A stretch of DNA of 64,000 bases from an uncultured bacterium. GTDB taxonomy: Bacteria > Patescibacteriota > Minisyncoccia > Phycocordibacterales > UBA9973. Shown here in pieces: positions 1 to 64,000 of the stretch (position 1 is its first letter; each line of letters opens with the position of its first letter). The translations under genes and the position numbers were made by a program. The notes below the pieces were generated by a model. It worked only from the letters and a program-made list of their open reading frames with translations. It had not been told where the DNA came from and did no database searches. The stretch spans positions 41,011 through 105,010 of the forward strand of contig CAITGV010000005.1 of the NCBI GenBank assembly GCA_903892035.1. Reading direction: 5' to 3'.

Positions 1-549
1 TCCTTGACCGTTACACTTTGAACAAGTTTTCATTTTACTTCCGTCTTTTGCACCAGTACCTTTGCAGGTCGTACATTTTGAAACTTTTGAAATTAAAACT
101 TTTCTATCAGTACCAAAAATTGAATCTTGAAATGCTATGTCGAGCTCTGTAGAAATATCTCGTCCACGTTTTTGTTGTGATGCTTGCCTGCCACCCATTC
201 CTCCTGTAAAAAATTCAGAAAAAATATCATTTATATCTCCCATATCAAAACCTTGATTTTGAAAACCAGAAAAATCAAAACCTCCAAAGCCCTGCCCTTG
301 GCCTCCATATCCACCCTGAGCCCCTCCAAAACCAGCTGGGCCTTCAGATCCAAATTGGTCATATTGAGCGCGCTTTTTATCGTCTGAAAGAGTCTGGTAA
401 GCTTCATTCACTTCTTTGAATTTCTTGTCGTCACCCGCGTTTTTATCCGGATGGTATTTGTGTGCCATCTTGTGAAAAGCCTTTTTTATTTCGTCTTTAC
501 TGGCTCCTTTCGAAACTCCCAGTGAAGCATAATAATCCTTATTTGCCAT
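1..549 (-). CDS. dnaJ: Molecular chaperone DnaJ (partial; C-terminal part lies beyond the window edge)
   Basis: Reverse-strand translation from ATG at 549-547 gives MANKDYYASLGVSKGASKDEIKKAFHKMAHKYHPDKNAGDDKKFKEVNEAYQTLSDDKKRAQYDQFGSEG... It shows a J-domain with the HPD motif, a Gly/Phe-rich linker and the start of the CxxCxGxG zinc-finger repeats. The ORF track misses it because it runs off the window. Confidence 0.85.
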   Translation of the reverse strand, partial: MANKDYYASLGVSKGASKDEIKKAFHKMAHKYHPDKNAGDDKKFKEVNEAYQTLSDDKKRAQYDQFGSEGPAGFGGAQGGYGGQGQGFGGFDFSGFQNQGFDMGDINDIFSEFFTGGMGGRQASQQKRGRDISTELDIAFQDSIFGTDRKVLISKVSKCTTCKGTGAKDGSKMKTCSKCNGQG

Positions 550-671
550 AGGTCAAAAGTATATCATAAAAATAAAAATGAGAAAAATTTAGGCAAAAAA
601 AGAAACACCCATCTCTGAATGCCTCTCCTGTTAATTTTTATGAACATTTAGTTTCGCTGTTAAATACCAAT

Positions 672-707
672 TTTACCAACTCAGAGCGATAGGTTTGACT
701 TGGTAAA
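672..707. repeat. 36-bp inverted-repeat unit (TTTACCAACTCAGAGCGATAGGTTTGACTTGGTAAA). It has 8-bp palindromic ends TTTACCAA/TTGGTAAA and lies between the stop of the PaaX-like gene and the dnaJ start.
   Basis: Exact reverse complement of 1264-1299 (36/36), read directly from the sequence. It sits about 120 bp upstream of the dnaJ start (minus strand). Confidence 0.9.
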
Positions 708-750
708 AAAATTTATTTGGTTGCTATAAAGTAGTTGGGGGAAGAAACCG

Positions 751-1245
751 TTAAAATTTAAATCCTTTAGCCAACTTGAATGTCTTGAAATTGTCTTTGA
801 TTTTTATTTCTTGCACATATTTTATAAAATCTTTCGGCAATGGAGATGGGCCTACCCAGACACTTCGTTGAATCATAACGAAGTGAAATTTGCGAAGCTC
901 GCGTCTAAACCAGTTTCTTTCCGTTTTTTTGTCTTCCGGTATATCATATAATATCAATAGATCCTTCGGGTCATTTTCTGTTTTCTCGGGTGTAAATTTC
1001 TTAAGAATAGTTCGCGTCTTTTCATTTAAGAATAATTCTCCTTTGTAGGTAATGACATAGTTACCATACATTTCCTTTATATACCCTTTGCTTTTTAAAT
1101 CTGAACACCTGTTAGCCAAAGTCTGATATTTATAATGCTTGAAATCTGGCAATCCCAAAAATCCCACGCGCATACCTTTGTATCGCAAAACCTGCTTATT
1201 TTTACTTTCACTTAAGTATTTCAAAACCTTCCTTTCAATACTCAT
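751..1245 (-). CDS. PaaX-like small regulator: N-terminal winged-helix DNA-binding domain plus C-terminal Cas2/VapD-like fold (truncated, no PaaX_C domain)
   Basis: 164-aa ORF. The N-terminal ~90 aa (YQTLANRCSDLKSKGYIKEMYGNYVITYKGELFL) resembles the PaaX wHTH. The segment DLLILYDIPEDKKTERNWFRRELRKFHFVMIQRSVWVG matches the Cas2-like beta-alpha-beta core (YDI..D, QRSVW ~ Cas2 QYSVF; PaaX middle domain WLLLLSEGLDK..L.KQLIWQGFG). It is flanked by perfect 36-bp inverted repeats. Confidence 0.6.
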   Translation of the reverse strand: MSIERKVLKYLSESKNKQVLRYKGMRVGFLGLPDFKHYKYQTLANRCSDLKSKGYIKEMYGNYVITYKGELFLNEKTRTILKKFTPEKTENDPKDLLILYDIPEDKKTERNWFRRELRKFHFVMIQRSVWVGPSPLPKDFIKYVQEIKIKDNFKTFKLAKGFKF

Positions 1246-1263
1246 ATCAAATATTGTATCATC

Positions 1264-1299
1264 TTTACCAAGTCAAACCTATCGCTCTGAGTTGGTAAA
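1264..1299. repeat. Second copy of the 36-bp inverted-repeat unit (TTTACCAAGTCAAACCTATCGCTCTGAGTTGGTAAA). It lies 18 bp upstream of the PaaX-like gene start and 68 bp upstream of the rmuC start.
   Basis: Exact reverse complement of 672-707. It sits in the divergent promoter region between the PaaX-like gene (minus) and rmuC (plus). Confidence 0.9.
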
Positions 1300-1367
1300 G
1301 TATACGATTTTTGTTTTGAGTAAGAGTTTTTTACAATTATTTTTTGAATTTATGCTAAAATATCTCT

Positions 1368-2402
1368 ATGCAAACAGTATTAATTTTAATTGGAGGAATT
1401 GTGGGAGGGGTAATGATTGCTTCTTTTTTAATGAAAAAAAATAGTGGTGAAAAAAAAGATGATACAGGACTGCAACTCATATTGGCACAAATGAATGAGC
1501 TCACTCGCACCGTAGATGCAAAGCTCGGTGATAGTACAAAACAAATGAATGAAAGCATGCGTCACCAGTCGAGCGAAGCCACAAAGATTATTCGTGATGT
1601 TACAGAAAAGCTCACTCGCCTCGACGAAACAAATAAACAAGTTGTTTCTTTTACCGAACAACTCGAAGAATTGCAAGATATTTTAAAAAATCCAAAACAG
1701 CGTGGCATCCTTGGTGAATATTATCTCGAAGCACTTTTGAAAAATGTCTTCCCTGCTGGTGGGTATGAAATGCAATATGGTTTTCCCGATGGCAGTATTG
1801 TGGACGCAGCTGTATTTGTAAAAGACAAAATAATTCCTGTTGATTCAAAATTTTCTTTAGAAAATTATAATCGCATGGCTGGAGAAAAAGATCCTGATCG
1901 AAAACTTGATTATCAAAAACAATTTGAAAATGATTTAAAACTCCGCATTACAGAAACTTCAAAATACATCAAACCAGAAAACGGCACAATGGATTTCGCT
2001 TTTATGTTTATCCCTCACGAAGCTATTTATTACGACCTACTAATAAACAAAGTCGGTGGTGAAGAAAACTTAATTCAACGTGCTGCATCGAAATATAAAG
2101 TCATCATCGTTTCCCCTACTTCTTTCCTAGCATATTTACAAACAGTGCTTCAAGGTCTACGTGCAATGCAAATAGAAGAAACCGCAAAAGATGTAATCAA
2201 GCGCGTCGGAGAACTTGGTAAGCATTTGAAAGCTTTTGAAGACTATCATTTGAAACTTGGTAATGCCTTAAATACCGCCGTGAATCACTACACTGCTTCA
2301 GGAAAAGAATTTCGTAAAATAGATAAGGATGTGATGCGCATCGCAGATGATGCTCCAGGGCTCACTACTATTGCTCTCGAAAAGCCAAATCTAGAGGACT
2401 AA
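1368..2402 (+). CDS. rmuC: DNA recombination protein RmuC
   Basis: 344 aa with an N-terminal TM helix, coiled-coil and a RmuC-family C-terminal nuclease-like domain (GILGEYYLEALL, PVDSKF, MFIPHEAIYYDLL). Confidence 0.8.
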   Translation: MQTVLILIGGIVGGVMIASFLMKKNSGEKKDDTGLQLILAQMNELTRTVDAKLGDSTKQMNESMRHQSSEATKIIRDVTEKLTRLDETNKQVVSFTEQLEELQDILKNPKQRGILGEYYLEALLKNVFPAGGYEMQYGFPDGSIVDAAVFVKDKIIPVDSKFSLENYNRMAGEKDPDRKLDYQKQFENDLKLRITETSKYIKPENGTMDFAFMFIPHEAIYYDLLINKVGGEENLIQRAASKYKVIIVSPTSFLAYLQTVLQGLRAMQIEETAKDVIKRVGELGKHLKAFEDYHLKLGNALNTAVNHYTASGKEFRKIDKDVMRIADDAPGLTTIALEKPNLED

Positions 2403-3415
2403 GCTTCGACGTCGTAAACTACAGACTGAAGAGATTCTGATGTATAAACTTTTTCAATAACTTTTGTCGCAAGTGGCACAAGTGAAAGCACTTCAAATAC
2501 AGGATAATTTTTCAATTCTTCCGGAGCTGTAACAGAATCAGTAATTACAATTTTATCAAAACCAGCATTTGCCAATTTCTCCATTGTTTCTTTTGTACGT
2601 CCTTCAAAATGAGTTACCATTGCAATAACTTTTGTAGCACCATTTTTTATCAAAGCATCTTTTGCTTTTATAAGAGTACTTCCTGAAGCGACTATGTCGT
2701 CGATAATGACACAAGTGTGACCCGACACATCACCAATAATACTTCGAACGCGCGTCTCACTACCATTTACTCTTTCTTTGTCGATAATTGCATAACTCAA
2801 ATTGAAAGCTTGAGCATAGTCTGAAGTTTTATTTCCAGAGTTTACATCTGGACCTACAAAAACTGGTTTCTCGGCATCGCTTGCATAAGCCTCCTTTATT
2901 ATTCCCAATTCTTTCAAATGATCACTAAAAATCTTAAAAGGTAAAATATTTTCCACGTGAACATTTCCAAAAAATCCTTCTATTTGTTCTGCATGTAAAT
3001 CAAAAGCAAGTACCCCATCGCATTTTGAACTTACCAAATCTGCAATAACTCTTGCTGAAATTGGGCGACGGCGGTGACGATTTCTTTTATTTCTTTCTCT
3101 CCTATCCTGACGAGCGTAAGGGTAAATGCGTAGTACTGCATATATGCGGTCAGCACCAGCACGAATTGCCGCATCGGCAAGAAGAAGGAATTCTATAATT
3201 CCATCATTAATTTTCCCCGGAATAAAAGTCTGAACAATATATATTTCTGATCCACCCACAGATTCTTGAAGCTCTACACCTATCTCTCCATTTGGAAATA
3301 TTTCAATATTTCTCTTAATAGGAGTGGTGCCTATGCGCTCACCTATAGCATCGGTAAACACTTCGCTCTCTCGGCCAGCTAGCAGTCTCAAAGGTCGTGG
3401 ATTTTTGTAACTCAT
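2399..3415 (-). CDS. prs: Ribose-phosphate pyrophosphokinase (PRPP synthetase)
   Basis: 338 aa. It has the Prs N-terminal domain, the flexible-loop motif PYARQDRR and the PRPP-binding motif VIIDDIVASGST. Confidence 0.85.
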   Translation of the reverse strand: MSYKNPRPLRLLAGRESEVFTDAIGERIGTTPIKRNIEIFPNGEIGVELQESVGGSEIYIVQTFIPGKINDGIIEFLLLADAAIRAGADRIYAVLRIYPYARQDRRERNKRNRHRRRPISARVIADLVSSKCDGVLAFDLHAEQIEGFFGNVHVENILPFKIFSDHLKELGIIKEAYASDAEKPVFVGPDVNSGNKTSDYAQAFNLSYAIIDKERVNGSETRVRSIIGDVSGHTCVIIDDIVASGSTLIKAKDALIKNGATKVIAMVTHFEGRTKETMEKLANAGFDKIVITDSVTAPEELKNYPVFEVLSLVPLATKVIEKVYTSESLQSVVYDVEA

Positions 3416-3480
3416 AAAATAGAAATTATATAATAATATTAACAGCTACATAATACCAATTTAAATAGCGTCAAGCAAGG

Positions 3481-3519
3481 TAAAAATAAAATAGTTCCGG
3501 ATCAAAAAATCACCGGAAC
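3481..3519 (-). terminator. Rho-independent terminator (GTTCCGG-N12-CCGGAAC hairpin followed by a U-rich tract on the minus strand)
   Basis: Perfect 7-bp stem followed by TATTTTATTTTT on the minus strand, downstream of the 67-aa ORF and upstream of prs. Confidence 0.55.
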
Positions 3520-3541
3520 ATATCTTATAAATTCGAGAAAA

Positions 3542-3745
3542 TTAGTCTTCCTCCGCTTTTTCATGAGGATTATCTTCCCCATGTGATTGTTCATCACCAC
3601 CCTTGAAATGTAGTTCATCAAGAGCACTTTGGTTTTCATCTTCAAAAATTATTTCTGAAGGTCGTACATAACCTTTATGGGCATTGTACTTTACAAACTC
3701 ACCTGGAATTGGACCAGGGATCAAAATTACACCGTATGTCCTCAT
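3542..3745 (-). CDS. Hypothetical small acidic protein (67 aa)
   Basis: Complete ORF with a downstream terminator-like hairpin. No recognisable domain. The acidic C-terminal tail is HGEDNPHEKAEED. Confidence 0.3.
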   Translation of the reverse strand: MRTYGVILIPGPIPGEFVKYNAHKGYVRPSEIIFEDENQSALDELHFKGGDEQSHGEDNPHEKAEED

Positions 3746-3847
3746 TGTGTTTAAAATTTATGTTTATGAATTTTTTTATTATATTAAAATGATACGCCTA
3801 ATATAATTTCTGTCGAGTGGATAACTTTTTACCACATTTTATAGTCC

Positions 3848-4387
3848 TTGACTACCCTATTTGCTTTTGCTACCCTTTACCTGAATCGACGTACTGATTC
3901 TAAAATTTCTTTAATAAACCCTATAAATAATTTAACTATGGACACTGTGATTTCTGCTACTTATAAAGTAGCAATCCGAGAATTTGGCATCCTTCGTGAT
4001 GTCATTATTAAAAATGAGTCAATAATTTTCCAAGTGACTCGCGGTGAATTTGCAAAAGAAGTGCAACACTGCAAAGAAAGAGAAGAGCGAATCAAAAACG
4101 CTTTAAAAAAAGAAAACATTCCATTTGAAGAAGTTCATTTGGAAAATTTCTTCTACGTTAAGTGGCAGATAAAAAAATCATTTTTCTCAAATTTTTTTCC
4201 AATTAGTCTTAAAAGAATAATCAAAAAAGAATTAAAGAGAATTGATTTAAAAGTTATTTTCACTGAGGAAGTAGATGATAATACATTTATTTCTAAAGTT
4301 CTAAATGCCTTTGATCGCCAAATGGTAGATGACCATGAAAAAATTGGTACACTTACCTCAATAAGGAAATCGTATGGTTTCTCTTAA
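3848..4387 (+). CDS. Hypothetical protein (179 aa; an internal start at 3938 is possible)
   Basis: Only plus-strand ORF in this region. It is followed by a good rho-independent terminator at 4394-4436. No recognisable domain. Confidence 0.45.
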   Translation: MTTLFAFATLYLNRRTDSKISLINPINNLTMDTVISATYKVAIREFGILRDVIIKNESIIFQVTRGEFAKEVQHCKEREERIKNALKKENIPFEEVHLENFFYVKWQIKKSFFSNFFPISLKRIIKKELKRIDLKVIFTEEVDDNTFISKVLNAFDRQMVDDHEKIGTLTSIRKSYGFS

Positions 4388-4393
4388 AAAAAT

Positions 4394-4436
4394 TCCTGAT
4401 TTGTTCGCCAACACGAACCATCAGGATATTTTTTTG
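4394..4436 (+). terminator. Rho-independent terminator (TCCTGAT...ATCAGGA stem with inner GTTCG/CGAAC pairs, then TATTTTTTT)
   Basis: Read directly: a 7+5-bp stem followed by a U7 tract, immediately after the 3848-4387 ORF. Confidence 0.65.
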
Positions 4437-4481
4437 CCAAAAATTTACGTTTGTGAGCCTTCTCGTGTGCGCTGTTGAAGG

Positions 4482-4553
4482 TGACCCTACAGAGAATCGA
4501 ACTCTGATTTAATCCTTGAGAAGGATCCGTCCTAACCGTTAGACGATAGGGCC
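4482..4553 (-). tRNA. tRNA-Glu (anticodon CTC)
   Basis: Manually folded cloverleaf on the minus strand: acceptor GGCCCTA/TAGGGTC, D-arm GTCT-AACGGTTA-GGAC, anticodon stem GATCC/GGATT with loop TTCTCAA (CTC at 34-36), T-arm CAGAG-TTCGATT-CTCTG, discriminator A. Confidence 0.8.
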
Positions 4554-4561
4554 ATTAACAA

Positions 4562-5863
4562 TTATCTATTTAACCATTCTTTGTCCTGTCGCACAAGGAG
4601 GGTTTCAAAGTCCTCGGGGTTTGCCATAAGTTCAAGCACAGTGCGCTCCATGCGCATTCCTTGCGAACCTTTTATGAGAATAAGGTCACCTGGGAGAATA
4701 TTGTTTTGAATAAAAAGTCCTGCTTGTTGTGCTTCGTCGAGATGAAATAAATTTTGTTTCGGAAAACCAGCTCGCATTGCGCCTTCGTACATATGCTCAG
4801 CGCGAACTCCGACAGTAATTAAAATATCGCAATAATCTTTTGTAATTTCACCAATTTTTTCGTGTTCAGCGAGTGTATGTTTTCCAAGCTCAAGCATATC
4901 ACCCAAAATTGCAATTCGTCTGCCTGTAACTTCAATATTTTTTAATGTGATTAAAGCAGATTCACAAGCTACAGGTGAAGAATTGTACGAATCATCTATT
5001 ATTAAACTCCCTTTAATTCCCGAAAGTAAATGTAAGCGTCCAGGTGGAGTAATATAATTTTTCATCGATTGTATTGAATCAATCATATTTAAGTTTAGTG
5101 CGTAAGCTACTGAAAGCGCACCCAGGGCAGCATAGACATGATTTATACCTACAATATTTGAAACAGAAACAGGCAAAGCATTGCCATCGTATTCCAATTT
5201 GAAATTCATACCTTTTATTTGCTTTTGATTTTCTTTATTTTCATACCACAATTCTTCATTTGAAGCTTGAAGCATCGCACCAGAATTCATACCAAAATTA
5301 ATAGTTTTAACTTTAATTTTTTCTTTCAATTCCATCACCTTTGTATCGTCAAAATTTAAAATTAAAATTCCATCTTTTTTAACAGACTCCGCAAGTGCCC
5401 TCTTTTCTTCTATGACTGCATCAACATTTGGAAATGCTTCTACATGCACTGGTACATCTGGGAGTCTTGTAATTATCACAACATCTGGAGAAATCCATTT
5501 TGTAATATTTTTTATCGCTCCCGGCCTGTCTGCACCTAATTCTAAAATTAAATATTCTGGATAAATGTTTTTTTTAATTAAAAGCATAAAACCTTCCAAA
5601 ATATTTGCTATCCAAAGAAATGGATTATTCCAGCCATTTCCAAGTCCTAAAATTGTGAGTGGCACAGCAATGTCGGCATCGTAGCTTTTATCAATTTTTC
5701 TCACATATACAAATTGTGATAAAACAGTGTATATAGCATCTTTTGTTGAAGTTTTGCCCACACTTCCAGTGATAGCAATAATCTTTGGTTTATATTTTTT
5801 TAATACAAGGCGTGATTGCCATGTAATAATTGAAATAACTATTTTTTTAAAAATATTTTTCAT
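4562..5863 (-). CDS. murF: UDP-N-acetylmuramoyl-tripeptide--D-alanyl-D-alanine ligase
   Basis: 433 aa Mur ligase (ITGSVGKTSTKD P-loop; middle and C-terminal Mur ligase domains), located at the end of the dcw cluster. Confidence 0.8.
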   Translation of the reverse strand: MKNIFKKIVISIITWQSRLVLKKYKPKIIAITGSVGKTSTKDAIYTVLSQFVYVRKIDKSYDADIAVPLTILGLGNGWNNPFLWIANILEGFMLLIKKNIYPEYLILELGADRPGAIKNITKWISPDVVIITRLPDVPVHVEAFPNVDAVIEEKRALAESVKKDGILILNFDDTKVMELKEKIKVKTINFGMNSGAMLQASNEELWYENKENQKQIKGMNFKLEYDGNALPVSVSNIVGINHVYAALGALSVAYALNLNMIDSIQSMKNYITPPGRLHLLSGIKGSLIIDDSYNSSPVACESALITLKNIEVTGRRIAILGDMLELGKHTLAEHEKIGEITKDYCDILITVGVRAEHMYEGAMRAGFPKQNLFHLDEAQQAGLFIQNNILPGDLILIKGSQGMRMERTVLELMANPEDFETLLVRQDKEWLNR

Positions 5864-5873
5864 AAATGTATAT

Positions 5874-7580
5874 TTATCTATCTGGTGGGATATTGTAGTA
5901 GTTTATCAGAAATTTCACTGTATCCATAAAGGGGTGCGCAATAGTATTTGCAGCATAGTCCACCCCATGAGGATTTACAGTATAAATCAAAATTAGAAAC
6001 TTTGGATCATAAGCTGGGAAATATCCAAAGAATGAGTGGAGATAGCGATCAGGATAGTACCCACCAGCTGGATTTGCCATCTGTGCAGTACCAGTTTTTC
6101 CTGCGACAGAGTAGTGGTCCAATTTTAACTGACCGTTTAAAATTCCTTGATCAATTGCAGTGACTAGCATCCTAGTCACAGTCTCAGAAGTTTTTTGAGA
6201 AATTTTTGTTGGTATTGTCGGATAAGTAAATTGCTTTGTTCCACCCTGCATATATACAATGGACGATGCTACATGTGGCGTCACAAGATTTCCACCATTT
6301 GCAATTGCAGAGAATGATCGCGCAGCTTCGATGGGAGTCATGGCAATACCTTGTCCAAATGATGCTGTCGCGTATTCAACGTCGCGAGTACTATGTAAAT
6401 TATTTGTAAGGCCAGAAGTTTCATTTGGCAAATCAATACCAGTTTTATCATTTACACCAAACGAAAGCATATAATCACGAAACTTCGCTTGACCCAAGTG
6501 TTGCATTACATACACTGCTCCTGTGTTTAATGAGTGATTCATCACATCCTGCATTGAAGTCATTCCTTTTGCTTTATGGTCGTAGTCATTTATTCTTTTT
6601 GTATTTACTATCACGAAGCCTGGGTCTTCGTATTTTGTTTCTGGCGTCACTACGCCTGCGTCGATACCTGCAGCAATTGTAATTGCTTTTACCACTGAAC
6701 CAATTTCATAAACATTTTCTACTAATGGATTTTCAAATACAGCAGGATTTTTTTCTTTCTGAAAATTATTTAAGTCAAAATTTGGTGTTGAGGCCATTGC
6801 ATAAATTGAACCATCTTTTGGATTTATTATTATTGCGCCACTTGCATCTGAATGATACGCATTGTCGATAGAAACTAATTCATCATTTAGGAAATTTTCC
6901 ACCGAAGGCTCTATGGAAGTAGCCACATCACCCTCATCGGTTTTATTTTTAAAAACTGAATCACTTAAATCAGAAAAAACTTCTGCAAAAAAATTCACAG
7001 AAAGTAGGTCGTGAGCTCTGGAAAGCACGCTATCATATTGTCTTTCAAGTCCATAGCGACCACCAAGATTGTCACCTTTATATGCCACAAAGCCTATAGT
7101 TTGAGCTGCAAGGTTTGCAGGAGGGTAAAAACGCCATTTCTCTTGATACACAGATAAACTATCTTCTTTGAGAGCTGTGATCGCATCGGCTTGCTCTTTT
7201 GTAAGCTGTGTTGCAATCTCTTCATATGGATCAGTTTTTTTATTTGCAGAATTTACAAATGTATCGTGATCTATAGTTACAATAGGTGAAATTTCTGTAT
7301 ACAAGTTTTCAGCATTTGTAATTAATTTTGGATTTATTGCCAACTTAAAACCTGAAGTAAGAGTCGCCGCATTTGTCAGCTCCCCATCTTTTGATGTAAA
7401 AAATATTGAACCTCGTTCAAAAATATTTCCTACTGGTGTAGCATACTGTCGTAGTGCTATGGTTTGATATGAACGTCCGTGTACTATTTGTATAAAAAAA
7501 AGCCTAATGATAAGCAATAGGCCGAAAGCTAAAATAAGCGAAGAAACGATACTAATTCTTGAAGGATTTTTAAATTTCAT
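5874..7580 (-). CDS. ftsI: Class B penicillin-binding protein / septal peptidoglycan transpeptidase
   Basis: 568 aa with an N-terminal TM anchor, a PBP dimerisation domain and a transpeptidase domain (SxxK region ..GSVVKAIT.., SxN, KTGT motif AGKTGTAQ). It lies between ftsL and murF. Confidence 0.8.
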   Translation of the reverse strand: MKFKNPSRISIVSSLILAFGLLLIIRLFFIQIVHGRSYQTIALRQYATPVGNIFERGSIFFTSKDGELTNAATLTSGFKLAINPKLITNAENLYTEISPIVTIDHDTFVNSANKKTDPYEEIATQLTKEQADAITALKEDSLSVYQEKWRFYPPANLAAQTIGFVAYKGDNLGGRYGLERQYDSVLSRAHDLLSVNFFAEVFSDLSDSVFKNKTDEGDVATSIEPSVENFLNDELVSIDNAYHSDASGAIIINPKDGSIYAMASTPNFDLNNFQKEKNPAVFENPLVENVYEIGSVVKAITIAAGIDAGVVTPETKYEDPGFVIVNTKRINDYDHKAKGMTSMQDVMNHSLNTGAVYVMQHLGQAKFRDYMLSFGVNDKTGIDLPNETSGLTNNLHSTRDVEYATASFGQGIAMTPIEAARSFSAIANGGNLVTPHVASSIVYMQGGTKQFTYPTIPTKISQKTSETVTRMLVTAIDQGILNGQLKLDHYSVAGKTGTAQMANPAGGYYPDRYLHSFFGYFPAYDPKFLILIYTVNPHGVDYAANTIAHPFMDTVKFLINYYNIPPDR

Positions 7581-7914
7581 TGTTCAACAATGAGCTACTC
7601 AAGGCCACATTTTCACGATTTGCAAATGAAGTTGCGGATGATTCTACAAAACCCAAACCTTTTGCATAACTCATATCTACAGAATTATCTTTAGACATAT
7701 ATTGCAATTCTAAGTTTGAAACATCGGTTGCGACTGATTTCATTTTAACTTCCAAATTCTTTTTTGCTAAAACATTGAAAACTGTATGCGCCAGAAAATA
7801 AATATATAATATCGCTACAATACCAAAAGATAGAGCTACAATCTTAAACACCCTTTTTTCAAGGTCATTGTTATTTACGATATTTGTTTTTGTTTGTAAT
7901 CTTATTTTTGTCAT
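7570..7914 (-). CDS. ftsL: Cell division protein FtsL-like (small bitopic membrane protein)
   Basis: 114 aa with a single TM helix followed by a coiled-coil-like region, in the conserved position between rsmH and ftsI. Confidence 0.55.
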   Translation of the reverse strand: MTKIRLQTKTNIVNNNDLEKRVFKIVALSFGIVAILYIYFLAHTVFNVLAKKNLEVKMKSVATDVSNLELQYMSKDNSVDMSYAKGLGFVESSATSFANRENVALSSSLLNNEI

Positions 7915-8917
7915 GTTTTTCTATAATTCTTAATTTTGCACTTCTTGATCTTGGGTTTTCTTTAATTTCTTTTTTACTTGATGTAATTGGTTTTTTTGTA
8001 ATCAATTCTCCAATATTTTCATCTTTATATTCTTTAAATAATCTTTTCACTATTCTGTCTTCTAAACTGTGAAATGAAATGACTGCAATGCGCCCTCCAA
8101 TATTTAAAATTTCCATACTTGCCGACAATGCTTTCTTTATTGTTTGCAATTCGTCATTTACTGCTATTCGTAGTGCTTGGAAAGTGCGTGTCGCAAAATG
8201 TGTCTTTTGGTGTCTGTAACTTGCCGGTACAGCATTTTTTATAATTTCAACAAGTTCAAATGTTGTATTGATTTCCTTCGTCTGGCGATACTCTACTATA
8301 AATTTTGCAATTCTTCGTGAATACCTTTCTTCGCCATAACCATAAATAATGTCAGCAATATTTTCTTCGTCCCATTCATTTACAATTTCTTTTGCTGAAA
8401 GCTTATTTACTCCAGCGCGCTCCATTGTCATAAGCAATGGTTCATCTCTCATAAAAGAGAAACCTCGCATAGACTCATCGAGCTGATATGAACTGATTCC
8501 TAAATCAAAAAGTATTGCATCAGCTTTTTTGGCGACTAAGTCCCCTTTTGGGGACTTAGTCGCCAAATCTAGGGCTTTCGCAATTTCAGCAAAACTTCCA
8601 TTATAAGTAAAAATTTTATTACCAACTTTTTTTACTCGCTCTGTCGCTTCGGTAATTGCATCGATATCTTTATCGATACCAATCATTTTCAAATTTTTAC
8701 CAAATTTTTCTGCTATTGCTACACTGTGTCCACCAAGACCAAGTGTCGCATCGATAAAAACACTATCAGACTTTATTTCCAAACCCTCTATAACTTCATT
8801 TAAAAGAACCGGTATATGATTCATAAATTTATAGCACTCCGACATTTCCAAGCTTTTCTGCCAAACTATCTGCTTTCTTTTCAACCATTGCTTTGTATTC
8901 GCTCCAAACTTTGTCAT
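7871..8917 (-). CDS. rsmH: 16S rRNA (cytosine1402-N4)-methyltransferase RsmH (MraW)
   Basis: 348 aa containing the SAM-MTase motifs (FIDATLGLGGHS, DLGISSYQLDE). It also contains an in-frame 34-bp perfect palindrome at 8531-8564. Confidence 0.85.
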   Translation of the reverse strand: MTKFGANTKQWLKRKQIVWQKSLEMSECYKFMNHIPVLLNEVIEGLEIKSDSVFIDATLGLGGHSVAIAEKFGKNLKMIGIDKDIDAITEATERVKKVGNKIFTYNGSFAEIAKALDLATKSPKGDLVAKKADAILFDLGISSYQLDESMRGFSFMRDEPLLMTMERAGVNKLSAKEIVNEWDEENIADIIYGYGEERYSRRIAKFIVEYRQTKEINTTFELVEIIKNAVPASYRHQKTHFATRTFQALRIAVNDELQTIKKALSASMEILNIGGRIAVISFHSLEDRIVKRLFKEYKDENIGELITKKPITSSKKEIKENPRSRSAKLRIIEKHDKNKITNKNKYRK

Positions 8918-9263
8918 TCCAAACTTCCAATCTGTTGTTTACACCGATGATTGCAGTCTTGCCCACAAGTCCTGCTCTGTCTTTCAAAAAATCCGGAATT
9001 AAAATTCTACCAATGCTGTCCACGTCTACTTCCGATGCACCCGCAAACATAAAACGGTTGAACGAACGATTGTCAGATTGAAGCCATGATGATTCGGAAA
9101 GTTTTGCTGAAATATTTTTCCATTCGGAAACTGTAAAGATAAATAAACACTGATCGAAACCTGGTGCTACAACAATTTTTTTGCCCATTTCTTTTCGAAA
9201 TTTCATCGGTAATGAAATACGGTTTTTTTCGTCTAATTGATGTATGTATTCGCCGATAAGCAT
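8829..9263 (-). CDS. mraZ: Transcriptional regulator MraZ
   Basis: 144 aa with a duplicated MraZ/AbrB-like domain (N-terminal ..DEKNRISLP.., second copy ..GRILIPDFL..). It is the first gene of the dcw cluster. Confidence 0.85.
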   Translation of the reverse strand: MLIGEYIHQLDEKNRISLPMKFRKEMGKKIVVAPGFDQCLFIFTVSEWKNISAKLSESSWLQSDNRSFNRFMFAGASEVDVDSIGRILIPDFLKDRAGLVGKTAIIGVNNRLEVWNDKVWSEYKAMVEKKADSLAEKLGNVGVL

Positions 9264-9359
9264 AGTTAAATCAATGTCTAAATTCTAATAACTAATTCCT
9301 AAAAGGTTCAGGGTGGATTCTTTAGACATTAGAAATTTGATATTAGACATTTTATCATT

Positions 9360-9445
9360 TTCCCACTTCCTACCACCTACACTACATTATATACCACTTT
9401 ATCCCACTACACAAAACCCCCATCCCACCCTTCTGTGGATAACTA
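9360..9445 (-). promoter_or_regulatory. Putative mraZ promoter with an array of GTGGG/GTGGT direct repeats (MraZ-box-like) around a TATAAT -10 element
   Basis: The minus strand reads GGGTGGGATGGGGG..GTGGGATAAAGTGGTATATAATGTAGTGTAGGTGGTAGGAAGTGGGAAAATG. GTGG(G/T) motifs recur at roughly 10-bp intervals. The TATAAT lies at 9392-9387 (minus). Confidence 0.5.
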
Positions 9446-9532
9446 AAACGACATTCCTTTACTCTATAGTTTTACCGTGATATGATAAAAATCTCTTTGA
9501 AATAAAATAAATTTAATCAAACAAAAAAAATT

Positions 9533-9733
9533 ATGAGTAACTTATTAAACGGAGGTAAAAGTTATGGACACTTTGCTTCAGAAGCACCAATTGTAACAAT
9601 TGGAAAAAATGGCATTAAGATCTATTCGATGCCACAGTACATTCCACCTACAGTACTGGAGTCCATACCAAAGAATAGACTGTCATACGAAAGACAAGGT
9701 TTCAGTCAAAATAGTAATTTATTTGATACCTAA
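9533..9733 (+). CDS. Hypothetical small protein (66 aa)
   Basis: ORF in an otherwise non-coding 270-bp region. It is followed by a bidirectional terminator at 9757-9794. No SD sequence and no recognisable domain. Confidence 0.25.
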   Translation: MSNLLNGGKSYGHFASEAPIVTIGKNGIKIYSMPQYIPPTVLESIPKNRLSYERQGFSQNSNLFDT

Positions 9734-9756
9734 AAATCGTTTTTTAAAAAAAATTA

Positions 9757-9794
9757 AAAGACCTTACCTATTTTAAAACAGGAGAAGGTCTTTT
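9757..9794. terminator. Bidirectional rho-independent terminator (perfect 10-bp stem AAAAGACCTT/AAGGTCTTTT, 18-nt loop, T-tracts on both sides)
   Basis: Read directly. It lies between the 3' end of lysS (minus) and the small plus-strand ORF. Confidence 0.6.
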
Positions 9795-9809
9795 TAATTT
9801 ACAGAATAT

Positions 9810-11267
9810 TTATTTTTTTGGTCGCATTAGGGGAAAGAGTTGGGTTTCGCGGAGAGGTTTGTCGACAAGGAAAGCAAAGAGGCGTTCGCCATAAGCGAAG
9901 CCGAAAGCTGGTGGCATACCGTGCTCAAGCATTTCGACAAATTCCCAGTCAGGCATCATTGCTTCTTCGTCGCCGTCGGCAATCAATTGTTTTTGAACTT
10001 CAAAACGAGCACGTTGATCTATCGGATCATTTAATTCAGAAAAACCATTTGTACACTCTGCTCCAGCGAGAATAAGTTGAACTCTTTCTGTAAGCGCAGG
10101 ATTTTCTTCTTTGGCTTTTGAAAGTGGTGACACAAGTTTTGGAACATCGATAAGCCAAGCAGGACCAGAAATTTGTTTACGACAAAATTTCCAAAGAGTA
10201 TCAGTAAGTCTTTCTCTATTTGTACCTTCATATGCAACTCCGAGTTCATCGAGCTTTTTCTTCATCTCATCTTCAGTTGCACTCAACACATCGACTCCAG
10301 TCATTTCTTTTACAGTATCTACATAAGCAATTTTTTTCCATTCACCAGACAAATCAAAAGAGTGTCCGCGAGTTGTAAATGAAAGCGTACCAAAAGTATC
10401 GGACACAACAGATTTAATCATTTTCTCAGTAAAATCCATTCCTTCGTTGTAGTCCATATACGCGGCGTAAAATTCCATATTTGTGAACTCCTGAAGATGC
10501 TCTGGGCTTGTGCCTTCATTTCTATATGCACGCCCAATTTCAAATGTTCGTGGAAGTCCAGCAGCAAGTAAGCGTTTCTGCCAAAGCTCACCAATCGAAA
10601 TACGTAAATACATACTTAAGTCGAAATCATTGTGATGTGTGGCAAATGGGCGTGCCTCAGCACCTCCTGTGGTCACCTCAAGCGTAGGAGTCTCAACTTC
10701 AAGAAAACCTTCATTCTTCAAAAATGCTCTTGTGGCATCCCAAAATTTTGCTTTTTTATAAAATAAATCTCGAAGCTCTGGAGTCATAAGCATATCAAGA
10801 TAGCGCTTTCGGAAACGTTCATCTTCGTCCTGAAGTCCGTGCCATTTTTCTGGTAAAGGCAAAAGAGCTTTTGCTGACATCTTCCAAACTTTAGTCAAAA
10901 TACTTTTCTCTCCCCTCTCTGTTGTAAATAAACTTCCTGTGACACTTATGAAGTCACCAATATCAACTCCTTCGGCAAATAAACTGAAAAGTTTTTCATC
11001 AATAGTATCTTTTTTGAAAACTGTCTGAAAACGATCTGTGCCATCATCGAGCACAACAAAAAGAATTGCGCCTTGTCCACGAATTGCCATTATTCTTCCA
11101 ACGACTGAAATATCTTTTCCAGCAGAAGATAATTCTTCAAATTTTGAACGTAAATTTCCTAGCGACATATCACGAGAAACACGCGCAGGAAAAGCCGGCA
11201 TACCAGAATCTTCTAGTAATTTTAATTTTTTTAATCTTGTTTCTTTAATTTCTTCAAGCGATGCCAT
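9810..11267 (-). CDS. lysS: Lysine--tRNA ligase (class II)
   Basis: The N-terminal OB anticodon-binding domain and class II core are recognisable (MASLEEIKETRLKKL..., motif 2/3 region ..FEIGRAYRNEG.., ..GFAYGERL..). The ORF extends to 11330, but the MASLEE start at 11267 matches LysS N-termini. Confidence 0.85.
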   Translation of the reverse strand: MASLEEIKETRLKKLKLLEDSGMPAFPARVSRDMSLGNLRSKFEELSSAGKDISVVGRIMAIRGQGAILFVVLDDGTDRFQTVFKKDTIDEKLFSLFAEGVDIGDFISVTGSLFTTERGEKSILTKVWKMSAKALLPLPEKWHGLQDEDERFRKRYLDMLMTPELRDLFYKKAKFWDATRAFLKNEGFLEVETPTLEVTTGGAEARPFATHHNDFDLSMYLRISIGELWQKRLLAAGLPRTFEIGRAYRNEGTSPEHLQEFTNMEFYAAYMDYNEGMDFTEKMIKSVVSDTFGTLSFTTRGHSFDLSGEWKKIAYVDTVKEMTGVDVLSATEDEMKKKLDELGVAYEGTNRERLTDTLWKFCRKQISGPAWLIDVPKLVSPLSKAKEENPALTERVQLILAGAECTNGFSELNDPIDQRARFEVQKQLIADGDEEAMMPDWEFVEMLEHGMPPAFGFAYGERLFAFLVDKPLRETQLFPLMRPKK

Positions 11268-11390
11268 AGTATTAAAAAAGGAAATAATAGTAATGATTTT
11301 AGGAGCTTGGGAGCGCGACGGCGCGAGCACGAGGAATTTTTTAGCAAAAAAATATCCGTGTCCTAAAATTATTACTATTATGCACTAAAA

Positions 11391-11858
11391 CTACTCAATA
11401 TCCAAGACTTTGTACTTTGTAGTACCTTTTGGTGTAGAAAAAATTGCAGTGTCGCCTTTCTTTTTTCCATATAGAGCCTGTCCGAGCAAAGAATCATTTG
11501 AAATTTTTCCTCCAGCGACGTCAGCTTCCTCAGAGCCAACTATTTGAAATGTTTGTTTATCAGATGAACCTTCTTTTTGAACTTTCACAGTAGAACCAAT
11601 TTCTACGTGTGTGCTGTGACTTTTTTCAATAATTTGACCAACACGAAGAATATGCTCGACAGCACTAATGCGCTCTTCGAGTTTTCCTTGTTCTTCGCGA
11701 GCTTGGTGGTATTCTGCATTTTCAGACAAATCACCAAGTGATTTTGCAAATTCCAAAGACTCCAATATTTCTCTTCTTTTTGGTCCTTTTAGATCAAGTA
11801 ATTCATTTTCTAAAGCCAACTTTTTTTCTGCTGATATGTACTGTTTTGTATTATCCAT
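11391..11858 (-). CDS. greA: Transcription elongation factor GreA
   Basis: 155 aa with an N-terminal coiled-coil and a C-terminal FKBP-like domain (..GDLSENAEYHQAREEQ..). Confidence 0.85.
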   Translation of the reverse strand: MDNTKQYISAEKKLALENELLDLKGPKRREILESLEFAKSLGDLSENAEYHQAREEQGKLEERISAVEHILRVGQIIEKSHSTHVEIGSTVKVQKEGSSDKQTFQIVGSEEADVAGGKISNDSLLGQALYGKKKGDTAIFSTPKGTTKYKVLDIE

Positions 11859-11899
11859 AGCGTTACGATTATATAGATTTTATGCCCTAAAGTCAACGA

Positions 11900-13627
11900 T
11901 TATTTGTCTATGGCAACATATTCTGGTTTATTTGTACCTAGCCATTGCAGAAATTCACGGGCAACTTTTTGCGCACCCACAATACTTCCAGCACTAGTTC
12001 CCCTCTCCATCATCGTCACAAGAGCGTATTTGGGTTTTTCAAAAGGGAAAAATGTCATAGCCCATGAAGTAATATATTGATTATGGTCACCCACCTGTGC
12101 AGTACCTGTTTTTGCACCAATATGAAATGGCAAAATTGAAAATGCACTACCAGTTCCTACTGTTGCAACAAGTCTCATTCCATCATGAATGACATCGTAG
12201 TCACTTTTTGGAAAATTTAAAACTGTATCTGCTGGCAATTTTTGCTCAGGATCTTTCAATAAATGTGGAGTGACAAGTGTACCGTAATTTGCTATTGCCG
12301 AAACTGCACGCACCATCTCAATAGGTGTAACCTGAAAGCCATACTGACCTATTGCAGTATTGTAAGTGTCACCAATGCGCCAAATATCACCTGGGAAATT
12401 TTTAGCTTTCCACTCTGGTCCTGGAACAACACCGACATTTTCTTCTGGTAAATCTATACCAGTTTTTTCTCCAATACCAAACAAATTTGCATATTTTTGA
12501 ATATTTGAAATTCCAATTCCTTTTTGATTTTGATACCCTCCACCAACTTCAAAGAAATAAATATTTGAAGAAACTCCTAAAGCATGCCTCATATCAAGCC
12601 AACCATTGTTTTGATGAAAATCTTTAAAAATATATTTTTGACCTGGATTGTAAGGGTTCGCAACTGTAATATAATCTTGACTCAAAATTTTTGTCATCGG
12701 ATCAATTACACCTTCATTTAAAGCACCCATTGCAACAAATGGTTTTACAATAGAACCTGGCGGAAATTTTCCGTCAATTACACGATTTAAAAAAGGATGC
12801 CTACTGTCTGTAAAATAACTTGAAATAGCTTTTGAGTCTTGTTTCAGAGACATCACATTTGAATCATATTCAGGGTAATTTGCTAATCCTAAAATTTCTC
12901 CAGTATGAATATCCATCATCACAGCTGCACCTCCCTGATAGCCAGCATTACCTGAAATTTCTGTAATTTTTTTACCCAATTCTTCTTGTATATCTTTATC
13001 AATCGTCAAAGTTATGTTTTTTCCATTTTCAGGTTTTGTGATACTGTTTTGCGAAATAACATTTCCGTGGACATCACGCTCAGCAATAATTTCTCCATTT
13101 TTTCCTGAAAGTAAACTATTGTACTGTTTTTCGATCCCATCTTGACCAACAAAATCTGTCTGCCAATAAAAACCCGAATTATCTTTTGCAGGGTAATTTA
13201 CATAACCAAGAAGATGAGAAGCACCAGTAATCGATGCATATGTTCTAGTAGGAAATAAATTGTCACCTGTACTTAAATCATTCCAAGCAAGTTCTTTTCC
13301 ATTTCTATCATAAATTATTCCCCTATTCGCAAAAAGTGGTTCATCTGACAAAGTATTTTCCTGACTTCTTGTAAAATAATGTTCACCACGAATTATTTCT
13401 AAAATTCCAATTTTAGAAATAAATATAATACCAATCATCATAAAACATATAGACAAAATATATATCGATTTTTTTGAAATCGTTTTTTCTATTACGCCTT
13501 CAAATTGTTGTGTATCAAAATCTGGAATATTTCTTGCATCAATTAAAATCTCATCTGGATCAACTTCATAATTCCATTTTCTTTTTTTACGAAATATAGA
13601 CATATTAATTTTTTCGAGTATATGCAA
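11900..13627 (-). CDS. mrdA: Class B penicillin-binding protein 2 (elongasome transpeptidase)
   Basis: 575 aa with a TM anchor and PBP dimerisation plus transpeptidase domains (..GSIVKPF.., SxN, KTGTAQ). It is adjacent to an MreD-like gene. Confidence 0.75.
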   Translation of the reverse strand: MHILEKINMSIFRKKRKWNYEVDPDEILIDARNIPDFDTQQFEGVIEKTISKKSIYILSICFMMIGIIFISKIGILEIIRGEHYFTRSQENTLSDEPLFANRGIIYDRNGKELAWNDLSTGDNLFPTRTYASITGASHLLGYVNYPAKDNSGFYWQTDFVGQDGIEKQYNSLLSGKNGEIIAERDVHGNVISQNSITKPENGKNITLTIDKDIQEELGKKITEISGNAGYQGGAAVMMDIHTGEILGLANYPEYDSNVMSLKQDSKAISSYFTDSRHPFLNRVIDGKFPPGSIVKPFVAMGALNEGVIDPMTKILSQDYITVANPYNPGQKYIFKDFHQNNGWLDMRHALGVSSNIYFFEVGGGYQNQKGIGISNIQKYANLFGIGEKTGIDLPEENVGVVPGPEWKAKNFPGDIWRIGDTYNTAIGQYGFQVTPIEMVRAVSAIANYGTLVTPHLLKDPEQKLPADTVLNFPKSDYDVIHDGMRLVATVGTGSAFSILPFHIGAKTGTAQVGDHNQYITSWAMTFFPFEKPKYALVTMMERGTSAGSIVGAQKVAREFLQWLGTNKPEYVAIDK

Positions 13628-13868
13628 ATAATTTCTTTTTCAATAAAAATGAAAAAAGATAAAATAAAGTAGCCATAATGAAATGAAAATAAAGTACGTG
13701 ACGGGTTCCAACTGCACCATACAATAAATCCAGGATAAAACCAGCTACAAAAATTTCGTAATAATTTTCAAAATAAAAAAGACAAGAAATAGCAAAAATA
13801 GCCGTCACCCAAATAGGCGTATAAAGTATGGCTAAAAACACTAAAATATCGGCTAATATTCTCTTCAT
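13605..13868 (-). CDS. Small polytopic membrane protein, possibly MreD-like
   Basis: 87 aa with 2-3 TM helices. It overlaps the start of mrdA. The MreD assignment rests only on size, topology and position; no MreC is nearby. Confidence 0.3.
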   Translation of the reverse strand: MKRILADILVFLAILYTPIWVTAIFAISCLFYFENYYEIFVAGFILDLLYGAVGTRHVLYFHFIMATLFYLFSFLLKKKLFAYTRKN

Positions 13869-13957
13869 ATCGAGTGATTATACCACCTCTTTAAATACAT
13901 ACCACCCCCGACCTGCATTAGCAGATCGACCCCTCCTAATTTAGGAGGGGTAATATT

Positions 13958-15076
13958 TTATGACTTAATATTAAGTATGACTATTTCTGATACAGTTCCT
14001 ACTCTAAGTGGAGTAACTGCAGTCCCCACTCCATAGCTCGTAGCAGAAGGTATACCGTCAGTATAGGCTACACCATGATTGTATGGCCCATAAATTTTCC
14101 TTGGAATCAAGGTAAACGGAAAACATTGTCCACCGTGTGTATGCCCCGACAACACTAGCGATACTCCTTTGCCAGTAAGAGCTCTCGTATTTTTTGGATC
14201 ATGCATAATTACTATGCTTGGCATATTTTCATCAAAACCAAGTGCTTCGAGACGCTCTTTTGTATCATCGTGCGACTCTTTTGTAGTATATGATAAACCA
14301 ATAATTTGTGTATTATTTACAATCATTTTTTTATCAGAAATGTTTGTCAGTGTTCCAATCTTTTCAAATTCATGATGAAATTTTTGATATTCTCTACTAT
14401 ATTTTTCATGATTGCCTTCAACATAAAAAGTTCCAAGGACTGCTTCAATATTTTTCAGTGGTGCAAAGCCTCGAGTATAATCAAATGTTGGCCCATCAAT
14501 CAAATCTCCGGCATGAAAAATTATATCTGGTTTTTCTTTATTTATCATCTCAACAACTTTTTTCATAAAACGATGTTTATAAACAAGTCCAATATGGGTA
14601 TCAGAAATTAGCATTACTTTTTTATCACCCCAGTGCGGTGCCAAACTTTCTGAACGTATTTCCCAATTTACAATTTTTGGACTGTCTGCAGTGAAAAGAC
14701 CATACAGAACAAGAGTAACTGCAAGAAAAAATAGAAAAAGATCGATGTAATGAATTGGAAGTGAGAGATTAAAAAAGAAATTAATTCCAAAAAATATTGC
14801 AGAAATAACCACCGCCATAAACATATATAAGACAAAACCAAACCATGTAGTACTTGCTGTATATAAAAATGATTTAATTTTTAAATATGAACTTGTATTT
14901 GAAATTGTTACTAATACAAATAAAAGTGGCAACACGATTGATAGAAGCATATAAGTTCCCGCCTCTATGGGTTGAATTAGAACACCAGAAGCCTGAAAAA
15001 CTCGAAATATAATGTATTCAGTAGTAAATAAAACTATTGGAATTATAACAGCAAAAAATGCTAATCGGTGTTTCAT
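13958..15076 (-). CDS. Membrane-anchored calcineurin-like metallophosphoesterase
   Basis: 372 aa with an N-terminal multi-TM region followed by a metallophosphatase domain (ISDTHIG, GDLIDGP, GNHE, GHTHGG motifs). Confidence 0.7.
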   Translation of the reverse strand: MKHRLAFFAVIIPIVLFTTEYIIFRVFQASGVLIQPIEAGTYMLLSIVLPLLFVLVTISNTSSYLKIKSFLYTASTTWFGFVLYMFMAVVISAIFFGINFFFNLSLPIHYIDLFLFFLAVTLVLYGLFTADSPKIVNWEIRSESLAPHWGDKKVMLISDTHIGLVYKHRFMKKVVEMINKEKPDIIFHAGDLIDGPTFDYTRGFAPLKNIEAVLGTFYVEGNHEKYSREYQKFHHEFEKIGTLTNISDKKMIVNNTQIIGLSYTTKESHDDTKERLEALGFDENMPSIVIMHDPKNTRALTGKGVSLVLSGHTHGGQCFPFTLIPRKIYGPYNHGVAYTDGIPSATSYGVGTAVTPLRVGTVSEIVILNIKS

Positions 15077-15951
15077 TTTATTTTTCTATTTCTGCCTCTT
15101 ATTTTTCGATAAATAAAACGCAAAATTATAAATATTATATAAACTAATAAAATGTAAAAAATCCATTTATGTGAAAAAATTAATGAAAGTAATTTCAGAA
15201 AAAACAATTTTACATAAGTAAAAGGTTTTTCAACGGCTCCAGGTACCACAGCAGGTGTAACAATGGTTTTACCTTTCACTACGTTTGTTGTTGGTTTCCA
15301 CGAATCAATTGTCTTTTGAGTATCAGAAATACTATTTGAAACACTATCTGAAATACTTGCGCGCGTTGAATCAATTCCACCAACGGTCGAAGATGTAGAA
15401 TCTTTTACACCTGCAGGAATTACGCTGTTTACAAAATCTTGAGTTTTTGTAAGCCCCGCAGATACTGCGTCAGAAATTACTGCCCCAGGGGCTGCGACTA
15501 TAGCATTCACTTTTTTTGCCACAAATCTTTTATCTGCGCCTGTATCACTTCGAGGTGGTACCATCGACTGCTTGCCGACACCTGTCACAACTTGATTTGC
15601 ATTTATAATTTGAGCGGAAATTGCATGGTCTCCCGCTGTCACCTGCCAGCTTATTGAAAGAGTTTGATATAAACCTGGAGCTATTGAAAAATCTTTTTTT
15701 CCTAAAATAACATTCTGATCAAAAAATTCTACAGTTCCAGAAAAAAGTCCTGTGCCTCCATTTGAAACTACAGTATATACAGTGACAGTATCACCTTCAA
15801 AAAATGGATCCTTTGAATACCAAATATTTCCAGGTATAAAACCCACATTACTTGGCGCCACCGCAGTACTATCCGCCCTCGAAAACCCTGGTATTACCAA
15901 GGTTGTGAGTATAAAGATAAACAGTAATGTTCGTTTTATTGAGAGCAACAT
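15073..15951 (-). CDS. Secreted/surface protein with a CARDB-like beta-sandwich domain and a C-terminal TM anchor
   Basis: 292 aa with a signal peptide, a CARDB-like segment (GDTVTVYTVVSNGGTG..ISWQVTAGDHAISAQI), a Ser/Thr-rich linker and a C-terminal hydrophobic helix plus basic tail. Confidence 0.45.
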   Translation of the reverse strand: MLLSIKRTLLFIFILTTLVIPGFSRADSTAVAPSNVGFIPGNIWYSKDPFFEGDTVTVYTVVSNGGTGLFSGTVEFFDQNVILGKKDFSIAPGLYQTLSISWQVTAGDHAISAQIINANQVVTGVGKQSMVPPRSDTGADKRFVAKKVNAIVAAPGAVISDAVSAGLTKTQDFVNSVIPAGVKDSTSSTVGGIDSTRASISDSVSNSISDTQKTIDSWKPTTNVVKGKTIVTPAVVPGAVEKPFTYVKLFFLKLLSLIFSHKWIFYILLVYIIFIILRFIYRKIRGRNRKIK

Positions 15952-15962
15952 TATTTAAATTT

Positions 15963-16451
15963 CTATTCCCCTTCTCCGGCGTCGAAGATTTTTTCTTGAT
16001 CTGGAAGTTCACGTTCGCCAAGTACTCGCCAGCGAATTGTTTTCATTGAAAGATACATTGCTAAAAAGAACAATACGGCGAGAATTTGATTTACAAGAAA
16101 AAATGCCTGATATTTTGGATCAGTAGTTGATGTTTGATAAGCATCCATTGCACAGTATTCAAAAACGATAAAGCCAATAAGGGCGATAACAGCATTTGCA
16201 ATCATTGCTTGCCTTTGGCGTGGACTCATCAAACCACCAAATAAAGCAAAAATAACAGCCATGGCAATTGAAATGATTGATGGAATTTTTGATATTTCAG
16301 AAAAAAATGGAAGTGTAATAATAATACCTGCACCAGCAACTAAAAAAATAGTACGAATTGCATCTCCATAATAATGACGAACAGGCTGTGAAATTTCCTC
16401 TGTGTTATCTTCTTCTTTTTTGGGCTCAAAATAATCGTAATATATTTCCAT
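15963..16451 (-). CDS. Hypothetical membrane protein (4 TM)
   Basis: 162 aa, hydrophobic, no recognisable motif. Confidence 0.4.
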   Translation of the reverse strand: MEIYYDYFEPKKEEDNTEEISQPVRHYYGDAIRTIFLVAGAGIIITLPFFSEISKIPSIISIAMAVIFALFGGLMSPRQRQAMIANAVIALIGFIVFEYCAMDAYQTSTTDPKYQAFFLVNQILAVLFFLAMYLSMKTIRWRVLGERELPDQEKIFDAGEGE

Positions 16452-16489
16452 AGCTTAATTATACTACTTTAAATATTAATGGGAAGTAT

Positions 16490-17122
16490 CTAATAATGCC
16501 CAGGGTAAATTGCAAAAAAACCAAGTAAAACAGCGACAAAATTTAAGACTGAATGCGAAATTGTGGCCAGTATAAGATTTGGATAAAAATAGTAAATTGA
16601 AGCAAACCAAAGTCCGCCCAAAAAAGCCAAAGGTAACATGATAGCTGGTCCTGGATAAATAATATGCAAGAACATAAACAAAATAGAATTCAAAATTATT
16701 ACAATTAAAGGACTTTTAATAATTTTTTTTAATTGAGGCAAAAGAAAAGCCCTGTATGCAAATTCTTGAAAAAAACTTACAACAATAAATAAAAAAAGAA
16801 AATGGGGTTGCGTCCACCAATTCTCAACTTCATCTGTTTTAAAATGATGAGAAAGATACAATAAAAACAAACATCCTATTATTGTGTAAAGCGAATAAGC
16901 AAAAATACCACTACGAATATTGTCTATTCGCCAGCCGAGTTTTTTAATACTCCATTTTTCATTTCTCACAATTGCAAAAATCAAAAGTGAAGAAAAAACT
17001 AGAAGCATCACCCGAAAACTATTTGAAACAATATTGAAGTAAAGCAACAGAATCGGTAAAAGAAAGATAAAAAATATCTGAACAAATACTATTTCTTTAG
17101 CTTTTTTGTGAGCTATATGCAC
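16490..17122 (-). CDS. CPBP family intramembrane glutamic endopeptidase (CAAX protease/Abi-like)
   Basis: 210 aa polytopic protein with the CPBP motif 1 EExxxR (FFQEFAYRAFLLP) and a later conserved His. Confidence 0.7.
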   Translation of the reverse strand: MHIAHKKAKEIVFVQIFFIFLLPILLLYFNIVSNSFRVMLLVFSSLLIFAIVRNEKWSIKKLGWRIDNIRSGIFAYSLYTIIGCLFLLYLSHHFKTDEVENWWTQPHFLFLFIVVSFFQEFAYRAFLLPQLKKIIKSPLIVIILNSILFMFLHIIYPGPAIMLPLAFLGGLWFASIYYFYPNLILATISHSVLNFVAVLLGFFAIYPGHY

Positions 17123-26431: not shown

Positions 26432-29400
26432 TTAATTTTTTAAATATTCTTTATAAGATTTAATTTCTAAATCTTCGATACGATAATTTGAAAGTGCTTT
26501 TACGAATGCGCGGGCGAGGTGCAGGTCGGTAAAAAGTGGAATTTGATTGTCGACAGCACTACGGCGAATCTGAAAACCATCAGTCAATTTAGTATTATCC
26601 TCTTTTACTGTACCTGTCACCTGACTTAAATTTACCACAAAAGCGACTTGCTTGCTCTGCATTATATCTAGGAAATTTGGTGACGCCTCAAAAGCTTTAC
26701 GAACCATGCTTACATCGAGGCCTTCACTTTTGAAAAATTCAGAAGTTCCTTCAGTAGCAAAAAGTTTATAACCCAAATCTTGTAGCATCTTTGCAGATTC
26801 CAAAAACTTGGCTTTATTTACTGTGCCACCAAGAGCAAGCATCACATTCTTTTTTCTAAAATCAAAAGTGTGTGCACTCATAATTGATTTCAATAGTGCT
26901 TCGTTATAATCTCTTCCAAAACAAGCAACCTCTCCAGTAGAAGACATTTCGACGCGCAATATTGGATCAGCACCAAGAAGTCGAGAAAAAGAAAATTGTG
27001 GAGATTTCACAATTACATTTTTCGGATAAATAAAATTGTGTGGCACTGCTTTTCCAAAAAAACTATCAACGGCCATTTCAGGGAAATTCACATCCATCGC
27101 TTTTGAAAGCATTGGGAAAGTTCGACTTGCACGAAGATTTACTTCAATTACTGAAGGTTTATTGTCTTTAACGAGAAATTGAATGTTGAATGGTCCAGAA
27201 ATATTTAATTCTTTAGAAATCTTTTTTGAAATTTCTTTCAATTGCGATTCAGTTGAAGCATAAACTCTCTGTGTTGGGAAAACTATCGTTGCATCTCCCG
27301 AATGCACTCCTGCATTTTCTACGTGCTCAGAAATTCCGTAGACCATCAATTCTCCGTTTTGAGCAATAGCATCAAATTCAAGTTCTTTTGCATTTTCAAC
27401 AAATTTTGAAATAGTTACAGGGTGTTCAGGTCCCAGAACTGCAGCCTTGCCTATGAAGTTGTGAAGTTGGGCTTTATTGTAACAAACGCTCATAGCGGAC
27501 CCCGAGAGCACATATGAAGGGCGCACAAGCACTGGGTAACCTTCTTTATCAGCAAATTTCTCTGCTTCAGCAACAGTTGAAAAACTTTGCCATTTTGGTT
27601 GTAAAATATTTAATTTATCTAGAAGTGCAGAGAAAGCATTGCGGTCTTCGGCGCGATCGATATTTGAAGCTTTTGTACCTAAAATATGAAAACCTTCTTT
27701 AGAAATTTTTCTTGCCAAATTATTTGGTCGCTGTCCTCCAACTGAAATAATAAGTCCAAAAGCATTTTCAAATTCAAAAATATCAGCAACAGTTTCAAAT
27801 GAAAGATTTTCAAAATACAATCTATCCGACATATCATAATCTGTCGAAACAGTTTCAGGATTGCAATTTATAACAATCGACTTTTTATTGTGCTTTTTTA
27901 AAGCAAGAGCAGCGTTGACACAGGACCAATCAAATTCAACAGACGAACCAATATGATACGGCCCAGAACCCAATACCACCACAGCTTTTTTCCCAATAGG
28001 CGCAACATCGTGGTGAAAACCATGATATGTAAGATACAAATAATTTGTTTTTGCTGGTACTTCTCCCGCAAGAGTGTCTATTTGAAATACAGAAGGCATG
28101 ATGCCAAGACTTTTGCGAAGTTTTCGAATTTGAAATTCAGTTTTCCCTACAACTGAACCAATTTTTTTATCTGAAAAACCAAGTTGTTTTAATTCCAAAA
28201 GATTTTGTTTATCTATATTTTTCTTCGCATGTCCGTAATCTTGATGAAGGCGGGTCTCAGCTTTTACTATTTCTTCTATTCTATACAAAAACCATTTATC
28301 AATACCAGTTATTTTTCGAAGTTCATCTACAGACATTCCATCTTTCATACTTTCAGAAATTGCAAAAAGTCTTTTTGGATTTGGTATATGTAAAAATTTT
28401 TCCACCTCTGCTTTACTTGCAAAACCATTGTCAGTCACACTCTCTGTTGCACCAGATTGCATTCTCACTGCTTTTTGAAGCGCTTCTTCAAAACTACGAC
28501 CTATTGCCATCACTTCACCTACAGATTTCATTGCACTACCAATTTTAAGGTCAGCGCCGACAAATTTATCAAGGTCCCACCTTGGCATTTTTACAACCAC
28601 ATAGTCGAGTGCTGGCTCAAAAAAACTCTGTGTAACTTCCGTAATTTTATTTTTTATTTCCAATAAACTGTAACCAAGGGCAAGCTTTGCTGCAACATAT
28701 GCAAGCGGGTATCCAGTAGCTTTTGAAGCAAGAGCACTTGAACGTGAAAGTCTTGCATTAACTTCAATGACATAATAATCAAGAACCCCACCCTGCCCTC
28801 CCCGAAGGGAAGGGTTAGGATTCAGCGCATACTGCACATTACATTCACCAACAATTCCAAGACTTTGCACAATTTTAATACTTGCTTCGCGTAGTCCATG
28901 ATATTCAGCATTCGTCAAAGTTTGAGAAGGAGCAATGACAATCGAATCTCCAGTATGAATTCCAAGTGGATCAAAATTTTCCATATTACAAACTGTCACA
29001 GTATTATTATATTTATCTCGAACTACTTCATATTCAATTTCCTTAAAATGATGCAAATATTTTTCAATTAAAACTTGAGGTGAAATTGCAAGTGCACCTT
29101 CGACAATTTCTTTCAATTCTTTTTCATTTTCCGCTACTCCAGACTTTTGTCCACCCAAAGCAAAAGCGGCACGCACCATTATTGGGTAACCGATTTTTTT
29201 TGCTTCTTCTATTGAATCTTTTAAATTCGTAGCAGCTGCCGATGGTGCGGTCGGAATTCCCAATGCCCTTAAATGATCTGCAAAAAGTTGCCGATCTTCA
29301 GTGAGGTCAATTGATGCTACTGGAGTTCCTAATACTTTTATATTATATTTTTTTAATATACCTTTTTCTTCTAAAGCAAGCCCACAATTAAGTGCAGTCT

Positions 29401-29674
29401 GCCCACCAAAAGAAAGCATTATGCCGTCTGGTTTTTCTTTTATAATAACTTTCTCAACAAAATATGGATTGACTGGTAAGAAGTATACTTCATCAGCAAG
29501 ATCTTTTGATGTTTGAAATGTTGCAATATTTGGATTGATCAAAACAGTTTTAATATTTTCTTCCTTAAGTGCTTTTATAGCTTGGCTTCCAGAATAATCA
29601 AATTCACCTGCTTCACCAATTTTCAAAGCTCCTGAACCTAAAACCAATATTTTTTTAAATTTTTGTATTTTCAT
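26432..29674 (-). CDS. carB: Carbamoyl-phosphate synthase large subunit
   Basis: 1080 aa with duplicated ATP-grasp halves, an oligomerisation domain and a C-terminal MGS-like domain. Confidence 0.95.
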   Translation of the reverse strand: MKIQKFKKILVLGSGALKIGEAGEFDYSGSQAIKALKEENIKTVLINPNIATFQTSKDLADEVYFLPVNPYFVEKVIIKEKPDGIMLSFGGQTALNCGLALEEKGILKKYNIKVLGTPVASIDLTEDRQLFADHLRALGIPTAPSAAATNLKDSIEEAKKIGYPIMVRAAFALGGQKSGVAENEKELKEIVEGALAISPQVLIEKYLHHFKEIEYEVVRDKYNNTVTVCNMENFDPLGIHTGDSIVIAPSQTLTNAEYHGLREASIKIVQSLGIVGECNVQYALNPNPSLRGGQGGVLDYYVIEVNARLSRSSALASKATGYPLAYVAAKLALGYSLLEIKNKITEVTQSFFEPALDYVVVKMPRWDLDKFVGADLKIGSAMKSVGEVMAIGRSFEEALQKAVRMQSGATESVTDNGFASKAEVEKFLHIPNPKRLFAISESMKDGMSVDELRKITGIDKWFLYRIEEIVKAETRLHQDYGHAKKNIDKQNLLELKQLGFSDKKIGSVVGKTEFQIRKLRKSLGIMPSVFQIDTLAGEVPAKTNYLYLTYHGFHHDVAPIGKKAVVVLGSGPYHIGSSVEFDWSCVNAALALKKHNKKSIVINCNPETVSTDYDMSDRLYFENLSFETVADIFEFENAFGLIISVGGQRPNNLARKISKEGFHILGTKASNIDRAEDRNAFSALLDKLNILQPKWQSFSTVAEAEKFADKEGYPVLVRPSYVLSGSAMSVCYNKAQLHNFIGKAAVLGPEHPVTISKFVENAKELEFDAIAQNGELMVYGISEHVENAGVHSGDATIVFPTQRVYASTESQLKEISKKISKELNISGPFNIQFLVKDNKPSVIEVNLRASRTFPMLSKAMDVNFPEMAVDSFFGKAVPHNFIYPKNVIVKSPQFSFSRLLGADPILRVEMSSTGEVACFGRDYNEALLKSIMSAHTFDFRKKNVMLALGGTVNKAKFLESAKMLQDLGYKLFATEGTSEFFKSEGLDVSMVRKAFEASPNFLDIMQSKQVAFVVNLSQVTGTVKEDNTKLTDGFQIRRSAVDNQIPLFTDLHLARAFVKALSNYRIEDLEIKSYKEYLKN

Positions 29675-29675
29675 A

Positions 29676-30734
29676 TTATTTATTGATTAATCCTGCTTTT
29701 TTTAAAAAATAATCAAAAATCCAATCTGTATCAAGCGGGCCTGGTGAACTTTCGGGGTGAAATTGCACAGACATAAAAGGAAAAGTTTTGTGAATTATTC
29801 CTTCATTTGTTCTATCATTTGCATTGCTAAACCATTGTTTAAATCCTTTCGGAATTTTTCCTACAGCAAAACCGTGATTTTGTGTTGTTAGATAACAACT
29901 ATTTGTGCCTTCTAAAATACAAGGTTGGTTTTGACTTCTGTGTCCAAATTTTAATTTATATGTCGTACCTCCCATCGCAAGAGCGAGAATTTGATTTCCA
30001 AGACAAATGCCAAGTGTTGGAATTTTTTTAGCAATTATTTTTTTAACATTTGCAATTGTTTCTTTTACTTTTTTAGGATCTCCAGGACCATTTGAAATTA
30101 ATACTGCATCAACTTTAAAATCCAATTTTGTTACATCTGTATTCCAAGGCACTATTGCGACTCTTAGACCGCGATCAAGAAGTCTACGAACCATATTTTT
30201 CTTATTTCCACAGTCTATTAAAACAATTGTTTTTTTACCTTCGCCCAATATTTGTATCTCTTTCGTAGAAATCTCGGCAGCCAAATTTCTTTTATTCGGA
30301 TCTTCAAAAGGAACATCTTTTCCTTCTACTATAATTTTTCCAAGCGTAGAACCTTCGTCGCGAAGTTTTTCTGTAAGCATTCTTGTATCTTTAATTTCAA
30401 GTGCTGGAATTCCCTGTTTTTTTAGCCATTCACTTAATGTCATTTCGCTATCGTAGTGTGATGGAGTATCGATGTAACTTGAAACTATAAGTCCGGAAAT
30501 TTGAATATTTTCAGATTCCCATTTTTCTTTATTTGGTACACCATAATTTCCTACAAGTGGATACGTCATCACTAGTATTTGTCCTCGAAAAGAAGGATCG
30601 GTAATTGCTTCTGGATATCCCACCATACCCGTAGCAAAAACAACTTCTCCGGACATTGAAATATCTGCGCCAAAACTTTTGCCGACAAATTCACTTCCAT
30701 CTTTGAAAACCAATTTAGAAAATTTATTTTTCAT
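29676..30734 (-). CDS. carA: Carbamoyl-phosphate synthase small (glutamine amidotransferase) subunit
   Basis: 352 aa with the CPSase small-chain N-terminal domain and a class I GATase domain (catalytic GICLGNQ). Confidence 0.9.
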   Translation of the reverse strand: MKNKFSKLVFKDGSEFVGKSFGADISMSGEVVFATGMVGYPEAITDPSFRGQILVMTYPLVGNYGVPNKEKWESENIQISGLIVSSYIDTPSHYDSEMTLSEWLKKQGIPALEIKDTRMLTEKLRDEGSTLGKIIVEGKDVPFEDPNKRNLAAEISTKEIQILGEGKKTIVLIDCGNKKNMVRRLLDRGLRVAIVPWNTDVTKLDFKVDAVLISNGPGDPKKVKETIANVKKIIAKKIPTLGICLGNQILALAMGGTTYKLKFGHRSQNQPCILEGTNSCYLTTQNHGFAVGKIPKGFKQWFSNANDRTNEGIIHKTFPFMSVQFHPESSPGPLDTDWIFDYFLKKAGLINK

Positions 30735-31953
30735 TTTTTTTAATTACTCCATTAATAATAGTCGCGACGACATTCCCTGGAAAAGTGACGCCTAAAAAAG
30801 GTGACCACTTACATTTTGTTTTTAAAATATTTTGTGTGATACATATTGGTTTATTTAAATTCAACATACAGAGTGATCCACTGTAACCTTCCTGTATTTT
30901 TCCATATTTATTTTCCATGAATATATTTAAAAAGTTACCCGGATTTGTTGAACATACTTTTAAAATTTCTTCAGGTTTAAAATTGTGCACCACAATAAGC
31001 CACGAAACAAAATTTCCGTAAGTATCGAGATGTGTGAGACCAGAAATACCTTTTTCTTTTTCCTCAATACTATGAGGAGCGTGATCTGTGGCAAGGTAAT
31101 CAATATCACCCGCACGCAACATCTCAATAAGAGCTAGACGATTTTCTTTTGTTTGCCTTATAGGCGGGTTCACTTGAAATTTCGTTCTGTTTTCTTCAAT
31201 CATACTTTCATCAAAATATAGATGGTGTGGTGTGACTTCTACTCTCACTTTCAATCCCCTTTTCTTCGCATCAACTATTTTTTTAATTCCTTCTATTGTT
31301 GAGCAATGACAAATTTTTCCGACAATATTATATTTTTCGATTAAATAAAGAGCGAAGTCTACTGCTGAAATTTCTGCGCTCGCAGGGCGACGCATTTCGT
31401 GGGTTGGTAAGTCTTTCGAGATTTCCATTATTTCTGGATCCTCACAATGAAAACTAACATTCTGTCCTTCATATTTTGAAATTGAATTTTCTAAATCAGA
31501 AAGCGTAGTAAAAAATAAATCTCCAACTGAGTGTCCCATAAATACTTTGTACGGAACATTCTTATCTAAAGGATTAGTATTAGGGCCAATACCAGCATAG
31601 AGCAGTACCTCTACTGGTGATTTTTTGGCCAAATTGTTTTTTACATTATAACTTTCATCATCTATTGGTGAAACTACATTGTTTGGCATGTCAGCAAATG
31701 CCACAACACCACCATTTATCGCTGCTTCGCCTGCAGTAGTAAAATCTTCTTTATATTCTTGTGAGTGACTTGCATCCTCGCGAGCGTGAACATGAAGGTC
31801 TATAAAACCAGGGAAAATTAATTCATCTTTAAAAACAATATCTGCGATACCGGTCGCATCTGTAACTTTTGAAATTAAACCGGAATCATTAATTTCAACT
31901 CGTCTGCGAGCTTGTCCGTTTTCTGTGATGATGTTTCCTTCGATGGTTAGCAT
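30724..31953 (-). CDS. pyrC: Dihydroorotase (amidohydrolase family)
   Basis: 409 aa with the metal-binding HVH near the N-terminus (DLHVHARE) and a later DHAPH motif. It overlaps carA by 11 nt. Confidence 0.8.
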   Translation of the reverse strand: MLTIEGNIITENGQARRRVEINDSGLISKVTDATGIADIVFKDELIFPGFIDLHVHAREDASHSQEYKEDFTTAGEAAINGGVVAFADMPNNVVSPIDDESYNVKNNLAKKSPVEVLLYAGIGPNTNPLDKNVPYKVFMGHSVGDLFFTTLSDLENSISKYEGQNVSFHCEDPEIMEISKDLPTHEMRRPASAEISAVDFALYLIEKYNIVGKICHCSTIEGIKKIVDAKKRGLKVRVEVTPHHLYFDESMIEENRTKFQVNPPIRQTKENRLALIEMLRAGDIDYLATDHAPHSIEEKEKGISGLTHLDTYGNFVSWLIVVHNFKPEEILKVCSTNPGNFLNIFMENKYGKIQEGYSGSLCMLNLNKPICITQNILKTKCKWSPFLGVTFPGNVVATIINGVIKKNEK

Positions 31954-32061
31954 AATATTAAATATTTACTATATATAGATTACTATATTAGGTCTTCGAC
32001 TCGGACAATGTGAAAATGAATACACTTTCACTTGCTCCTCGTTCGACCTAATAAAAAAATA

Positions 32062-32088
32062 CCCCCATCTCTCGGGGTGAGAGTGGGG
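32062..32088 (-). terminator. Attenuator-like intrinsic terminator in the pyrC-carAB-pyrB leader. A short leader ORF (31969-32124, minus) is translated across it.
   Basis: The minus strand reads CCCCACTCTC-ACCCC-GAGAGATGGGGG followed by TATTTTTTTATT, about 110 nt upstream of the pyrC start. A TTGACA-17-TATCTT promoter-like pair lies at 32172-32144 (minus). Confidence 0.45.
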
Positions 32089-32182
32089 TTTCAAAGTCAT
32101 AGAAGTGTGTTCTTTATATTTCATGTCTTTAGGTATTCCATAAAAGATACCAAAATGAGAATTTAATGTCAAATAAATAAAC

Positions 32183-32215
32183 AAAGGGGTTGAAACTTTC
32201 GCTCCAACCCCCTTT
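32183..32215 (-). terminator. Rho-independent terminator (10-bp G/C-rich stem, 12-nt loop, followed by GTTTATTTATTTG on the minus strand)
   Basis: Read directly. It is the second of two G-run/C-run hairpins downstream of the NUDIX gene; the first is at 32291-32352. Confidence 0.55.
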
Positions 32216-32418
32216 CATCAACCCATCTGAGTGAAAAAACATATCTTGATTCTAGAACATTAAATAATGTCTAGGAATTGTATTAAATTAAGAACAAAAA
32301 AAAGGGGGCGGCAATAAACATGAAATTTGTAAAGTAAAAATTAACTAATTACCACCCCCCTTACAAGTTATTTTATTAAACCATAAACTAAATATATTTG
32401 CAAGTAACCTGTGGAAAA

Positions 32419-32943
32419 CTATTTATTTAGTAATAGTTGAGTCTCTTTTAGAAAAGCTATTGAGGTTTTGCGATTGTGAACTTTTTGTTGAAATTTATCA
32501 TCCTTTGGTTTATTTAAATATGCCTTTTCAATTTCTAGAATTTTATTTTCTAAATTTGAAATTGCATATGGTATGCTTTGCCATACCGGAACAGTTATTT
32601 TTTCCTCAAATTGCGTAGTAGTAGGCTTTACTAAACTCCCCACAATTTTACAAATGTATCCTTGAACAATATATTTTTGTTTAGAAAAATCTCTATAAGC
32701 CACTACTTCACCAACTTCAGAAATTATTTCAATATTTGCACCCACTTCTTCCATTGTTTCTCTCCTAAGTGCATCTTCGTAGCTTTCACCTTCTTCTACG
32801 CCACCACCCACGAGCAAACTTCCATTACCAAAAAATAGAACTTCTGTTTCTTTTTCATTTAGAATTACAGCCCTAACAACCTTTCTGACTGTATAGCCTT
32901 CTGGAAGAAAATTATTGTCATTAAATAACGCCAAATTTTTCAT
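32419..32943 (-). CDS. NUDIX hydrolase
   Basis: 174 aa with the Nudix box GGGVEEGESYEDALRRETMEEVG (GX5EX7REUXEEXGU). Confidence 0.85.
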   Translation of the reverse strand: MKNLALFNDNNFLPEGYTVRKVVRAVILNEKETEVLFFGNGSLLVGGGVEEGESYEDALRRETMEEVGANIEIISEVGEVVAYRDFSKQKYIVQGYICKIVGSLVKPTTTQFEEKITVPVWQSIPYAISNLENKILEIEKAYLNKPKDDKFQQKVHNRKTSIAFLKETQLLLNK

Positions 32944-32983
32944 ATTTATATTTTACCACATTTTAAAATTTATGCAAGTTATA

Positions 32984-33871
32984 TTATTGTTCCGCTAGGT
33001 CTTGCCTAGCGATGAATAACTCTCCTTTGAAATTTGCTGATTTTTCGAAAGAATGATCTTTTCGAATTAATACATATTCAAAATTATATAAAGATAAAAT
33101 TTCAGCCGGTACAAAAAATAAACAAGTTGCAAGGCAATCTGCAAGAAGTGCTGTATCAGCAATTACCCACACAGCTACAATGTCACCATGCGATGATAAT
33201 GTTTTTGGATTTATGATATGAGTAAATTCTCCCCAAGCTCTTCGATTACCAGCAGACCCACAAATACTACCACTGCCCAAAGTATAAACTCCGACAACTT
33301 GACTTGTATTTTCAGGATTCTCAAGTCCTACGCGAATAGTATTTTTACTTTTTTGTAAAATATCTCCACCTGCATCAATACAAAATTCTTTTATCTCATT
33401 TTGCATCAATATTTCACCAACAATATCTATCAAATAACCCTTCCCGCCAGCACCGAGGTCAAGCATTGCTGGTACTTTCATGTTTATTTTCGAATCTCTA
33501 TATGTAAAAACATCCTCCCACTTTGGAGGAATTTTTAATTCATTTTTTTGTTTTAAAGTATATGTAGCATCATATCCAGCATCAGAAAGTAAATCACCGA
33601 CTAGTGGAGTAAAAAGTCCGTTAGTTTTTTTATACAAATCATAATAAAGAGAGAAAATTTTTTCTGCATCAGATGGAAGAGAAAATTCTCCAATTTCTTT
33701 TGACATTTTTGTCACCAATGAATCAGCACGAAAACGAGAATATGAAATATCAAAATCCTCAATGCGACTCATTATTTTTTCTAAAAGCTTTTCTTCAGAA
33801 ATTCCTAAAATTGGCTCGTAAATTTCTAATTGCCACCTTGTACCAATTGCTTCAAAATTAAACTGTGACAT
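32984..33871 (-). CDS. apbE: FAD:protein FMN transferase (ApbE family)
   Basis: 295 aa ApbE/Ftp fold (..LDLGAGGKGY.., ..IDAGGDI.., ..SGSICGSAGNRRAWG..). Confidence 0.75.
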   Translation of the reverse strand: MSQFNFEAIGTRWQLEIYEPILGISEEKLLEKIMSRIEDFDISYSRFRADSLVTKMSKEIGEFSLPSDAEKIFSLYYDLYKKTNGLFTPLVGDLLSDAGYDATYTLKQKNELKIPPKWEDVFTYRDSKINMKVPAMLDLGAGGKGYLIDIVGEILMQNEIKEFCIDAGGDILQKSKNTIRVGLENPENTSQVVGVYTLGSGSICGSAGNRRAWGEFTHIINPKTLSSHGDIVAVWVIADTALLADCLATCLFFVPAEILSLYNFEYVLIRKDHSFEKSANFKGELFIARQDLAEQ

Positions 33872-33872
33872 T

Positions 33873-34451
33873 TTATACTTTTGCTTGAGCTTTTATTTGA
33901 TCCAATGCATCATTGAAACCCATTGGGGTTAGAGAAGAACCGGAAACTCGAGTAAGATAAATACTGTCTACACTTTGCCCTACAACGTATTGATTTACTC
34001 CAGAAATAAACATATCTTCATATCTTTGAGAACGTCGATCGCCTGCCATATTTGTAACTGAAAGCGATGTGACTTTATCATTTTGAATTGTCAGAGAAAC
34101 CCCTAACTGATCATAGCCTCCAGGAGATTGGTATGAACCTGTAGCAGAATATGAACCATTTTTATAGACAGTAGTCACTATGGGTATTTTTACAATAGGA
34201 GGAATTTTTACCGGTGGAGTCTGTTTTATGGGTGGGGTCTGTGGCTTATTGTCAGCAACTGGATTTGTGGGTGGTGTATTTGAAACTGCAGGAGTATTAT
34301 TGCCTGGAACAGTATTGTTAGGATTTTGTATTTGATTATCTGGTGGAACTACTGAAGGTTTATTTTCCGAAAAAACAGTAATAAAAACTACAGCAATTAC
34401 AACTAACGTACCAATTGCAATACCAATTCCTTTGTGTGATTGATTTTCCAT
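33873..34451 (-). CDS. Membrane-anchored FMN-binding domain protein (probable ApbE flavinylation substrate)
   Basis: 192 aa with an N-terminal TM helix, a Pro/Thr/Asn-rich linker and a C-terminal FMN_bind-like domain with a Ser/Thr-rich candidate flavinylation site (RVSGSSLT). Confidence 0.55.
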   Translation of the reverse strand: MENQSHKGIGIAIGTLVVIAVVFITVFSENKPSVVPPDNQIQNPNNTVPGNNTPAVSNTPPTNPVADNKPQTPPIKQTPPVKIPPIVKIPIVTTVYKNGSYSATGSYQSPGGYDQLGVSLTIQNDKVTSLSVTNMAGDRRSQRYEDMFISGVNQYVVGQSVDSIYLTRVSGSSLTPMGFNDALDQIKAQAKV

Positions 34452-34452
34452 A

Positions 34453-34884
34453 TTAAATATTATTTACTTGATAATTTATTGTATCTGCAACCTTTTGTTT
34501 TGGCTGTTGAATACAAAGTACATCTGCTCCATTCATAAATACTACAAATGTCGCAAGTGCTAAACCAAAATCCCTCGTTCCAATTTCTCCGTAACCCACG
34601 ACAAGCATTATATCAAAAAGATGAAGTGCAAGAAGAAGTGCCACCGTACGTGTCCTCCAACCAAAAACCAAAAGCAAACCAAAAACCAATTCAAACATTG
34701 CATTGAAATATACTAAAGTCGTAGCCGGAAGAGTGGTAAATGTCACAGCTCCGTCTGGAACATATGCTGTATAGCTTTGTGTATGGAGAAGCTGTTGTAT
34801 TCCAAACCAAAGTATCACCATAGTCATACCATAACGTAAAACACTTGCTGAATATTTTTCTAAAAATGAAATAACTTTGTGCAT
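34453..34884 (-). CDS. DoxX family membrane protein
   Basis: 143 aa with 4 TM helices and DoxX-like topology and size. Confidence 0.55.
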   Translation of the reverse strand: MHKVISFLEKYSASVLRYGMTMVILWFGIQQLLHTQSYTAYVPDGAVTFTTLPATTLVYFNAMFELVFGLLLVFGWRTRTVALLLALHLFDIMLVVGYGEIGTRDFGLALATFVVFMNGADVLCIQQPKQKVADTINYQVNNI

Positions 34885-34922
34885 ATTTTTATTATATCAC
34901 TACTACATTAATACGTAAAAAA

Positions 34923-35909
34923 TTAAGTATGGTGCCTTATCTTATAGTTCTTGTGATAATGAATAATAGCAGGAATACTTGCAGCTACTGGGAGGGAAAG
35001 AAAAGCTCCGAGAATTCCAAAAAGACTTGCACCAATTAGAACAGACAGAAAACTAACAGAAGGATATAAATTGAGTGCTTTATTGTAAATTACTGGTGAA
35101 AGAATAATATTCTCAGCTTCCTGTGAAAGGAAATAAAGTGCAATAACCAATAATCCTGTAATTGGTGATATGCCAAAAGCTATAATAACAGCTGGTATTG
35201 CTCCAATAGTCTGTCCAACTAATGGAAGTAAATCCATAATCGCAGCAAATACAGCCAACGGAAGTGCAAAAGGAATATTTAAAAGTGTAAGGCCGACAAA
35301 TATCACAATGCCACAAATCAATGAAATAAGAAGGTTTCCTCTAATATATTTTCCTGTTACTCTAGAAACTTCTAAAAATAATTCTCGGATTTTTTCTCTT
35401 TCTTTATGCGGTACTGTATGGAGAAATAATTCAAATAATCTATCAGCATCATATACCAAGAAAAATGTCAGCACGACTGTAGTAATAATTGCAAGTAACA
35501 TTACAGCAATATTCATTGTAGTAGACGCATAATCAAAATGAGATTGAATGTACCCCAACAAATTAAAACTTCGAAGAAATACGGGTAAAATATTTGAATG
35601 TGTAATTGTATTACTCAAAGTCAAAAACATATTTGGAATTTCACCTGCAATACGTGGGATAAAAGTAAAAGCCCAGTAAATAAAAGGAATAATAGGAGCA
35701 ATTAAAACTAAAAAAATAGTCAGAAGTTTTGGCATTTTTGTTTTTTTCTGTACTATTTTTACAATTGGATATAGTGCTGTTGCTAAAACAAAAGCAATAA
35801 GTATCACGGGAAAAGCCGGGAGGGCCTTCCAAAACAAAACAACAATTACTCCCATAGCAACAATTCGTGCTAATGCTTGCCAACTTAAAGGGTGTTCATT
35901 TTTTTCCAT
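34923..35909 (-). CDS. AI-2E family transporter (PerM/YhhT-like permease)
   Basis: 328 aa with ~8 TM helices and an AI-2E family signature region near the C-terminus (..LVGQTIGAIPAVIIAFG..SPVIY..). Confidence 0.65.
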   Translation of the reverse strand: MEKNEHPLSWQALARIVAMGVIVVLFWKALPAFPVILIAFVLATALYPIVKIVQKKTKMPKLLTIFLVLIAPIIPFIYWAFTFIPRIAGEIPNMFLTLSNTITHSNILPVFLRSFNLLGYIQSHFDYASTTMNIAVMLLAIITTVVLTFFLVYDADRLFELFLHTVPHKEREKIRELFLEVSRVTGKYIRGNLLISLICGIVIFVGLTLLNIPFALPLAVFAAIMDLLPLVGQTIGAIPAVIIAFGISPITGLLVIALYFLSQEAENIILSPVIYNKALNLYPSVSFLSVLIGASLFGILGAFLSLPVAASIPAIIHYHKNYKIRHHT

Positions 35910-35930
35910 ATAACTAATTATATCAAAATA

Positions 35931-37646
35931 TCAGCTTGTGCGCTTGCCGTTCATTAACATTTTAATTGCTTCATCGAAAGATCCCGCATCTGTGACCTTA
36001 CCCGCATTCACAAAGAAAATATCGTCTGCATTTTGAATTGTATTTAACCTATGCGCGATGATGACCTTTGTCGTTTCTTTTGGAAGTTTAAGTAAAATTT
36101 CTTCTAATAACTGTTCTGTAACAGTATCTATATTTGCTGTAGCTTCATCGAGAATAAGTAATTGTGGTTTACGTAGGACTGCGCGCATAAAAGCTATCAA
36201 CTGTTTTTGTCCTAGACTTATGGCATCACCCCTACCTACCAAGGTATCCAATCCTTTCTCAAAACGTGATAACAAACTATCTAGCTCTTCTTTTTTTAAT
36301 AAATCCAATAATTGTTCACTTGTGTAACTTTGATATTCTTCATTTCCATATAAAATATTTTCTCGTACAGTACCAGTAAAAAGAAAAGGCTCTTGAAGAA
36401 TGAAGCCAATTTTTTTAGTTCGCTCAGCAAGTGACACAGAACAAATATCTTTTCCATCAAGGTAAATCATCCCACTTGTGGGATCAAAAAGACGAGCCAT
36501 TAGAGATGCCGTGGTTGTCTTTCCCCCACCTGTAGGACCAACGAGGGCATACGTCTTACCTGACTCAAGCGTAAAACTAACATCATGAAAAATTTCTTTA
36601 CTATCTGTATATTTAAATGAAACTTTTTTAAATGTCAAAATACCTCCATTCTTAATAGTTTTTTCCTCTTCAATAACTTTTATATCTGACTCTAAACTCA
36701 ATACTTCTGAAATTCTATCGAGCGAAGCAAGCGCAAGCTGGAGTGAAGCCCAGATAGATGCAAGCTGACGAAGAGGTGTGTAGAAATTATTTGTATAAAG
36801 CAAAAATCCTACAAGTAAACCGACTGTTAAATTTCCAGAAGCAATAAGTATTATTCCATATCCAAGAACGACAATTTGTGCAATGTTTGAGGCTATACCA
36901 TAAATAGGATTCAAAATATTACTCGCAACACCTGCTTTTACAGAAGCTTTGTAATTTTCCTGATTTACGATATTGAATTTTTTACGAAAATAATCCAAAC
37001 GATTGAATGCAACTATAACTTTAAAATTTTGTAAACTCTCTTGAATTTCACCACTCATACCACCCAAACTTTGCAAACTTTTAACACTGGTCCTCTTTAT
37101 CCATGCAGAAATTAATTGAGTAATTATAATAACAATAACTGCAGGTAAAAGAGAAGCAAAACCAAGTTTAATATTTAACGAAAGAATAAAAATACCAGCA
37201 CCAAGCATCAAAAATGCATTACCAACAAATTGTACAAGGGCTTGAGAAAAAAATTGATTCAACTTATCAGTATCGTTATTTATACGAGAAATCAAATCTC
37301 CTGCTTGGTTTTGATTAAAAAATGCAACAGGTAATTCTTGAAGTTTTGTAAATATTGAGTTGCGTAATTTAAATAGCACACGTCGTCCGACTCCACCCAT
37401 TATTTTTACTTGCAAATACCCAGCAACTAATCCAAAAAGATAAATAAAAGCAAGTAAAATAGAAAGCATCAAAACTCCGTGAATATCTTTGTGTGCAATA
37501 TATGTATCAATAGTACGAGCAATAATAAAAGGAGCAAGTAAATTTACAGCGGAATTTATAACAATTGCAATAAGGGCAAAATATAGTGAATATTTTTCAT
37601 CACGAAGTAAAGGCTTTATGCTTTTCCATGCAGTTCTAAATTTCAT
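35931..37646 (-). CDS. ABC transporter ATP-binding/permease protein (exporter half-transporter, type I fold)
   Basis: It has an N-terminal 6-TM domain and a C-terminal NBD (Walker A GPTGGGKTT, signature LSLGQKQLIAFMRAVL, Walker B LILDEAT). The ORF extends to 37769, but the likely start MKFRTAWKS lies at 37646. Confidence 0.8.
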   Translation of the reverse strand: MKFRTAWKSIKPLLRDEKYSLYFALIAIVINSAVNLLAPFIIARTIDTYIAHKDIHGVLMLSILLAFIYLFGLVAGYLQVKIMGGVGRRVLFKLRNSIFTKLQELPVAFFNQNQAGDLISRINNDTDKLNQFFSQALVQFVGNAFLMLGAGIFILSLNIKLGFASLLPAVIVIIITQLISAWIKRTSVKSLQSLGGMSGEIQESLQNFKVIVAFNRLDYFRKKFNIVNQENYKASVKAGVASNILNPIYGIASNIAQIVVLGYGIILIASGNLTVGLLVGFLLYTNNFYTPLRQLASIWASLQLALASLDRISEVLSLESDIKVIEEEKTIKNGGILTFKKVSFKYTDSKEIFHDVSFTLESGKTYALVGPTGGGKTTTASLMARLFDPTSGMIYLDGKDICSVSLAERTKKIGFILQEPFLFTGTVRENILYGNEEYQSYTSEQLLDLLKKEELDSLLSRFEKGLDTLVGRGDAISLGQKQLIAFMRAVLRKPQLLILDEATANIDTVTEQLLEEILLKLPKETTKVIIAHRLNTIQNADDIFFVNAGKVTDAGSFDEAIKMLMNGKRTS

Positions 37647-37671
37647 CTCCCTCTCCCCTTTTTCAAATTTT

Positions 37672-39408
37672 TTAAGCTTGTAATTCATATTGTTCTGTAC
37701 TTTCTTGTGAATTATAAATTTGCATATATTCAGGACATTCAAGCATCTCACTATGTGTACCTTTTGCAATAATTTCTCCCTCCATTAATAAAATAATTTG
37801 ATCATAATGCTCAACTGATGATATTTTTTGAGTTACAGAAATTAGAGTAATTCCTGGGTAATTTGCGGTAACATTTTCTAAAATTTTCTTTTCAGTACGA
37901 TTGTCTACGCGTGCAGTGAAATCATCAAGCAAAAGTACTTTTGGATTTAAAGCCAATGCTCGTGCAAGCATTACACGTTGTTTTTGTCCGCCAGAAAGAC
38001 TTGTTCCTCGCTCAGACACGACAGTGTCTAGTCCTTCTGGAAGTTCTTGTATAAAGTCCTGAAGCTCAGCTGTTGAAATAGCTTTTTTTAAATCTTCATC
38101 CCCCACTGTATTACTAAATGCAATGTTTTCTCGTAATGTTAGATTGAATAAAATACTATCTTGAAAAACAAAACCTATTTGTTCATGAAGTTTTTCTTTT
38201 TTATATTCGTTAATATTTTTTTCATCAAATAAAACTTCGCCAGATGTTGGGACAACTAGTCCTGTGAGAATGTACAAAAGTTGAGTCTTGCCGGCAGCGG
38301 TAGGCCCAATGATTGCTGTACGTGTATTTTTTTTTGCTTCAAATGATATGTCTTTCAATATCGCTTTTTCACCCAATTCCAAGGTAACATCACTAAGTGC
38401 AACATTTCCAGAAAGTTCGGAAACAATTGTGCCATTATCTTTTTTTTCTTCCGCATACAATACTTCTTCAATTCTTCCGTAAGATGCAGCTGCCTGCGCA
38501 ATCACATTGCTCATAAAACTTATTATAAGTATAGGAAAAATTAGAATTGCAAGGTAGCTATTGAAGGCCATAAATCCACCGAGGGTCATTGTACCTGTGA
38601 TAACAAAATGTCCTCCGAGCATAAGAATAAGTAAAGTTGCCAAGTTTGTGAGAAATGTAACAAGCGGAACAAGACTAGCAAAAAGATTTAATATTGAAAG
38701 ACTGATAGTTTTTGCTTCTGTATTTGCATCTAAAAATTTCTGATATTCATATTGTTGCGAATTTACCAAGCGAATAAGTGCAGAGCCTAAAATACTTTCA
38801 TTAATAACTTTGTTTAACCAGTCGATCGCTTCTTGAGACCTTGTGAAAAGTTTTCGTACTTTTCGAAGAACAATAAAAAAAGTGAATCCTATTATTGGTA
38901 CTACAACTAAAACTGCCAGAGCTAGGCGCCAATTTGTCAAAATCAATAATACACTTGCACCAATAATTAGAAATACTGAAGAAATAATATTTGCAATTGC
39001 TTGCGAAACAAAAGATTTTACAGCATCGACATCGGAAGTAAGATTTGTTAAAAGTTTCGAAGGAGTCACCCTATCAATAAATGTATGATCTTGCTCAGAA
39101 ATTTTTGCTGCAAGTCTTGTGCGTAAATCTCGAGCTACACGTTCTGCTGCATATATCTGAACTATGTTTTGTAAATAAGTAAAAATAAAAATTAAAATTG
39201 CAACAATTGAAAAAGTCATCACAACTTTTGTCAAAACAAAATTTCCAAGTGAATATGTATCTATAGCACTTGAGATAATTTTAGGTACTGCTAAATTTAG
39301 ACCATTTGCTAAAATGGTAAGTAGTACCAACATAAAAATTAATCCTTTATAAGGTTTCAGTAAACTAAATAGATTCGGATTTGATTTTTTAACCCGTTTA
39401 TTTTCCAT
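37672..39408 (-). CDS. ABC transporter ATP-binding/permease protein (partner half-transporter)
   Basis: 578 aa with a 6-TM domain plus an NBD (Walker A GPTAAGKTQ, signature LSGGQKQRVMLARAL, Walker B LLLDDFT). It probably forms a heterodimer with the upstream gene. Confidence 0.85.
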   Translation of the reverse strand: MENKRVKKSNPNLFSLLKPYKGLIFMLVLLTILANGLNLAVPKIISSAIDTYSLGNFVLTKVVMTFSIVAILIFIFTYLQNIVQIYAAERVARDLRTRLAAKISEQDHTFIDRVTPSKLLTNLTSDVDAVKSFVSQAIANIISSVFLIIGASVLLILTNWRLALAVLVVVPIIGFTFFIVLRKVRKLFTRSQEAIDWLNKVINESILGSALIRLVNSQQYEYQKFLDANTEAKTISLSILNLFASLVPLVTFLTNLATLLILMLGGHFVITGTMTLGGFMAFNSYLAILIFPILIISFMSNVIAQAAASYGRIEEVLYAEEKKDNGTIVSELSGNVALSDVTLELGEKAILKDISFEAKKNTRTAIIGPTAAGKTQLLYILTGLVVPTSGEVLFDEKNINEYKKEKLHEQIGFVFQDSILFNLTLRENIAFSNTVGDEDLKKAISTAELQDFIQELPEGLDTVVSERGTSLSGGQKQRVMLARALALNPKVLLLDDFTARVDNRTEKKILENVTANYPGITLISVTQKISSVEHYDQIILLMEGEIIAKGTHSEMLECPEYMQIYNSQESTEQYELQA

Positions 39409-39440
39409 AATATATTCTTAAAGTTAGTATAAGACGTAAT

Positions 39441-40373
39441 CTACTGATTCACAACTAAAGTTTTACGAATTTGATCAAATTGTGACAATAATGCTTGTTC
39501 GTCAAATTTTTTAATTGTACCCGCTGGATAATTTTCAAATACACCGTAATGAATTAAATATCTGATAGCGATACATGAATTATAATATGGAGATGCATAG
39601 ACAGTCTCATCATATCTATTTCCAGCCGCGGCATCACTTATAGTACCCATTGAATACACAATTTGATCAGTAAGATCATTTGGATTACTTGGAACCATTT
39701 TTACATTACTACCTTCAGGTAAAAAAAGTGAAGCACTACAATCTTTTACATTTGGAATTTGTTCAACGCTCAAATATGAATCTGTACTTAAATTTGTTCC
39801 ACTTGCAAGTGATGCAGGAATTGTAAATTTAACACCAGAAATATCTTTCCCGGGACCCAAGTTTTGATATGTAAATTTATCGTCAATAGTAAAACCTTTA
39901 TTGTATCGAATTGAAAAACCTTTTCCTCCGTTTGCATAGTATTCTGTTAAATCACTTCCCGTGAGTATTTCGGAAACCATTATACAATTTTGATAATTTT
40001 TTTGAACATTATTTTCTAAAACCATAGCACCATTTCCTTTTCCCCAAAAAATAAAAGATTCGTCTGCATTTGCATATCTTGTACCATCAGCTGAAATTGT
40101 CTGAGGCAATGTCATATTGCTTCCATCATTAAAACTCAAGGCCACACTTCCAGTAGGTATTGGTGGCATATCTGGGGTTACAGGTTGTTTTATTTCGCCT
40201 TGATAAAATTGCGCATTTATTGTTTTTCCTCCATCACAAGAATAAAGAGTAGTATTTATTGGTGAAGTAATTTGATTTTCTGCGGGAACTGTTGTTTTAC
40301 GAGTAAAAACGACTATTAAGATAATTGTCAATATGCAAAGTATTGCAAATCCTATTTGTGTATTTTTTTTCAT
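39441..40373 (-). CDS. Secreted/membrane-anchored protein with an N-terminal MliC-like (C-type lysozyme inhibitor) domain
   Basis: 310 aa with a signal anchor followed by ..LYSCDGGKTINAQFY..ALSFNDGSNMTLPQTISADGTRYANADESFIFWGKGNGAMV.., which matches the MliC SxSGAxY..W.KG core. The C-terminal ~150 aa are unassigned. Confidence 0.5.
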   Translation of the reverse strand: MKKNTQIGFAILCILTIILIVVFTRKTTVPAENQITSPINTTLYSCDGGKTINAQFYQGEIKQPVTPDMPPIPTGSVALSFNDGSNMTLPQTISADGTRYANADESFIFWGKGNGAMVLENNVQKNYQNCIMVSEILTGSDLTEYYANGGKGFSIRYNKGFTIDDKFTYQNLGPGKDISGVKFTIPASLASGTNLSTDSYLSVEQIPNVKDCSASLFLPEGSNVKMVPSNPNDLTDQIVYSMGTISDAAAGNRYDETVYASPYYNSCIAIRYLIHYGVFENYPAGTIKKFDEQALLSQFDQIRKTLVVNQ

Positions 40374-40460
40374 ATAAACTAAGCCGTTTAAGTTAATAAA
40401 TTATTACGACACTGAGTAAAACATTGTTACATATTAAATAATAGAATATACTGTAAACAT

Positions 40461-41144
40461 ATGCAAACAATGGATAAAATTAAAACACTACCAAATGGAT
40501 CTAAATTAAATAAAAATCTACGCTTACTAATAATTATAAATACCGTAATTACTTTCACCGTTGGTATGTTTGCTCCTTTTTATGCGGTCTTCGTGGCGCA
40601 CATAGGTGGTGGAGCTGCACTTGCAGGAATTTCTTGGGCAGTCTTTTCTATTGTTTCTGGTGTACTTATTCTTGCTCTCTCAAAATGGGAGTTAAAGGTA
40701 AAACGCCGTCATGTTCTTCTCGCCACTGGATACCTGATACGTGCTGTAGTATTTTTAAGCTATGCATTTATGGACAATATCCCCCAACTTCTCATTACAC
40801 AAGTTCTTTGGGGTGTGGCTTCTGCAGTCGGAACTCCAGCATTTGATGCTCTTTACACTTCTCACACTTCTGCTGAATCTGCCATTGTCGAGTGGGGTGA
40901 CTGGGAAGGAATTGCAGCTATCGCGACTGGAGTAGCAGCTCTCGTCGGTGGATTCTTAATTCAAATAATTGGTTTCAAAATTTTATTCCTCTTTATGTCT
41001 GTAATCGCAGCTGGTCTTGGAAGCTATATTTTACGTGAAAGATACCTAATCAAAAAAGCTGAATTAAAAAAAGAAGTTCTTAAAACAGAAAAAGCTCAAA
41101 TAAAAAAAGAGTTGGAAAAAAATCTTCCCTCGAAATCATCTTAA
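40461..41144 (+). CDS. Membrane protein, 6-TM MFS-like half-transporter
   Basis: 227 aa with 6 TM helices and a Lys/Glu-rich C-terminal tail. Confidence 0.45.
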   Translation: MQTMDKIKTLPNGSKLNKNLRLLIIINTVITFTVGMFAPFYAVFVAHIGGGAALAGISWAVFSIVSGVLILALSKWELKVKRRHVLLATGYLIRAVVFLSYAFMDNIPQLLITQVLWGVASAVGTPAFDALYTSHTSAESAIVEWGDWEGIAAIATGVAALVGGFLIQIIGFKILFLFMSVIAAGLGSYILRERYLIKKAELKKEVLKTEKAQIKKELEKNLPSKSS

Positions 41145-41834
41145 ATAATTACCACTTTCAATTTCTGCCACTATAGCCATGTGGTCACTTACACCGTCTA
41201 CTAATTTTACATTTGAAGATTTGTATAAAGGTGTAGTAAAAAGCCCATCCACCATAAACTTTATACCTTTTACTCTATGTAAATTTTGATCGATACTTGT
41301 TTCGTATTCAGATGGAATATTATCAATAAATTTTTTTGAAAAACGAGCAAAAGATTCCTTACCTCGCGGAGCATTCATATCTCCACAAAATATAAATTCA
41401 CCCAGCGACTGTAATTTCTCAATTAGAGAATCTATAACCTCAAGTTGAAGTTCCGTAACTTCCCCTTCCTTTGTCACAGGCGGATGTGCCGTAGTAAATC
41501 GCATCGTCTTTCCATCATCATCTAAAACATCAGCCCACAATAAACTACGACGAACATTTTCATTTTCTTCGTAGTAAGAAATTCCTGTGGAAACTATTTT
41601 CTCAGCAAATATTCCTATCCCCTGCTTCTTGCCTTTAATTTCATCGTAATGAAAATAAGTAACCAGGGTCTGAAATTGAAAAACTCCCTCTATTCCGAGT
41701 TCTCTTTTATATTCTTCAAAATCATCTTCCAAAAGTTCCTGTGCACAAAAAACATCAGGCTTTTCTTTTTTCAAAAAATTTAACACTGTTTCCTTGTGCC
41801 TATTCAATTCTACGTTTAGGGATATCAGTTTCAT
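41136..41834 (-). CDS. Endonuclease/exonuclease/phosphatase (EEP) family protein
   Basis: 232 aa EEP fold (N-terminal ..LISLNVE.., ..FCAQE.., C-terminal ..GDMNA.., ..SDHMAIVAEI). Confidence 0.7.
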   Translation of the reverse strand: MKLISLNVELNRHKETVLNFLKKEKPDVFCAQELLEDDFEEYKRELGIEGVFQFQTLVTYFHYDEIKGKKQGIGIFAEKIVSTGISYYEENENVRRSLLWADVLDDDGKTMRFTTAHPPVTKEGEVTELQLEVIDSLIEKLQSLGEFIFCGDMNAPRGKESFARFSKKFIDNIPSEYETSIDQNLHRVKGIKFMVDGLFTTPLYKSSNVKLVDGVSDHMAIVAEIESGNYLR

Positions 41835-42085
41835 TTTTTATTTTTTATTAATTTTAATTTTTCTTCTCTACTCAGTCTTTTCAGTTCTCCTTCATATTTT
41901 CTTGCTTCACCGTAGGTTTTAAATTTCTTCGAATATTTCAACACTACCGGTCGACGGATTTTGGTATAGTGCGCGCCAGATTTTAAATTATTGTGAGCAT
42001 ATAATCTTTTTTCTAAATCATTTGTACTACCGACATATAGAGTTTTGTCAGCACATTCTAATATATATACAAAATATTTCATCAA
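41831..42085 (-). CDS. GIY-YIG nuclease domain protein (stand-alone, ~84 aa)
   Basis: YFVYILECADKTLYVGSTNDLEKRLYAHNN..G..YTK matches the GIY-(x10)-YIG core with the conserved Arg and Glu. It shares an ATGA overlap with the EEP gene. Confidence 0.75.
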   Translation of the reverse strand: MMKYFVYILECADKTLYVGSTNDLEKRLYAHNNLKSGAHYTKIRRPVVLKYSKKFKTYGEARKYEGELKRLSREEKLKLIKNKK

Positions 42086-42463
42086 TTAAGAAAGTGCTTC
42101 TTCTACTTTTGCTAGCAAGTCTTCAATCTTTATATCAGTTTTAATTATGAATTGAAAGATATTATTCTCCATTGCTTGTTGCAACTTATCCATATCTGAA
42201 AAGTTTGTGAGTACAATAATATGTACATTTTTACCCCACTGGTCTTCACGAATTTTTTTAGCCATTTCAATGCCGTCCATTTTAGGCATTTGCACATCGA
42301 CTAAAATTAGATCTGGGTGCATTGAAAAAGCTTTTTCCAAACCTTCTTCACCGTTATTTGCTCCAAAAACTTCGTAACCGTGAATTGCCAACTTATCAAC
42401 GAGTGCACGTTGGTATGCTTGCTCATCTTCTACAACTAAAATTTTTTTATTTATTTTATTCAT
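42086..42463 (-). CDS. Single-domain response regulator (receiver only, CheY-like)
   Basis: 125 aa with the acidic pocket VVEDE, phospho-acceptor ..LILVDVQMP.. and a conserved Lys region. No output domain. Confidence 0.85.
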   Translation of the reverse strand: MNKINKKILVVEDEQAYQRALVDKLAIHGYEVFGANNGEEGLEKAFSMHPDLILVDVQMPKMDGIEMAKKIREDQWGKNVHIIVLTNFSDMDKLQQAMENNIFQFIIKTDIKIEDLLAKVEEALS

Positions 42464-42471
42464 AAATTTAA

Positions 42472-42861
42472 TTAAAATTTTTCAGCAAGACGCGCATTTA
42501 CTTTATCTACAACATCTTGAATTTTATACTCCGACTTTACTAAATAATCACTTACTCCATTTTTAATATTTTCAATAATAGTTTTAGAATCTGATAAATT
42601 ACTTAAAATAAAAACAGGGACACCCATTCCCCATTTGTCGCGATAAAGCTCAATGAGCATTTCTCTGCCATCCATTTTGGGCATCAATAAATCCAATAAA
42701 ATAATATCTGGATGATTTTTCAACGCAACTTTTAAACCTTCTTCGCCGTTACTTGCTTGAAATACCTTAAAACCTTCTAGCTCAAATTTAGTGACAAGAG
42801 ATTTTCTTTGTACAACTTCATCTTCAACAATTAAAATAGTTTTTTGATCTTTTTTTATCAT
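42472..42861 (-). CDS. Single-domain response regulator (receiver only)
   Basis: 129 aa (IVEDE, ..IILLDLLMP..). No output domain. Confidence 0.85.
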   Translation of the reverse strand: MIKKDQKTILIVEDEVVQRKSLVTKFELEGFKVFQASNGEEGLKVALKNHPDIILLDLLMPKMDGREMLIELYRDKWGMGVPVFILSNLSDSKTIIENIKNGVSDYLVKSEYKIQDVVDKVNARLAEKF

Positions 42862-42900
42862 ACAATATAATTATACAATACAAATTTAAAGTTACAAAGT

Positions 42901-44811
42901 TTAGCCCAATTGTTTTGTTCCAGCTTTTTTAACCATTCCAGAGAGTGGAAAAGAGCAAGCAAATACAGTATCTTCTCCACTTTTTGAAGAAAACCATATT
43001 TTTCCACCTGAGTTTTCCACAATTTGTTTTACTAAATACAGGCCGAGACCATTTCCGTCTGGATCCTGTTCACTTGCATTGCTTGCTCTAAACAATTTTG
43101 TAAAAATCTTACCTTGATCGTCTATTGGTATCGGCTCACCATTATTTGTGACACTTATCACAACATTATTACTTTTTTTAAATATACTGATACCAATACT
43201 GCCACCGACTTGAGTGTACTTGATTGCATTTGAAATATAATTTTGGAAAATTATTCGCAACAATTTTGGATCTGCAGATATTTCACCTAGATCAGCATCA
43301 TATTTTTTTATTAACTTTTGCTTTCTATTTTTAATTTTTTGATTCATTTCAAGTAATACTTCATTACAAACCTTCTTAAAACTTGTTGGTACCGGTTCGA
43401 CAATAAAAACTCCCATTTCAATTCGAGAAACATTTAAAAGACTATTTATGAGTTCATTCATTCTTTGATTCATACTATACATATCGGCAACTACTTCATG
43501 TTGTTTTTCTGAAATTTTTCCATAGTCCCCCGAGAGCAACATTTCCAAATTCCAATTCAGAGCACCTACTGGAGTTTTTAATTGATGTGAAGCTAGAGAT
43601 ACGAATTCTGTTTTTTCCCTATCTACCTCTTTATCGTGCGTGACATCAAAATTTACACCAATCATATTTAGTGGCTTTTTTTCATAATCTCTTTCAACTA
43701 CTGCATACGCTTTTATATATCGTATTTCTTTATTTTGATGAATCATTCGAAATGTTGTATCGAATACTTTTTTTCCATTTGATGCATCTAGCAACATTTT
43801 TTCAACCTTAGTAACATCTTCTGGATGTAATAATTTTTTCCATAAATCGTAAGTCATATTTTGATCTTTGGAATTAATTCCGTAAATCAAATACATATTC
43901 TCATCCCAAGTCACAGTATTTTTGACTATATCCCAGTCCCAAACTCCAATATTTGCGGATTTAGTGGCAAGCTCCAATCGCTTTGTAACATTTTCAACTT
44001 TTTCTTTTTCTTGCCGAACGTCTTCCAAAACATTTAAAATAGCTTTTTTAGTATTATTTAATTCAACATTTTTATTTTCTGCTTCGTTTTTCAACATTAC
44101 TGCCTCTTTAATTTTTTCTTCCACTTTTTTGTTTACAACTTCATTTTCTTTACTAAGTATGACAAATTGTGAGTATCTAAAAGATAAAAATATTATTAAA
44201 TAGTAAATCAATAATATAAATAATACAGCAAAAATTTCATAAACAGTATGAGTGTGTATTATATTATCAAAATACGTATTTATTATATCAACACCCGCAA
44301 CCGCAAAAATATTTCCATTATTATTTTTTATCGGAGCTAGGAAAGAATAAAAGCGTCCATATTCGTCAGTATATGGACCTATCATATGAGTAGGTTCACC
44401 TTTAAATGCATTGATAAAATCAACTGGCGGCTCTTTGTAAACGACACCTGGTTCACTGTGCCATGCATCATTTATATCTGCAGAGTCTGCATAAAAACGA
44501 ATACTACCATTTTCCATTTTCATAAAATAAAAACCGCGAACTCCGTCCTTGGAATAAATTTTTTCAAGTTTTATAAGCTGTTCACGCATGCGAATATAAT
44601 CTGAAGATACAATATCGCCTGCTTCTGTTGGTAGTTTTTCTAAACTTACTGGATCAACAGAAGATATTGCCACATATACAGCACGGCTAAAATTGTCTAC
44701 AGTATTATTTCGAAATTTAGTATGTTCAAAATATATAAAAGTAAAACACATTACCAATATTGCAAGTGTTCCAAATATTATGAATCTTTTATATTGTATT
44801 AATAATTTCAT
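42901..44811 (-). CDS. Sensor histidine kinase with a periplasmic sensor domain, PAS domain, HisKA and HATPase_c
   Basis: 636 aa with two TM helices flanking a ~180-aa extracytoplasmic domain, then a coiled-coil, a PAS domain, an H-box (FVSLASHQLKTP), N/G boxes and a C-terminal ATPase. Confidence 0.85.
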   Translation of the reverse strand: MKLLIQYKRFIIFGTLAILVMCFTFIYFEHTKFRNNTVDNFSRAVYVAISSVDPVSLEKLPTEAGDIVSSDYIRMREQLIKLEKIYSKDGVRGFYFMKMENGSIRFYADSADINDAWHSEPGVVYKEPPVDFINAFKGEPTHMIGPYTDEYGRFYSFLAPIKNNNGNIFAVAGVDIINTYFDNIIHTHTVYEIFAVLFILLIYYLIIFLSFRYSQFVILSKENEVVNKKVEEKIKEAVMLKNEAENKNVELNNTKKAILNVLEDVRQEKEKVENVTKRLELATKSANIGVWDWDIVKNTVTWDENMYLIYGINSKDQNMTYDLWKKLLHPEDVTKVEKMLLDASNGKKVFDTTFRMIHQNKEIRYIKAYAVVERDYEKKPLNMIGVNFDVTHDKEVDREKTEFVSLASHQLKTPVGALNWNLEMLLSGDYGKISEKQHEVVADMYSMNQRMNELINSLLNVSRIEMGVFIVEPVPTSFKKVCNEVLLEMNQKIKNRKQKLIKKYDADLGEISADPKLLRIIFQNYISNAIKYTQVGGSIGISIFKKSNNVVISVTNNGEPIPIDDQGKIFTKLFRASNASEQDPDGNGLGLYLVKQIVENSGGKIWFSSKSGEDTVFACSFPLSGMVKKAGTKQLG

Positions 44812-46394
44812 TATTCGTTATTCTTTAATTTCGCAATTTCTTCTTTTAATTCTATCATCTTCAATTCACGGTCAATCATATATTTATTGATTTGACGTAA
44901 TTCAGTATTTATTTCTTCCATTTTTCTACTATTCTCAATTTCAACTGTAATATCTCGCCCAACGGCAAAAAGGCTACTTCCTTGGGGTGAAACGTTCCAC
45001 TGGAGCCACACGTATGAACCACTTTTTGTTCGAAAACGATTTTTGAAATCTACAGTCTTTTCACCTTGAGACAACTTACCTATTATTTTTTCAGTTTCAG
45101 CAATATCATCTGGATGAATAAAACTCAAAAAAGTATTTTTTAGTAATTCTTCTTCGGTAAAACCTAAAATGCTCATAAATTTAGGATTTATTCTTTTAAA
45201 ATATTTATCTGTATTTGCAACACACATCAAGTCTATAGCAGTATTGAAAAATGCATCTAGCTCAGCAGATTTCTCCATTATTTCTTTTTCAATAATTTTC
45301 AAATTACTAATATCCTCTTCTGTACCTATGTAACCCCGAATATTTTTCTCTTTATCCAAGATTGGTGCAATATGTGCAATTGCATAATATATTTCTCCAT
45401 TTTTTCTCCTATTTATAATTTCTCCTTGAAAAGCTTCTCCTGATAATTTTTGCTTCCAAAAATTTACATAAAAATTTTGATTCATCATACCCCCCCAAAG
45501 ACGTGGCGTATTTCCTAAAATTTCTTGATGTGAATAACCTGTAATATTTTCTGTGGCTTTATTTGCAAAAAGTACAACTCCATTTGCATCTGTAATCACA
45601 GTATGGTTTGTTGAATTTTGAATTGCTTCAGCAAAAATATTGTTTTCTTTCAATTGTCTTTTTACTTCCTCTGGAGTCAAATTATTTTTGGGAGTAGGAT
45701 AAAAGTTCTCAAAAAACATATTCGATTTTGAAATACCACCTATTTCAAGCTCGGTATATACAAAATCTACCATTCCCTGTGGTCCTGCAATCCACCATTC
45801 TCCCGAAGAAAATTCGGATGAAATTTTACTTACATTATTCCATGAAAAATTTTCATAAGATATTACGTAATCAAAAAATTTGTTTTTCTTTTTTAATAAC
45901 TTTAATTCTTCAATAAAAGGAGTTGATTCAGGACTATTATTTAAATAAACTAAAAAACATTTTGTTTTAAATTTTCTCTTTGATATTGTTTCTACTAATT
46001 GCAAAAATGCAGCTATACCGATACCCCCTGCAATCATCACAATATGATTTGGTAAGTGGTCCTCGGATACTATAAAGCTGTCGCCAAAAGGCCCGTGGAC
46101 TATTACGTCGTCACCAGCTTCTAGGGCAAATAAACTTTGTTTGTATCCACTTTCGCTTATTCTAGCGATTATTTCTATTGTATTGTCGGCACTAATATTA
46201 TTAAAAATAGAAAATGCTCTTCTGTTTCCGTGAGCATCTTCTATTTTCATATTTGGAATTTCTATCCAAATATATTGCCATGGCAAGAATGAAAAATTTT
46301 CATTTACCTTAATAGTAATTTTTTTTACTCCCTTTGCCAATATTTCAAAATTCAATACTTTTGCATTGAACTTTTTTTGCATAAAGTTCTCCAT
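44811..46394 (-). CDS. Ferredoxin-reductase-like FAD/NAD(P)-binding domain fused to tandem PAS domains and a C-terminal coiled-coil (no kinase or output domain)
   Basis: The N-terminal ~235 aa carry an FNR-type FAD-binding motif (RAFSIF, i.e. RxYS) and a nucleotide-binding motif (MIAGGIGIAAF). Two PAS domains follow (..ITDANGVVLFANKATENITGYS.., ..IDLMCVANTDKYFKRINPKFMSILGFT..). The stop overlaps the HK start. Confidence 0.65.
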   Translation of the reverse strand: MENFMQKKFNAKVLNFEILAKGVKKITIKVNENFSFLPWQYIWIEIPNMKIEDAHGNRRAFSIFNNISADNTIEIIARISESGYKQSLFALEAGDDVIVHGPFGDSFIVSEDHLPNHIVMIAGGIGIAAFLQLVETISKRKFKTKCFLVYLNNSPESTPFIEELKLLKKKNKFFDYVISYENFSWNNVSKISSEFSSGEWWIAGPQGMVDFVYTELEIGGISKSNMFFENFYPTPKNNLTPEEVKRQLKENNIFAEAIQNSTNHTVITDANGVVLFANKATENITGYSHQEILGNTPRLWGGMMNQNFYVNFWKQKLSGEAFQGEIINRRKNGEIYYAIAHIAPILDKEKNIRGYIGTEEDISNLKIIEKEIMEKSAELDAFFNTAIDLMCVANTDKYFKRINPKFMSILGFTEEELLKNTFLSFIHPDDIAETEKIIGKLSQGEKTVDFKNRFRTKSGSYVWLQWNVSPQGSSLFAVGRDITVEIENSRKMEEINTELRQINKYMIDRELKMIELKEEIAKLKNNE

Positions 46395-46426
46395 TTACGA
46401 TATATATTATATCATAAATTTTTTTG

Positions 46427-46497
46427 CTGGGAGACAGGGAATCGAACCCCGATTAAAGGCTTCAAAGGCCTCTGTCCTACCGTTAGACGATCTCCCA
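46427..46497 (-). tRNA. tRNA-Gln (anticodon TTG)
   Basis: Manually folded cloverleaf: U1:A72 acceptor (UGGGAGA/UCUCCCA, typical of bacterial tRNA-Gln), D-arm GUCU-AACGGUA-GGAC, anticodon stem GAGGC/GCCUU with loop CUUUGAA, T-arm CGGGG-UUCGAUU-CCCUG, discriminator G. Confidence 0.8.
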
Positions 46498-46508
46498 ATA
46501 TTTAAACT

Positions 46509-47570
46509 TTATTTATCTTGCCCTAAAATGCGAATCAAAGCAAGCTCTAAGGGAAGTTCTGCAATAAAAGCACTACGGTTGTCATTGTAAGCTTGTAGCA
46601 ATTCCAAGAGTGCTCCTGACGTGATTTTCCCTCCCTTTTCTGCTAGCATTGTCTTATAAAATGCCATTTCAGTTTCATTTGAATTATCGGCAACGAGTTT
46701 TTTCATCTCAGGAGCATAGCGCAAAAGTAAAAGCTGGCGCATTTTGTGAATTACAAGCTTTGTAAACAATTTCATATCTACATTGTCCGCCGATGCTTGA
46801 GACACCGTCGAAAGCCCTAATGGTAAATCCCCTTTTGCAATTGATGATACAACTTCGTTTATCAAAGTATCGCGTGGTGCACCTGTGATGACTTCGATAT
46901 CTTCCCGAGTAATTTTTTCCGCCCGCCCTGAGGAATTCGAAGGGTTATTCGAAATATTTGAAACTTTTTGCAAAACTCCAAGAGCATCACGGAAAGATCC
47001 ATCTGCAAGAATTGCAATCAATTCTGCTCCAGATTTATCGAGAGAAATTTTTTCTTTCTTTGCGACAGTTAAAACAGTCTCGGAAATGACAGCCTCACTC
47101 GGTTTTTTCAAAACGAAACTCTGACAACGCGAAACAATTGTTTCTGGAACTTTTTCAAATTCTGTCGTAGCGAGAATAAAAATCACATGCGCCGGAGGCT
47201 CTTCGAGAGTTTTCAAAAGCGCATTGAATGCTTCTTTTGTTAGCATGTGCACTTCGTCAATAATATAAACTTTATATTTTGAATCGAAAGGCAAAGTACG
47301 CACTCCTTCGCGTAGTTCGCGAATATCATCAATTCCTCTATTTGAAGCTGCGTCTATTTCGTAAATATCATTTGCACTTGTGCCAAGCTCTGTCGCTATG
47401 ATTCGAGCAATTGTCGTCTTGCCAATTCCCCTTCCACCTGTAAAAAGGTAAGCGTGAGCGACTTTTCCACTTGCAAGCGATGCAGTCAAAATTTTGACCA
47501 CATGCTCCTGCCCCACCACATCGGCAAATTTACTTGGTCGGTATTTTCTATATAATGCAATTTCTGACAT
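46509..47570 (-). CDS. dnaX: DNA polymerase III subunit gamma/tau (short form, clamp-loader ATPase)
   Basis: 353 aa AAA+ protein with Walker A GGRGIGKTT, Walker B DEVHML and the SRC motif region VSRCQ. Confidence 0.8.
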   Translation of the reverse strand: MSEIALYRKYRPSKFADVVGQEHVVKILTASLASGKVAHAYLFTGGRGIGKTTIARIIATELGTSANDIYEIDAASNRGIDDIRELREGVRTLPFDSKYKVYIIDEVHMLTKEAFNALLKTLEEPPAHVIFILATTEFEKVPETIVSRCQSFVLKKPSEAVISETVLTVAKKEKISLDKSGAELIAILADGSFRDALGVLQKVSNISNNPSNSSGRAEKITREDIEVITGAPRDTLINEVVSSIAKGDLPLGLSTVSQASADNVDMKLFTKLVIHKMRQLLLLRYAPEMKKLVADNSNETEMAFYKTMLAEKGGKITSGALLELLQAYNDNRSAFIAELPLELALIRILGQDK

Positions 47571-47639
47571 CTCGTGATTATAGCAGAATTGTGATTAAAT
47601 TTAAATGGTGTTTTTTATACAATAATATATAATCAATTT

Positions 47640-47942
47640 ATGGATTTTCCAGAAAAAGGATTTTATGTTCACTATAAACACGACCCGAGTGGTGAGGCGG
47701 ACAATTATACTTACGAAGTTGTAGGAATTGGCAGAAATACTGAAGATAAAAGTTATACTGTTTTATACCGACCACTATACGAAAGTACCTTTATGCCTCC
47801 TGCAGATCTTCAATCCCGCCCGCTCGAAATGTTTTTCGAAAATGTAGAAAAGGACGGCCAAACCCTCCCCCGCTTCCAAAAAATCACCGACCCCACCCAA
47901 ATCACCCACCTCACCGAAGTACGCAATAAAATGTATAAATAA
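47640..47942 (+). CDS. DUF1653 domain protein
   Basis: 100 aa. GFYVHYKHDPSGEADNYTYEVVGIGRNTEDKSYTVLYRPLYE matches the DUF1653 core. Confidence 0.6.
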   Translation: MDFPEKGFYVHYKHDPSGEADNYTYEVVGIGRNTEDKSYTVLYRPLYESTFMPPADLQSRPLEMFFENVEKDGQTLPRFQKITDPTQITHLTEVRNKMYK

Positions 47943-47953
47943 ATATTAATTTT

Positions 47954-49456
<1,503 letters not shown>

Positions 49457-49490
49457 CTATTCTACAAAAATCCCCCCTTTTTGTCAAAAA

Positions 49491-50600
49491 TTAAATTTTA
49501 GCAAGAAATTCTTCTACTATTCTCTCTACGTCGGAAGCAGTTTCGGCAGATTCCATTAATTTCACGCGGAGTTCTTTGGCTCCATCGAAATTGTTTACAT
49601 ACGCTTTGTAATGTTTTTTCATTATGGCGAAATTTTTTGATCCACCCAATATTTCTTCAAAAAGTTTTGTGTGTTCTACCATGACACCAAGTTTCTCTCG
49701 GAGCGAAGGAGTGTAAAATTTTTCTTTTGAGAGAGCTCGGGAGTCGCGACGGCGACGGACAGAGAAAATTTTTAGCAAAAAATTTTCGTGTCTTAAAGAA
49801 GAGGAATTTTGCGCTCCGTTGTCTGGCAACGCATTTGCGTGTAAATTACTAAACAACCACGGGTTACCGAAAATGGCTCGGCCGAGCATCACGCCATCAC
49901 AACCAGTTTGTTTTATTTTTTTCCTTCCATCTTCCAAATCTTTCACATCACCATTTCCAATTATTAAAGTCTCCTTCCCCATCTTGTCGCGTATTGCGAC
50001 GGCTTCTTTCACATGCTCCCACCTTGCAGGCACGAGAGACATTTCTTTTCTAGTGCGCGCATGCACAGTGAGTACGGCAATATCTTCAGAAAGTATTTCA
50101 GGAATCCATTCATCGAGTGTCACTTTATTGTAACCCACGCGTGTTTTCACCGACACAGGAATATTTTTTCCTGCATCCTCCACTCCTTGCTTTACAGCTC
50201 TTATAATTTCCCGCGCATGATTTGCATCTTTTATATGCGCAGCGCCTGCACCTTGTTTTTCAATAGTCTTGTCGGGACAACCCATATTTATATCAACTCC
50301 ATCAAAACCGAGTTCTGCAATAAATTTCGCAGCACCGCGCATATTTTCGACATTACTTCCAAATATTTGCGCGACTATCGGTCGCTCGGCTTCAGTATAC
50401 ATAAGGTCTACCATCAATTTCTCTCTGCCAGCAGGATGCATCAAACCATCAGCAGACACAAATTCTGTCCACATCACATCGGACTTACCGTATTTTGCTA
50501 TAAGCCTGCGAAAAGCCGCGTCTGTGACGTCGGCCATCGGAGCAAGACAAAAAATGCCTTTGCCCTCTTTTGCTAAATTTTCCCAAAATCCTTTATTCAT
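49491..50600 (-). CDS. dus: tRNA-dihydrouridine synthase
   Basis: 369 aa with an FMN-binding TIM barrel (..LAPMADVTDAAFR.., ..VDINMGCP..) and a C-terminal helical tRNA-binding domain. Confidence 0.85.
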   Translation of the reverse strand: MNKGFWENLAKEGKGIFCLAPMADVTDAAFRRLIAKYGKSDVMWTEFVSADGLMHPAGREKLMVDLMYTEAERPIVAQIFGSNVENMRGAAKFIAELGFDGVDINMGCPDKTIEKQGAGAAHIKDANHAREIIRAVKQGVEDAGKNIPVSVKTRVGYNKVTLDEWIPEILSEDIAVLTVHARTRKEMSLVPARWEHVKEAVAIRDKMGKETLIIGNGDVKDLEDGRKKIKQTGCDGVMLGRAIFGNPWLFSNLHANALPDNGAQNSSSLRHENFLLKIFSVRRRRDSRALSKEKFYTPSLREKLGVMVEHTKLFEEILGGSKNFAIMKKHYKAYVNNFDGAKELRVKLMESAETASDVERIVEEFLAKI

Positions 50601-51481
50601 TACTTTGTAAACTTATACACTACTTTGCTATTGAAACGCAAATCGATATAAAGTAATTGTGAAAGTTTAGTTTTAAATTCTGTTGCAAAAGGTTCTGCTT
50701 TCAGTGCAGATGAAAGATTTGATGCAATTTTATCAATAATATTTTCATTATTAAAAATAATTTTTGGCGCATTGTAACTTCTATCACCATCTGAAATTAG
50801 CATTTCATAGGTACCATCACCTTTTATATAAACTCCAAATGTATGAATTTTCATAGTATCAAGAAAATTTTTAAATTGCACAATATTTTCAAAAATATTT
50901 CTTTCAGCAATTTTTTGTGTAACTGGATTTCCTGTATCAATATTTCCTTCACTTCCATAAAAAGTAAAATACACATCGCCAGAAAAAGATGGGGCTCTAT
51001 CGAAAATATAACCAGTACTGTCTAAATAGTAGCAACTTTCTTCAGCAATTTTTTTTGAAATATCGTCGGTAGAATTTCCACACCATAAATAACGCCCCGA
51101 TCTTTCACTTACAACTATTGAAATTGACTTCAAATCTTTTCTATAAACTTTCACATCTAGAAGCCGAGGAAATTGTTTATGTAAATCACTAATTATTTTA
51201 TTTTTGGAAAGTAGAAAAATATTTGTTTTTGGAAAAAGAAAATATTTTCCAGACAAATCTTTTTGTACTACATTCATTATACCTTTCGTCTCGACAATAT
51301 TATTTCCAGAAATCGATATACTAGCTACATTTATATTTTTGATTCTTGAAATAAAAACAAAAATTTCAAAAATTAATATAAAGCATAAAAAAACTAAAAG
51401 GATTTTATTTCGTCCCTTCACTTTTCTTTCACGCTGGACTTTCTCCATCTGCGGTGAATTTAATACTTCGCGTCTTTTCAT
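50600..51481 (-). CDS. ftsQ: Cell division protein FtsQ/DivIB-like (POTRA domain)
   Basis: 293 aa with a basic cytoplasmic N-terminus, one TM helix and a POTRA-like segment (IASISISGNNIVETKGIMNVV..). It shares an ATGA overlap with serS. Confidence 0.55.
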   Translation of the reverse strand: MKRREVLNSPQMEKVQRERKVKGRNKILLVFLCFILIFEIFVFISRIKNINVASISISGNNIVETKGIMNVVQKDLSGKYFLFPKTNIFLLSKNKIISDLHKQFPRLLDVKVYRKDLKSISIVVSERSGRYLWCGNSTDDISKKIAEESCYYLDSTGYIFDRAPSFSGDVYFTFYGSEGNIDTGNPVTQKIAERNIFENIVQFKNFLDTMKIHTFGVYIKGDGTYEMLISDGDRSYNAPKIIFNNENIIDKIASNLSSALKAEPFATEFKTKLSQLLYIDLRFNSKVVYKFTK

Positions 51482-52743
51482 TTTTCTATTTTATCAAAAC
51501 CTATATAAGGTCGTAGAACTTCGGGTATCAAAATACTTCCGTCTTCTTGCTGATTATTCTCAATGAGTGAAATGAGAATACGAGGAGTTGCTACCGCTGT
51601 ATTGTTTAGAGAATGAGCATAACGCAATTTGCCGTCTGTATCTTTATAACGAATATTTAATCGACGAGTTTGGAAATCGTGGAAATACGATGCTGAATGA
51701 GTTTCTCGATATTTCTCCATTGATGGAACCCAGACTTCAATATCATATTTTTTTGCTTGTCCAAGGCCCAAATCCCCTCCGCAATTTAATACTATGCGGT
51801 ATGGAAGATTTAATGATTGCAAAAGCTCTTCGACATTTGCTGTAATTTCTTCGTGAAATTTCACAGAAGTTTCGTGACTAGCTTCGGTAAGAATAACTTG
51901 TTCCAATTTATAAAATTCATGAACTCGAAAAAGTCCTTTTACATCTTTGCCGTGTGAGCCGGCTTCGCGACGAAAACATGTAGAAAATGATGCAAATTTA
52001 AGTGGCAATTTTTCTTTTTCAATTACCTCACCAGAATAATATGCCATCGTTGCTACTTCAGATGTGCCTGCGAGATAATCACTGTCTTGAGTTTTATATA
52101 AATCTTCTTCACCTTGTGGTAAATATCCTGTACCAAAAAGTGTCGCGCGATTTACAAGCGAAGGAACGATCATTGGTGAAAAACCTTTTTTCACAAGAGC
52201 ATCCATAAAATATCTCCACAAAGCCATTTCCAAAAGTGCTCCAGCATTTTTTAAAAAATATCCACGAAAGCCTGCAACCTTTGTTCCTCTTTCAAAATCT
52301 GCCAAATCAAGAGCCGTCATAAGTTCGACGTGATCCTTTGGTGTAAAAGTGAAATTTGTTTTTTCTCCCCAAACTTTATATTCAACATTTTCTTCATCGC
52401 TCGCTCCGTCTGGGACAGAAATATCGGGGACATTTGGCACGGTAAGCATTATTTCTTGCCACTTTTTCATTATTTCTTTCCACTCTTCGTCTTTGACATT
52501 CATATCTTCTTTGACGATTTTCATTTCTTCAATCATTTGATTGCGAGCAATTGTATCATGTTCAATACTTATACGGCGAGACATTTCATTTTGCTCAGCA
52601 CGAATGGCCTCAATTTGTTTCAAAAGTTCTAGGCGTCTATCATCGAGCGCAATTAAGGCTTCGATGTCTATATCGATGTGCTTTTTTGTTGCACCGGCTA
52701 TAACGATGTCTTTATTTTCCCGTATAAATTTAATGTCTAACAT
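51478..52743 (-). CDS. serS: Serine--tRNA ligase
   Basis: It has an N-terminal coiled-coil arm and a class II core (motif 2 ..FRREAGSHGKDVKGLFRVHEF.., motif 3 ..GGDLGLGQAKKYDIEVW..). The ORF extends to 52785, but MLDIKFIREN at 52743 is the likely start. Confidence 0.9.
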   Translation of the reverse strand: MLDIKFIRENKDIVIAGATKKHIDIDIEALIALDDRRLELLKQIEAIRAEQNEMSRRISIEHDTIARNQMIEEMKIVKEDMNVKDEEWKEIMKKWQEIMLTVPNVPDISVPDGASDEENVEYKVWGEKTNFTFTPKDHVELMTALDLADFERGTKVAGFRGYFLKNAGALLEMALWRYFMDALVKKGFSPMIVPSLVNRATLFGTGYLPQGEEDLYKTQDSDYLAGTSEVATMAYYSGEVIEKEKLPLKFASFSTCFRREAGSHGKDVKGLFRVHEFYKLEQVILTEASHETSVKFHEEITANVEELLQSLNLPYRIVLNCGGDLGLGQAKKYDIEVWVPSMEKYRETHSASYFHDFQTRRLNIRYKDTDGKLRYAHSLNNTAVATPRILISLIENNQQEDGSILIPEVLRPYIGFDKIEK

Positions 52744-52777
52744 ACGCCTATTATACAAAAAGTGGTAGAATATACAA

Positions 52778-53644
52778 ATGGACATTCATTCTATTCGAGA
52801 ATTGGATCCAAAACTTGTCCCCGAATCACTTTTTGAAATTCCTCAACCGCCGAAAACACTTTTTATTCGTGGCAATTTTCCTGACAAAGAAAAAATATTT
52901 CTCTGTGTTGTCGGATCTAGAAAATTTACATCATACGGCAGAGATGCGTGTGAAAAACTCATCGAGGGTCTGCGGGGCTACCCTGTCGTCATAGTTTCTG
53001 GTCTTGCGATGGGTATCGACTCAATTGCGCATAAAAAAGCGATGGAAGTCGGGCTCACGACACTCGCTTTCCCGGGAAGTGGACTAATGGATAAAGTAAT
53101 TTTTCCTACATCAAATGTACCACTTGCTAGAAAAATTGTTGAAAGTGGTGGCGCAATTATTTCTGAATTTCCAAATGATTTCAAAGCGACACTCTATAGT
53201 TTTCCTCAACGCAATCGTATAATGGCAGGCATTTCAAAAGCTGTACTTATTATTGAAGCTGAAGAAAAATCTGGCACTCTCATCACAGCTCGCCTTGCTG
53301 TAGAATACAATCGCGACGTTCTCGTCGTGCCGGGTTCTATAAATTCTCCAACATCAAAAGGCACAAACCGCCTCATTCGCCAGGGAGCGACACCCATTAC
53401 AAATAGTGATGAACTTCTTGAAGCATTAGGTTTTGAAGTTGATAATAAAAAAATGGTTCAGCAAGAACTTTTTAATTGTACAGATGATGAGAAAAAAGTT
53501 CTTGAAATTTTGCGTGAACCTTTTGCACGCGATGAATTAATTCGATTGTTAAAAAAGCCGACGCACGAAGCAAATGCCCTGCTTTCGATAATGGAAATAA
53601 AAGGATTGATCAAAGAAGAACTTGGAGAAATTAGAAAAGTGTAG
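52778..53644 (+). CDS. dprA: DNA processing protein DprA (Smf)
   Basis: 288 aa with a Rossmann-like DprA domain (..VVGSRKFTSYG.., ..VIVSGLAMGIDSIAHK.., ..GTLITARLA..) and a C-terminal wH-like extension. dprA-topA adjacency is common in bacteria. Confidence 0.85.
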   Translation: MDIHSIRELDPKLVPESLFEIPQPPKTLFIRGNFPDKEKIFLCVVGSRKFTSYGRDACEKLIEGLRGYPVVIVSGLAMGIDSIAHKKAMEVGLTTLAFPGSGLMDKVIFPTSNVPLARKIVESGGAIISEFPNDFKATLYSFPQRNRIMAGISKAVLIIEAEEKSGTLITARLAVEYNRDVLVVPGSINSPTSKGTNRLIRQGATPITNSDELLEALGFEVDNKKMVQQELFNCTDDEKKVLEILREPFARDELIRLLKKPTHEANALLSIMEIKGLIKEELGEIRKV

Positions 53645-53656
53645 TATTAATGTAAG

Positions 53657-53730
53657 GGTTCGGGAAAATGCTTTTTAAAATAGTCTGGGGATTGTTTCCG
53701 AGGACTTTTTAAAAAGCATTTTCCCGAACC
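53657..53730 (+). repeat. Long hairpin, copy 1: perfect 24-bp outer stem (GGTTCGGGAAAATGCTTTTTAAAA / TTTTAAAAAGCATTTTCCCGAACC), AGTC/GACT inner stem and a 17-nt loop TGGGGATTGTTTCCGAG
   Basis: Read directly. It starts 12 nt after the dprA stop. Its loop and inner stem are shared with copy 2 at 57580-57648, while the outer stems differ in sequence. Confidence 0.8.
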
Positions 53731-53757
53731 TGAACAAATATTGCGATTCCTAAATTT

Positions 53758-56058
53758 ATGAAATTACTTATTGTAGAATCACCATCGAAAGCAAAGACTA
53801 TTGAAAAATATCTTGCAGGAGAATATACAGTCCGCGCTTCTGTCGGGCATATTCGTGATTTACCAAAATCAAATAAAAAAGCAATAGATATTCCCGCTGG
53901 CTTTGTTCCCTTTTATGAAATTTCAAAAGGAAAAGAAAAAGTTGTTCACGAACTTCAAGGTCTTGCTGAAAAAGCAAAAGAAATAATGCTTGCGACTGAC
54001 CCGGACCGCGAAGGAGAAGCTATATCGTGGCACATAAAAGAATTGCTCGATGCTGACAAAAAAGTCAAAGCTCCTATTAAACGTGTCGCTTTTCATGAAA
54101 TTACAAAAGAAGCAGTAGAAATTGCCTTACAAAGTCCAAGAGATATTGATGCAAATCTTGTGAAAGCTCAAGAGGCACGCCGAGTACTCGACCGTCTTGT
54201 GGGTTACGATTTGTCTGGATTAATTTGGAAAAAAGTTCGTTATGGACTCTCTGCAGGACGTGTTCAATCCCCTGCACTTCGTATAATAATGGAACGTGAA
54301 AGAGAAATTCGTGCTTTCATTCCTGAAAAATATTGGACACTCGATGGTTTATTTGAAACCGACCCTTCGACTAGCTCAGGGCGAGAAAAAATAAAATTAC
54401 AATTGACTTGTAATGAAGAACCTCGAGACGAAAAAATTGTAAATAAAATTTTAGATATTGGAAAGAAAAATCCTTGGCTTGTAAGTGAAGTCAAAGAGTC
54501 CGAGCAAAAGCGTTCCCCTCGCGCACCTTTCACCACTAGCACTTTGCAGCAAGTTGCAAGTACGCGTCTTGGTTTTTCTCCTTCACGTACAATGCAAGTC
54601 GCACAAAAACTTTACGAAGCAGGACATATCACATATATGCGTACAGATAGTACAAATGTTTCAGCTGTAGCACAGACTGCAATACTTGCACTAGTAGAAA
54701 AAAAATACGGAAAAGAATATGCTGAAGCTCATACATATAAAACAAAAAGTAAAAATGCTCAGGAAGCTCACGAAGCAATTCGCCCAACTCACATAGACGC
54801 AAACTCTGTCGGAAATAATGATGAACAAAAAAAACTCTACAAATTAATTTGGGAGAGAGCAATTTCTTCACAAATGTCAGATGCTAAATTAATGAAAACA
54901 AAAGTGAGCGCTACTGTTGTCGGTCACGACGACCCTTCGACAAGCTCAGGGCAAAGCATTCCATCATTTTCAGCAAATGGCTCTCGTGTGCTTTTCCCAG
55001 GCTGGCTTGTGTGCGACACAGATGCTCGCGGTGAAGATGTGGAACTTCCAAAAGTAAGTGAAGGAGAAAAATTAAAACTTCTTGAATTAAATAGTACAGA
55101 AAAAGCTACAGAGCCACCAAATCGATATAGTGAAGCGGGCCTTGTGAAAGAACTCGAAGCTCGAGGAATTGGTCGCCCGTCTACGTATGCATCTATCATG
55201 CGTACAATAGAAGAGCGTGGTTATGTAGGAAAACAAGGGCGCACACTTTTTCCTACCGATACTGGAGATGTAGTTTCAAGTTTCTTGGAAGAGCATTTTG
55301 CAAATTATATAAGTGATACCTTTACAGCAGAAATGGAAGATGAACTCGACGATATCGCAGATGGAAAAAGAGAATATGTAAAAACTCTCAGGGATTTTTA
55401 TGTGCCTTTTTTGAAAGAAGTAAAAGTCAAAGATAAATTGGCGAAAGCTACAAATATGGGTGAAGCGCCAGAAGGAATGCTTTGTCCAAAATGTGGAGGT
55501 AAAATGATTATCAAACTTGCTCGTAATGGAAAATTTTATTCATGCGCAAATTATCCCGAATGTGTAGGGGCAAGAAAACTCGATGGTGAAGAAATGGCTG
55601 GACCAAAAGATCTAGGCCGTCCTTGTCCAAAATGTGGAATTGCAATTCCAGATACCGGCCTTGATAAAAATGGAAAGAAAAAAAGAGTAAGTAAAAAAGT
55701 GCAAGAATTGGGACACTTGGTTCTTCGTGAAGGAAAATTTGGTTCATTTATTTCTTGCTCAAGATATCCAAAATGTAAATACATAGAACAAGATGAAGAA
55801 GAGTTGAAGAAAAAAATGACCGATGTGCAGTGTCCAGTTTGCAAAAAAGGAATGATGATGGAACGTCGTGGACGTTTTGGAATATTTTATTCTTGTTCAA
55901 ATTATCCTGATTGTAAGAATGCCATAAAAGCAAAACCCACAGGCAGAATTTGTGACATTTGTGGAAGTCTCATGATGGAAGGCACAAAAACAATTCCAGA
56001 ACGTTGCTCAAATAAACTCTGTCAAAACCACAACCCGCATAAAATCGAGAAAAAATAA
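53758..56058 (+). CDS. topA: DNA topoisomerase I
   Basis: 766 aa with a TOPRIM domain, the active-site Tyr region (GHITYMRTDST) and three C-terminal C4 zinc-ribbon repeats (CPKCGG.., CPKCG.., CPVCKKG..). Confidence 0.95.
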   Translation: MKLLIVESPSKAKTIEKYLAGEYTVRASVGHIRDLPKSNKKAIDIPAGFVPFYEISKGKEKVVHELQGLAEKAKEIMLATDPDREGEAISWHIKELLDADKKVKAPIKRVAFHEITKEAVEIALQSPRDIDANLVKAQEARRVLDRLVGYDLSGLIWKKVRYGLSAGRVQSPALRIIMEREREIRAFIPEKYWTLDGLFETDPSTSSGREKIKLQLTCNEEPRDEKIVNKILDIGKKNPWLVSEVKESEQKRSPRAPFTTSTLQQVASTRLGFSPSRTMQVAQKLYEAGHITYMRTDSTNVSAVAQTAILALVEKKYGKEYAEAHTYKTKSKNAQEAHEAIRPTHIDANSVGNNDEQKKLYKLIWERAISSQMSDAKLMKTKVSATVVGHDDPSTSSGQSIPSFSANGSRVLFPGWLVCDTDARGEDVELPKVSEGEKLKLLELNSTEKATEPPNRYSEAGLVKELEARGIGRPSTYASIMRTIEERGYVGKQGRTLFPTDTGDVVSSFLEEHFANYISDTFTAEMEDELDDIADGKREYVKTLRDFYVPFLKEVKVKDKLAKATNMGEAPEGMLCPKCGGKMIIKLARNGKFYSCANYPECVGARKLDGEEMAGPKDLGRPCPKCGIAIPDTGLDKNGKKKRVSKKVQELGHLVLREGKFGSFISCSRYPKCKYIEQDEEELKKKMTDVQCPVCKKGMMMERRGRFGIFYSCSNYPDCKNAIKAKPTGRICDICGSLMMEGTKTIPERCSNKLCQNHNPHKIEKK

Positions 56059-56082
56059 ACATTTGTTAAGAGTTCAGATTTC

Positions 56083-57570
56083 GTGCATAATGGTTATATG
56101 ACTGATGTAAACGAAATTTTTGAATTAGATGGTGTAATGAGCCAAAAAGACAAGGAGCTCGTCACTAAAGCTTACGAATTTGCTAAAAAAGCTCACGAAG
56201 GAACACTACGAAAAAGTGGTGATCCTTATTTTATACACGTCTTTGAAACTTCAAAAACTTTGGCGCGAATTGGGATGGATGCAAAAACAATTGCTGCAGG
56301 ACTACTTCATGACACACTCGAAGATACTACAGTGACAGAAGAAGAAATGGAAAAAGAATTTGGTATTGAAATAGTGAAGCTTGTAAATGGAGTGACAAAA
56401 TTGGGAAAAGTAAAATATCGTGGACGTGAAAGACACGTCGAAAGTTTGCGAAAATTCTTCATGGCTATGGCGGACGATTTGAGAATTTTAATAATCAAAC
56501 TCGCGGACAGACTTCACAATATAAGCACTATTGAACATTTACCCGAAGAAAAAAGAAAAAGAATTGCAATTGAAACAATTGAAATTCACGCTCGACTTGC
56601 GGACCGCATCGGTATGGGAATGCTCAAGGGTGACCTCGAAGACTACGCTTTCCCTTATGCTTACCCAAAAGAATATGCTGAAGTTGTAAAACTTTTGGAA
56701 ATTAGAAAAGCTACAAATGAAAAGGAGTTAATGGATGTTACAAATATACTTTCAAAAGAACTTACTGAACAAAAAATAAAAATATTTGAAATTGACCAAA
56801 GAGTAAAACATAAATACAGTCTTTGGAAAAAATTAGAGCGCTACAATATGGATATAGATAAAATCTACGACATTATTGCAATACGTGTTGTCGTAGGTAC
56901 AATTGGTGAGTGCTACCACACACTTGGTATAATTCATAAACTTTGGAATCCCCTCCCAGGACGCATCAAAGATTACATCGCAGTTCCAAAACCAAATGGC
57001 TATAGATCACTACACACTACTATTTTTACTGGCAATGGTGGAATATTGGAAATTCAAATTCGAACACAAGAAATGCATGCCGAAGCAGCATACGGTATAG
57101 CAGCGCATTTTGTATATAAAGAACATGGAATAAAAAATAAAAAAAAGAATGCTGAACCTGTAGAAAAAAAACTTGAATGGATTGACCAGTTGAAAGAATT
57201 GCAAAAAGTTGTCGCAGAACCGGCAAAATTTCTCGAACATTTAAAAACAGATTTTTTCCGAGATAGAATATTTATTTTTACACCAAAGGGTGATGTCGTA
57301 GATTTACCGGAAGACTCTGGCACTATTGATTTTGCTTTTGCAATTCACTCAGATATTGGTTTTCATGTATCAGGAGCAAAGATAAATGGCAAACTTTCAC
57401 CACTTTCGACAAAATTGAAAAATGGTGACATCGTAGAAATAATTGTTAGTAAAAATTCTCATCCAGCTTCTAAATGGCTCGACTATACAAAGACATCGCT
57501 CGCAAAAAGGCACATTCGTTCTTATCTTGAAGAAAATAGTTTGTATAATAAGTTTTTCGGAAAAAAGTAG
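56083..57570 (+). CDS. (p)ppGpp synthetase/hydrolase, short RSH (HD + synthetase + TGS domains only)
   Basis: 495 aa with an HD motif (HDTLED), a RelA/SpoT synthetase domain (..GYRSLHTTIF..) and a TGS domain (..IFIFTPKGDVVDLPEDSGTIDFAF..). No ACT/helical C-terminal region. Confidence 0.85.
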   Translation: MHNGYMTDVNEIFELDGVMSQKDKELVTKAYEFAKKAHEGTLRKSGDPYFIHVFETSKTLARIGMDAKTIAAGLLHDTLEDTTVTEEEMEKEFGIEIVKLVNGVTKLGKVKYRGRERHVESLRKFFMAMADDLRILIIKLADRLHNISTIEHLPEEKRKRIAIETIEIHARLADRIGMGMLKGDLEDYAFPYAYPKEYAEVVKLLEIRKATNEKELMDVTNILSKELTEQKIKIFEIDQRVKHKYSLWKKLERYNMDIDKIYDIIAIRVVVGTIGECYHTLGIIHKLWNPLPGRIKDYIAVPKPNGYRSLHTTIFTGNGGILEIQIRTQEMHAEAAYGIAAHFVYKEHGIKNKKKNAEPVEKKLEWIDQLKELQKVVAEPAKFLEHLKTDFFRDRIFIFTPKGDVVDLPEDSGTIDFAFAIHSDIGFHVSGAKINGKLSPLSTKLKNGDIVEIIVSKNSHPASKWLDYTKTSLAKRHIRSYLEENSLYNKFFGKK

Positions 57571-57579
57571 AAGTACGTA

Positions 57580-57648
57580 ATAAGAAATAGCGTTTTAAAA
57601 TGGTCTGGGGATTTTTTCCGAGGACCTTTTACAAACGCTATTTCTTAT
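57580..57648 (+). repeat. Long hairpin, copy 2: 16-bp outer stem (ATAAGAAATAGCGTTT / AAACGCTATTTCTTAT), GGTC/GACC inner stem and a 17-nt loop TGGGGATTTTTTCCGAG
   Basis: Read directly. It starts 9 nt after the rel stop. The core TTTTAAAAT(A/G)GTCTGGGGATT(G/T)TTTCCGAGGAC is shared with copy 1. Confidence 0.8.
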
Positions 57649-57660
57649 GAAGTTTATGTT

Positions 57661-58677
57661 CTATATCGAAAACTTATTTAAATTGTAGAGATCGGCTTCT
57701 TCTTCAGATTTTTGCATTTCATCTTTTGAGCGATCATCCTCTGCTTTACTTTCTTCTAAATTTTCAGTCGGTAAAGTAGACTCTTCGGGATTTTTTACTT
57801 CATTTTGTATTTGATTTGCTTCAAAACGCTCCATCATCATATTTGGATTACTATTTTTTTCAGTATGCATCATTTCAAGAATTGTGCGCAAATCCTCTGT
57901 AGTAAAATAATCAATCAATATTTGTCCCCCACTTTCTTTTCTTTCAATGTGTACACGAGTGCCGAAAGCTTCACCGAGTTTTTCTTCTATCTCCATAATT
58001 TCTGGATCAGGCAAAAGTTCTTTCTTGCGAGCCCGATCAAAGGCAATTTTTCTTGCTGTACGCTCTGCTTCACGAACACTAATTTTTTTATATAAAATTT
58101 CTTTAAATAAAACTGTCTGCTCCTCTGGTCTGTCGGAAAGCATCATCAAAGGTCTTGTGTGGCCTTCGCTAATTTTTCCTTCAGAAAGCGCGTTCAACAT
58201 TTCTTCAGGAAGATTTAGCAAGCGAATTGTATTTGAAACATATTCGCGACTTTTTCCAACTTTTGTTCCGACTTGAGCATGAGTAAATTTGAATTCATCC
58301 ACCAATCTTTGAAATGCTCGTGCACGATCTACAGAATTCAAATCTTCTCTTTGTAAATTTTCAATGATAGCAATTTCAAGCTTCGTCATTGAATCGTCTC
58401 CTTCGCGAATTATTACCGGTATTTGAGTCACGCCAGCAAGCTTTGAAGCACGCAAGCGTCGCTCACCAGCAATAAGCTCGTATTCTACAGCAAGACCTCC
58501 GTCTTCCTTTAAAATCTCTACACGCGAGACCGTGAGAGGCTGAATGAGACCATATTGGCGGATAGAGTCTGCTAAATCTCGAAGTGGTCCTTCTTCAAAC
58601 TCCCGTCGTGGTTGGTACGGATTTGGTTTAATCTTTTCTACGTCTACAAAAAAAATTGAATTTGAATATAATGGCAT
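57661..58677 (-). CDS. parB: ParB/Spo0J-family partition protein with an extended acidic C-terminal tail
   Basis: 338 aa with a ParB N-terminal CTPase-like domain (..GLIQPLTV.., GERRLRA box), an HTH, and a ~90-aa Glu/Asp/Lys-rich C-terminus. No parA is adjacent. Confidence 0.8.
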   Translation of the reverse strand: MPLYSNSIFFVDVEKIKPNPYQPRREFEEGPLRDLADSIRQYGLIQPLTVSRVEILKEDGGLAVEYELIAGERRLRASKLAGVTQIPVIIREGDDSMTKLEIAIIENLQREDLNSVDRARAFQRLVDEFKFTHAQVGTKVGKSREYVSNTIRLLNLPEEMLNALSEGKISEGHTRPLMMLSDRPEEQTVLFKEILYKKISVREAERTARKIAFDRARKKELLPDPEIMEIEEKLGEAFGTRVHIERKESGGQILIDYFTTEDLRTILEMMHTEKNSNPNMMMERFEANQIQNEVKNPEESTLPTENLEESKAEDDRSKDEMQKSEEEADLYNLNKFSI

Positions 58678-58761
58678 ATAATTAAAATTATTCTATCATA
58701 TTTTTCAAACAGAGTAAAAATTGATTTTTATGCCTATTTTAGTGTAATATGAGTTCACCGC

Positions 58762-58843
58762 GCCGGAGTGGCGGAATTGGTAGACGCGCACGACTCAAAA
58801 TCGTGTATCGAAAGATGTGGGAGTTCGATTCTCCCCTCCGGCA
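58762..58843 (+). tRNA. tRNA-Leu (anticodon CAA)
   Basis: Manually folded: acceptor GCCGGAG/CTCCGGC, anticodon stem CACGA/TCGTG with loop CTCAAAA, long variable arm, T-arm GGGAG-TTCGATT-CTCCC, discriminator A. Upstream lies TTGATT-18-TAATAT. Confidence 0.8.
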
Positions 58844-58852
58844 CAAGAAAAT

Positions 58853-59878
58853 CTATATGAATATCGGCTCGGGTTCGAGGGTGATGCCGAATTTTTTTTC
58901 GACTTCAGAGATTATGAAGTTTTTTGTATAAAGTAAGTCTTCGTATGTGGCGCCATTTGGATTTGTAATTACGAGGGCATTGTTCTGATAAACAGAAAGC
59001 TTGCCTATATCTTTGCCTTTTAATCCACAACTTTCTATTAGGTACCCTGCAGGGATTTTTGAAAAGCCTGCGCTGGCAGGAAATATTTTCATATCAGAGT
59101 ATTTTTCTTTTAATTCATTGGCTTTATCAACTGAAATAATAGGATTTTTGAAAAATGAACCAACAGAAGGAATTTCCCTTGGATCAGGCAATTTTCTTGA
59201 GCGAATTTCAATTACAGCATTACGAACTTCGAGTGGTGTAGGATTTGGTATATTTCTATCAGCAAAATATTTTATAACATCTGCATATTGAGGAATTTCG
59301 TTTTTATTTTTCAAGAGTCTTAAAGTGACGGATGTAATGACATACCTACCTTTGTTTTCAGGTTTTTTGAAAATGCTATCGCGATAAGAAAATTCGCATT
59401 CTTCATTTGTAAAACTTTTAATTATTTTTTCTTCTTTATCGTATGCATCCAAAGAAATGAGTGTGTCTTTTATTTCTTGCCCATAAGCTCCAACATTTTG
59501 CACTGGTGTGCCACCGACAGTACCAGGAATTGCCGACATAGCTTCAATACCAGAAAGGCCCATCATAGATGTGCGCTCAACTACATAGTCCCAATTTTCA
59601 CCTGCTCCAATTCTCACCACAAATTCATATTTATTATCAGAAAGAATACAAAATGAAGAAATTTCGATTTTTATGAGTAGTTTATCCACAAGGGCATTTG
59701 TAAAAATAATATTTGATCCGCCACCGATAACGAGAGTTTGAATATTGTTATTTTCAGCAAAAATGTATGCTTCGGTAAGCTCCTTTGCGTTTTTTACCCT
59801 TGTAAAATAACGTGCTTTTGCATTCAATTTTAGAGTAGTAAAATTTGAAATATCCACATTTTCCTCAATTTTTAACAT
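58853..59878 (-). CDS. murB: UDP-N-acetylenolpyruvoylglucosamine reductase
   Basis: 341 aa with an FAD-binding PCMH domain (..LVIGGGSNI..) and a MurB C-terminal domain (..AGYLIESCGLKG..). Confidence 0.85.
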   Translation of the reverse strand: MLKIEENVDISNFTTLKLNAKARYFTRVKNAKELTEAYIFAENNNIQTLVIGGGSNIIFTNALVDKLLIKIEISSFCILSDNKYEFVVRIGAGENWDYVVERTSMMGLSGIEAMSAIPGTVGGTPVQNVGAYGQEIKDTLISLDAYDKEEKIIKSFTNEECEFSYRDSIFKKPENKGRYVITSVTLRLLKNKNEIPQYADVIKYFADRNIPNPTPLEVRNAVIEIRSRKLPDPREIPSVGSFFKNPIISVDKANELKEKYSDMKIFPASAGFSKIPAGYLIESCGLKGKDIGKLSVYQNNALVITNPNGATYEDLLYTKNFIISEVEKKFGITLEPEPIFI

Positions 59879-59896
59879 ATTGCAATTATATCATAT

Positions 59897-61429
59897 ATGA
59901 TATATAATAGGCAAATGAAAATAAAAAACGAAAAAGAACGCATCGGTAATTTTATTAAAACTATACGTGAGGGGCAAGGTTTTACTCAAGAAGAGTTTGC
60001 AAAAGCTCTATCTACCTCGCAAAGTGCTGTGGCTCGCATGGAGAGCGGTAAACAAAATTTTACAATGGAGCAACTCGAGAAAATAAGTACAGTATTGGGC
60101 AGAAAAATTCTTTCCCTTTCTTCTTCAATAGACTTTGAAATAAATGGTGGCAAAAAACTATCGGGTAGCATCGATACAAATTATTCAAAAAATGGCGCGA
60201 TCAATATGCTCTGCGCTACTCTCATAAACCAAGGCAAAACAGTGCTACACGGTATTCCTCACATCGAGGAAGTACACCGCTATATAGAAATAATGCAAAG
60301 TCTCGGAGTTTCCGTAAAATGGATTGGTGATGATTCACTTGAAATTATAGTTCCAAATAAATTAAATTTTGAAAGTATAGACAAAGATACGGTGGCAAGA
60401 ACTCGTTCATTTACATTTGTCGGAGCTCTTATTCACTATGCAAAATCATTCACTTACCCAAACTCTGGTGGTTGCAAAATGGGAGAGCGCACTATAGCTG
60501 CGCATAAATACGGCTTGGAAAAACTTGGTGTAAAAATTTTAACCAAAAAAAATACATATGAAATTTCTTATAAAAAATTAAAGCCAAATACTATCCCCCT
60601 CTATGAATCCAGCGACACAGGAGCTATCAATATGCTCATTGCAGCTGCAAGAATTCCGGGAATTACAACAATAAAATTTGCTCCGCCAAATTACCAGGTG
60701 CAAGACGTATGTTTTCTTTTAGAAAAAATGGGAATAAAAATTGAAGGTATTGGTACTACTACTCTCGTAGTGCACGGAGTCGAACAAATAAATAAAAATA
60801 TTGAACATTATAATAGTGAAGACCCTATTGAATCAATGTTTTTCATTACTGCAGGAATTGTCACAAAATCAAAAATAACAATAAATCGCTGCCCCATAGA
60901 ATTCCTCGAACTCGAAATGGAAAAACTTTTACATATGGGTCAAAAATACACAAAATCAAAACCCTATTTTTCAAAAAACGGACGAACGACTTTAGTCGAC
61001 ATTACGATACTCCCTTCAAATCTAAAAGCATTGCCGGACAAAATTCACACACAACCTTTCCCTGGAATTCAAAATGACAGTTTGCCATTTTTCGTGTCTA
61101 TCGCTGTTCAAGCAAAAGGCACCACGCTCATTCACGATTGGACTTGGGAAAATAGAGCGATATATTTTACTGAGTTAAATAAATTGGGTGCAAAAATAAC
61201 CCTTATGGATCCACATAGAGCCATCATAGAAGGCCCATCAAAGCTTCGTGGAGCGCAAATAGTCTGCCCACCTGCACTCCGCCCTTCTGCAACAATATTT
61301 ATCAGTATGCTTGCCGCCGAGGGAGTCTCGACTCTTCGAAATATTTACTCAATTGCACGTGGCTATGAAGATATTGCCGAAAGATTAAATTCACTCGGTG
61401 CTGATATAAAAATTTTGAAAGGCATTTAA
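59897..61429 (+). CDS. murA: UDP-N-acetylglucosamine 1-carboxyvinyltransferase with an N-terminal XRE-family HTH domain (fusion)
   Basis: Residues ~7-75 form an HTH_XRE domain (IGNFIKTIREGQGFTQEEFAKALSTSQSAVARMESGKQNFTMEQLEKISTVLG). The remaining ~420 aa are MurA/EPT fold, with the active-site Cys loop at YPNSGGCKMGERTI. The start may be at 59915 instead. Confidence 0.8.
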   Translation: MIYNRQMKIKNEKERIGNFIKTIREGQGFTQEEFAKALSTSQSAVARMESGKQNFTMEQLEKISTVLGRKILSLSSSIDFEINGGKKLSGSIDTNYSKNGAINMLCATLINQGKTVLHGIPHIEEVHRYIEIMQSLGVSVKWIGDDSLEIIVPNKLNFESIDKDTVARTRSFTFVGALIHYAKSFTYPNSGGCKMGERTIAAHKYGLEKLGVKILTKKNTYEISYKKLKPNTIPLYESSDTGAINMLIAAARIPGITTIKFAPPNYQVQDVCFLLEKMGIKIEGIGTTTLVVHGVEQINKNIEHYNSEDPIESMFFITAGIVTKSKITINRCPIEFLELEMEKLLHMGQKYTKSKPYFSKNGRTTLVDITILPSNLKALPDKIHTQPFPGIQNDSLPFFVSIAVQAKGTTLIHDWTWENRAIYFTELNKLGAKITLMDPHRAIIEGPSKLRGAQIVCPPALRPSATIFISMLAAEGVSTLRNIYSIARGYEDIAERLNSLGADIKILKGI

Positions 61430-61433
61430 ACAT

Positions 61434-62288
61434 ATGAAAAAAATAAAAGTTATTGCTGTAGTTGGCCCAACTTCTGTCGGAAAAAGTGACTACGCAGTAA
61501 AACTAGCAAAAAAAATAAAAGGTGAAATAATTTCTGCTGACTCACGCCAGGTATACACAGGACTCGACATTGGTTCTGGTAAAATTACAAAAAAAGAAAT
61601 GGGTGGTATTCCCCATCATATCCTCGATGTGGCAAATCCAAAAAATAAAAATGTTTTTACAGTTTCAGATTTTAAAAATCTTTCAGAAAAAGCAATTGAA
61701 GAAATAAATAAAAAAAATAAAGTTCCAATAATTTGTGGGGGCACAGGATTTTATATTGATTCTCTTTTACTTGGACTCGATATTCCTGAAGTTCCACCAA
61801 ATAACGCCTTACGTAAAAAGTTATACTCAAAATCCGCAGAAGCACTCTTTGAGTATCTAAAAAAGATTGATCCAGAAAGAGCAAAGAGTATCGATAAAGA
61901 TAATCCTGTCCGACTAGTGCGAGCTATTGAAATTGCAAAAGCATTGGGCAGAGTACCTAATATAAAAATAAATTCAAAATACGATGTTGAGTGGATAGGA
62001 CTCACTGCAGATCGAGAAATTTTACGTGAGCGTATTGTGAAAAGACTTCATGCGCGCTTGAAACAAGGAATGATAAAGGAAGTGAAACAGCTTCACGCCG
62101 ACGGCGTCACATGGAAAAGAATGTATGATTTTGGCTTAGAGTATAGATACTGTTCTATGCTTTTGCAAAATAAAATATCAAAAGATGATTTTGAAAAAAT
62201 TCTTTCTGACAAAATTTACCAATACGCAATGCGCCAACTCCGCTGGTTTAAAAGAAATAAAAAAATAAAGTGGATAGAAGTTAAATAA
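61434..62288 (+). CDS. miaA: tRNA dimethylallyltransferase
   Basis: 284 aa with P-loop GPTSVGKS and IPT-family motifs (..ISADSRQVY.., ..PHHILD..). Confidence 0.85.
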   Translation: MKKIKVIAVVGPTSVGKSDYAVKLAKKIKGEIISADSRQVYTGLDIGSGKITKKEMGGIPHHILDVANPKNKNVFTVSDFKNLSEKAIEEINKKNKVPIICGGTGFYIDSLLLGLDIPEVPPNNALRKKLYSKSAEALFEYLKKIDPERAKSIDKDNPVRLVRAIEIAKALGRVPNIKINSKYDVEWIGLTADREILRERIVKRLHARLKQGMIKEVKQLHADGVTWKRMYDFGLEYRYCSMLLQNKISKDDFEKILSDKIYQYAMRQLRWFKRNKKIKWIEVK

Positions 62289-63354
62289 TTTTTTTAACTT
62301 CTTGAGCGAGATATGGGTCCCACATTGCGCCCGTGGCCGACATCACTGCGTCGGCACCGGCTTTCATATACATTTTATAGTCATCAACATTCATCACTCC
62401 CCCAACTCCAATAATTTTAAAATTTCCTCCAATTTCTTCTCTGGCCTTTTTTAATTTTTTTACCATTTCAAGTCCTGCCCAGCGTATACTTGCTCCACAA
62501 ACTCCAGAACGCGAACGGTTATTCCCTGGTAGTGCTTGTTTTCCATTTTCATCTACAATTTCAGCTTGAATAGTATTTATAGCAGAAATTCCTTGTGTAT
62601 ATTTTTGTGCAATTAGAGCAAGTCTTTTTACGTCTTCGTCATTTTTATAATATCCAACTTTAATAATGAAAGGCGTATTTCCCACTTCTTTTTTTATTGC
62701 TTCGCAAACTCTCTCCGTCATATCTAGGTTGTAGCAAACAAGGCCTTCATTTCCAATATTTGGACATGACAAATTTGTCTCCAAAATTTTTGCGCCAGTT
62801 TGCATTGCTTGCCTTGCAGAGAGAGCATAATCTGCGACAAATTCATCGGCAGTTTGATTTTCTTTGACTGTGCCCATAAAAGAAAGTACCAGGACTTGCC
62901 CAGGACCTGCATAGGAAATAGCTTTTTTGACATCTTCAATCCAAATATTTGGATCCTTTGATGGTACACCGAAAGAATTTGTAATTGAAAGTGGTTCTTT
63001 GTAGTCATGATCGGCAACAAGTTTTTGTTGTGCTTTTTCTGGCGTTAAATCACCTTCTACTTTTACAGATAAAACATTTGGAAAAGGATGGCTAGGAAAA
63101 ATTCCCGAGCGTACAGTTTTGTAAACACAAATATCAAAACCTTTTTCAAATGCACCTTTGCAAAAATTGCTATTTAAAAGTGGCCCCGCAGGAATTCCAA
63201 ATAATGAATTTACTTTTACTCCCAAAAAATCCTTCGGCCCGCCTTGTGCAACACTCGGTGTTGCACAAATACCATCAGCAAAAGCACCAAACGGTCCTTC
63301 CGCAAAGTTTTCTTCATAGCTCTTTTCCGGATCATAAAACGGTGTTTGTAACAT
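62281..63354 (-). CDS. pyrD: Dihydroorotate dehydrogenase-family flavoprotein (class 1-like; DHOD/DPD family)
   Basis: 357 aa TIM barrel with NLSCPN, a catalytic Cys loop and C-terminal ..IGVGGVMNVDDYKMYMKAGADAV.. FMN-binding motifs. It lies away from the pyr operon, so its exact substrate is not certain. Confidence 0.65.
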   Translation of the reverse strand: MLQTPFYDPEKSYEENFAEGPFGAFADGICATPSVAQGGPKDFLGVKVNSLFGIPAGPLLNSNFCKGAFEKGFDICVYKTVRSGIFPSHPFPNVLSVKVEGDLTPEKAQQKLVADHDYKEPLSITNSFGVPSKDPNIWIEDVKKAISYAGPGQVLVLSFMGTVKENQTADEFVADYALSARQAMQTGAKILETNLSCPNIGNEGLVCYNLDMTERVCEAIKKEVGNTPFIIKVGYYKNDEDVKRLALIAQKYTQGISAINTIQAEIVDENGKQALPGNNRSRSGVCGASIRWAGLEMVKKLKKAREEIGGNFKIIGVGGVMNVDDYKMYMKAGADAVMSATGAMWDPYLAQEVKKII

Positions 63355-63393
63355 ATCGTTTATTTTATACTAATTCCCCTTTTGTGCAATATA

Positions 63394-64000
63394 TTACGCA
63401 AATGCTAAAAGCACCACACCAAGTATAAAACAAGCAAATGCAATGCGTTTGCGCGAAGAAAAACTTTCTTTCATTATAAAAATTCCCCACAATGCAGCTA
63501 TCACATACCCTCCACCTCGAATTGCAAGCACATATGAAGTTGGACCATTTGCAAAAGCGAGCATGCTTGCAGTAAAGGAAATCGCTTGAAAAACTCCAAG
63601 TAGCATCAAAGGCCAAAAAATATTTCCAATTTTTTTAATTTCATTTTTTTCTTTATACACATACATCAAAATAATAAACATAATTGATGCACCAAGTGTA
63701 TTCATAAAACTATAGAATACTGGAGTCGATGCAGAAATTGAAATTTTATCGAGAGTGGAGCCAATAGCAATTCCAACTGTTGTGATTATCATCCAAAGTT
63801 CGGGTTTACTTTTCATGTGTGTTCCTTTCTTCTTAAGTAACAAAAAAGTTCCGAAAATTATTCCAGCAACACCAAAAATCCCTGCTATTGAAGGAACTTC
63901 ATGAAGTAATAGAAAAGAAGTTATAACATTGAATGCTGGAACAAGCGCCAAAATAGGTGTAACCGAAGAAAGCTCGCCTTCTCTCATTGAGCGATACATA
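63394..64000 (-). CDS. EamA/DMT-family transporter (partial; N-terminus beyond the window)
   Basis: 201 aa shown, multi-TM, with a duplicated EamA-like hydrophobic repeat. The ORF continues past the window end. Confidence 0.55.
   Translation of the reverse strand, partial: MYRSMREGELSSVTPILALVPAFNVITSFLLLHEVPSIAGIFGVAGIIFGTFLLLKKKGTHMKSKPELWMIITTVGIAIGSTLDKISISASTPVFYSFMNTLGASIMFIILMYVYKEKNEIKKIGNIFWPLMLLGVFQAISFTASMLAFANGPTSYVLAIRGGGYVIAALWGIFIMKESFSSRKRIAFACFILGVVLLAFA

What the first reader, a model, noticed from the sequence alone, without database searches (positions are those of the whole stretch)
57580..57648. Hairpin family, copy 2 (9 nt after the rel stop, facing the 3' end of parB)
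Seen directly: 16-bp perfect outer stem ATAAGAAATAGCGTTT/AAACGCTATTTCTTAT, a small internal loop, AAA/TTT and GGTC/GACC inner pairs, and the loop TGGGGATTTTTTCCGAG. The core TTTTAAAAT-GGTCTGGGGATTTTTTCCGAGGACC-TTTTA matches copy 1 at 53657-53730 except for 3 positions, while the outer stem arms are entirely different yet complementary. It lies in the 90-bp gap between convergent rel (plus) and parB (minus), so it could act on both transcripts.
Basis: seen in the sequence. Interest (0 to 1): 0.6.

Follow-up and report, generated by a model that had tools for sequence, protein, structure and literature searches.

The report
Palindromic hairpin repeat of CPR bacteria
The hairpin between rel and parB is real and is one copy of an apparently undescribed family of small palindromic repeats in Parcubacteria-group (CPR) bacteria; these repeats fill gaps between genes and also sit in-frame inside essential genes, so this copy looks like inserted selfish DNA, not a purpose-built regulator.

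Summary
The hairpin at 57580-57648 exists as described: a 16-bp perfect outer stem, RNA fold -35.2 kcal/mol (z -8.8). Its 23-nt apical "head", GTCTGGGGATT[T/G]TTTCCGAGGAC, recurs at 53683-53705. There is no third copy in the window.

It is not a private pair. The same head occurs at 74 places in about 34 Parcubacteria-group (Patescibacteria/CPR) assemblies. It always caps a long stem whose sequence differs by locus but stays paired (84% paired vs 65% shuffled).

About half the copies lie in-frame inside long ORFs of housekeeping genes (UvrD/PcrA-like, cysteine desulfurase-like, RsmA-like, Dus-like). All five stop-free frames are used, mostly antisense. The rest fill intergenic spacers.

None of 60 orthologous rel-parB loci carries it. 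In the closest relatives the rel and parB ends overlap or lie 1-22 nt apart, so the whole hairpin, arms included, is an insertion. Orthologous sites show gain, loss and head replacement. Non-orthologous sites share head plus inner arms.

Best explanation: a non-autonomous palindromic mobile element, like Rickettsia RPEs or REP/REPINs in behaviour, sitting here neutrally or as an incidental 3' hairpin. It is not a canonical terminator, matches no Rfam family, and I found no literature on it. The mobilising enzyme is unknown.

The parts
57575..57653 (+). Whole hairpin element, copy 2, including the foot (AC/GT closing pairs around a GUA/GAA 3x3 internal loop)
   Evidence: Inverted repeat I1, 31-nt arms, 84% complementary; folds; CM R1 77.7 bits. 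Absent from 60 orthologous rel-parB junctions.
57580..57595 (+). Left outer arm ATAAGAAATAGCGTTT (locus-specific)
   Evidence: Perfect complement of 57633-57648. The only exact matches in the window are the two arms themselves; the other two hits (2-3 mismatches) are at chance level.
57596..57602 (+). Left collar TAAAATG. AAAA pairs with TTTT on the right; this replaces the tandem G.A/A.G pairs of most family members. The U at 57601 is bulged.
   Evidence: Fold; family alignment columns 27-33.
57603..57625 (+). Conserved 23-nt head GTCTGGGGATTTTTTCCGAGGAC: GUCU/GGAC stem with a U.G pair, GG/GA internal loop, GGA/UCC stem, UUUUU loop
   Evidence: Identical in 74 copies of Parcubacteria-group assemblies except loop position 12, T or G. 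Identity outside the 5 free positions was imposed by the search pattern.
57626..57632 (+). Right collar CTTTTAC (C at 57631 unpaired)
57633..57648 (+). Right outer arm AAACGCTATTTCTTAT
53657..53730 (+). Sibling copy 1 (head at 53683-53705) in the dprA-topA spacer, same orientation, 24-bp perfect arm
   Evidence: The spacer is 113 nt here against 39-57 nt in four relatives; the fifth, L090, has 127 nt with a different palindrome.
56083..57570 (+). rel (RelA/SpoT family); its stop lies 9 nt upstream of the hairpin
   Evidence: Pfam HD_4, RelA_SpoT, TGS.
57661..58677 (-). parB, convergent; its stop lies 12 nt from the right arm
   Evidence: Pfam ParB_N, HTH_ParB, ParB_C.

Best explanation
Copy 2 is an inserted copy of a short (about 70-90 nt), non-coding, palindromic repeat element that colonises Parcubacteria-group genomes.

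Anatomy. The element is a long hairpin. It has a conserved apical head (GGUCU-GG-GGA-UUUUU-UCC-GA-GGACC). Below that is a collar, usually T5(C)-GA...GA-(G)A5, where the two GA dinucleotides form tandem G.A pairs; here they are replaced by A-U pairs. Below the collar is a stem that only needs to pair.

Shown:
- The whole hairpin, arms included, is extra DNA relative to orthologous rel/parB junctions.
- The family is multi-copy within and across genomes.
- Copies sit in intergenic spacers and, in-frame and stop-free, inside housekeeping ORFs.
- Orthologous sites gain, lose and exchange heads.
- Copies at non-homologous loci share head plus about 17 nt of inner arm.

Inferred:
- The unit made of head plus inner arms is moved in trans by an enzyme that recognises the folded head. 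The intermediate is probably single-stranded DNA, and a Y1/HUH-type transposase is the most plausible class.
- It lands preferentially in the centres or tips of existing palindromes. This would give nested hairpins, local outer stems, and hot spots.
- Arm complementarity is kept by selection for transposition competence and/or by template-switch or arm-to-arm correction.

At this locus it most likely does nothing essential. At most it adds a stable 3' hairpin to both convergent transcripts.
For: Insertion:
- Of 24 rel-parB junctions examined, 6 overlap by 4 nt and 7 are 1-22 nt apart, including all the closest relatives. The window has 90 nt, filled by the hairpin.
- CM R1 finds 0 copies in 302 kb around 60 rel orthologues.
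- The dprA-topA spacer is likewise enlarged at copy 1.

Family:
- The five free loop positions always read TT[T/G]TT in CPR hits and look random in the 10 non-CPR chance hits.

Structure:
- 84.3% of cells paired vs 64.8% shuffled and at most 62.7% when the pairing is slid; covariation 0.49 vs 0.15.
- RNAalifold gives the same hairpin.

In ORFs:
- 39-40 copies lie inside long ORFs (e.g. 268+788 aa), 35 antisense and 4 sense, and all 5 stop-free frames are used.
- They are extra segments relative to orthologues in RsmA, cysteine desulfurase-like, UvrD/PcrA-like and Dus proteins.

Turnover:
- The same site carries head A in either orientation, another head, or a deletion.
- There are three sites in the desulfurase family, and site B is read in three different frames.
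- Decayed copies exist (L074, L043).

Mobility:
- L003/L034 and L059/L077:1751 share head plus inner arms, yet 1.5-kb flanks show no tblastx homology.
- The orthologous site pair L059/L025 has different arms.

Nesting: heads B and C keep GGTCTGG...CCGAGGACC but have a different apex.

No strand-specific RNA signal in intergenic copies: G.T 23 vs A.C 24.
Against: - No enzyme is linked to the element. Y1_Tnp genes occur in the same genomes but are flanked by their own, unrelated hairpins, and they are not clearly enriched near copies (4 per 560 kb vs 1 per 300 kb).
- No target-site duplication could be defined.
- No two copies within one genome share arms in the sampled loci, so there is no sign of a recent burst.
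- Arms are often perfectly complementary, and the L104/L107 hairpins show a compensatory change. This could mean selection for a host function.
- Head invariance is partly imposed by the exact-match search.
- The orientation bias could reflect selection at the RNA level instead of an insertion mechanism.
Confidence: 0.6

Rival explanations
1. The hairpin is a host-selected RNA 3'-end element. It would act as a bidirectional terminator, or as a barrier against 3' exonucleases, for the convergent rel and parB mRNAs.
For: It lies 9 nt after the rel stop and 12 nt after the parB stop. Both strands fold strongly. Six family members lie between convergent genes and many sit just after stop codons. 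Some relatives carry other hairpins, including terminator-like A-run/stem/T-run ones, in the same spacer (L104, L107, L112, L121).
Against: - No T-run follows the stem on either strand, and the terminator scan does not pick it up.
- The collar has T5 upstream and A5 downstream of the head, the reverse of a terminator.
- The closest relatives have overlapping rel/parB ends and no hairpin.
- 39-40 of 74 copies are inside ORFs and 4 lie between divergent genes.
- Most other gene ends in the window lack such hairpins.
Confidence: 0.12
2. The head is a binding site for a conserved host protein, on folded DNA or RNA, with a cellular role such as chromosome organisation, replication or DNA uptake. 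Copies would then be kept by selection, not by mobility.
For: The head is identical across assemblies labelled as different candidate phyla (Nomuraibacteriota, Zambryskiibacteriota). The stem covaries. It contains purine-rich internal loops typical of protein-recognised hairpins. It lies next to parB, dprA and topA in the window.
Against: - 60 related rel loci have no copy.
- Orthologous sites lose or swap heads, so individual copies are dispensable.
- About 1 copy per 30-80 kb is too sparse for an uptake signal.
- There is no canonical parS nearby, and the head is not parS-like.
- Positions inside protein loops in five frames look like tolerated insertions, not chosen sites.
Confidence: 0.15
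3. The hairpins are not mobile. Palindromes arise and grow locally by replication template switching (quasi-palindrome correction), and the shared head is an ancient remnant.
For: Arms are often perfect. Outer stem segments are local yet complementary. There is a compensatory change between the orthologous hairpins L104 and L107. Plain palindromes without heads occur in the same spacers and in ORFs.
Against: Local growth cannot place an identical 44-80-nt head+collar+inner-arm unit at non-homologous loci. It also cannot place one in a spacer that is 0-22 nt long in relatives. It may nevertheless explain how arms are maintained after insertion.
Confidence: 0.05
4. It is an independently transcribed small structured RNA gene.
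For: A stable fold with conserved loops and covarying stems.
Against: - No Rfam family at gathering thresholds; in E-value mode only chance matches far below gathering, mostly generic long-hairpin models such as miRNA precursors.
- There is no room for a promoter in a 90-nt spacer.
- Most copies are inside ORFs and antisense.
- There is no G.U excess in intergenic copies.
Confidence: 0.03

Closest known systems
Rickettsia palindromic elements (RPE)
   Same: Short, non-coding, palindromic, multi-copy repeats of a reduced-genome bacterium. They occur in intergenic DNA and, unusually often, in-frame inside unrelated housekeeping ORFs, where they add a peptide segment (RPE facts from PMC10969869; here).
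   Different: As recalled (not tested here), RPEs are about 150 bp and each family is conserved along its length and encodes a conserved peptide. Here only the apical 23-44 nt are conserved, the stem differs at every locus, and five reading frames give five different peptides. The host clade is unrelated. No sequence comparison with RPEs was possible.
REP / REPIN elements mobilised by RAYT (Y1 HUH) transposases
   Same: Hairpin-forming short repeats, tens of copies per genome, presumed to be moved in trans by an enzyme that reads a folded DNA hairpin. Y1_Tnp genes flanked by hairpins exist in the same genomes. (REP/RAYT properties are from my own knowledge.)
   Different: REP stems are the conserved part, and REPs are extragenic. 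Here the stem is variable, the tip is conserved, and half the copies are intragenic. The hairpins flanking the Y1_Tnp genes do not resemble the head.
MITEs and nested pneumococcal repeats (BOX, RUP, SPRITE)
   Same: Small non-autonomous repeats that form stable hairpins in transcripts, cluster at hot spots and insert into one another (PMC10969869).
   Different: MITEs are defined by conserved terminal inverted repeats related to a parent IS, plus target-site duplications. Neither is seen here.
IS1397 / ISKpn1 insertion into REP loops (from memory)
   Same: A precedent for mobile DNA that targets the tip of a genomic palindrome. That is what the nested heads and local outer stems suggest here.
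   Different: Those are full insertion sequences that encode a transposase. Here the inserted unit is 44-80 nt and non-coding.
Intrinsic (Rho-independent) bidirectional terminators
   Same: A stable hairpin between convergent genes.
   Different: No flanking A-run/T-run, an AT-rich stem, and a conserved structured tip. The same element occurs inside ORFs.

Membership tests
MITE | Short, non-coding, multi-copy | tested here: met
   About 70-90 nt; 74 copies; several per assembly.
MITE | Terminal inverted repeats conserved among copies (derived from a parent IS) | tested here: not met
   The arms are inverted repeats within a copy but unrelated between copies. The conserved part is central.
MITE | Target-site duplication | tested here: inconclusive
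   No consistent direct repeat was found. A GNAG motif occurs at the foot in 16 of 73 copies, and GA/GA flanks the head; either could be structural or a duplication.
Rickettsia palindromic elements | Palindromic repeat found in-frame inside ORFs as well as between genes | tested here: met
   Met at family level: 39-40 of 74 copies. This particular copy is intergenic.
Rickettsia palindromic elements | Sequence homology to RPE families; conserved encoded peptide | tested here: not met
   Five different frames give five peptides.
REP/REPIN-RAYT | Conserved imperfect palindrome whose stem sequence is the repeat; extragenic | tested here: not met
   The stem is variable and half the copies are intragenic.
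REP/REPIN-RAYT | Cognate RAYT gene flanked by the repeats | tested here: inconclusive
   Y1_Tnp genes were found in L059, L076, L044, L052 and L108, but they are flanked by different hairpins. None is in the window. Whole genomes were not searched.
IS200/IS605-type single-strand transposition | Strand-specific orientation relative to replication | tested here: inconclusive
   There is a strong bias relative to genes (49 vs 9) and to local GC skew, but the two are confounded.
Intrinsic terminator | GC-rich stem followed directly by a U-tract | tested here: not met
   The stem is followed by GAAGTTTATG on the + strand and TACGTACTTC on the - strand. It is not reported by the scan.
Any Rfam RNA family | Match at the family's gathering score | tested here: not met
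   The only gathering-level hits in the window are 3 tRNAs. In E-value mode the matches are chance hits far below gathering (at most 22 bits against 40-249), mostly miRNA-precursor models.
parS (ParB binding site) | 16-bp palindrome TGTTNCACGTGAAACA | tested here: not met
   One 3-mismatch match at 41027, at chance level. The head is unrelated.
DNA uptake sequence | Short motif at about 1 per kb | tested here: not met
   2 copies per 64 kb here and 0 per 302 kb in the rel loci.

The most novel reading that the evidence does not exclude
This is a previously unrecognised class of mobile hairpin in Patescibacteria. The conserved part is the structured tip, not the termini. It targets the tips or centres of existing palindromes, so hairpins are built in layers and heads are exchanged at fixed 'sockets'. 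It is mobilised by a not-yet-identified hairpin-reading enzyme, and it repeatedly remodels surface loops of essential proteins in some of the smallest bacterial genomes.
Probability: 0.3. Interest if true: 0.8.

Novelty: new variant of a known kind. Interest (0 to 1): 0.6.

Why it matters
CPR/Patescibacteria genomes are regarded as streamlined. A family of palindromic repeats that occupies intergenic spacers and is translated inside DNA-repair, RNA-modification and Fe-S genes would be a CPR counterpart of the Rickettsia RPE phenomenon. It would be a source of protein-loop innovation and of annotation and alignment artefacts.

The unusual architecture (invariant tip, free stem, nested heads) points to a hairpin-recognising mobilisation mechanism that could be searched for and tested. 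The head is also a convenient marker: a 23-mer for tracing these lineages in metagenomes.

For the rel-parB locus itself, the practical message is that the hairpin should not be read as a conserved regulatory feature.

Tried and rejected
- Known RNA family: Rfam at gathering and in E-value mode gave nothing relevant.
- Canonical terminator: rejected on sequence and on the scan.
- parS: no site nearby.
- Phage origin: 0 matches in IMG/VR.
- Split genes or RNA-level excision of in-gene copies: rejected. Intergenic '<<' copies lie between a true stop and a true start, and in-ORF copies are always in an open frame.
- Arms copied from nearby DNA: no donor exists in the window. Two independent insertions at the same protein site have unrelated arms (L019 vs L048), so the arms are not derived from the target flanks.
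- K-turn reading of the GA/GA collar: rejected. The tandem G.A pairs sit in a continuous helix with no 3-nt bulge, and in some copies, including both window copies, they are replaced by Watson-Crick pairs.
- Strand-of-function from G.U counts: there is no asymmetry in intergenic copies.
- Link to Y1 transposases: the genes are present but their flanking hairpins differ and the enrichment is weak.
- Strain polymorphism: the ParB look-up returned only the source scaffold and a short contig.
- Protein-database census of the inserted peptides: a 22-aa query was too short, and a synthetic 48-aa query found no candidates. This is uninformative.
- Replication vs transcription as the cause of orientation bias: the two are confounded.

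Full report
OBSERVATION. The arm ATAAGAAATAGCGTTT (57580-57595) is the perfect complement of AAACGCTATTTCTTAT (57633-57648). Between them lie TAAAAT-G, the 23-nt core GTCTGGGGATTTTTTCCGAGGAC (57603-57625), and C-TTTTAC.

The hairpin begins 9 nt after the stop of a RelA/SpoT-family gene (56083-57570, +). It ends 12 nt before the stop of a convergent parB (57661-58677, -). The core differs from the copy at 53657-53730, in the dprA-topA spacer, at three positions, and the arms of the two copies are unrelated.

As RNA the + strand folds at -35.2 kcal/mol (z -8.8) and the - strand at -29.9 (z -8.7). As DNA the values are -21.5 and -20.3. The structure also extends outward by an AC/GT closure around a GUA/GAA internal loop, to 57575-57653.

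The head pattern has two matches in the window against none expected. A covariance model scored over every position finds only these two copies.

THE FAMILY IS LARGE. I scanned one genome per species with GTCTGGGGANNNNNTCCGAGGAC. Ten of them are high-GC chance hits with random loop letters. The other 72 sites, plus the two in the window, all read ATT[T/G]TTT in the free positions.

These sites come from about 34 assemblies labelled Paceibacterota, Nomurabacteria, Zambryskibacteria, Minisyncoccia, Parcubacteria or Patescibacteria, and some 'Saccharibacteria' TPA bins. Nomura- and Zambryski-bacteria both belong to the Parcubacteria group. Several assemblies have 4-6 sampled copies.

A gapless alignment of 72 copies (A1) shows the following:
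- The conserved block is about 44 nt: TTTTT(C)GAATG-head-C(T/C)GAG AAAAA.
- Further out the sequence is free, but pairing persists for another 10-20 bp.
- On the structure I wrote down, 84.3% of cells pair, against 64.8% in shuffles and at most 62.7% with slid partners. The covariation score is 0.49 against 0.15.
- RNAalifold predicts the same hairpin.
- Positions -1/23 (G-C or A-U) and -3/24 (A-U or G-C) covary, and U at -2 is bulged.
- Two positions are usually tandem G.A/A.G pairs, but in some copies they are replaced by Watson-Crick pairs. Both window copies have AA/UU there.
- About a fifth to a third of copies have a GNAG 'foot' motif at a fixed distance: 16 of 73 at position -25, against a background of 0.6. 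In the fold this reads as a GNA/GNA internal loop closed by two pairs. Copy 2 keeps that geometry (GUA/GAA).

HALF THE COPIES ARE INSIDE GENES. Thirty-nine to forty copies lie within long stop-free frames with at least 60 codons on both sides, for example 268+788 aa and 240+923 aa. The head-plus-collar is open in five of six frames, and all five are used. The antisense frames give ..SQVLGKNPQTIRK.. (21 copies)..SSEKIPRPF.. (8) and ..SGPRKKSPDH.. (5). Sense frames account for 5.

The hosts are housekeeping proteins. Alignments with orthologues show the element as an extra segment:
- an RsmA-like methyltransferase;
- a cysteine desulfurase-like protein with three separate insertion sites;
- a UvrD/PcrA-like helicase with two sites;
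- a Dus-like protein.

Intergenic copies are wedged between a real stop and the next start, or between gene ends. They are not split genes. In L024 three consecutive spacers (ftsK | small gene | recA | efp) each hold an element.

Orientation is biased. Thirty-five of 39 in-ORF copies, and 14 against 5 co-directional intergenic copies, have the GTCTGGGG strand antisense to the genes. Both window copies are in the minority orientation. Local GC skew follows the same sign, so replication and transcription cannot be separated as the cause.

COPY 2 IS AN INSERTION. A metagenome scan with the Rel protein returned 60 orthologous loci with 41-70% identity. The gene order dprA-topA-rel><parB is conserved. 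The covariance model finds no copy in these 302 kb.

I examined 24 of the rel-parB junctions. In the closest relatives the rel and parB ends overlap by 4 nt or lie 1-22 nt apart, with no hairpin. The 90-nt spacer of the window is therefore essentially the element, arms included.

The dprA-topA spacer is 39-57 nt in four relatives and 113 nt in the window. The arms have no donor elsewhere in the window.

Other relatives carry different hairpins in the same two spacers:
- plain perfect palindromes (L099, L102);
- a GCGGTCGC-centred type (L104, and twice in L107), which shows a compensatory T-A to C-G change between the orthologous L104 and L107 copies;
- a larger-headed type (L098);
- ordinary terminator-like hairpins (L112, L121);
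- another palindrome in L090.

These gene junctions are hot spots for palindromic insertions in general.

TURNOVER, HEAD EXCHANGE, MOBILITY. At one RsmA position, L015 has the head antisense and L064 has it sense. L058 has a different 34-nt head on arms homologous to those of L067, and L067 has lost the head and part of one arm, leaving TTTTTCGAAAA.

In the desulfurase family, site B carries the same head in three different reading frames in different genomes, and other heads in two more. Sites A and C show presence, truncation, other inserts, or nothing. The window's own dus gene carries a different, branched hairpin (49695-49829) exactly where L080 has head A.

The model search of the loci found related elements that keep the collar and the lower head GGTCTGG...CCGAGGACC but have another apex. 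These are type B (CTGGGrTrGGGACCCAGAGrT; six copies) and type C. It also found elements with the collar and unrelated heads, types D-F.

Copies at different loci can share more than the head. L003 and L034, and L059 and L077:1751, are identical over head, collar and about 17 nt of each inner arm. Their 1.5-kb flanks have no detectable homology. In each copy the outermost 5-7 bp of the stem are different yet still complementary. Conversely, the orthologous site pair L059/L025 has unrelated arms. Two independent inserts at the same protein site (L019, L048) also have unrelated arms, so the arms are not made from the target flanks.

Together these results say three things. The unit that moves is head plus inner arms. 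It tends to land in the middle of an existing palindrome or in a permissive hot spot. Copies decay and are replaced.

WHAT IT IS NOT.
- No Rfam family matches. Only chance matches far below gathering appear, mostly generic long-hairpin (miRNA-precursor) models.
- It is not a canonical terminator. No T-run follows on either strand, the terminator scan does not report it, the T5...A5 collar is the reverse of terminator polarity, and most other gene ends in the window have no such hairpin.
- It is not parS.
- It is not in viral contigs.
- It is far too sparse for an uptake signal.
- Stem mismatches in intergenic copies show no G.U excess (23 vs 24), so there is no sign of selection on one RNA strand. 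In antisense in-ORF copies the mRNA version is the weaker hairpin (46 vs 15, p = 9e-5). That is the opposite of what selection for an mRNA structure would give.

MECHANISM (INFERRED). The pattern fits a non-autonomous element recognised through its folded tip by a trans-acting enzyme. The relevant features are a conserved structured tip, a free but paired stem, multi-copy spread, a strong strand bias, insertion at palindrome centres, and no coding capacity.

Y1/HUH transposases (IS200/IS605 TnpA and RAYTs, from my own knowledge) are the known enzymes that read imperfect DNA hairpins on single strands. Genes with PF01797 and an HUH motif occur in five of the fetched loci, each flanked on both sides by its own short GC hairpin. 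Those hairpins do not resemble the head, and the genes are not clearly enriched near copies. So the class is plausible but no specific enzyme is identified.

Arm complementarity could be kept by selection for transposition competence. It could also be kept by template-switch correction of quasi-palindromes, an established mutational mechanism that I cite from my own knowledge. The L104/L107 compensatory change and the local outer stems are compatible with the second route.

COMPARISON AND NOVELTY. The closest analogue in behaviour is the Rickettsia palindromic element. It is a small palindromic repeat inserted in-frame into many unrelated genes (PMC10969869, read). REP/REPIN-RAYT systems are the closest mechanistic analogue.

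Membership fails for each:
- MITEs need conserved termini.
- REPs have conserved stems and are extragenic.
- As recalled, RPE families are conserved along their length and encode one peptide.

Full-text searches for palindromic, MITE or hairpin elements in Patescibacteria/CPR found nothing, within the limits of that library. I therefore rate it a new variant of a known kind.

FOR THIS LOCUS. Copy 2 is most likely a lineage-specific, neutral or mildly consequential insertion between rel and parB. It gives both transcripts a stable 3' hairpin, but the relatives show that this is not required.

Noticed in passing
window 49695-49829 (inside the dus-like ORF 49491-50600, - strand): A different, branched hairpin insert (-54 kcal/mol) lies in-frame in the tRNA-dihydrouridine synthase-like gene. 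It sits exactly where the orthologue in L080 carries the type-A head. It shares short modules (CGCGACGGCG, GAGGAATTTT) with the element at L041:929-1047.
   Followed up: partly
window 8528-8567 (inside ORF 7871-8917, - strand, RsmH/MraW-like by its sequence motifs; not scanned against Pfam): A 40-nt palindrome (18-bp perfect arms, TTTT loop; local fold -44 kcal/mol) is read in-frame as LATKSPKGDLVAK. It is a head-less hairpin inside a coding gene.
   Followed up: partly
L059:3019-3753, L076:3169-3867, L044:4454-5107, L052:6758-7219, L108:~4885-5550: IS200-like Y1 transposase genes (PF01797, HUH motif NH[YF]H). L059, L076 and L044 are flanked on both sides by their own short GC-rich hairpin (e.g. 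GAGCAAGG-ACTCC-CCTTGCTC in L076). L052 shows the hairpin upstream only because the locus ends there. L108 flanks were not examined.
   Followed up: partly
L039 (UvrD/PcrA-like ORF, locus 4-2196, - strand): Two in-frame copies of another, GC-richer repeat that encodes RGVSQADGPRGSAP.A.GDSDPAE. One lies at the site where L023 has head A, and one lies just after the head-A copy.
   Followed up: no
L104:~4005-4065 and L107:~3970-4115 (rel-parB spacers): Long perfect hairpins centred on GCGGTCGC with A-run/T-run flanks. The orthologous pair differs by a compensatory T-A to C-G change. L107 has two such hairpins in tandem.
   Followed up: no
L065:1094-1182(-) and 1176-1264(+): Two head-A-type copies in opposite orientation, overlapping by a few bases, lie in-frame in one ORF. 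The first has a variant head (GATCTGG...CCGAAGATC) that still pairs.
   Followed up: no
window 59897-61429 (+): The MurA (EPSP_synthase fold) ORF carries an N-terminal HTH_3 domain. The same fusion is called on the source scaffold (L081).
   Followed up: no
window ~50000-52800: GC skew changes from negative (1-52 kb) to about zero or slightly positive (52-60 kb), near the divergent serS/dprA pair and close to parB. This may be a replication origin or terminus region.
   Followed up: no
L083, L084, L088, L092, L113 and others (rel-parB junctions): In many relatives the convergent rel and parB reading frames overlap by 4 nt at their stop codons, so there is no intergenic DNA at all.
   Followed up: yes

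What the first reader, a model, noticed from the sequence alone, without database searches (positions are those of the whole stretch)
59897..61429. MurA fused to an N-terminal XRE-family helix-turn-helix domain, divergently arranged with murB
A single uninterrupted ORF starts with a canonical HTH_XRE domain (..GFTQEEFAKALSTSQSAVARMESGKQNFTMEQLEKISTVLG..). It continues without a linker stop into a full-length MurA, including the catalytic Cys loop. By established knowledge MurA is normally a stand-alone ~420-aa enzyme. The fusion gene starts only 18-37 bp from the divergent murB start, and an AT-rich TATATAAT element lies between them. This suggests an enzyme that doubles as the transcriptional regulator of the first two committed peptidoglycan steps. 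In an organism with a fragmented dcw cluster this could be a compact way to couple cell-wall flux to transcription.
Basis: partly seen in the sequence, partly recalled or inferred. Interest (0 to 1): 0.6.

Follow-up and report, generated by a model that had tools for sequence, protein, structure and literature searches.

The report
MurA enzyme fused to its repressor
The first enzyme of bacterial cell-wall synthesis (MurA) is here fused to a DNA-binding domain whose conserved 18-bp palindromic target lies on the gene's own promoter and murB's, so the enzyme most likely represses both genes; no paper describing this was found.

Summary
One intact ORF encodes an XRE helix-turn-helix domain joined by about 8 residues to a full MurA with its catalytic residues intact, divergent from murB. 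The real start is probably ATG 59915 (504 aa), not 59897.

The fusion is not an assembly artefact. It recurs in at least 105 species-level Patescibacteria genomes, in thousands of metagenome proteins, and in cultured Nonomuraea.

New here is a perfect 18-bp palindrome, TATATCATATATGATATA (59887-59904), in the 36-bp murB-murA gap. It overlaps the -10 boxes of both predicted promoters.
- It is conserved upstream of 97 of 98 close fused genes, while the flanks are not conserved.
- It is present at 7 of 7 distant fused genes and absent at 4 of 4 unfused relatives.
- Only its promoter half survives where the recognition helix has diverged.
- The identical palindrome precedes Gp49/HigB-XRE toxin-antitoxin operons whose antitoxin HTH is 50% identical.
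- Catalytically dead HTH-MurA-like paralogues sit beside stand-alone murA, murB and Mur-ligase genes.

Best reading: a self-repressing bifunctional enzyme of the BirA/PutA type. DNA binding, repression and any ligand control are inferred, not shown. No paper describing it was found.

The parts
59915..61429 (+). HTH-murA coding sequence, probable true extent (504 aa). The ORF is open back to ATG 59897 (510 aa).
   Evidence: One search gives the ORF. One search shows P0001 is 100% identical at 504 aa. One search shows the start codon is usually 8-11 nt after the palindrome. The ATG at 59897 lies inside the palindrome.
59954..60109 (+). XRE-type helix-turn-helix domain (aa 20-71 of the 510-aa ORF). 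The recognition helix is TSQSAVARME.
   Evidence: Pfam HTH_3 E 8e-13. The helix is nearly invariant across homologues. It is predicted helical with pLDDT 74-87. It is 50% identical to a Gp49-associated antitoxin HTH.
60134..61417 (+). MurA (UDP-GlcNAc enolpyruvyl transferase) domain, aa 80-507.
   Evidence: NF006873 at 323 bits against a cutoff of 297. PDB MurA hits reach E 6.5e-51. Foldseek target-normalised TM-score reaches 0.91 to solved MurA structures.
60473..60475 (+). Codon of the catalytic cysteine, C193, equivalent to E. coli MurA Cys115.
   Evidence: SGGCKMGER. The equivalents of K22, R91, R120, D305, R331, R371 and R397 are also kept.
59887..59904 (.). Perfect 18-bp palindrome TATATCATATATGATATA, the proposed operator of the fused HTH.
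   Evidence: Unique in the window. Conserved at 73 of 77 genome loci at 3 or fewer mismatches, and at 97 of 98 loci overall. Conservation is confined to these 18 bp.
59880..59908 (+). Predicted murA promoter TTGCAA-17-TATAAT. ATG 59915 lies 6 nt after the -10, implying a leaderless or near-leaderless mRNA.
   Evidence: 10 of 12 matches. The spacing is conserved across loci.
59885..59914 (-). Predicted murB promoter TTGCCT-18-TATAAT with an extended -10 TG. The murB ATG (59878) lies 6 nt after the -10.
   Evidence: 10 of 12 matches, TG present.
58853..59878 (-). murB (UDP-N-acetylenolpyruvoylglucosamine reductase), the divergent neighbour and likely co-regulated target.
   Evidence: NF000755 at 343 bits. 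The divergent arrangement is found in 25 of 80 genome loci, including the most distant ones.

Best explanation
The gene encodes a catalytically competent MurA whose N-terminal XRE helix-turn-helix is a working, sequence-specific DNA-binding domain. Two molecules are proposed to bind the two half-sites of the palindrome TATATCA-N4-TGATATA. That palindrome fills the centre of the 36-bp murB-murA gap and overlaps the -10 hexamers of both back-to-back, apparently leaderless promoters.

Occupancy would keep RNA polymerase off. The enzyme would then repress its own gene, and murB where murB is adjacent, giving negative feedback on the amount of the first two committed peptidoglycan enzymes.

The DNA-binding module, together with its operator, appears to derive from a HigA-type antitoxin of a Gp49/HigB toxin-antitoxin operon.

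What is shown computationally: the architecture, the conserved catalytic residues, the operator's conservation and position, and its co-occurrence with the HTH.

What is inferred: binding as a dimer, the sign of regulation (repression), and any modulation of DNA binding by the ligand state of the MurA domain (UDP-GlcNAc, PEP or UDP-MurNAc).
For: 1. The fusion is real and under selection. All 120 best homologues and 80 of 80 genome loci carry both domains. The recognition helix is nearly invariant from 100% down to 33% overall identity.

2. The operator is conserved. It is found at 73 of 77 genome loci at 3 or fewer mismatches and at 97 of 98 loci with usable upstream DNA. The position-frequency table over 95 distinct loci shows 79-100% conservation confined to the 18 bp plus the T of the -10, with flanks at background.

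3. Presence and absence controls agree. The palindrome is at the gene or operon promoter of 7 of 7 distant fused clusters: Nonomuraea at 69% GC, plus P0128, P0133, P0135, P0136, P0172 and P0178. It is absent upstream of 4 of 4 unfused relatives: P0121, P0123, P0124 and P0129. L071, whose recognition helix has diverged, keeps only the promoter half TGATATACT.

4. The element is not just a bidirectional promoter. In 39 of 89 loci the upstream neighbour is co-directional, for example an NRAMP-like gene or tRNA-Ser, yet the left half-site is kept. The two half-sites also change together, as in TATAGC..GCTATA and TATACC..GGTATA.

5. There is an independent link between HTH and DNA. Of 120 exact copies of the 18-mer in metagenome contigs, 20 lie directly upstream of HTH-murA, 1 is next to a stand-alone HTH of the same kind, and 19 are next to Gp49-toxin/XRE-antitoxin operons. 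The antitoxin HTH is 50% identical to this one, E 4e-17. Two more such operons are on viral contigs. HigA-type antitoxins are known to repress their own promoters by binding palindromes as dimers (PMC6987408, PMC7340258). XRE regulators are typically autoregulatory dimers (PMC12565409).

6. The position implies repression. Both predicted -10 boxes overlap the palindrome.

7. The targets are cell-wall genes. In clade L074-L080 a second site lies directly upstream of murC. Dead paralogues sit divergent from stand-alone murA-murB and ahead of ddl or Mur-ligase genes, with the palindrome in the shared gap.
Against: - No binding, expression or enzyme data exist. Everything is comparative.
- The right half of the palindrome coincides with an extended -10 (TGnTATAAT), so part of its conservation is explained by the promoter alone.
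- Canonical MurA enzymes are generally monomeric (my knowledge), so dimeric binding would need DNA-templated or HTH-mediated pairing. This was not modelled.
- The correlation between helix variant TTQS and operator variant GC..GC comes from what looks like one clade. It is also contradicted by antitoxins with TTQS or TKQS next to the canonical operator, so it is not a clean specificity code.
- About 80 of the 120 exact palindromes in metagenomes lie next to neither gene type.
- The divergent murB arrangement is found in only 25 of 80 genome loci.
- Whether this is the only murA in the genome could be checked only within the 64 kb.
Confidence: 0.75

Rival explanations
1. The palindrome is only a promoter feature, namely two back-to-back extended -10 elements or an AT-rich UP-like element. 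The fused HTH would then do something else or nothing.
For: The right half matches TGnTATAAT, and both arms give -10 hexamers in the window. The unfused relative L202 and the diverged L071 keep a TG-n-TATACT element.
Against: The left arm is retained where no divergent gene exists, in 39 of 89 loci. It is lost exactly where the HTH is absent or diverged. The half-sites co-vary symmetrically at a position that is free ('n') in an extended -10. The same palindrome accompanies a homologous HTH in unrelated TA operons.
Confidence: 0.08
2. The HTH is not a transcription factor here. It would be a vestigial or protein-interaction module, for example tethering MurA to the nucleoid, mediating oligomerisation, or neutralising a Gp49/HigB-type toxin like its antitoxin relatives.
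For: The HTH is homologous to antitoxins. XRE domains can serve as interaction modules (my knowledge). The AF2 model shows a separate domain on a short linker and says nothing about partners.
Against: The base-contacting helix is the best-conserved part. The operator co-occurs with it. The fusion lacks the ~40-residue N-terminal extension of the antitoxins, having only ~9 residues before the HTH. No Gp49 homologue was found in the window.
Confidence: 0.07
3. The operator is real but is bound by a separate XRE protein, such as a TA antitoxin with the same specificity, rather than by the fused domain. The fused HTH would be a competitor or decoy.
For: Antitoxins with a near-identical recognition helix and the identical operator exist in the same kinds of samples.
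Against: No such gene is in the window or in the 80 genome loci. Operator presence tracks the fused HTH at 7 of 7 against 0 of 4, and L071 fits the same pattern. A free regulator would not require this.
Confidence: 0.05
4. The palindrome acts as an RNA or DNA hairpin, for example in mRNA stability, attenuation or replication, rather than as a protein-binding site.
For: Symmetric co-variation also preserves base pairing. The predicted RNA fold of 59880-59925 includes the hairpin.
Against: The hairpin is weak: -7 kcal/mol, z -2.0, and 6 of 200 shuffles fold as well. With the predicted -10 inside the palindrome, most of it would not be transcribed. The centre ATAT is conserved in sequence although it would be a loop.
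Confidence: 0.03
5. The fusion is an assembly or frameshift artefact joining a small HTH gene to murA.
For: None found.
Against: The same architecture appears in thousands of independently assembled proteins, in 80 of 80 genome loci, and in isolate genomes of Nonomuraea.
Confidence: 0.01

Closest known systems
BirA (biotin protein ligase and bio operon repressor, E. coli)
   Same: An active enzyme carrying an N-terminal helix-turn-helix. It binds as a dimer to a palindromic operator lying between divergent promoters and overlapping both. It thereby controls the pathway it belongs to (established knowledge).
   Different: BirA has a winged HTH, not an XRE type. Its DNA binding is driven by dimerisation induced by the reaction intermediate biotinyl-5'-AMP. 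No such ligand switch is shown here. The enzyme and pathway are unrelated.
PutA (proline utilisation flavoenzyme and repressor) and NadR (NMN adenylyltransferase and repressor): 'trigger enzymes' with their own DNA-binding domain
   Same: Bifunctional enzyme-repressors that autoregulate. PutA acts on the divergent putA-putP control region (established knowledge; the concept is reviewed in PMC6524683).
   Different: PutA uses a ribbon-helix-helix domain and switches by membrane association on reduction. No trigger enzyme for peptidoglycan synthesis was found in the literature searches.
HigA-type XRE antitoxins of Gp49/HigB toxin-antitoxin operons
   Same: The same HTH subfamily: 50% identity over 52 aa, E 4e-17. 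The identical 18-bp palindrome sits at the promoter. HigA proteins repress their own promoter through palindromes (PMC6987408, PMC7340258).
   Different: There is no partner toxin in the window and no ~40-residue toxin-neutralising N-terminal extension. The HTH is joined to a 430-residue enzyme.
Canonical stand-alone MurA (E. coli, E. cloacae; PDB 1uae, 1naw and others)
   Same: Same fold, with target-normalised TM-score up to 0.91. K22, R91, C115, R120, D305, R331, R371 and R397 are kept.
   Different: It carries about 75 extra N-terminal residues forming the HTH. Identity is only 26-28%. D369 is replaced by an invariant Ala (A460). It falls below the TIGR01072 equivalog cutoff.
Enzyme-derived transcription factors with an inactive enzyme-like sensor domain (MocR/GabR, ROK repressors, NrtR)
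   Same: The dead HTH-MurA-like paralogues (P0128, P0133, P0135, P0137, P0172, P0178) keep the HTH and the fold but lack the Cys loop and the PEP-binding arginines. They sit next to cell-wall genes.
   Different: This applies to the paralogues, not to the window gene, which looks catalytically intact. A MurA/EPSP-synthase-fold sensor domain is not among the known classes, to my knowledge.

Membership tests
MurA (UDP-N-acetylglucosamine 1-carboxyvinyltransferase) | EPSP-synthase/MurA two-domain fold | tested here: met
   Pfam PF00275 E 2e-44 over the full model. The AF2 model (pLDDT 84.8) matches solved MurA structures with target-normalised TM-score 0.85-0.91.
MurA (UDP-N-acetylglucosamine 1-carboxyvinyltransferase) | Curated family score thresholds | tested here: inconclusive
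   It passes the NF006873 subfamily cutoff (323 against 297). It fails the TIGR01072 equivalog cutoff (310 against 392.7) and the NF009470 cutoff (237 against 552). It is a divergent MurA.
MurA (UDP-N-acetylglucosamine 1-carboxyvinyltransferase) | Catalytic and substrate-binding residues (E. coli K22, R91, C115, R120, D305, R371, R397) | tested here: met
   Window K98, R170, C193, R198, D394, R462 and R488 are aligned with them and invariant in 20 homologues. The Cys loop was read directly. The E. coli numbering is from my knowledge of P0A749.
MurA (UDP-N-acetylglucosamine 1-carboxyvinyltransferase) | Enolpyruvyl transfer activity; being the cell's functional MurA | not testable with these tools
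   This is the only murA homologue in the 64 kb. The whole genome was not available.
XRE/Cro-C1 helix-turn-helix DNA-binding domain | HTH_3 profile match and helical bundle | tested here: met
   PF01381 at 48.6 bits against a cutoff of 23. Helices are predicted at 2-26, 31-37, 42-49 and 57-67. The nearest solved relatives are MBF1-like proteins and HipB.
XRE/Cro-C1 helix-turn-helix DNA-binding domain | Sequence-specific binding to a palindromic operator | not testable with these tools
   The support is indirect but strong: operator conservation and co-occurrence with the HTH.
Bifunctional enzyme-repressor ('trigger enzyme' with its own DNA-binding domain, BirA/PutA type) | An intact enzyme and a DNA-binding domain in one polypeptide, with an operator at its own promoter | tested here: met
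   This is a sequence-level test only.
Bifunctional enzyme-repressor ('trigger enzyme' with its own DNA-binding domain, BirA/PutA type) | DNA binding that responds to the enzyme's substrate or product state | not testable with these tools
   The only hint is that catalytically dead paralogues retain the whole MurA-like domain. Solved MurA structures with bound UDP-MurNAc show that the fold binds the pathway product (one search list).
Type II antitoxin (HigA family) | An adjacent cognate toxin gene | tested here: not met
   No Gp49/HigB homologue in the window; the best tblastn E-value is 0.58. None lies beside the 80 genome loci.
Type II antitoxin (HigA family) | A toxin-neutralising extension outside the HTH | tested here: not met
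   The related antitoxins have about 40 residues before the HTH. The fusion has about 9. It shares the HTH and the operator but is not an antitoxin.

The most novel reading that the evidence does not exclude
HTH-MurA is a metabolite-responsive trigger enzyme. The ligand state of the MurA domain (UDP-GlcNAc, PEP, or the feedback ligand UDP-MurNAc) would tune operator binding, coupling cell-wall precursor flux directly to transcription of murA, murB and, in some clades, murC. After duplication this would have produced a previously unrecognised family of catalytically dead MurA-fold transcription factors controlling peptidoglycan-precursor gene clusters. The DNA-binding module and its operator would have been captured together from a mobile HigA-type antitoxin.
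Probability: 0.35. Interest if true: 0.8.

Novelty: new variant of a known kind. Interest (0 to 1): 0.65.

Why it matters
How bacteria set flux into peptidoglycan at the MurA step is an active question. Known controls are post-translational: ClpCP/ReoM-dependent degradation in Firmicutes and UDP-MurNAc feedback (my knowledge). This locus points to a different and very compact solution, in which the enzyme carries its own repressor domain and sits on its own promoter. It is used by a large clade of reduced-genome Patescibacteria.

It gives a concrete, testable operator sequence and a small predicted regulon (murA, murB, murC). It also offers a natural series running from active enzyme-repressor to dead-enzyme regulator, and an example of a toxin-antitoxin HTH plus operator being recruited to a housekeeping gene.

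Because the same architecture and operator occur in culturable Nonomuraea, the hypothesis can be tested without culturing Patescibacteria.

Tried and rejected
- Literature. Eight full-text searches found no paper on an HTH-MurA fusion. Promising hits (PMC8066302, the Lipocone preprint, PMC12565409) turned out to be unrelated.
- Regulon in the window. No second operator was found in the 64 kb at 3 or fewer mismatches.
- 'Second sites' 1.4-1.7 kb upstream in many loci. These are a coding coincidence in a TfoX-like ORF (peptide EYI[MV]YDI), not operators.
- Helix-operator code (S to T in TSQS against T to G in the half-site). It holds 12 of 12 against 1 of 84 within the fusions. It probably reflects one clade, and antitoxins with TTQS or TKQS next to the canonical operator break it. 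I do not count it as evidence of a recognition code.
- RNA hairpin reading. It is weak.
- Assembly chimera. Rejected.
- The 50%-identity representative library. It was not useful for counting fused clusters, because the query's own neighbourhood is represented by an unfused protein, P0121.
- Whole-genome questions could not be answered with the DNA available. These are whether this is the sole murA, the full regulon, and whether the TA operon co-occurs.
Full report
**1. The observation**

ORF 59897..61429 (+) is uninterrupted and 510 aa long. Pfam finds an XRE-type HTH_3 domain at aa 20-71 (E 8e-13) and a full-length EPSP_synthase/MurA domain at aa 83-497 (E 2e-44). NCBIfam places aa 80-507 in the MurA subfamily NF006873 (323 bits, cutoff 297). 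The protein falls below the stricter equivalog cutoff of TIGR01072 (310 against 392.7), so it is a divergent MurA.

An alignment with E. coli MurA shows the equivalents of K22, R91, C115, R120, D305, R331, R371 and R397. These are window residues K98, R170, C193, R198, D394, R420, R462 and R488. D369 is replaced by an invariant Ala.

The AF2 model has mean pLDDT 84.8. It shows a helical N-terminal domain, a short low-confidence linker at residues 73-75, and a MurA body that superposes on solved MurA structures with target-normalised TM-score up to 0.91.

murB is 58853..59878 (-), NF000755 at 343 bits, and is divergent.

**2. Not an artefact, and not rare**

All 120 best database homologues carry both domains. 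They are 67-72% identical and 492-526 aa long.

A scan of one genome per species found 105 relatives. All 80 loci fetched encode the fusion. They come from Nomurabacteria, Paceibacterota, Parcubacteria and Zambryskiibacteria MAGs.

A search of cluster representatives shows fused proteins down to 33% identity. One such cluster, with 246 members, belongs to cultured Nonomuraea actinomycetes. RefSeq annotates its members as MurA or 'helix-turn-helix domain-containing protein'.

The architecture is therefore already in databases. Eight full-text searches found no paper that discusses it.

**3. The operator**

The 36-bp gap between the murB ATG (59878) and the murA ATG (59915) contains a perfect 18-bp palindrome, TATATCATATATGATATA, at 59887-59904. 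It is the only match in the 64 kb even with 3 mismatches allowed, against 0.08 expected.

In the 80 genome loci, 73 of the 77 with at least 100 nt of upstream DNA have the motif within 200 nt upstream of the HTH, at 3 or fewer mismatches. Allowing 4 mismatches and adding metagenome loci, 97 of 98 fused genes with usable upstream DNA have it.

A position-frequency table over 95 distinct loci shows 79-100% conservation confined to the 18 positions plus one T two bases downstream of the palindrome. Flanking positions are at background. At 57-71% protein identity, neutral intergenic DNA would not be conserved like this.

**4. Relation to the promoters**

The consensus scan finds TTGCAA-17-TATAAT on the + strand (59880-59908). 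On the - strand it finds TTGCCT-18-TATAAT with an extended -10 TG (59914-59885). Both -10 hexamers overlap the arms of the palindrome.

Each start codon lies 6 nt after its -10. Across loci the murA ATG is usually 8-11 nt after the palindrome. This suggests leaderless or near-leaderless transcripts, and a protein bound to the palindrome would exclude RNA polymerase from both promoters.

The ATG at 59897 lies inside the palindrome and is in frame in only a few loci. The real start is therefore probably 59915, which matches the 504-aa database protein P0001.

**5. Operator or just promoter?**

The right arm coincides with an extended -10 (TGnTATAAT), so the promoter alone could explain that arm. 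Four results argue that the whole palindrome is a protein-binding site tied to the fused HTH.

- The left arm is kept in 39 of 89 loci where the upstream neighbour is co-directional, so no divergent promoter is needed there. Examples are an NRAMP-like gene in L035 and tRNA-Ser in L061 and L065.
- The arms change together: TATAGC..GCTATA in 11 loci and TATACC..GGTATA in L033. The change is at a position that is unconstrained in an extended -10.
- L071, whose recognition helix has diverged (DIDKTQVIAIEEGKE), retains only TGATATACT.
- Four unfused relatives have no palindrome upstream: P0121 (63% identical), P0123, P0124 and P0129. All seven distant fused clusters examined have it at their gene or operon promoter. 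These include Nonomuraea, where an AT-rich ATCTCATATGTGAGAT sits 12 nt before the ATG in a 69% GC genome.

**6. Reverse search and the origin of the HTH**

I searched metagenome contigs for the exact 18-mer.

- 20 copies lie directly upstream of an HTH-murA gene.
- 1 is next to a stand-alone HTH with the same helix.
- 19 are next to two-gene operons encoding a Gp49-family (HigB-like) toxin (PF05973, E 3e-19) and a ~100-aa XRE antitoxin.

The antitoxin HTH is 50% identical to the window's over 52 aa, E 4e-17. In those operons the palindrome follows a TTGACA -35 box. Two more such operons are on predicted viral contigs of 50-53% GC.

HigA-type antitoxins are known to repress their own promoter by binding palindromes as dimers (PMC6987408, PMC7340258). 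Gp49 is the HigB family (PMC5906591). XRE regulators are typically autoregulatory dimers (PMC12565409).

Two unrelated gene contexts thus share one HTH subfamily and one palindrome. This is independent evidence that this HTH reads this DNA. It also suggests that MurA captured an antitoxin's DNA-binding module together with its operator. The fusion lacks the antitoxins' ~40-residue N-terminal extension and has no toxin partner in the window, so it is not itself an antitoxin.

The remaining ~80 exact matches are unexplained. Given the AT-rich motif and the size of the database, many are probably chance.

**7. Targets beyond murA**

murB is divergent in 25 of 80 genome loci, including the most distant ones. 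In clade L074, L075, L077, L078 and L080 a second site, TATCTCATATATGnTATA, lies directly upstream of murC.

The distant fused proteins P0128, P0133, P0135, P0137, P0172 and P0178 keep the recognition helix but have lost C115, R120 and R91. R371 has become His, and R397 has become Lys or Ser.

Three of them sit divergent from a stand-alone catalytic murA and ahead of cell-wall genes, with the palindrome in the shared gap:
- L204: stand-alone murA followed by murB on one side, ddl and a Mur ligase on the other.
- L208: stand-alone murA with a Mur ligase on one side, another Mur ligase on the other.
- L209: stand-alone murA followed by murB on one side, a Mur ligase on the other.

These look like dedicated regulators derived from the bifunctional form. 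Their retention of the whole MurA-like domain hints that the domain has a sensing or assembly role. That is inference only.

**8. Mechanism, with confidence**

- Most likely (about 0.75): two HTH-MurA molecules bind the palindrome and repress murA, and murB where it is adjacent. This would be negative autoregulation of the first committed peptidoglycan enzymes.
- The sign of regulation rests only on the overlap with the predicted -10 boxes.
- Possible (about 0.35): the ligand state of the MurA domain modulates binding. MurA is known to bind its substrates and the downstream product UDP-MurNAc; see the solved complexes listed.

Rivals considered are a pure promoter element, a non-DNA role for the HTH, binding by a separate XRE protein, an RNA hairpin (-7 kcal/mol, z -2.0), and an assembly artefact. 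Each is disfavoured by the controls above.

**9. Comparison with known systems**

In how it works, the closest parallels are BirA and PutA. Both are enzymes with their own DNA-binding domain that repress divergent promoters of their own pathway. This locus passes the sequence-level tests for that class, but ligand-dependent binding could not be tested. It is a member of the MurA and XRE-HTH families. It fails two defining tests of a HigA antitoxin: it has no toxin partner and no neutralising extension.

**10. Verdict**

The fusion is common in Patescibacteria and already annotated, which lowers the novelty of the architecture itself.

As far as I could find, four things are undescribed: the conserved operator, its placement on two leaderless promoters, its antitoxin ancestry, and the dead-enzyme regulators next to cell-wall genes. 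I rate it a new variant of a known kind (enzyme-repressor), interest 0.65.

Noticed in passing
L124, L148, L149, L163, L166, L185, L102, L103, L191 (metagenome); L224, L230 (viral contigs): Two-gene operons encode a Gp49/HigB-like toxin (~125 aa, often starting MIYN from the ATG inside the palindrome) and a ~100-aa XRE antitoxin. They carry the identical 18-bp palindrome at their promoter, often just after a TTGACA box. They probably gave rise to the MurA-fused HTH.
   Followed up: partly
L204 4001-5503, L208 3498-5003, L209 4001-5530, L210 4001-5467, L207 1474-2952: Catalytically dead HTH-MurA-like paralogues have lost the Cys loop and the PEP-binding arginines. In L204, L208 and L209 they lie divergent from a stand-alone murA (followed by murB in L204 and L209) and ahead of ddl or Mur-ligase genes; in L207 and L210 they follow a relA/spoT-like gene (murB lies upstream of it in L210). 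In all five the palindrome lies directly upstream of the paralogue.
   Followed up: partly
L074 2707-2724, L075 2778-2795, L077 2096-2113, L078 1941-1958, L080 2669-2686: A second palindromic site, TATCTCATATATGnTATA, lies directly upstream of murC in the most divergent clade of intact fusions. This suggests a murA-murB-murC mini-regulon there.
   Followed up: partly
window 56083-57570 (+); L075, L100, L108, L207, L210: A RelA/SpoT-like gene recurs close to the murB/HTH-murA pair. It lies directly upstream of the dead paralogues in L207 and L210. In L075, L100 and L108 it occurs together with parB, as in the window. A possible link between (p)ppGpp metabolism and this locus was not explored.
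   Followed up: partly
window 59878 and 59915, with -10 boxes at 59885-59890 (-) and 59903-59908 (+): Both murB and murA start codons lie 6 nt after a perfect TATAAT, and no Shine-Dalgarno sequence is visible. The same spacing holds in most homologous loci, pointing to leaderless mRNAs in these Patescibacteria.
   Followed up: partly
L203 3971-5530 (Nonomuraea sp. NEAU-A123, JAHFZZ010000002.1): Cultured actinomycetes (Nonomuraea, 69% GC) carry an intact HTH-MurA with a Cys active site and an AT-rich palindrome 12 nt before the ATG. The gene sits next to a phage-type integrase. This is probably an accessory, horizontally acquired copy, and it offers a tractable experimental model.
   Followed up: partly
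L071 3960-4100: This is the one fused gene whose recognition helix has diverged (DIDKTQVIAIEEGKE). It has lost the left half of the palindrome and keeps only TGATATACT.
   Followed up: yes
L026 276-293, L014 251-268: A similar palindrome (TATATCACGTGTGATATA or CATATCACCTATGATATA) lies about 10 nt upstream of a thioredoxin-reductase-like gene. It could be another target, another regulator's site, or chance.
   Followed up: no
window aa 460 of the 510-aa ORF (nt 61274-61276): E. coli MurA D369 is an invariant Ala in this family (motif PPALRP). From my knowledge, substitution at this residue in E. coli is associated with fosfomycin resistance. The consequence here is unknown.
   Followed up: no
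L109 (3 copies), L105, L143, L150, L226 (2-3 copies each): Some contigs carry several exact copies of the 18-mer with no HTH-murA or TA gene nearby. About 80 of the 120 metagenome matches remain unexplained.
   Followed up: no
L204 5493-7082: A D-Ala-D-Ala ligase is fused to a Peptidase_C39_2 domain, directly downstream of the dead HTH-MurA-like regulator.
   Followed up: no
L061 2431-2448, L014, L018 and others, about 1.5 kb upstream of murA: Near-matches to the palindrome occur inside a TfoX-like ORF (peptide EYI[MV]YDI). I judged this a coding coincidence, not an operator.
   Followed up: yes
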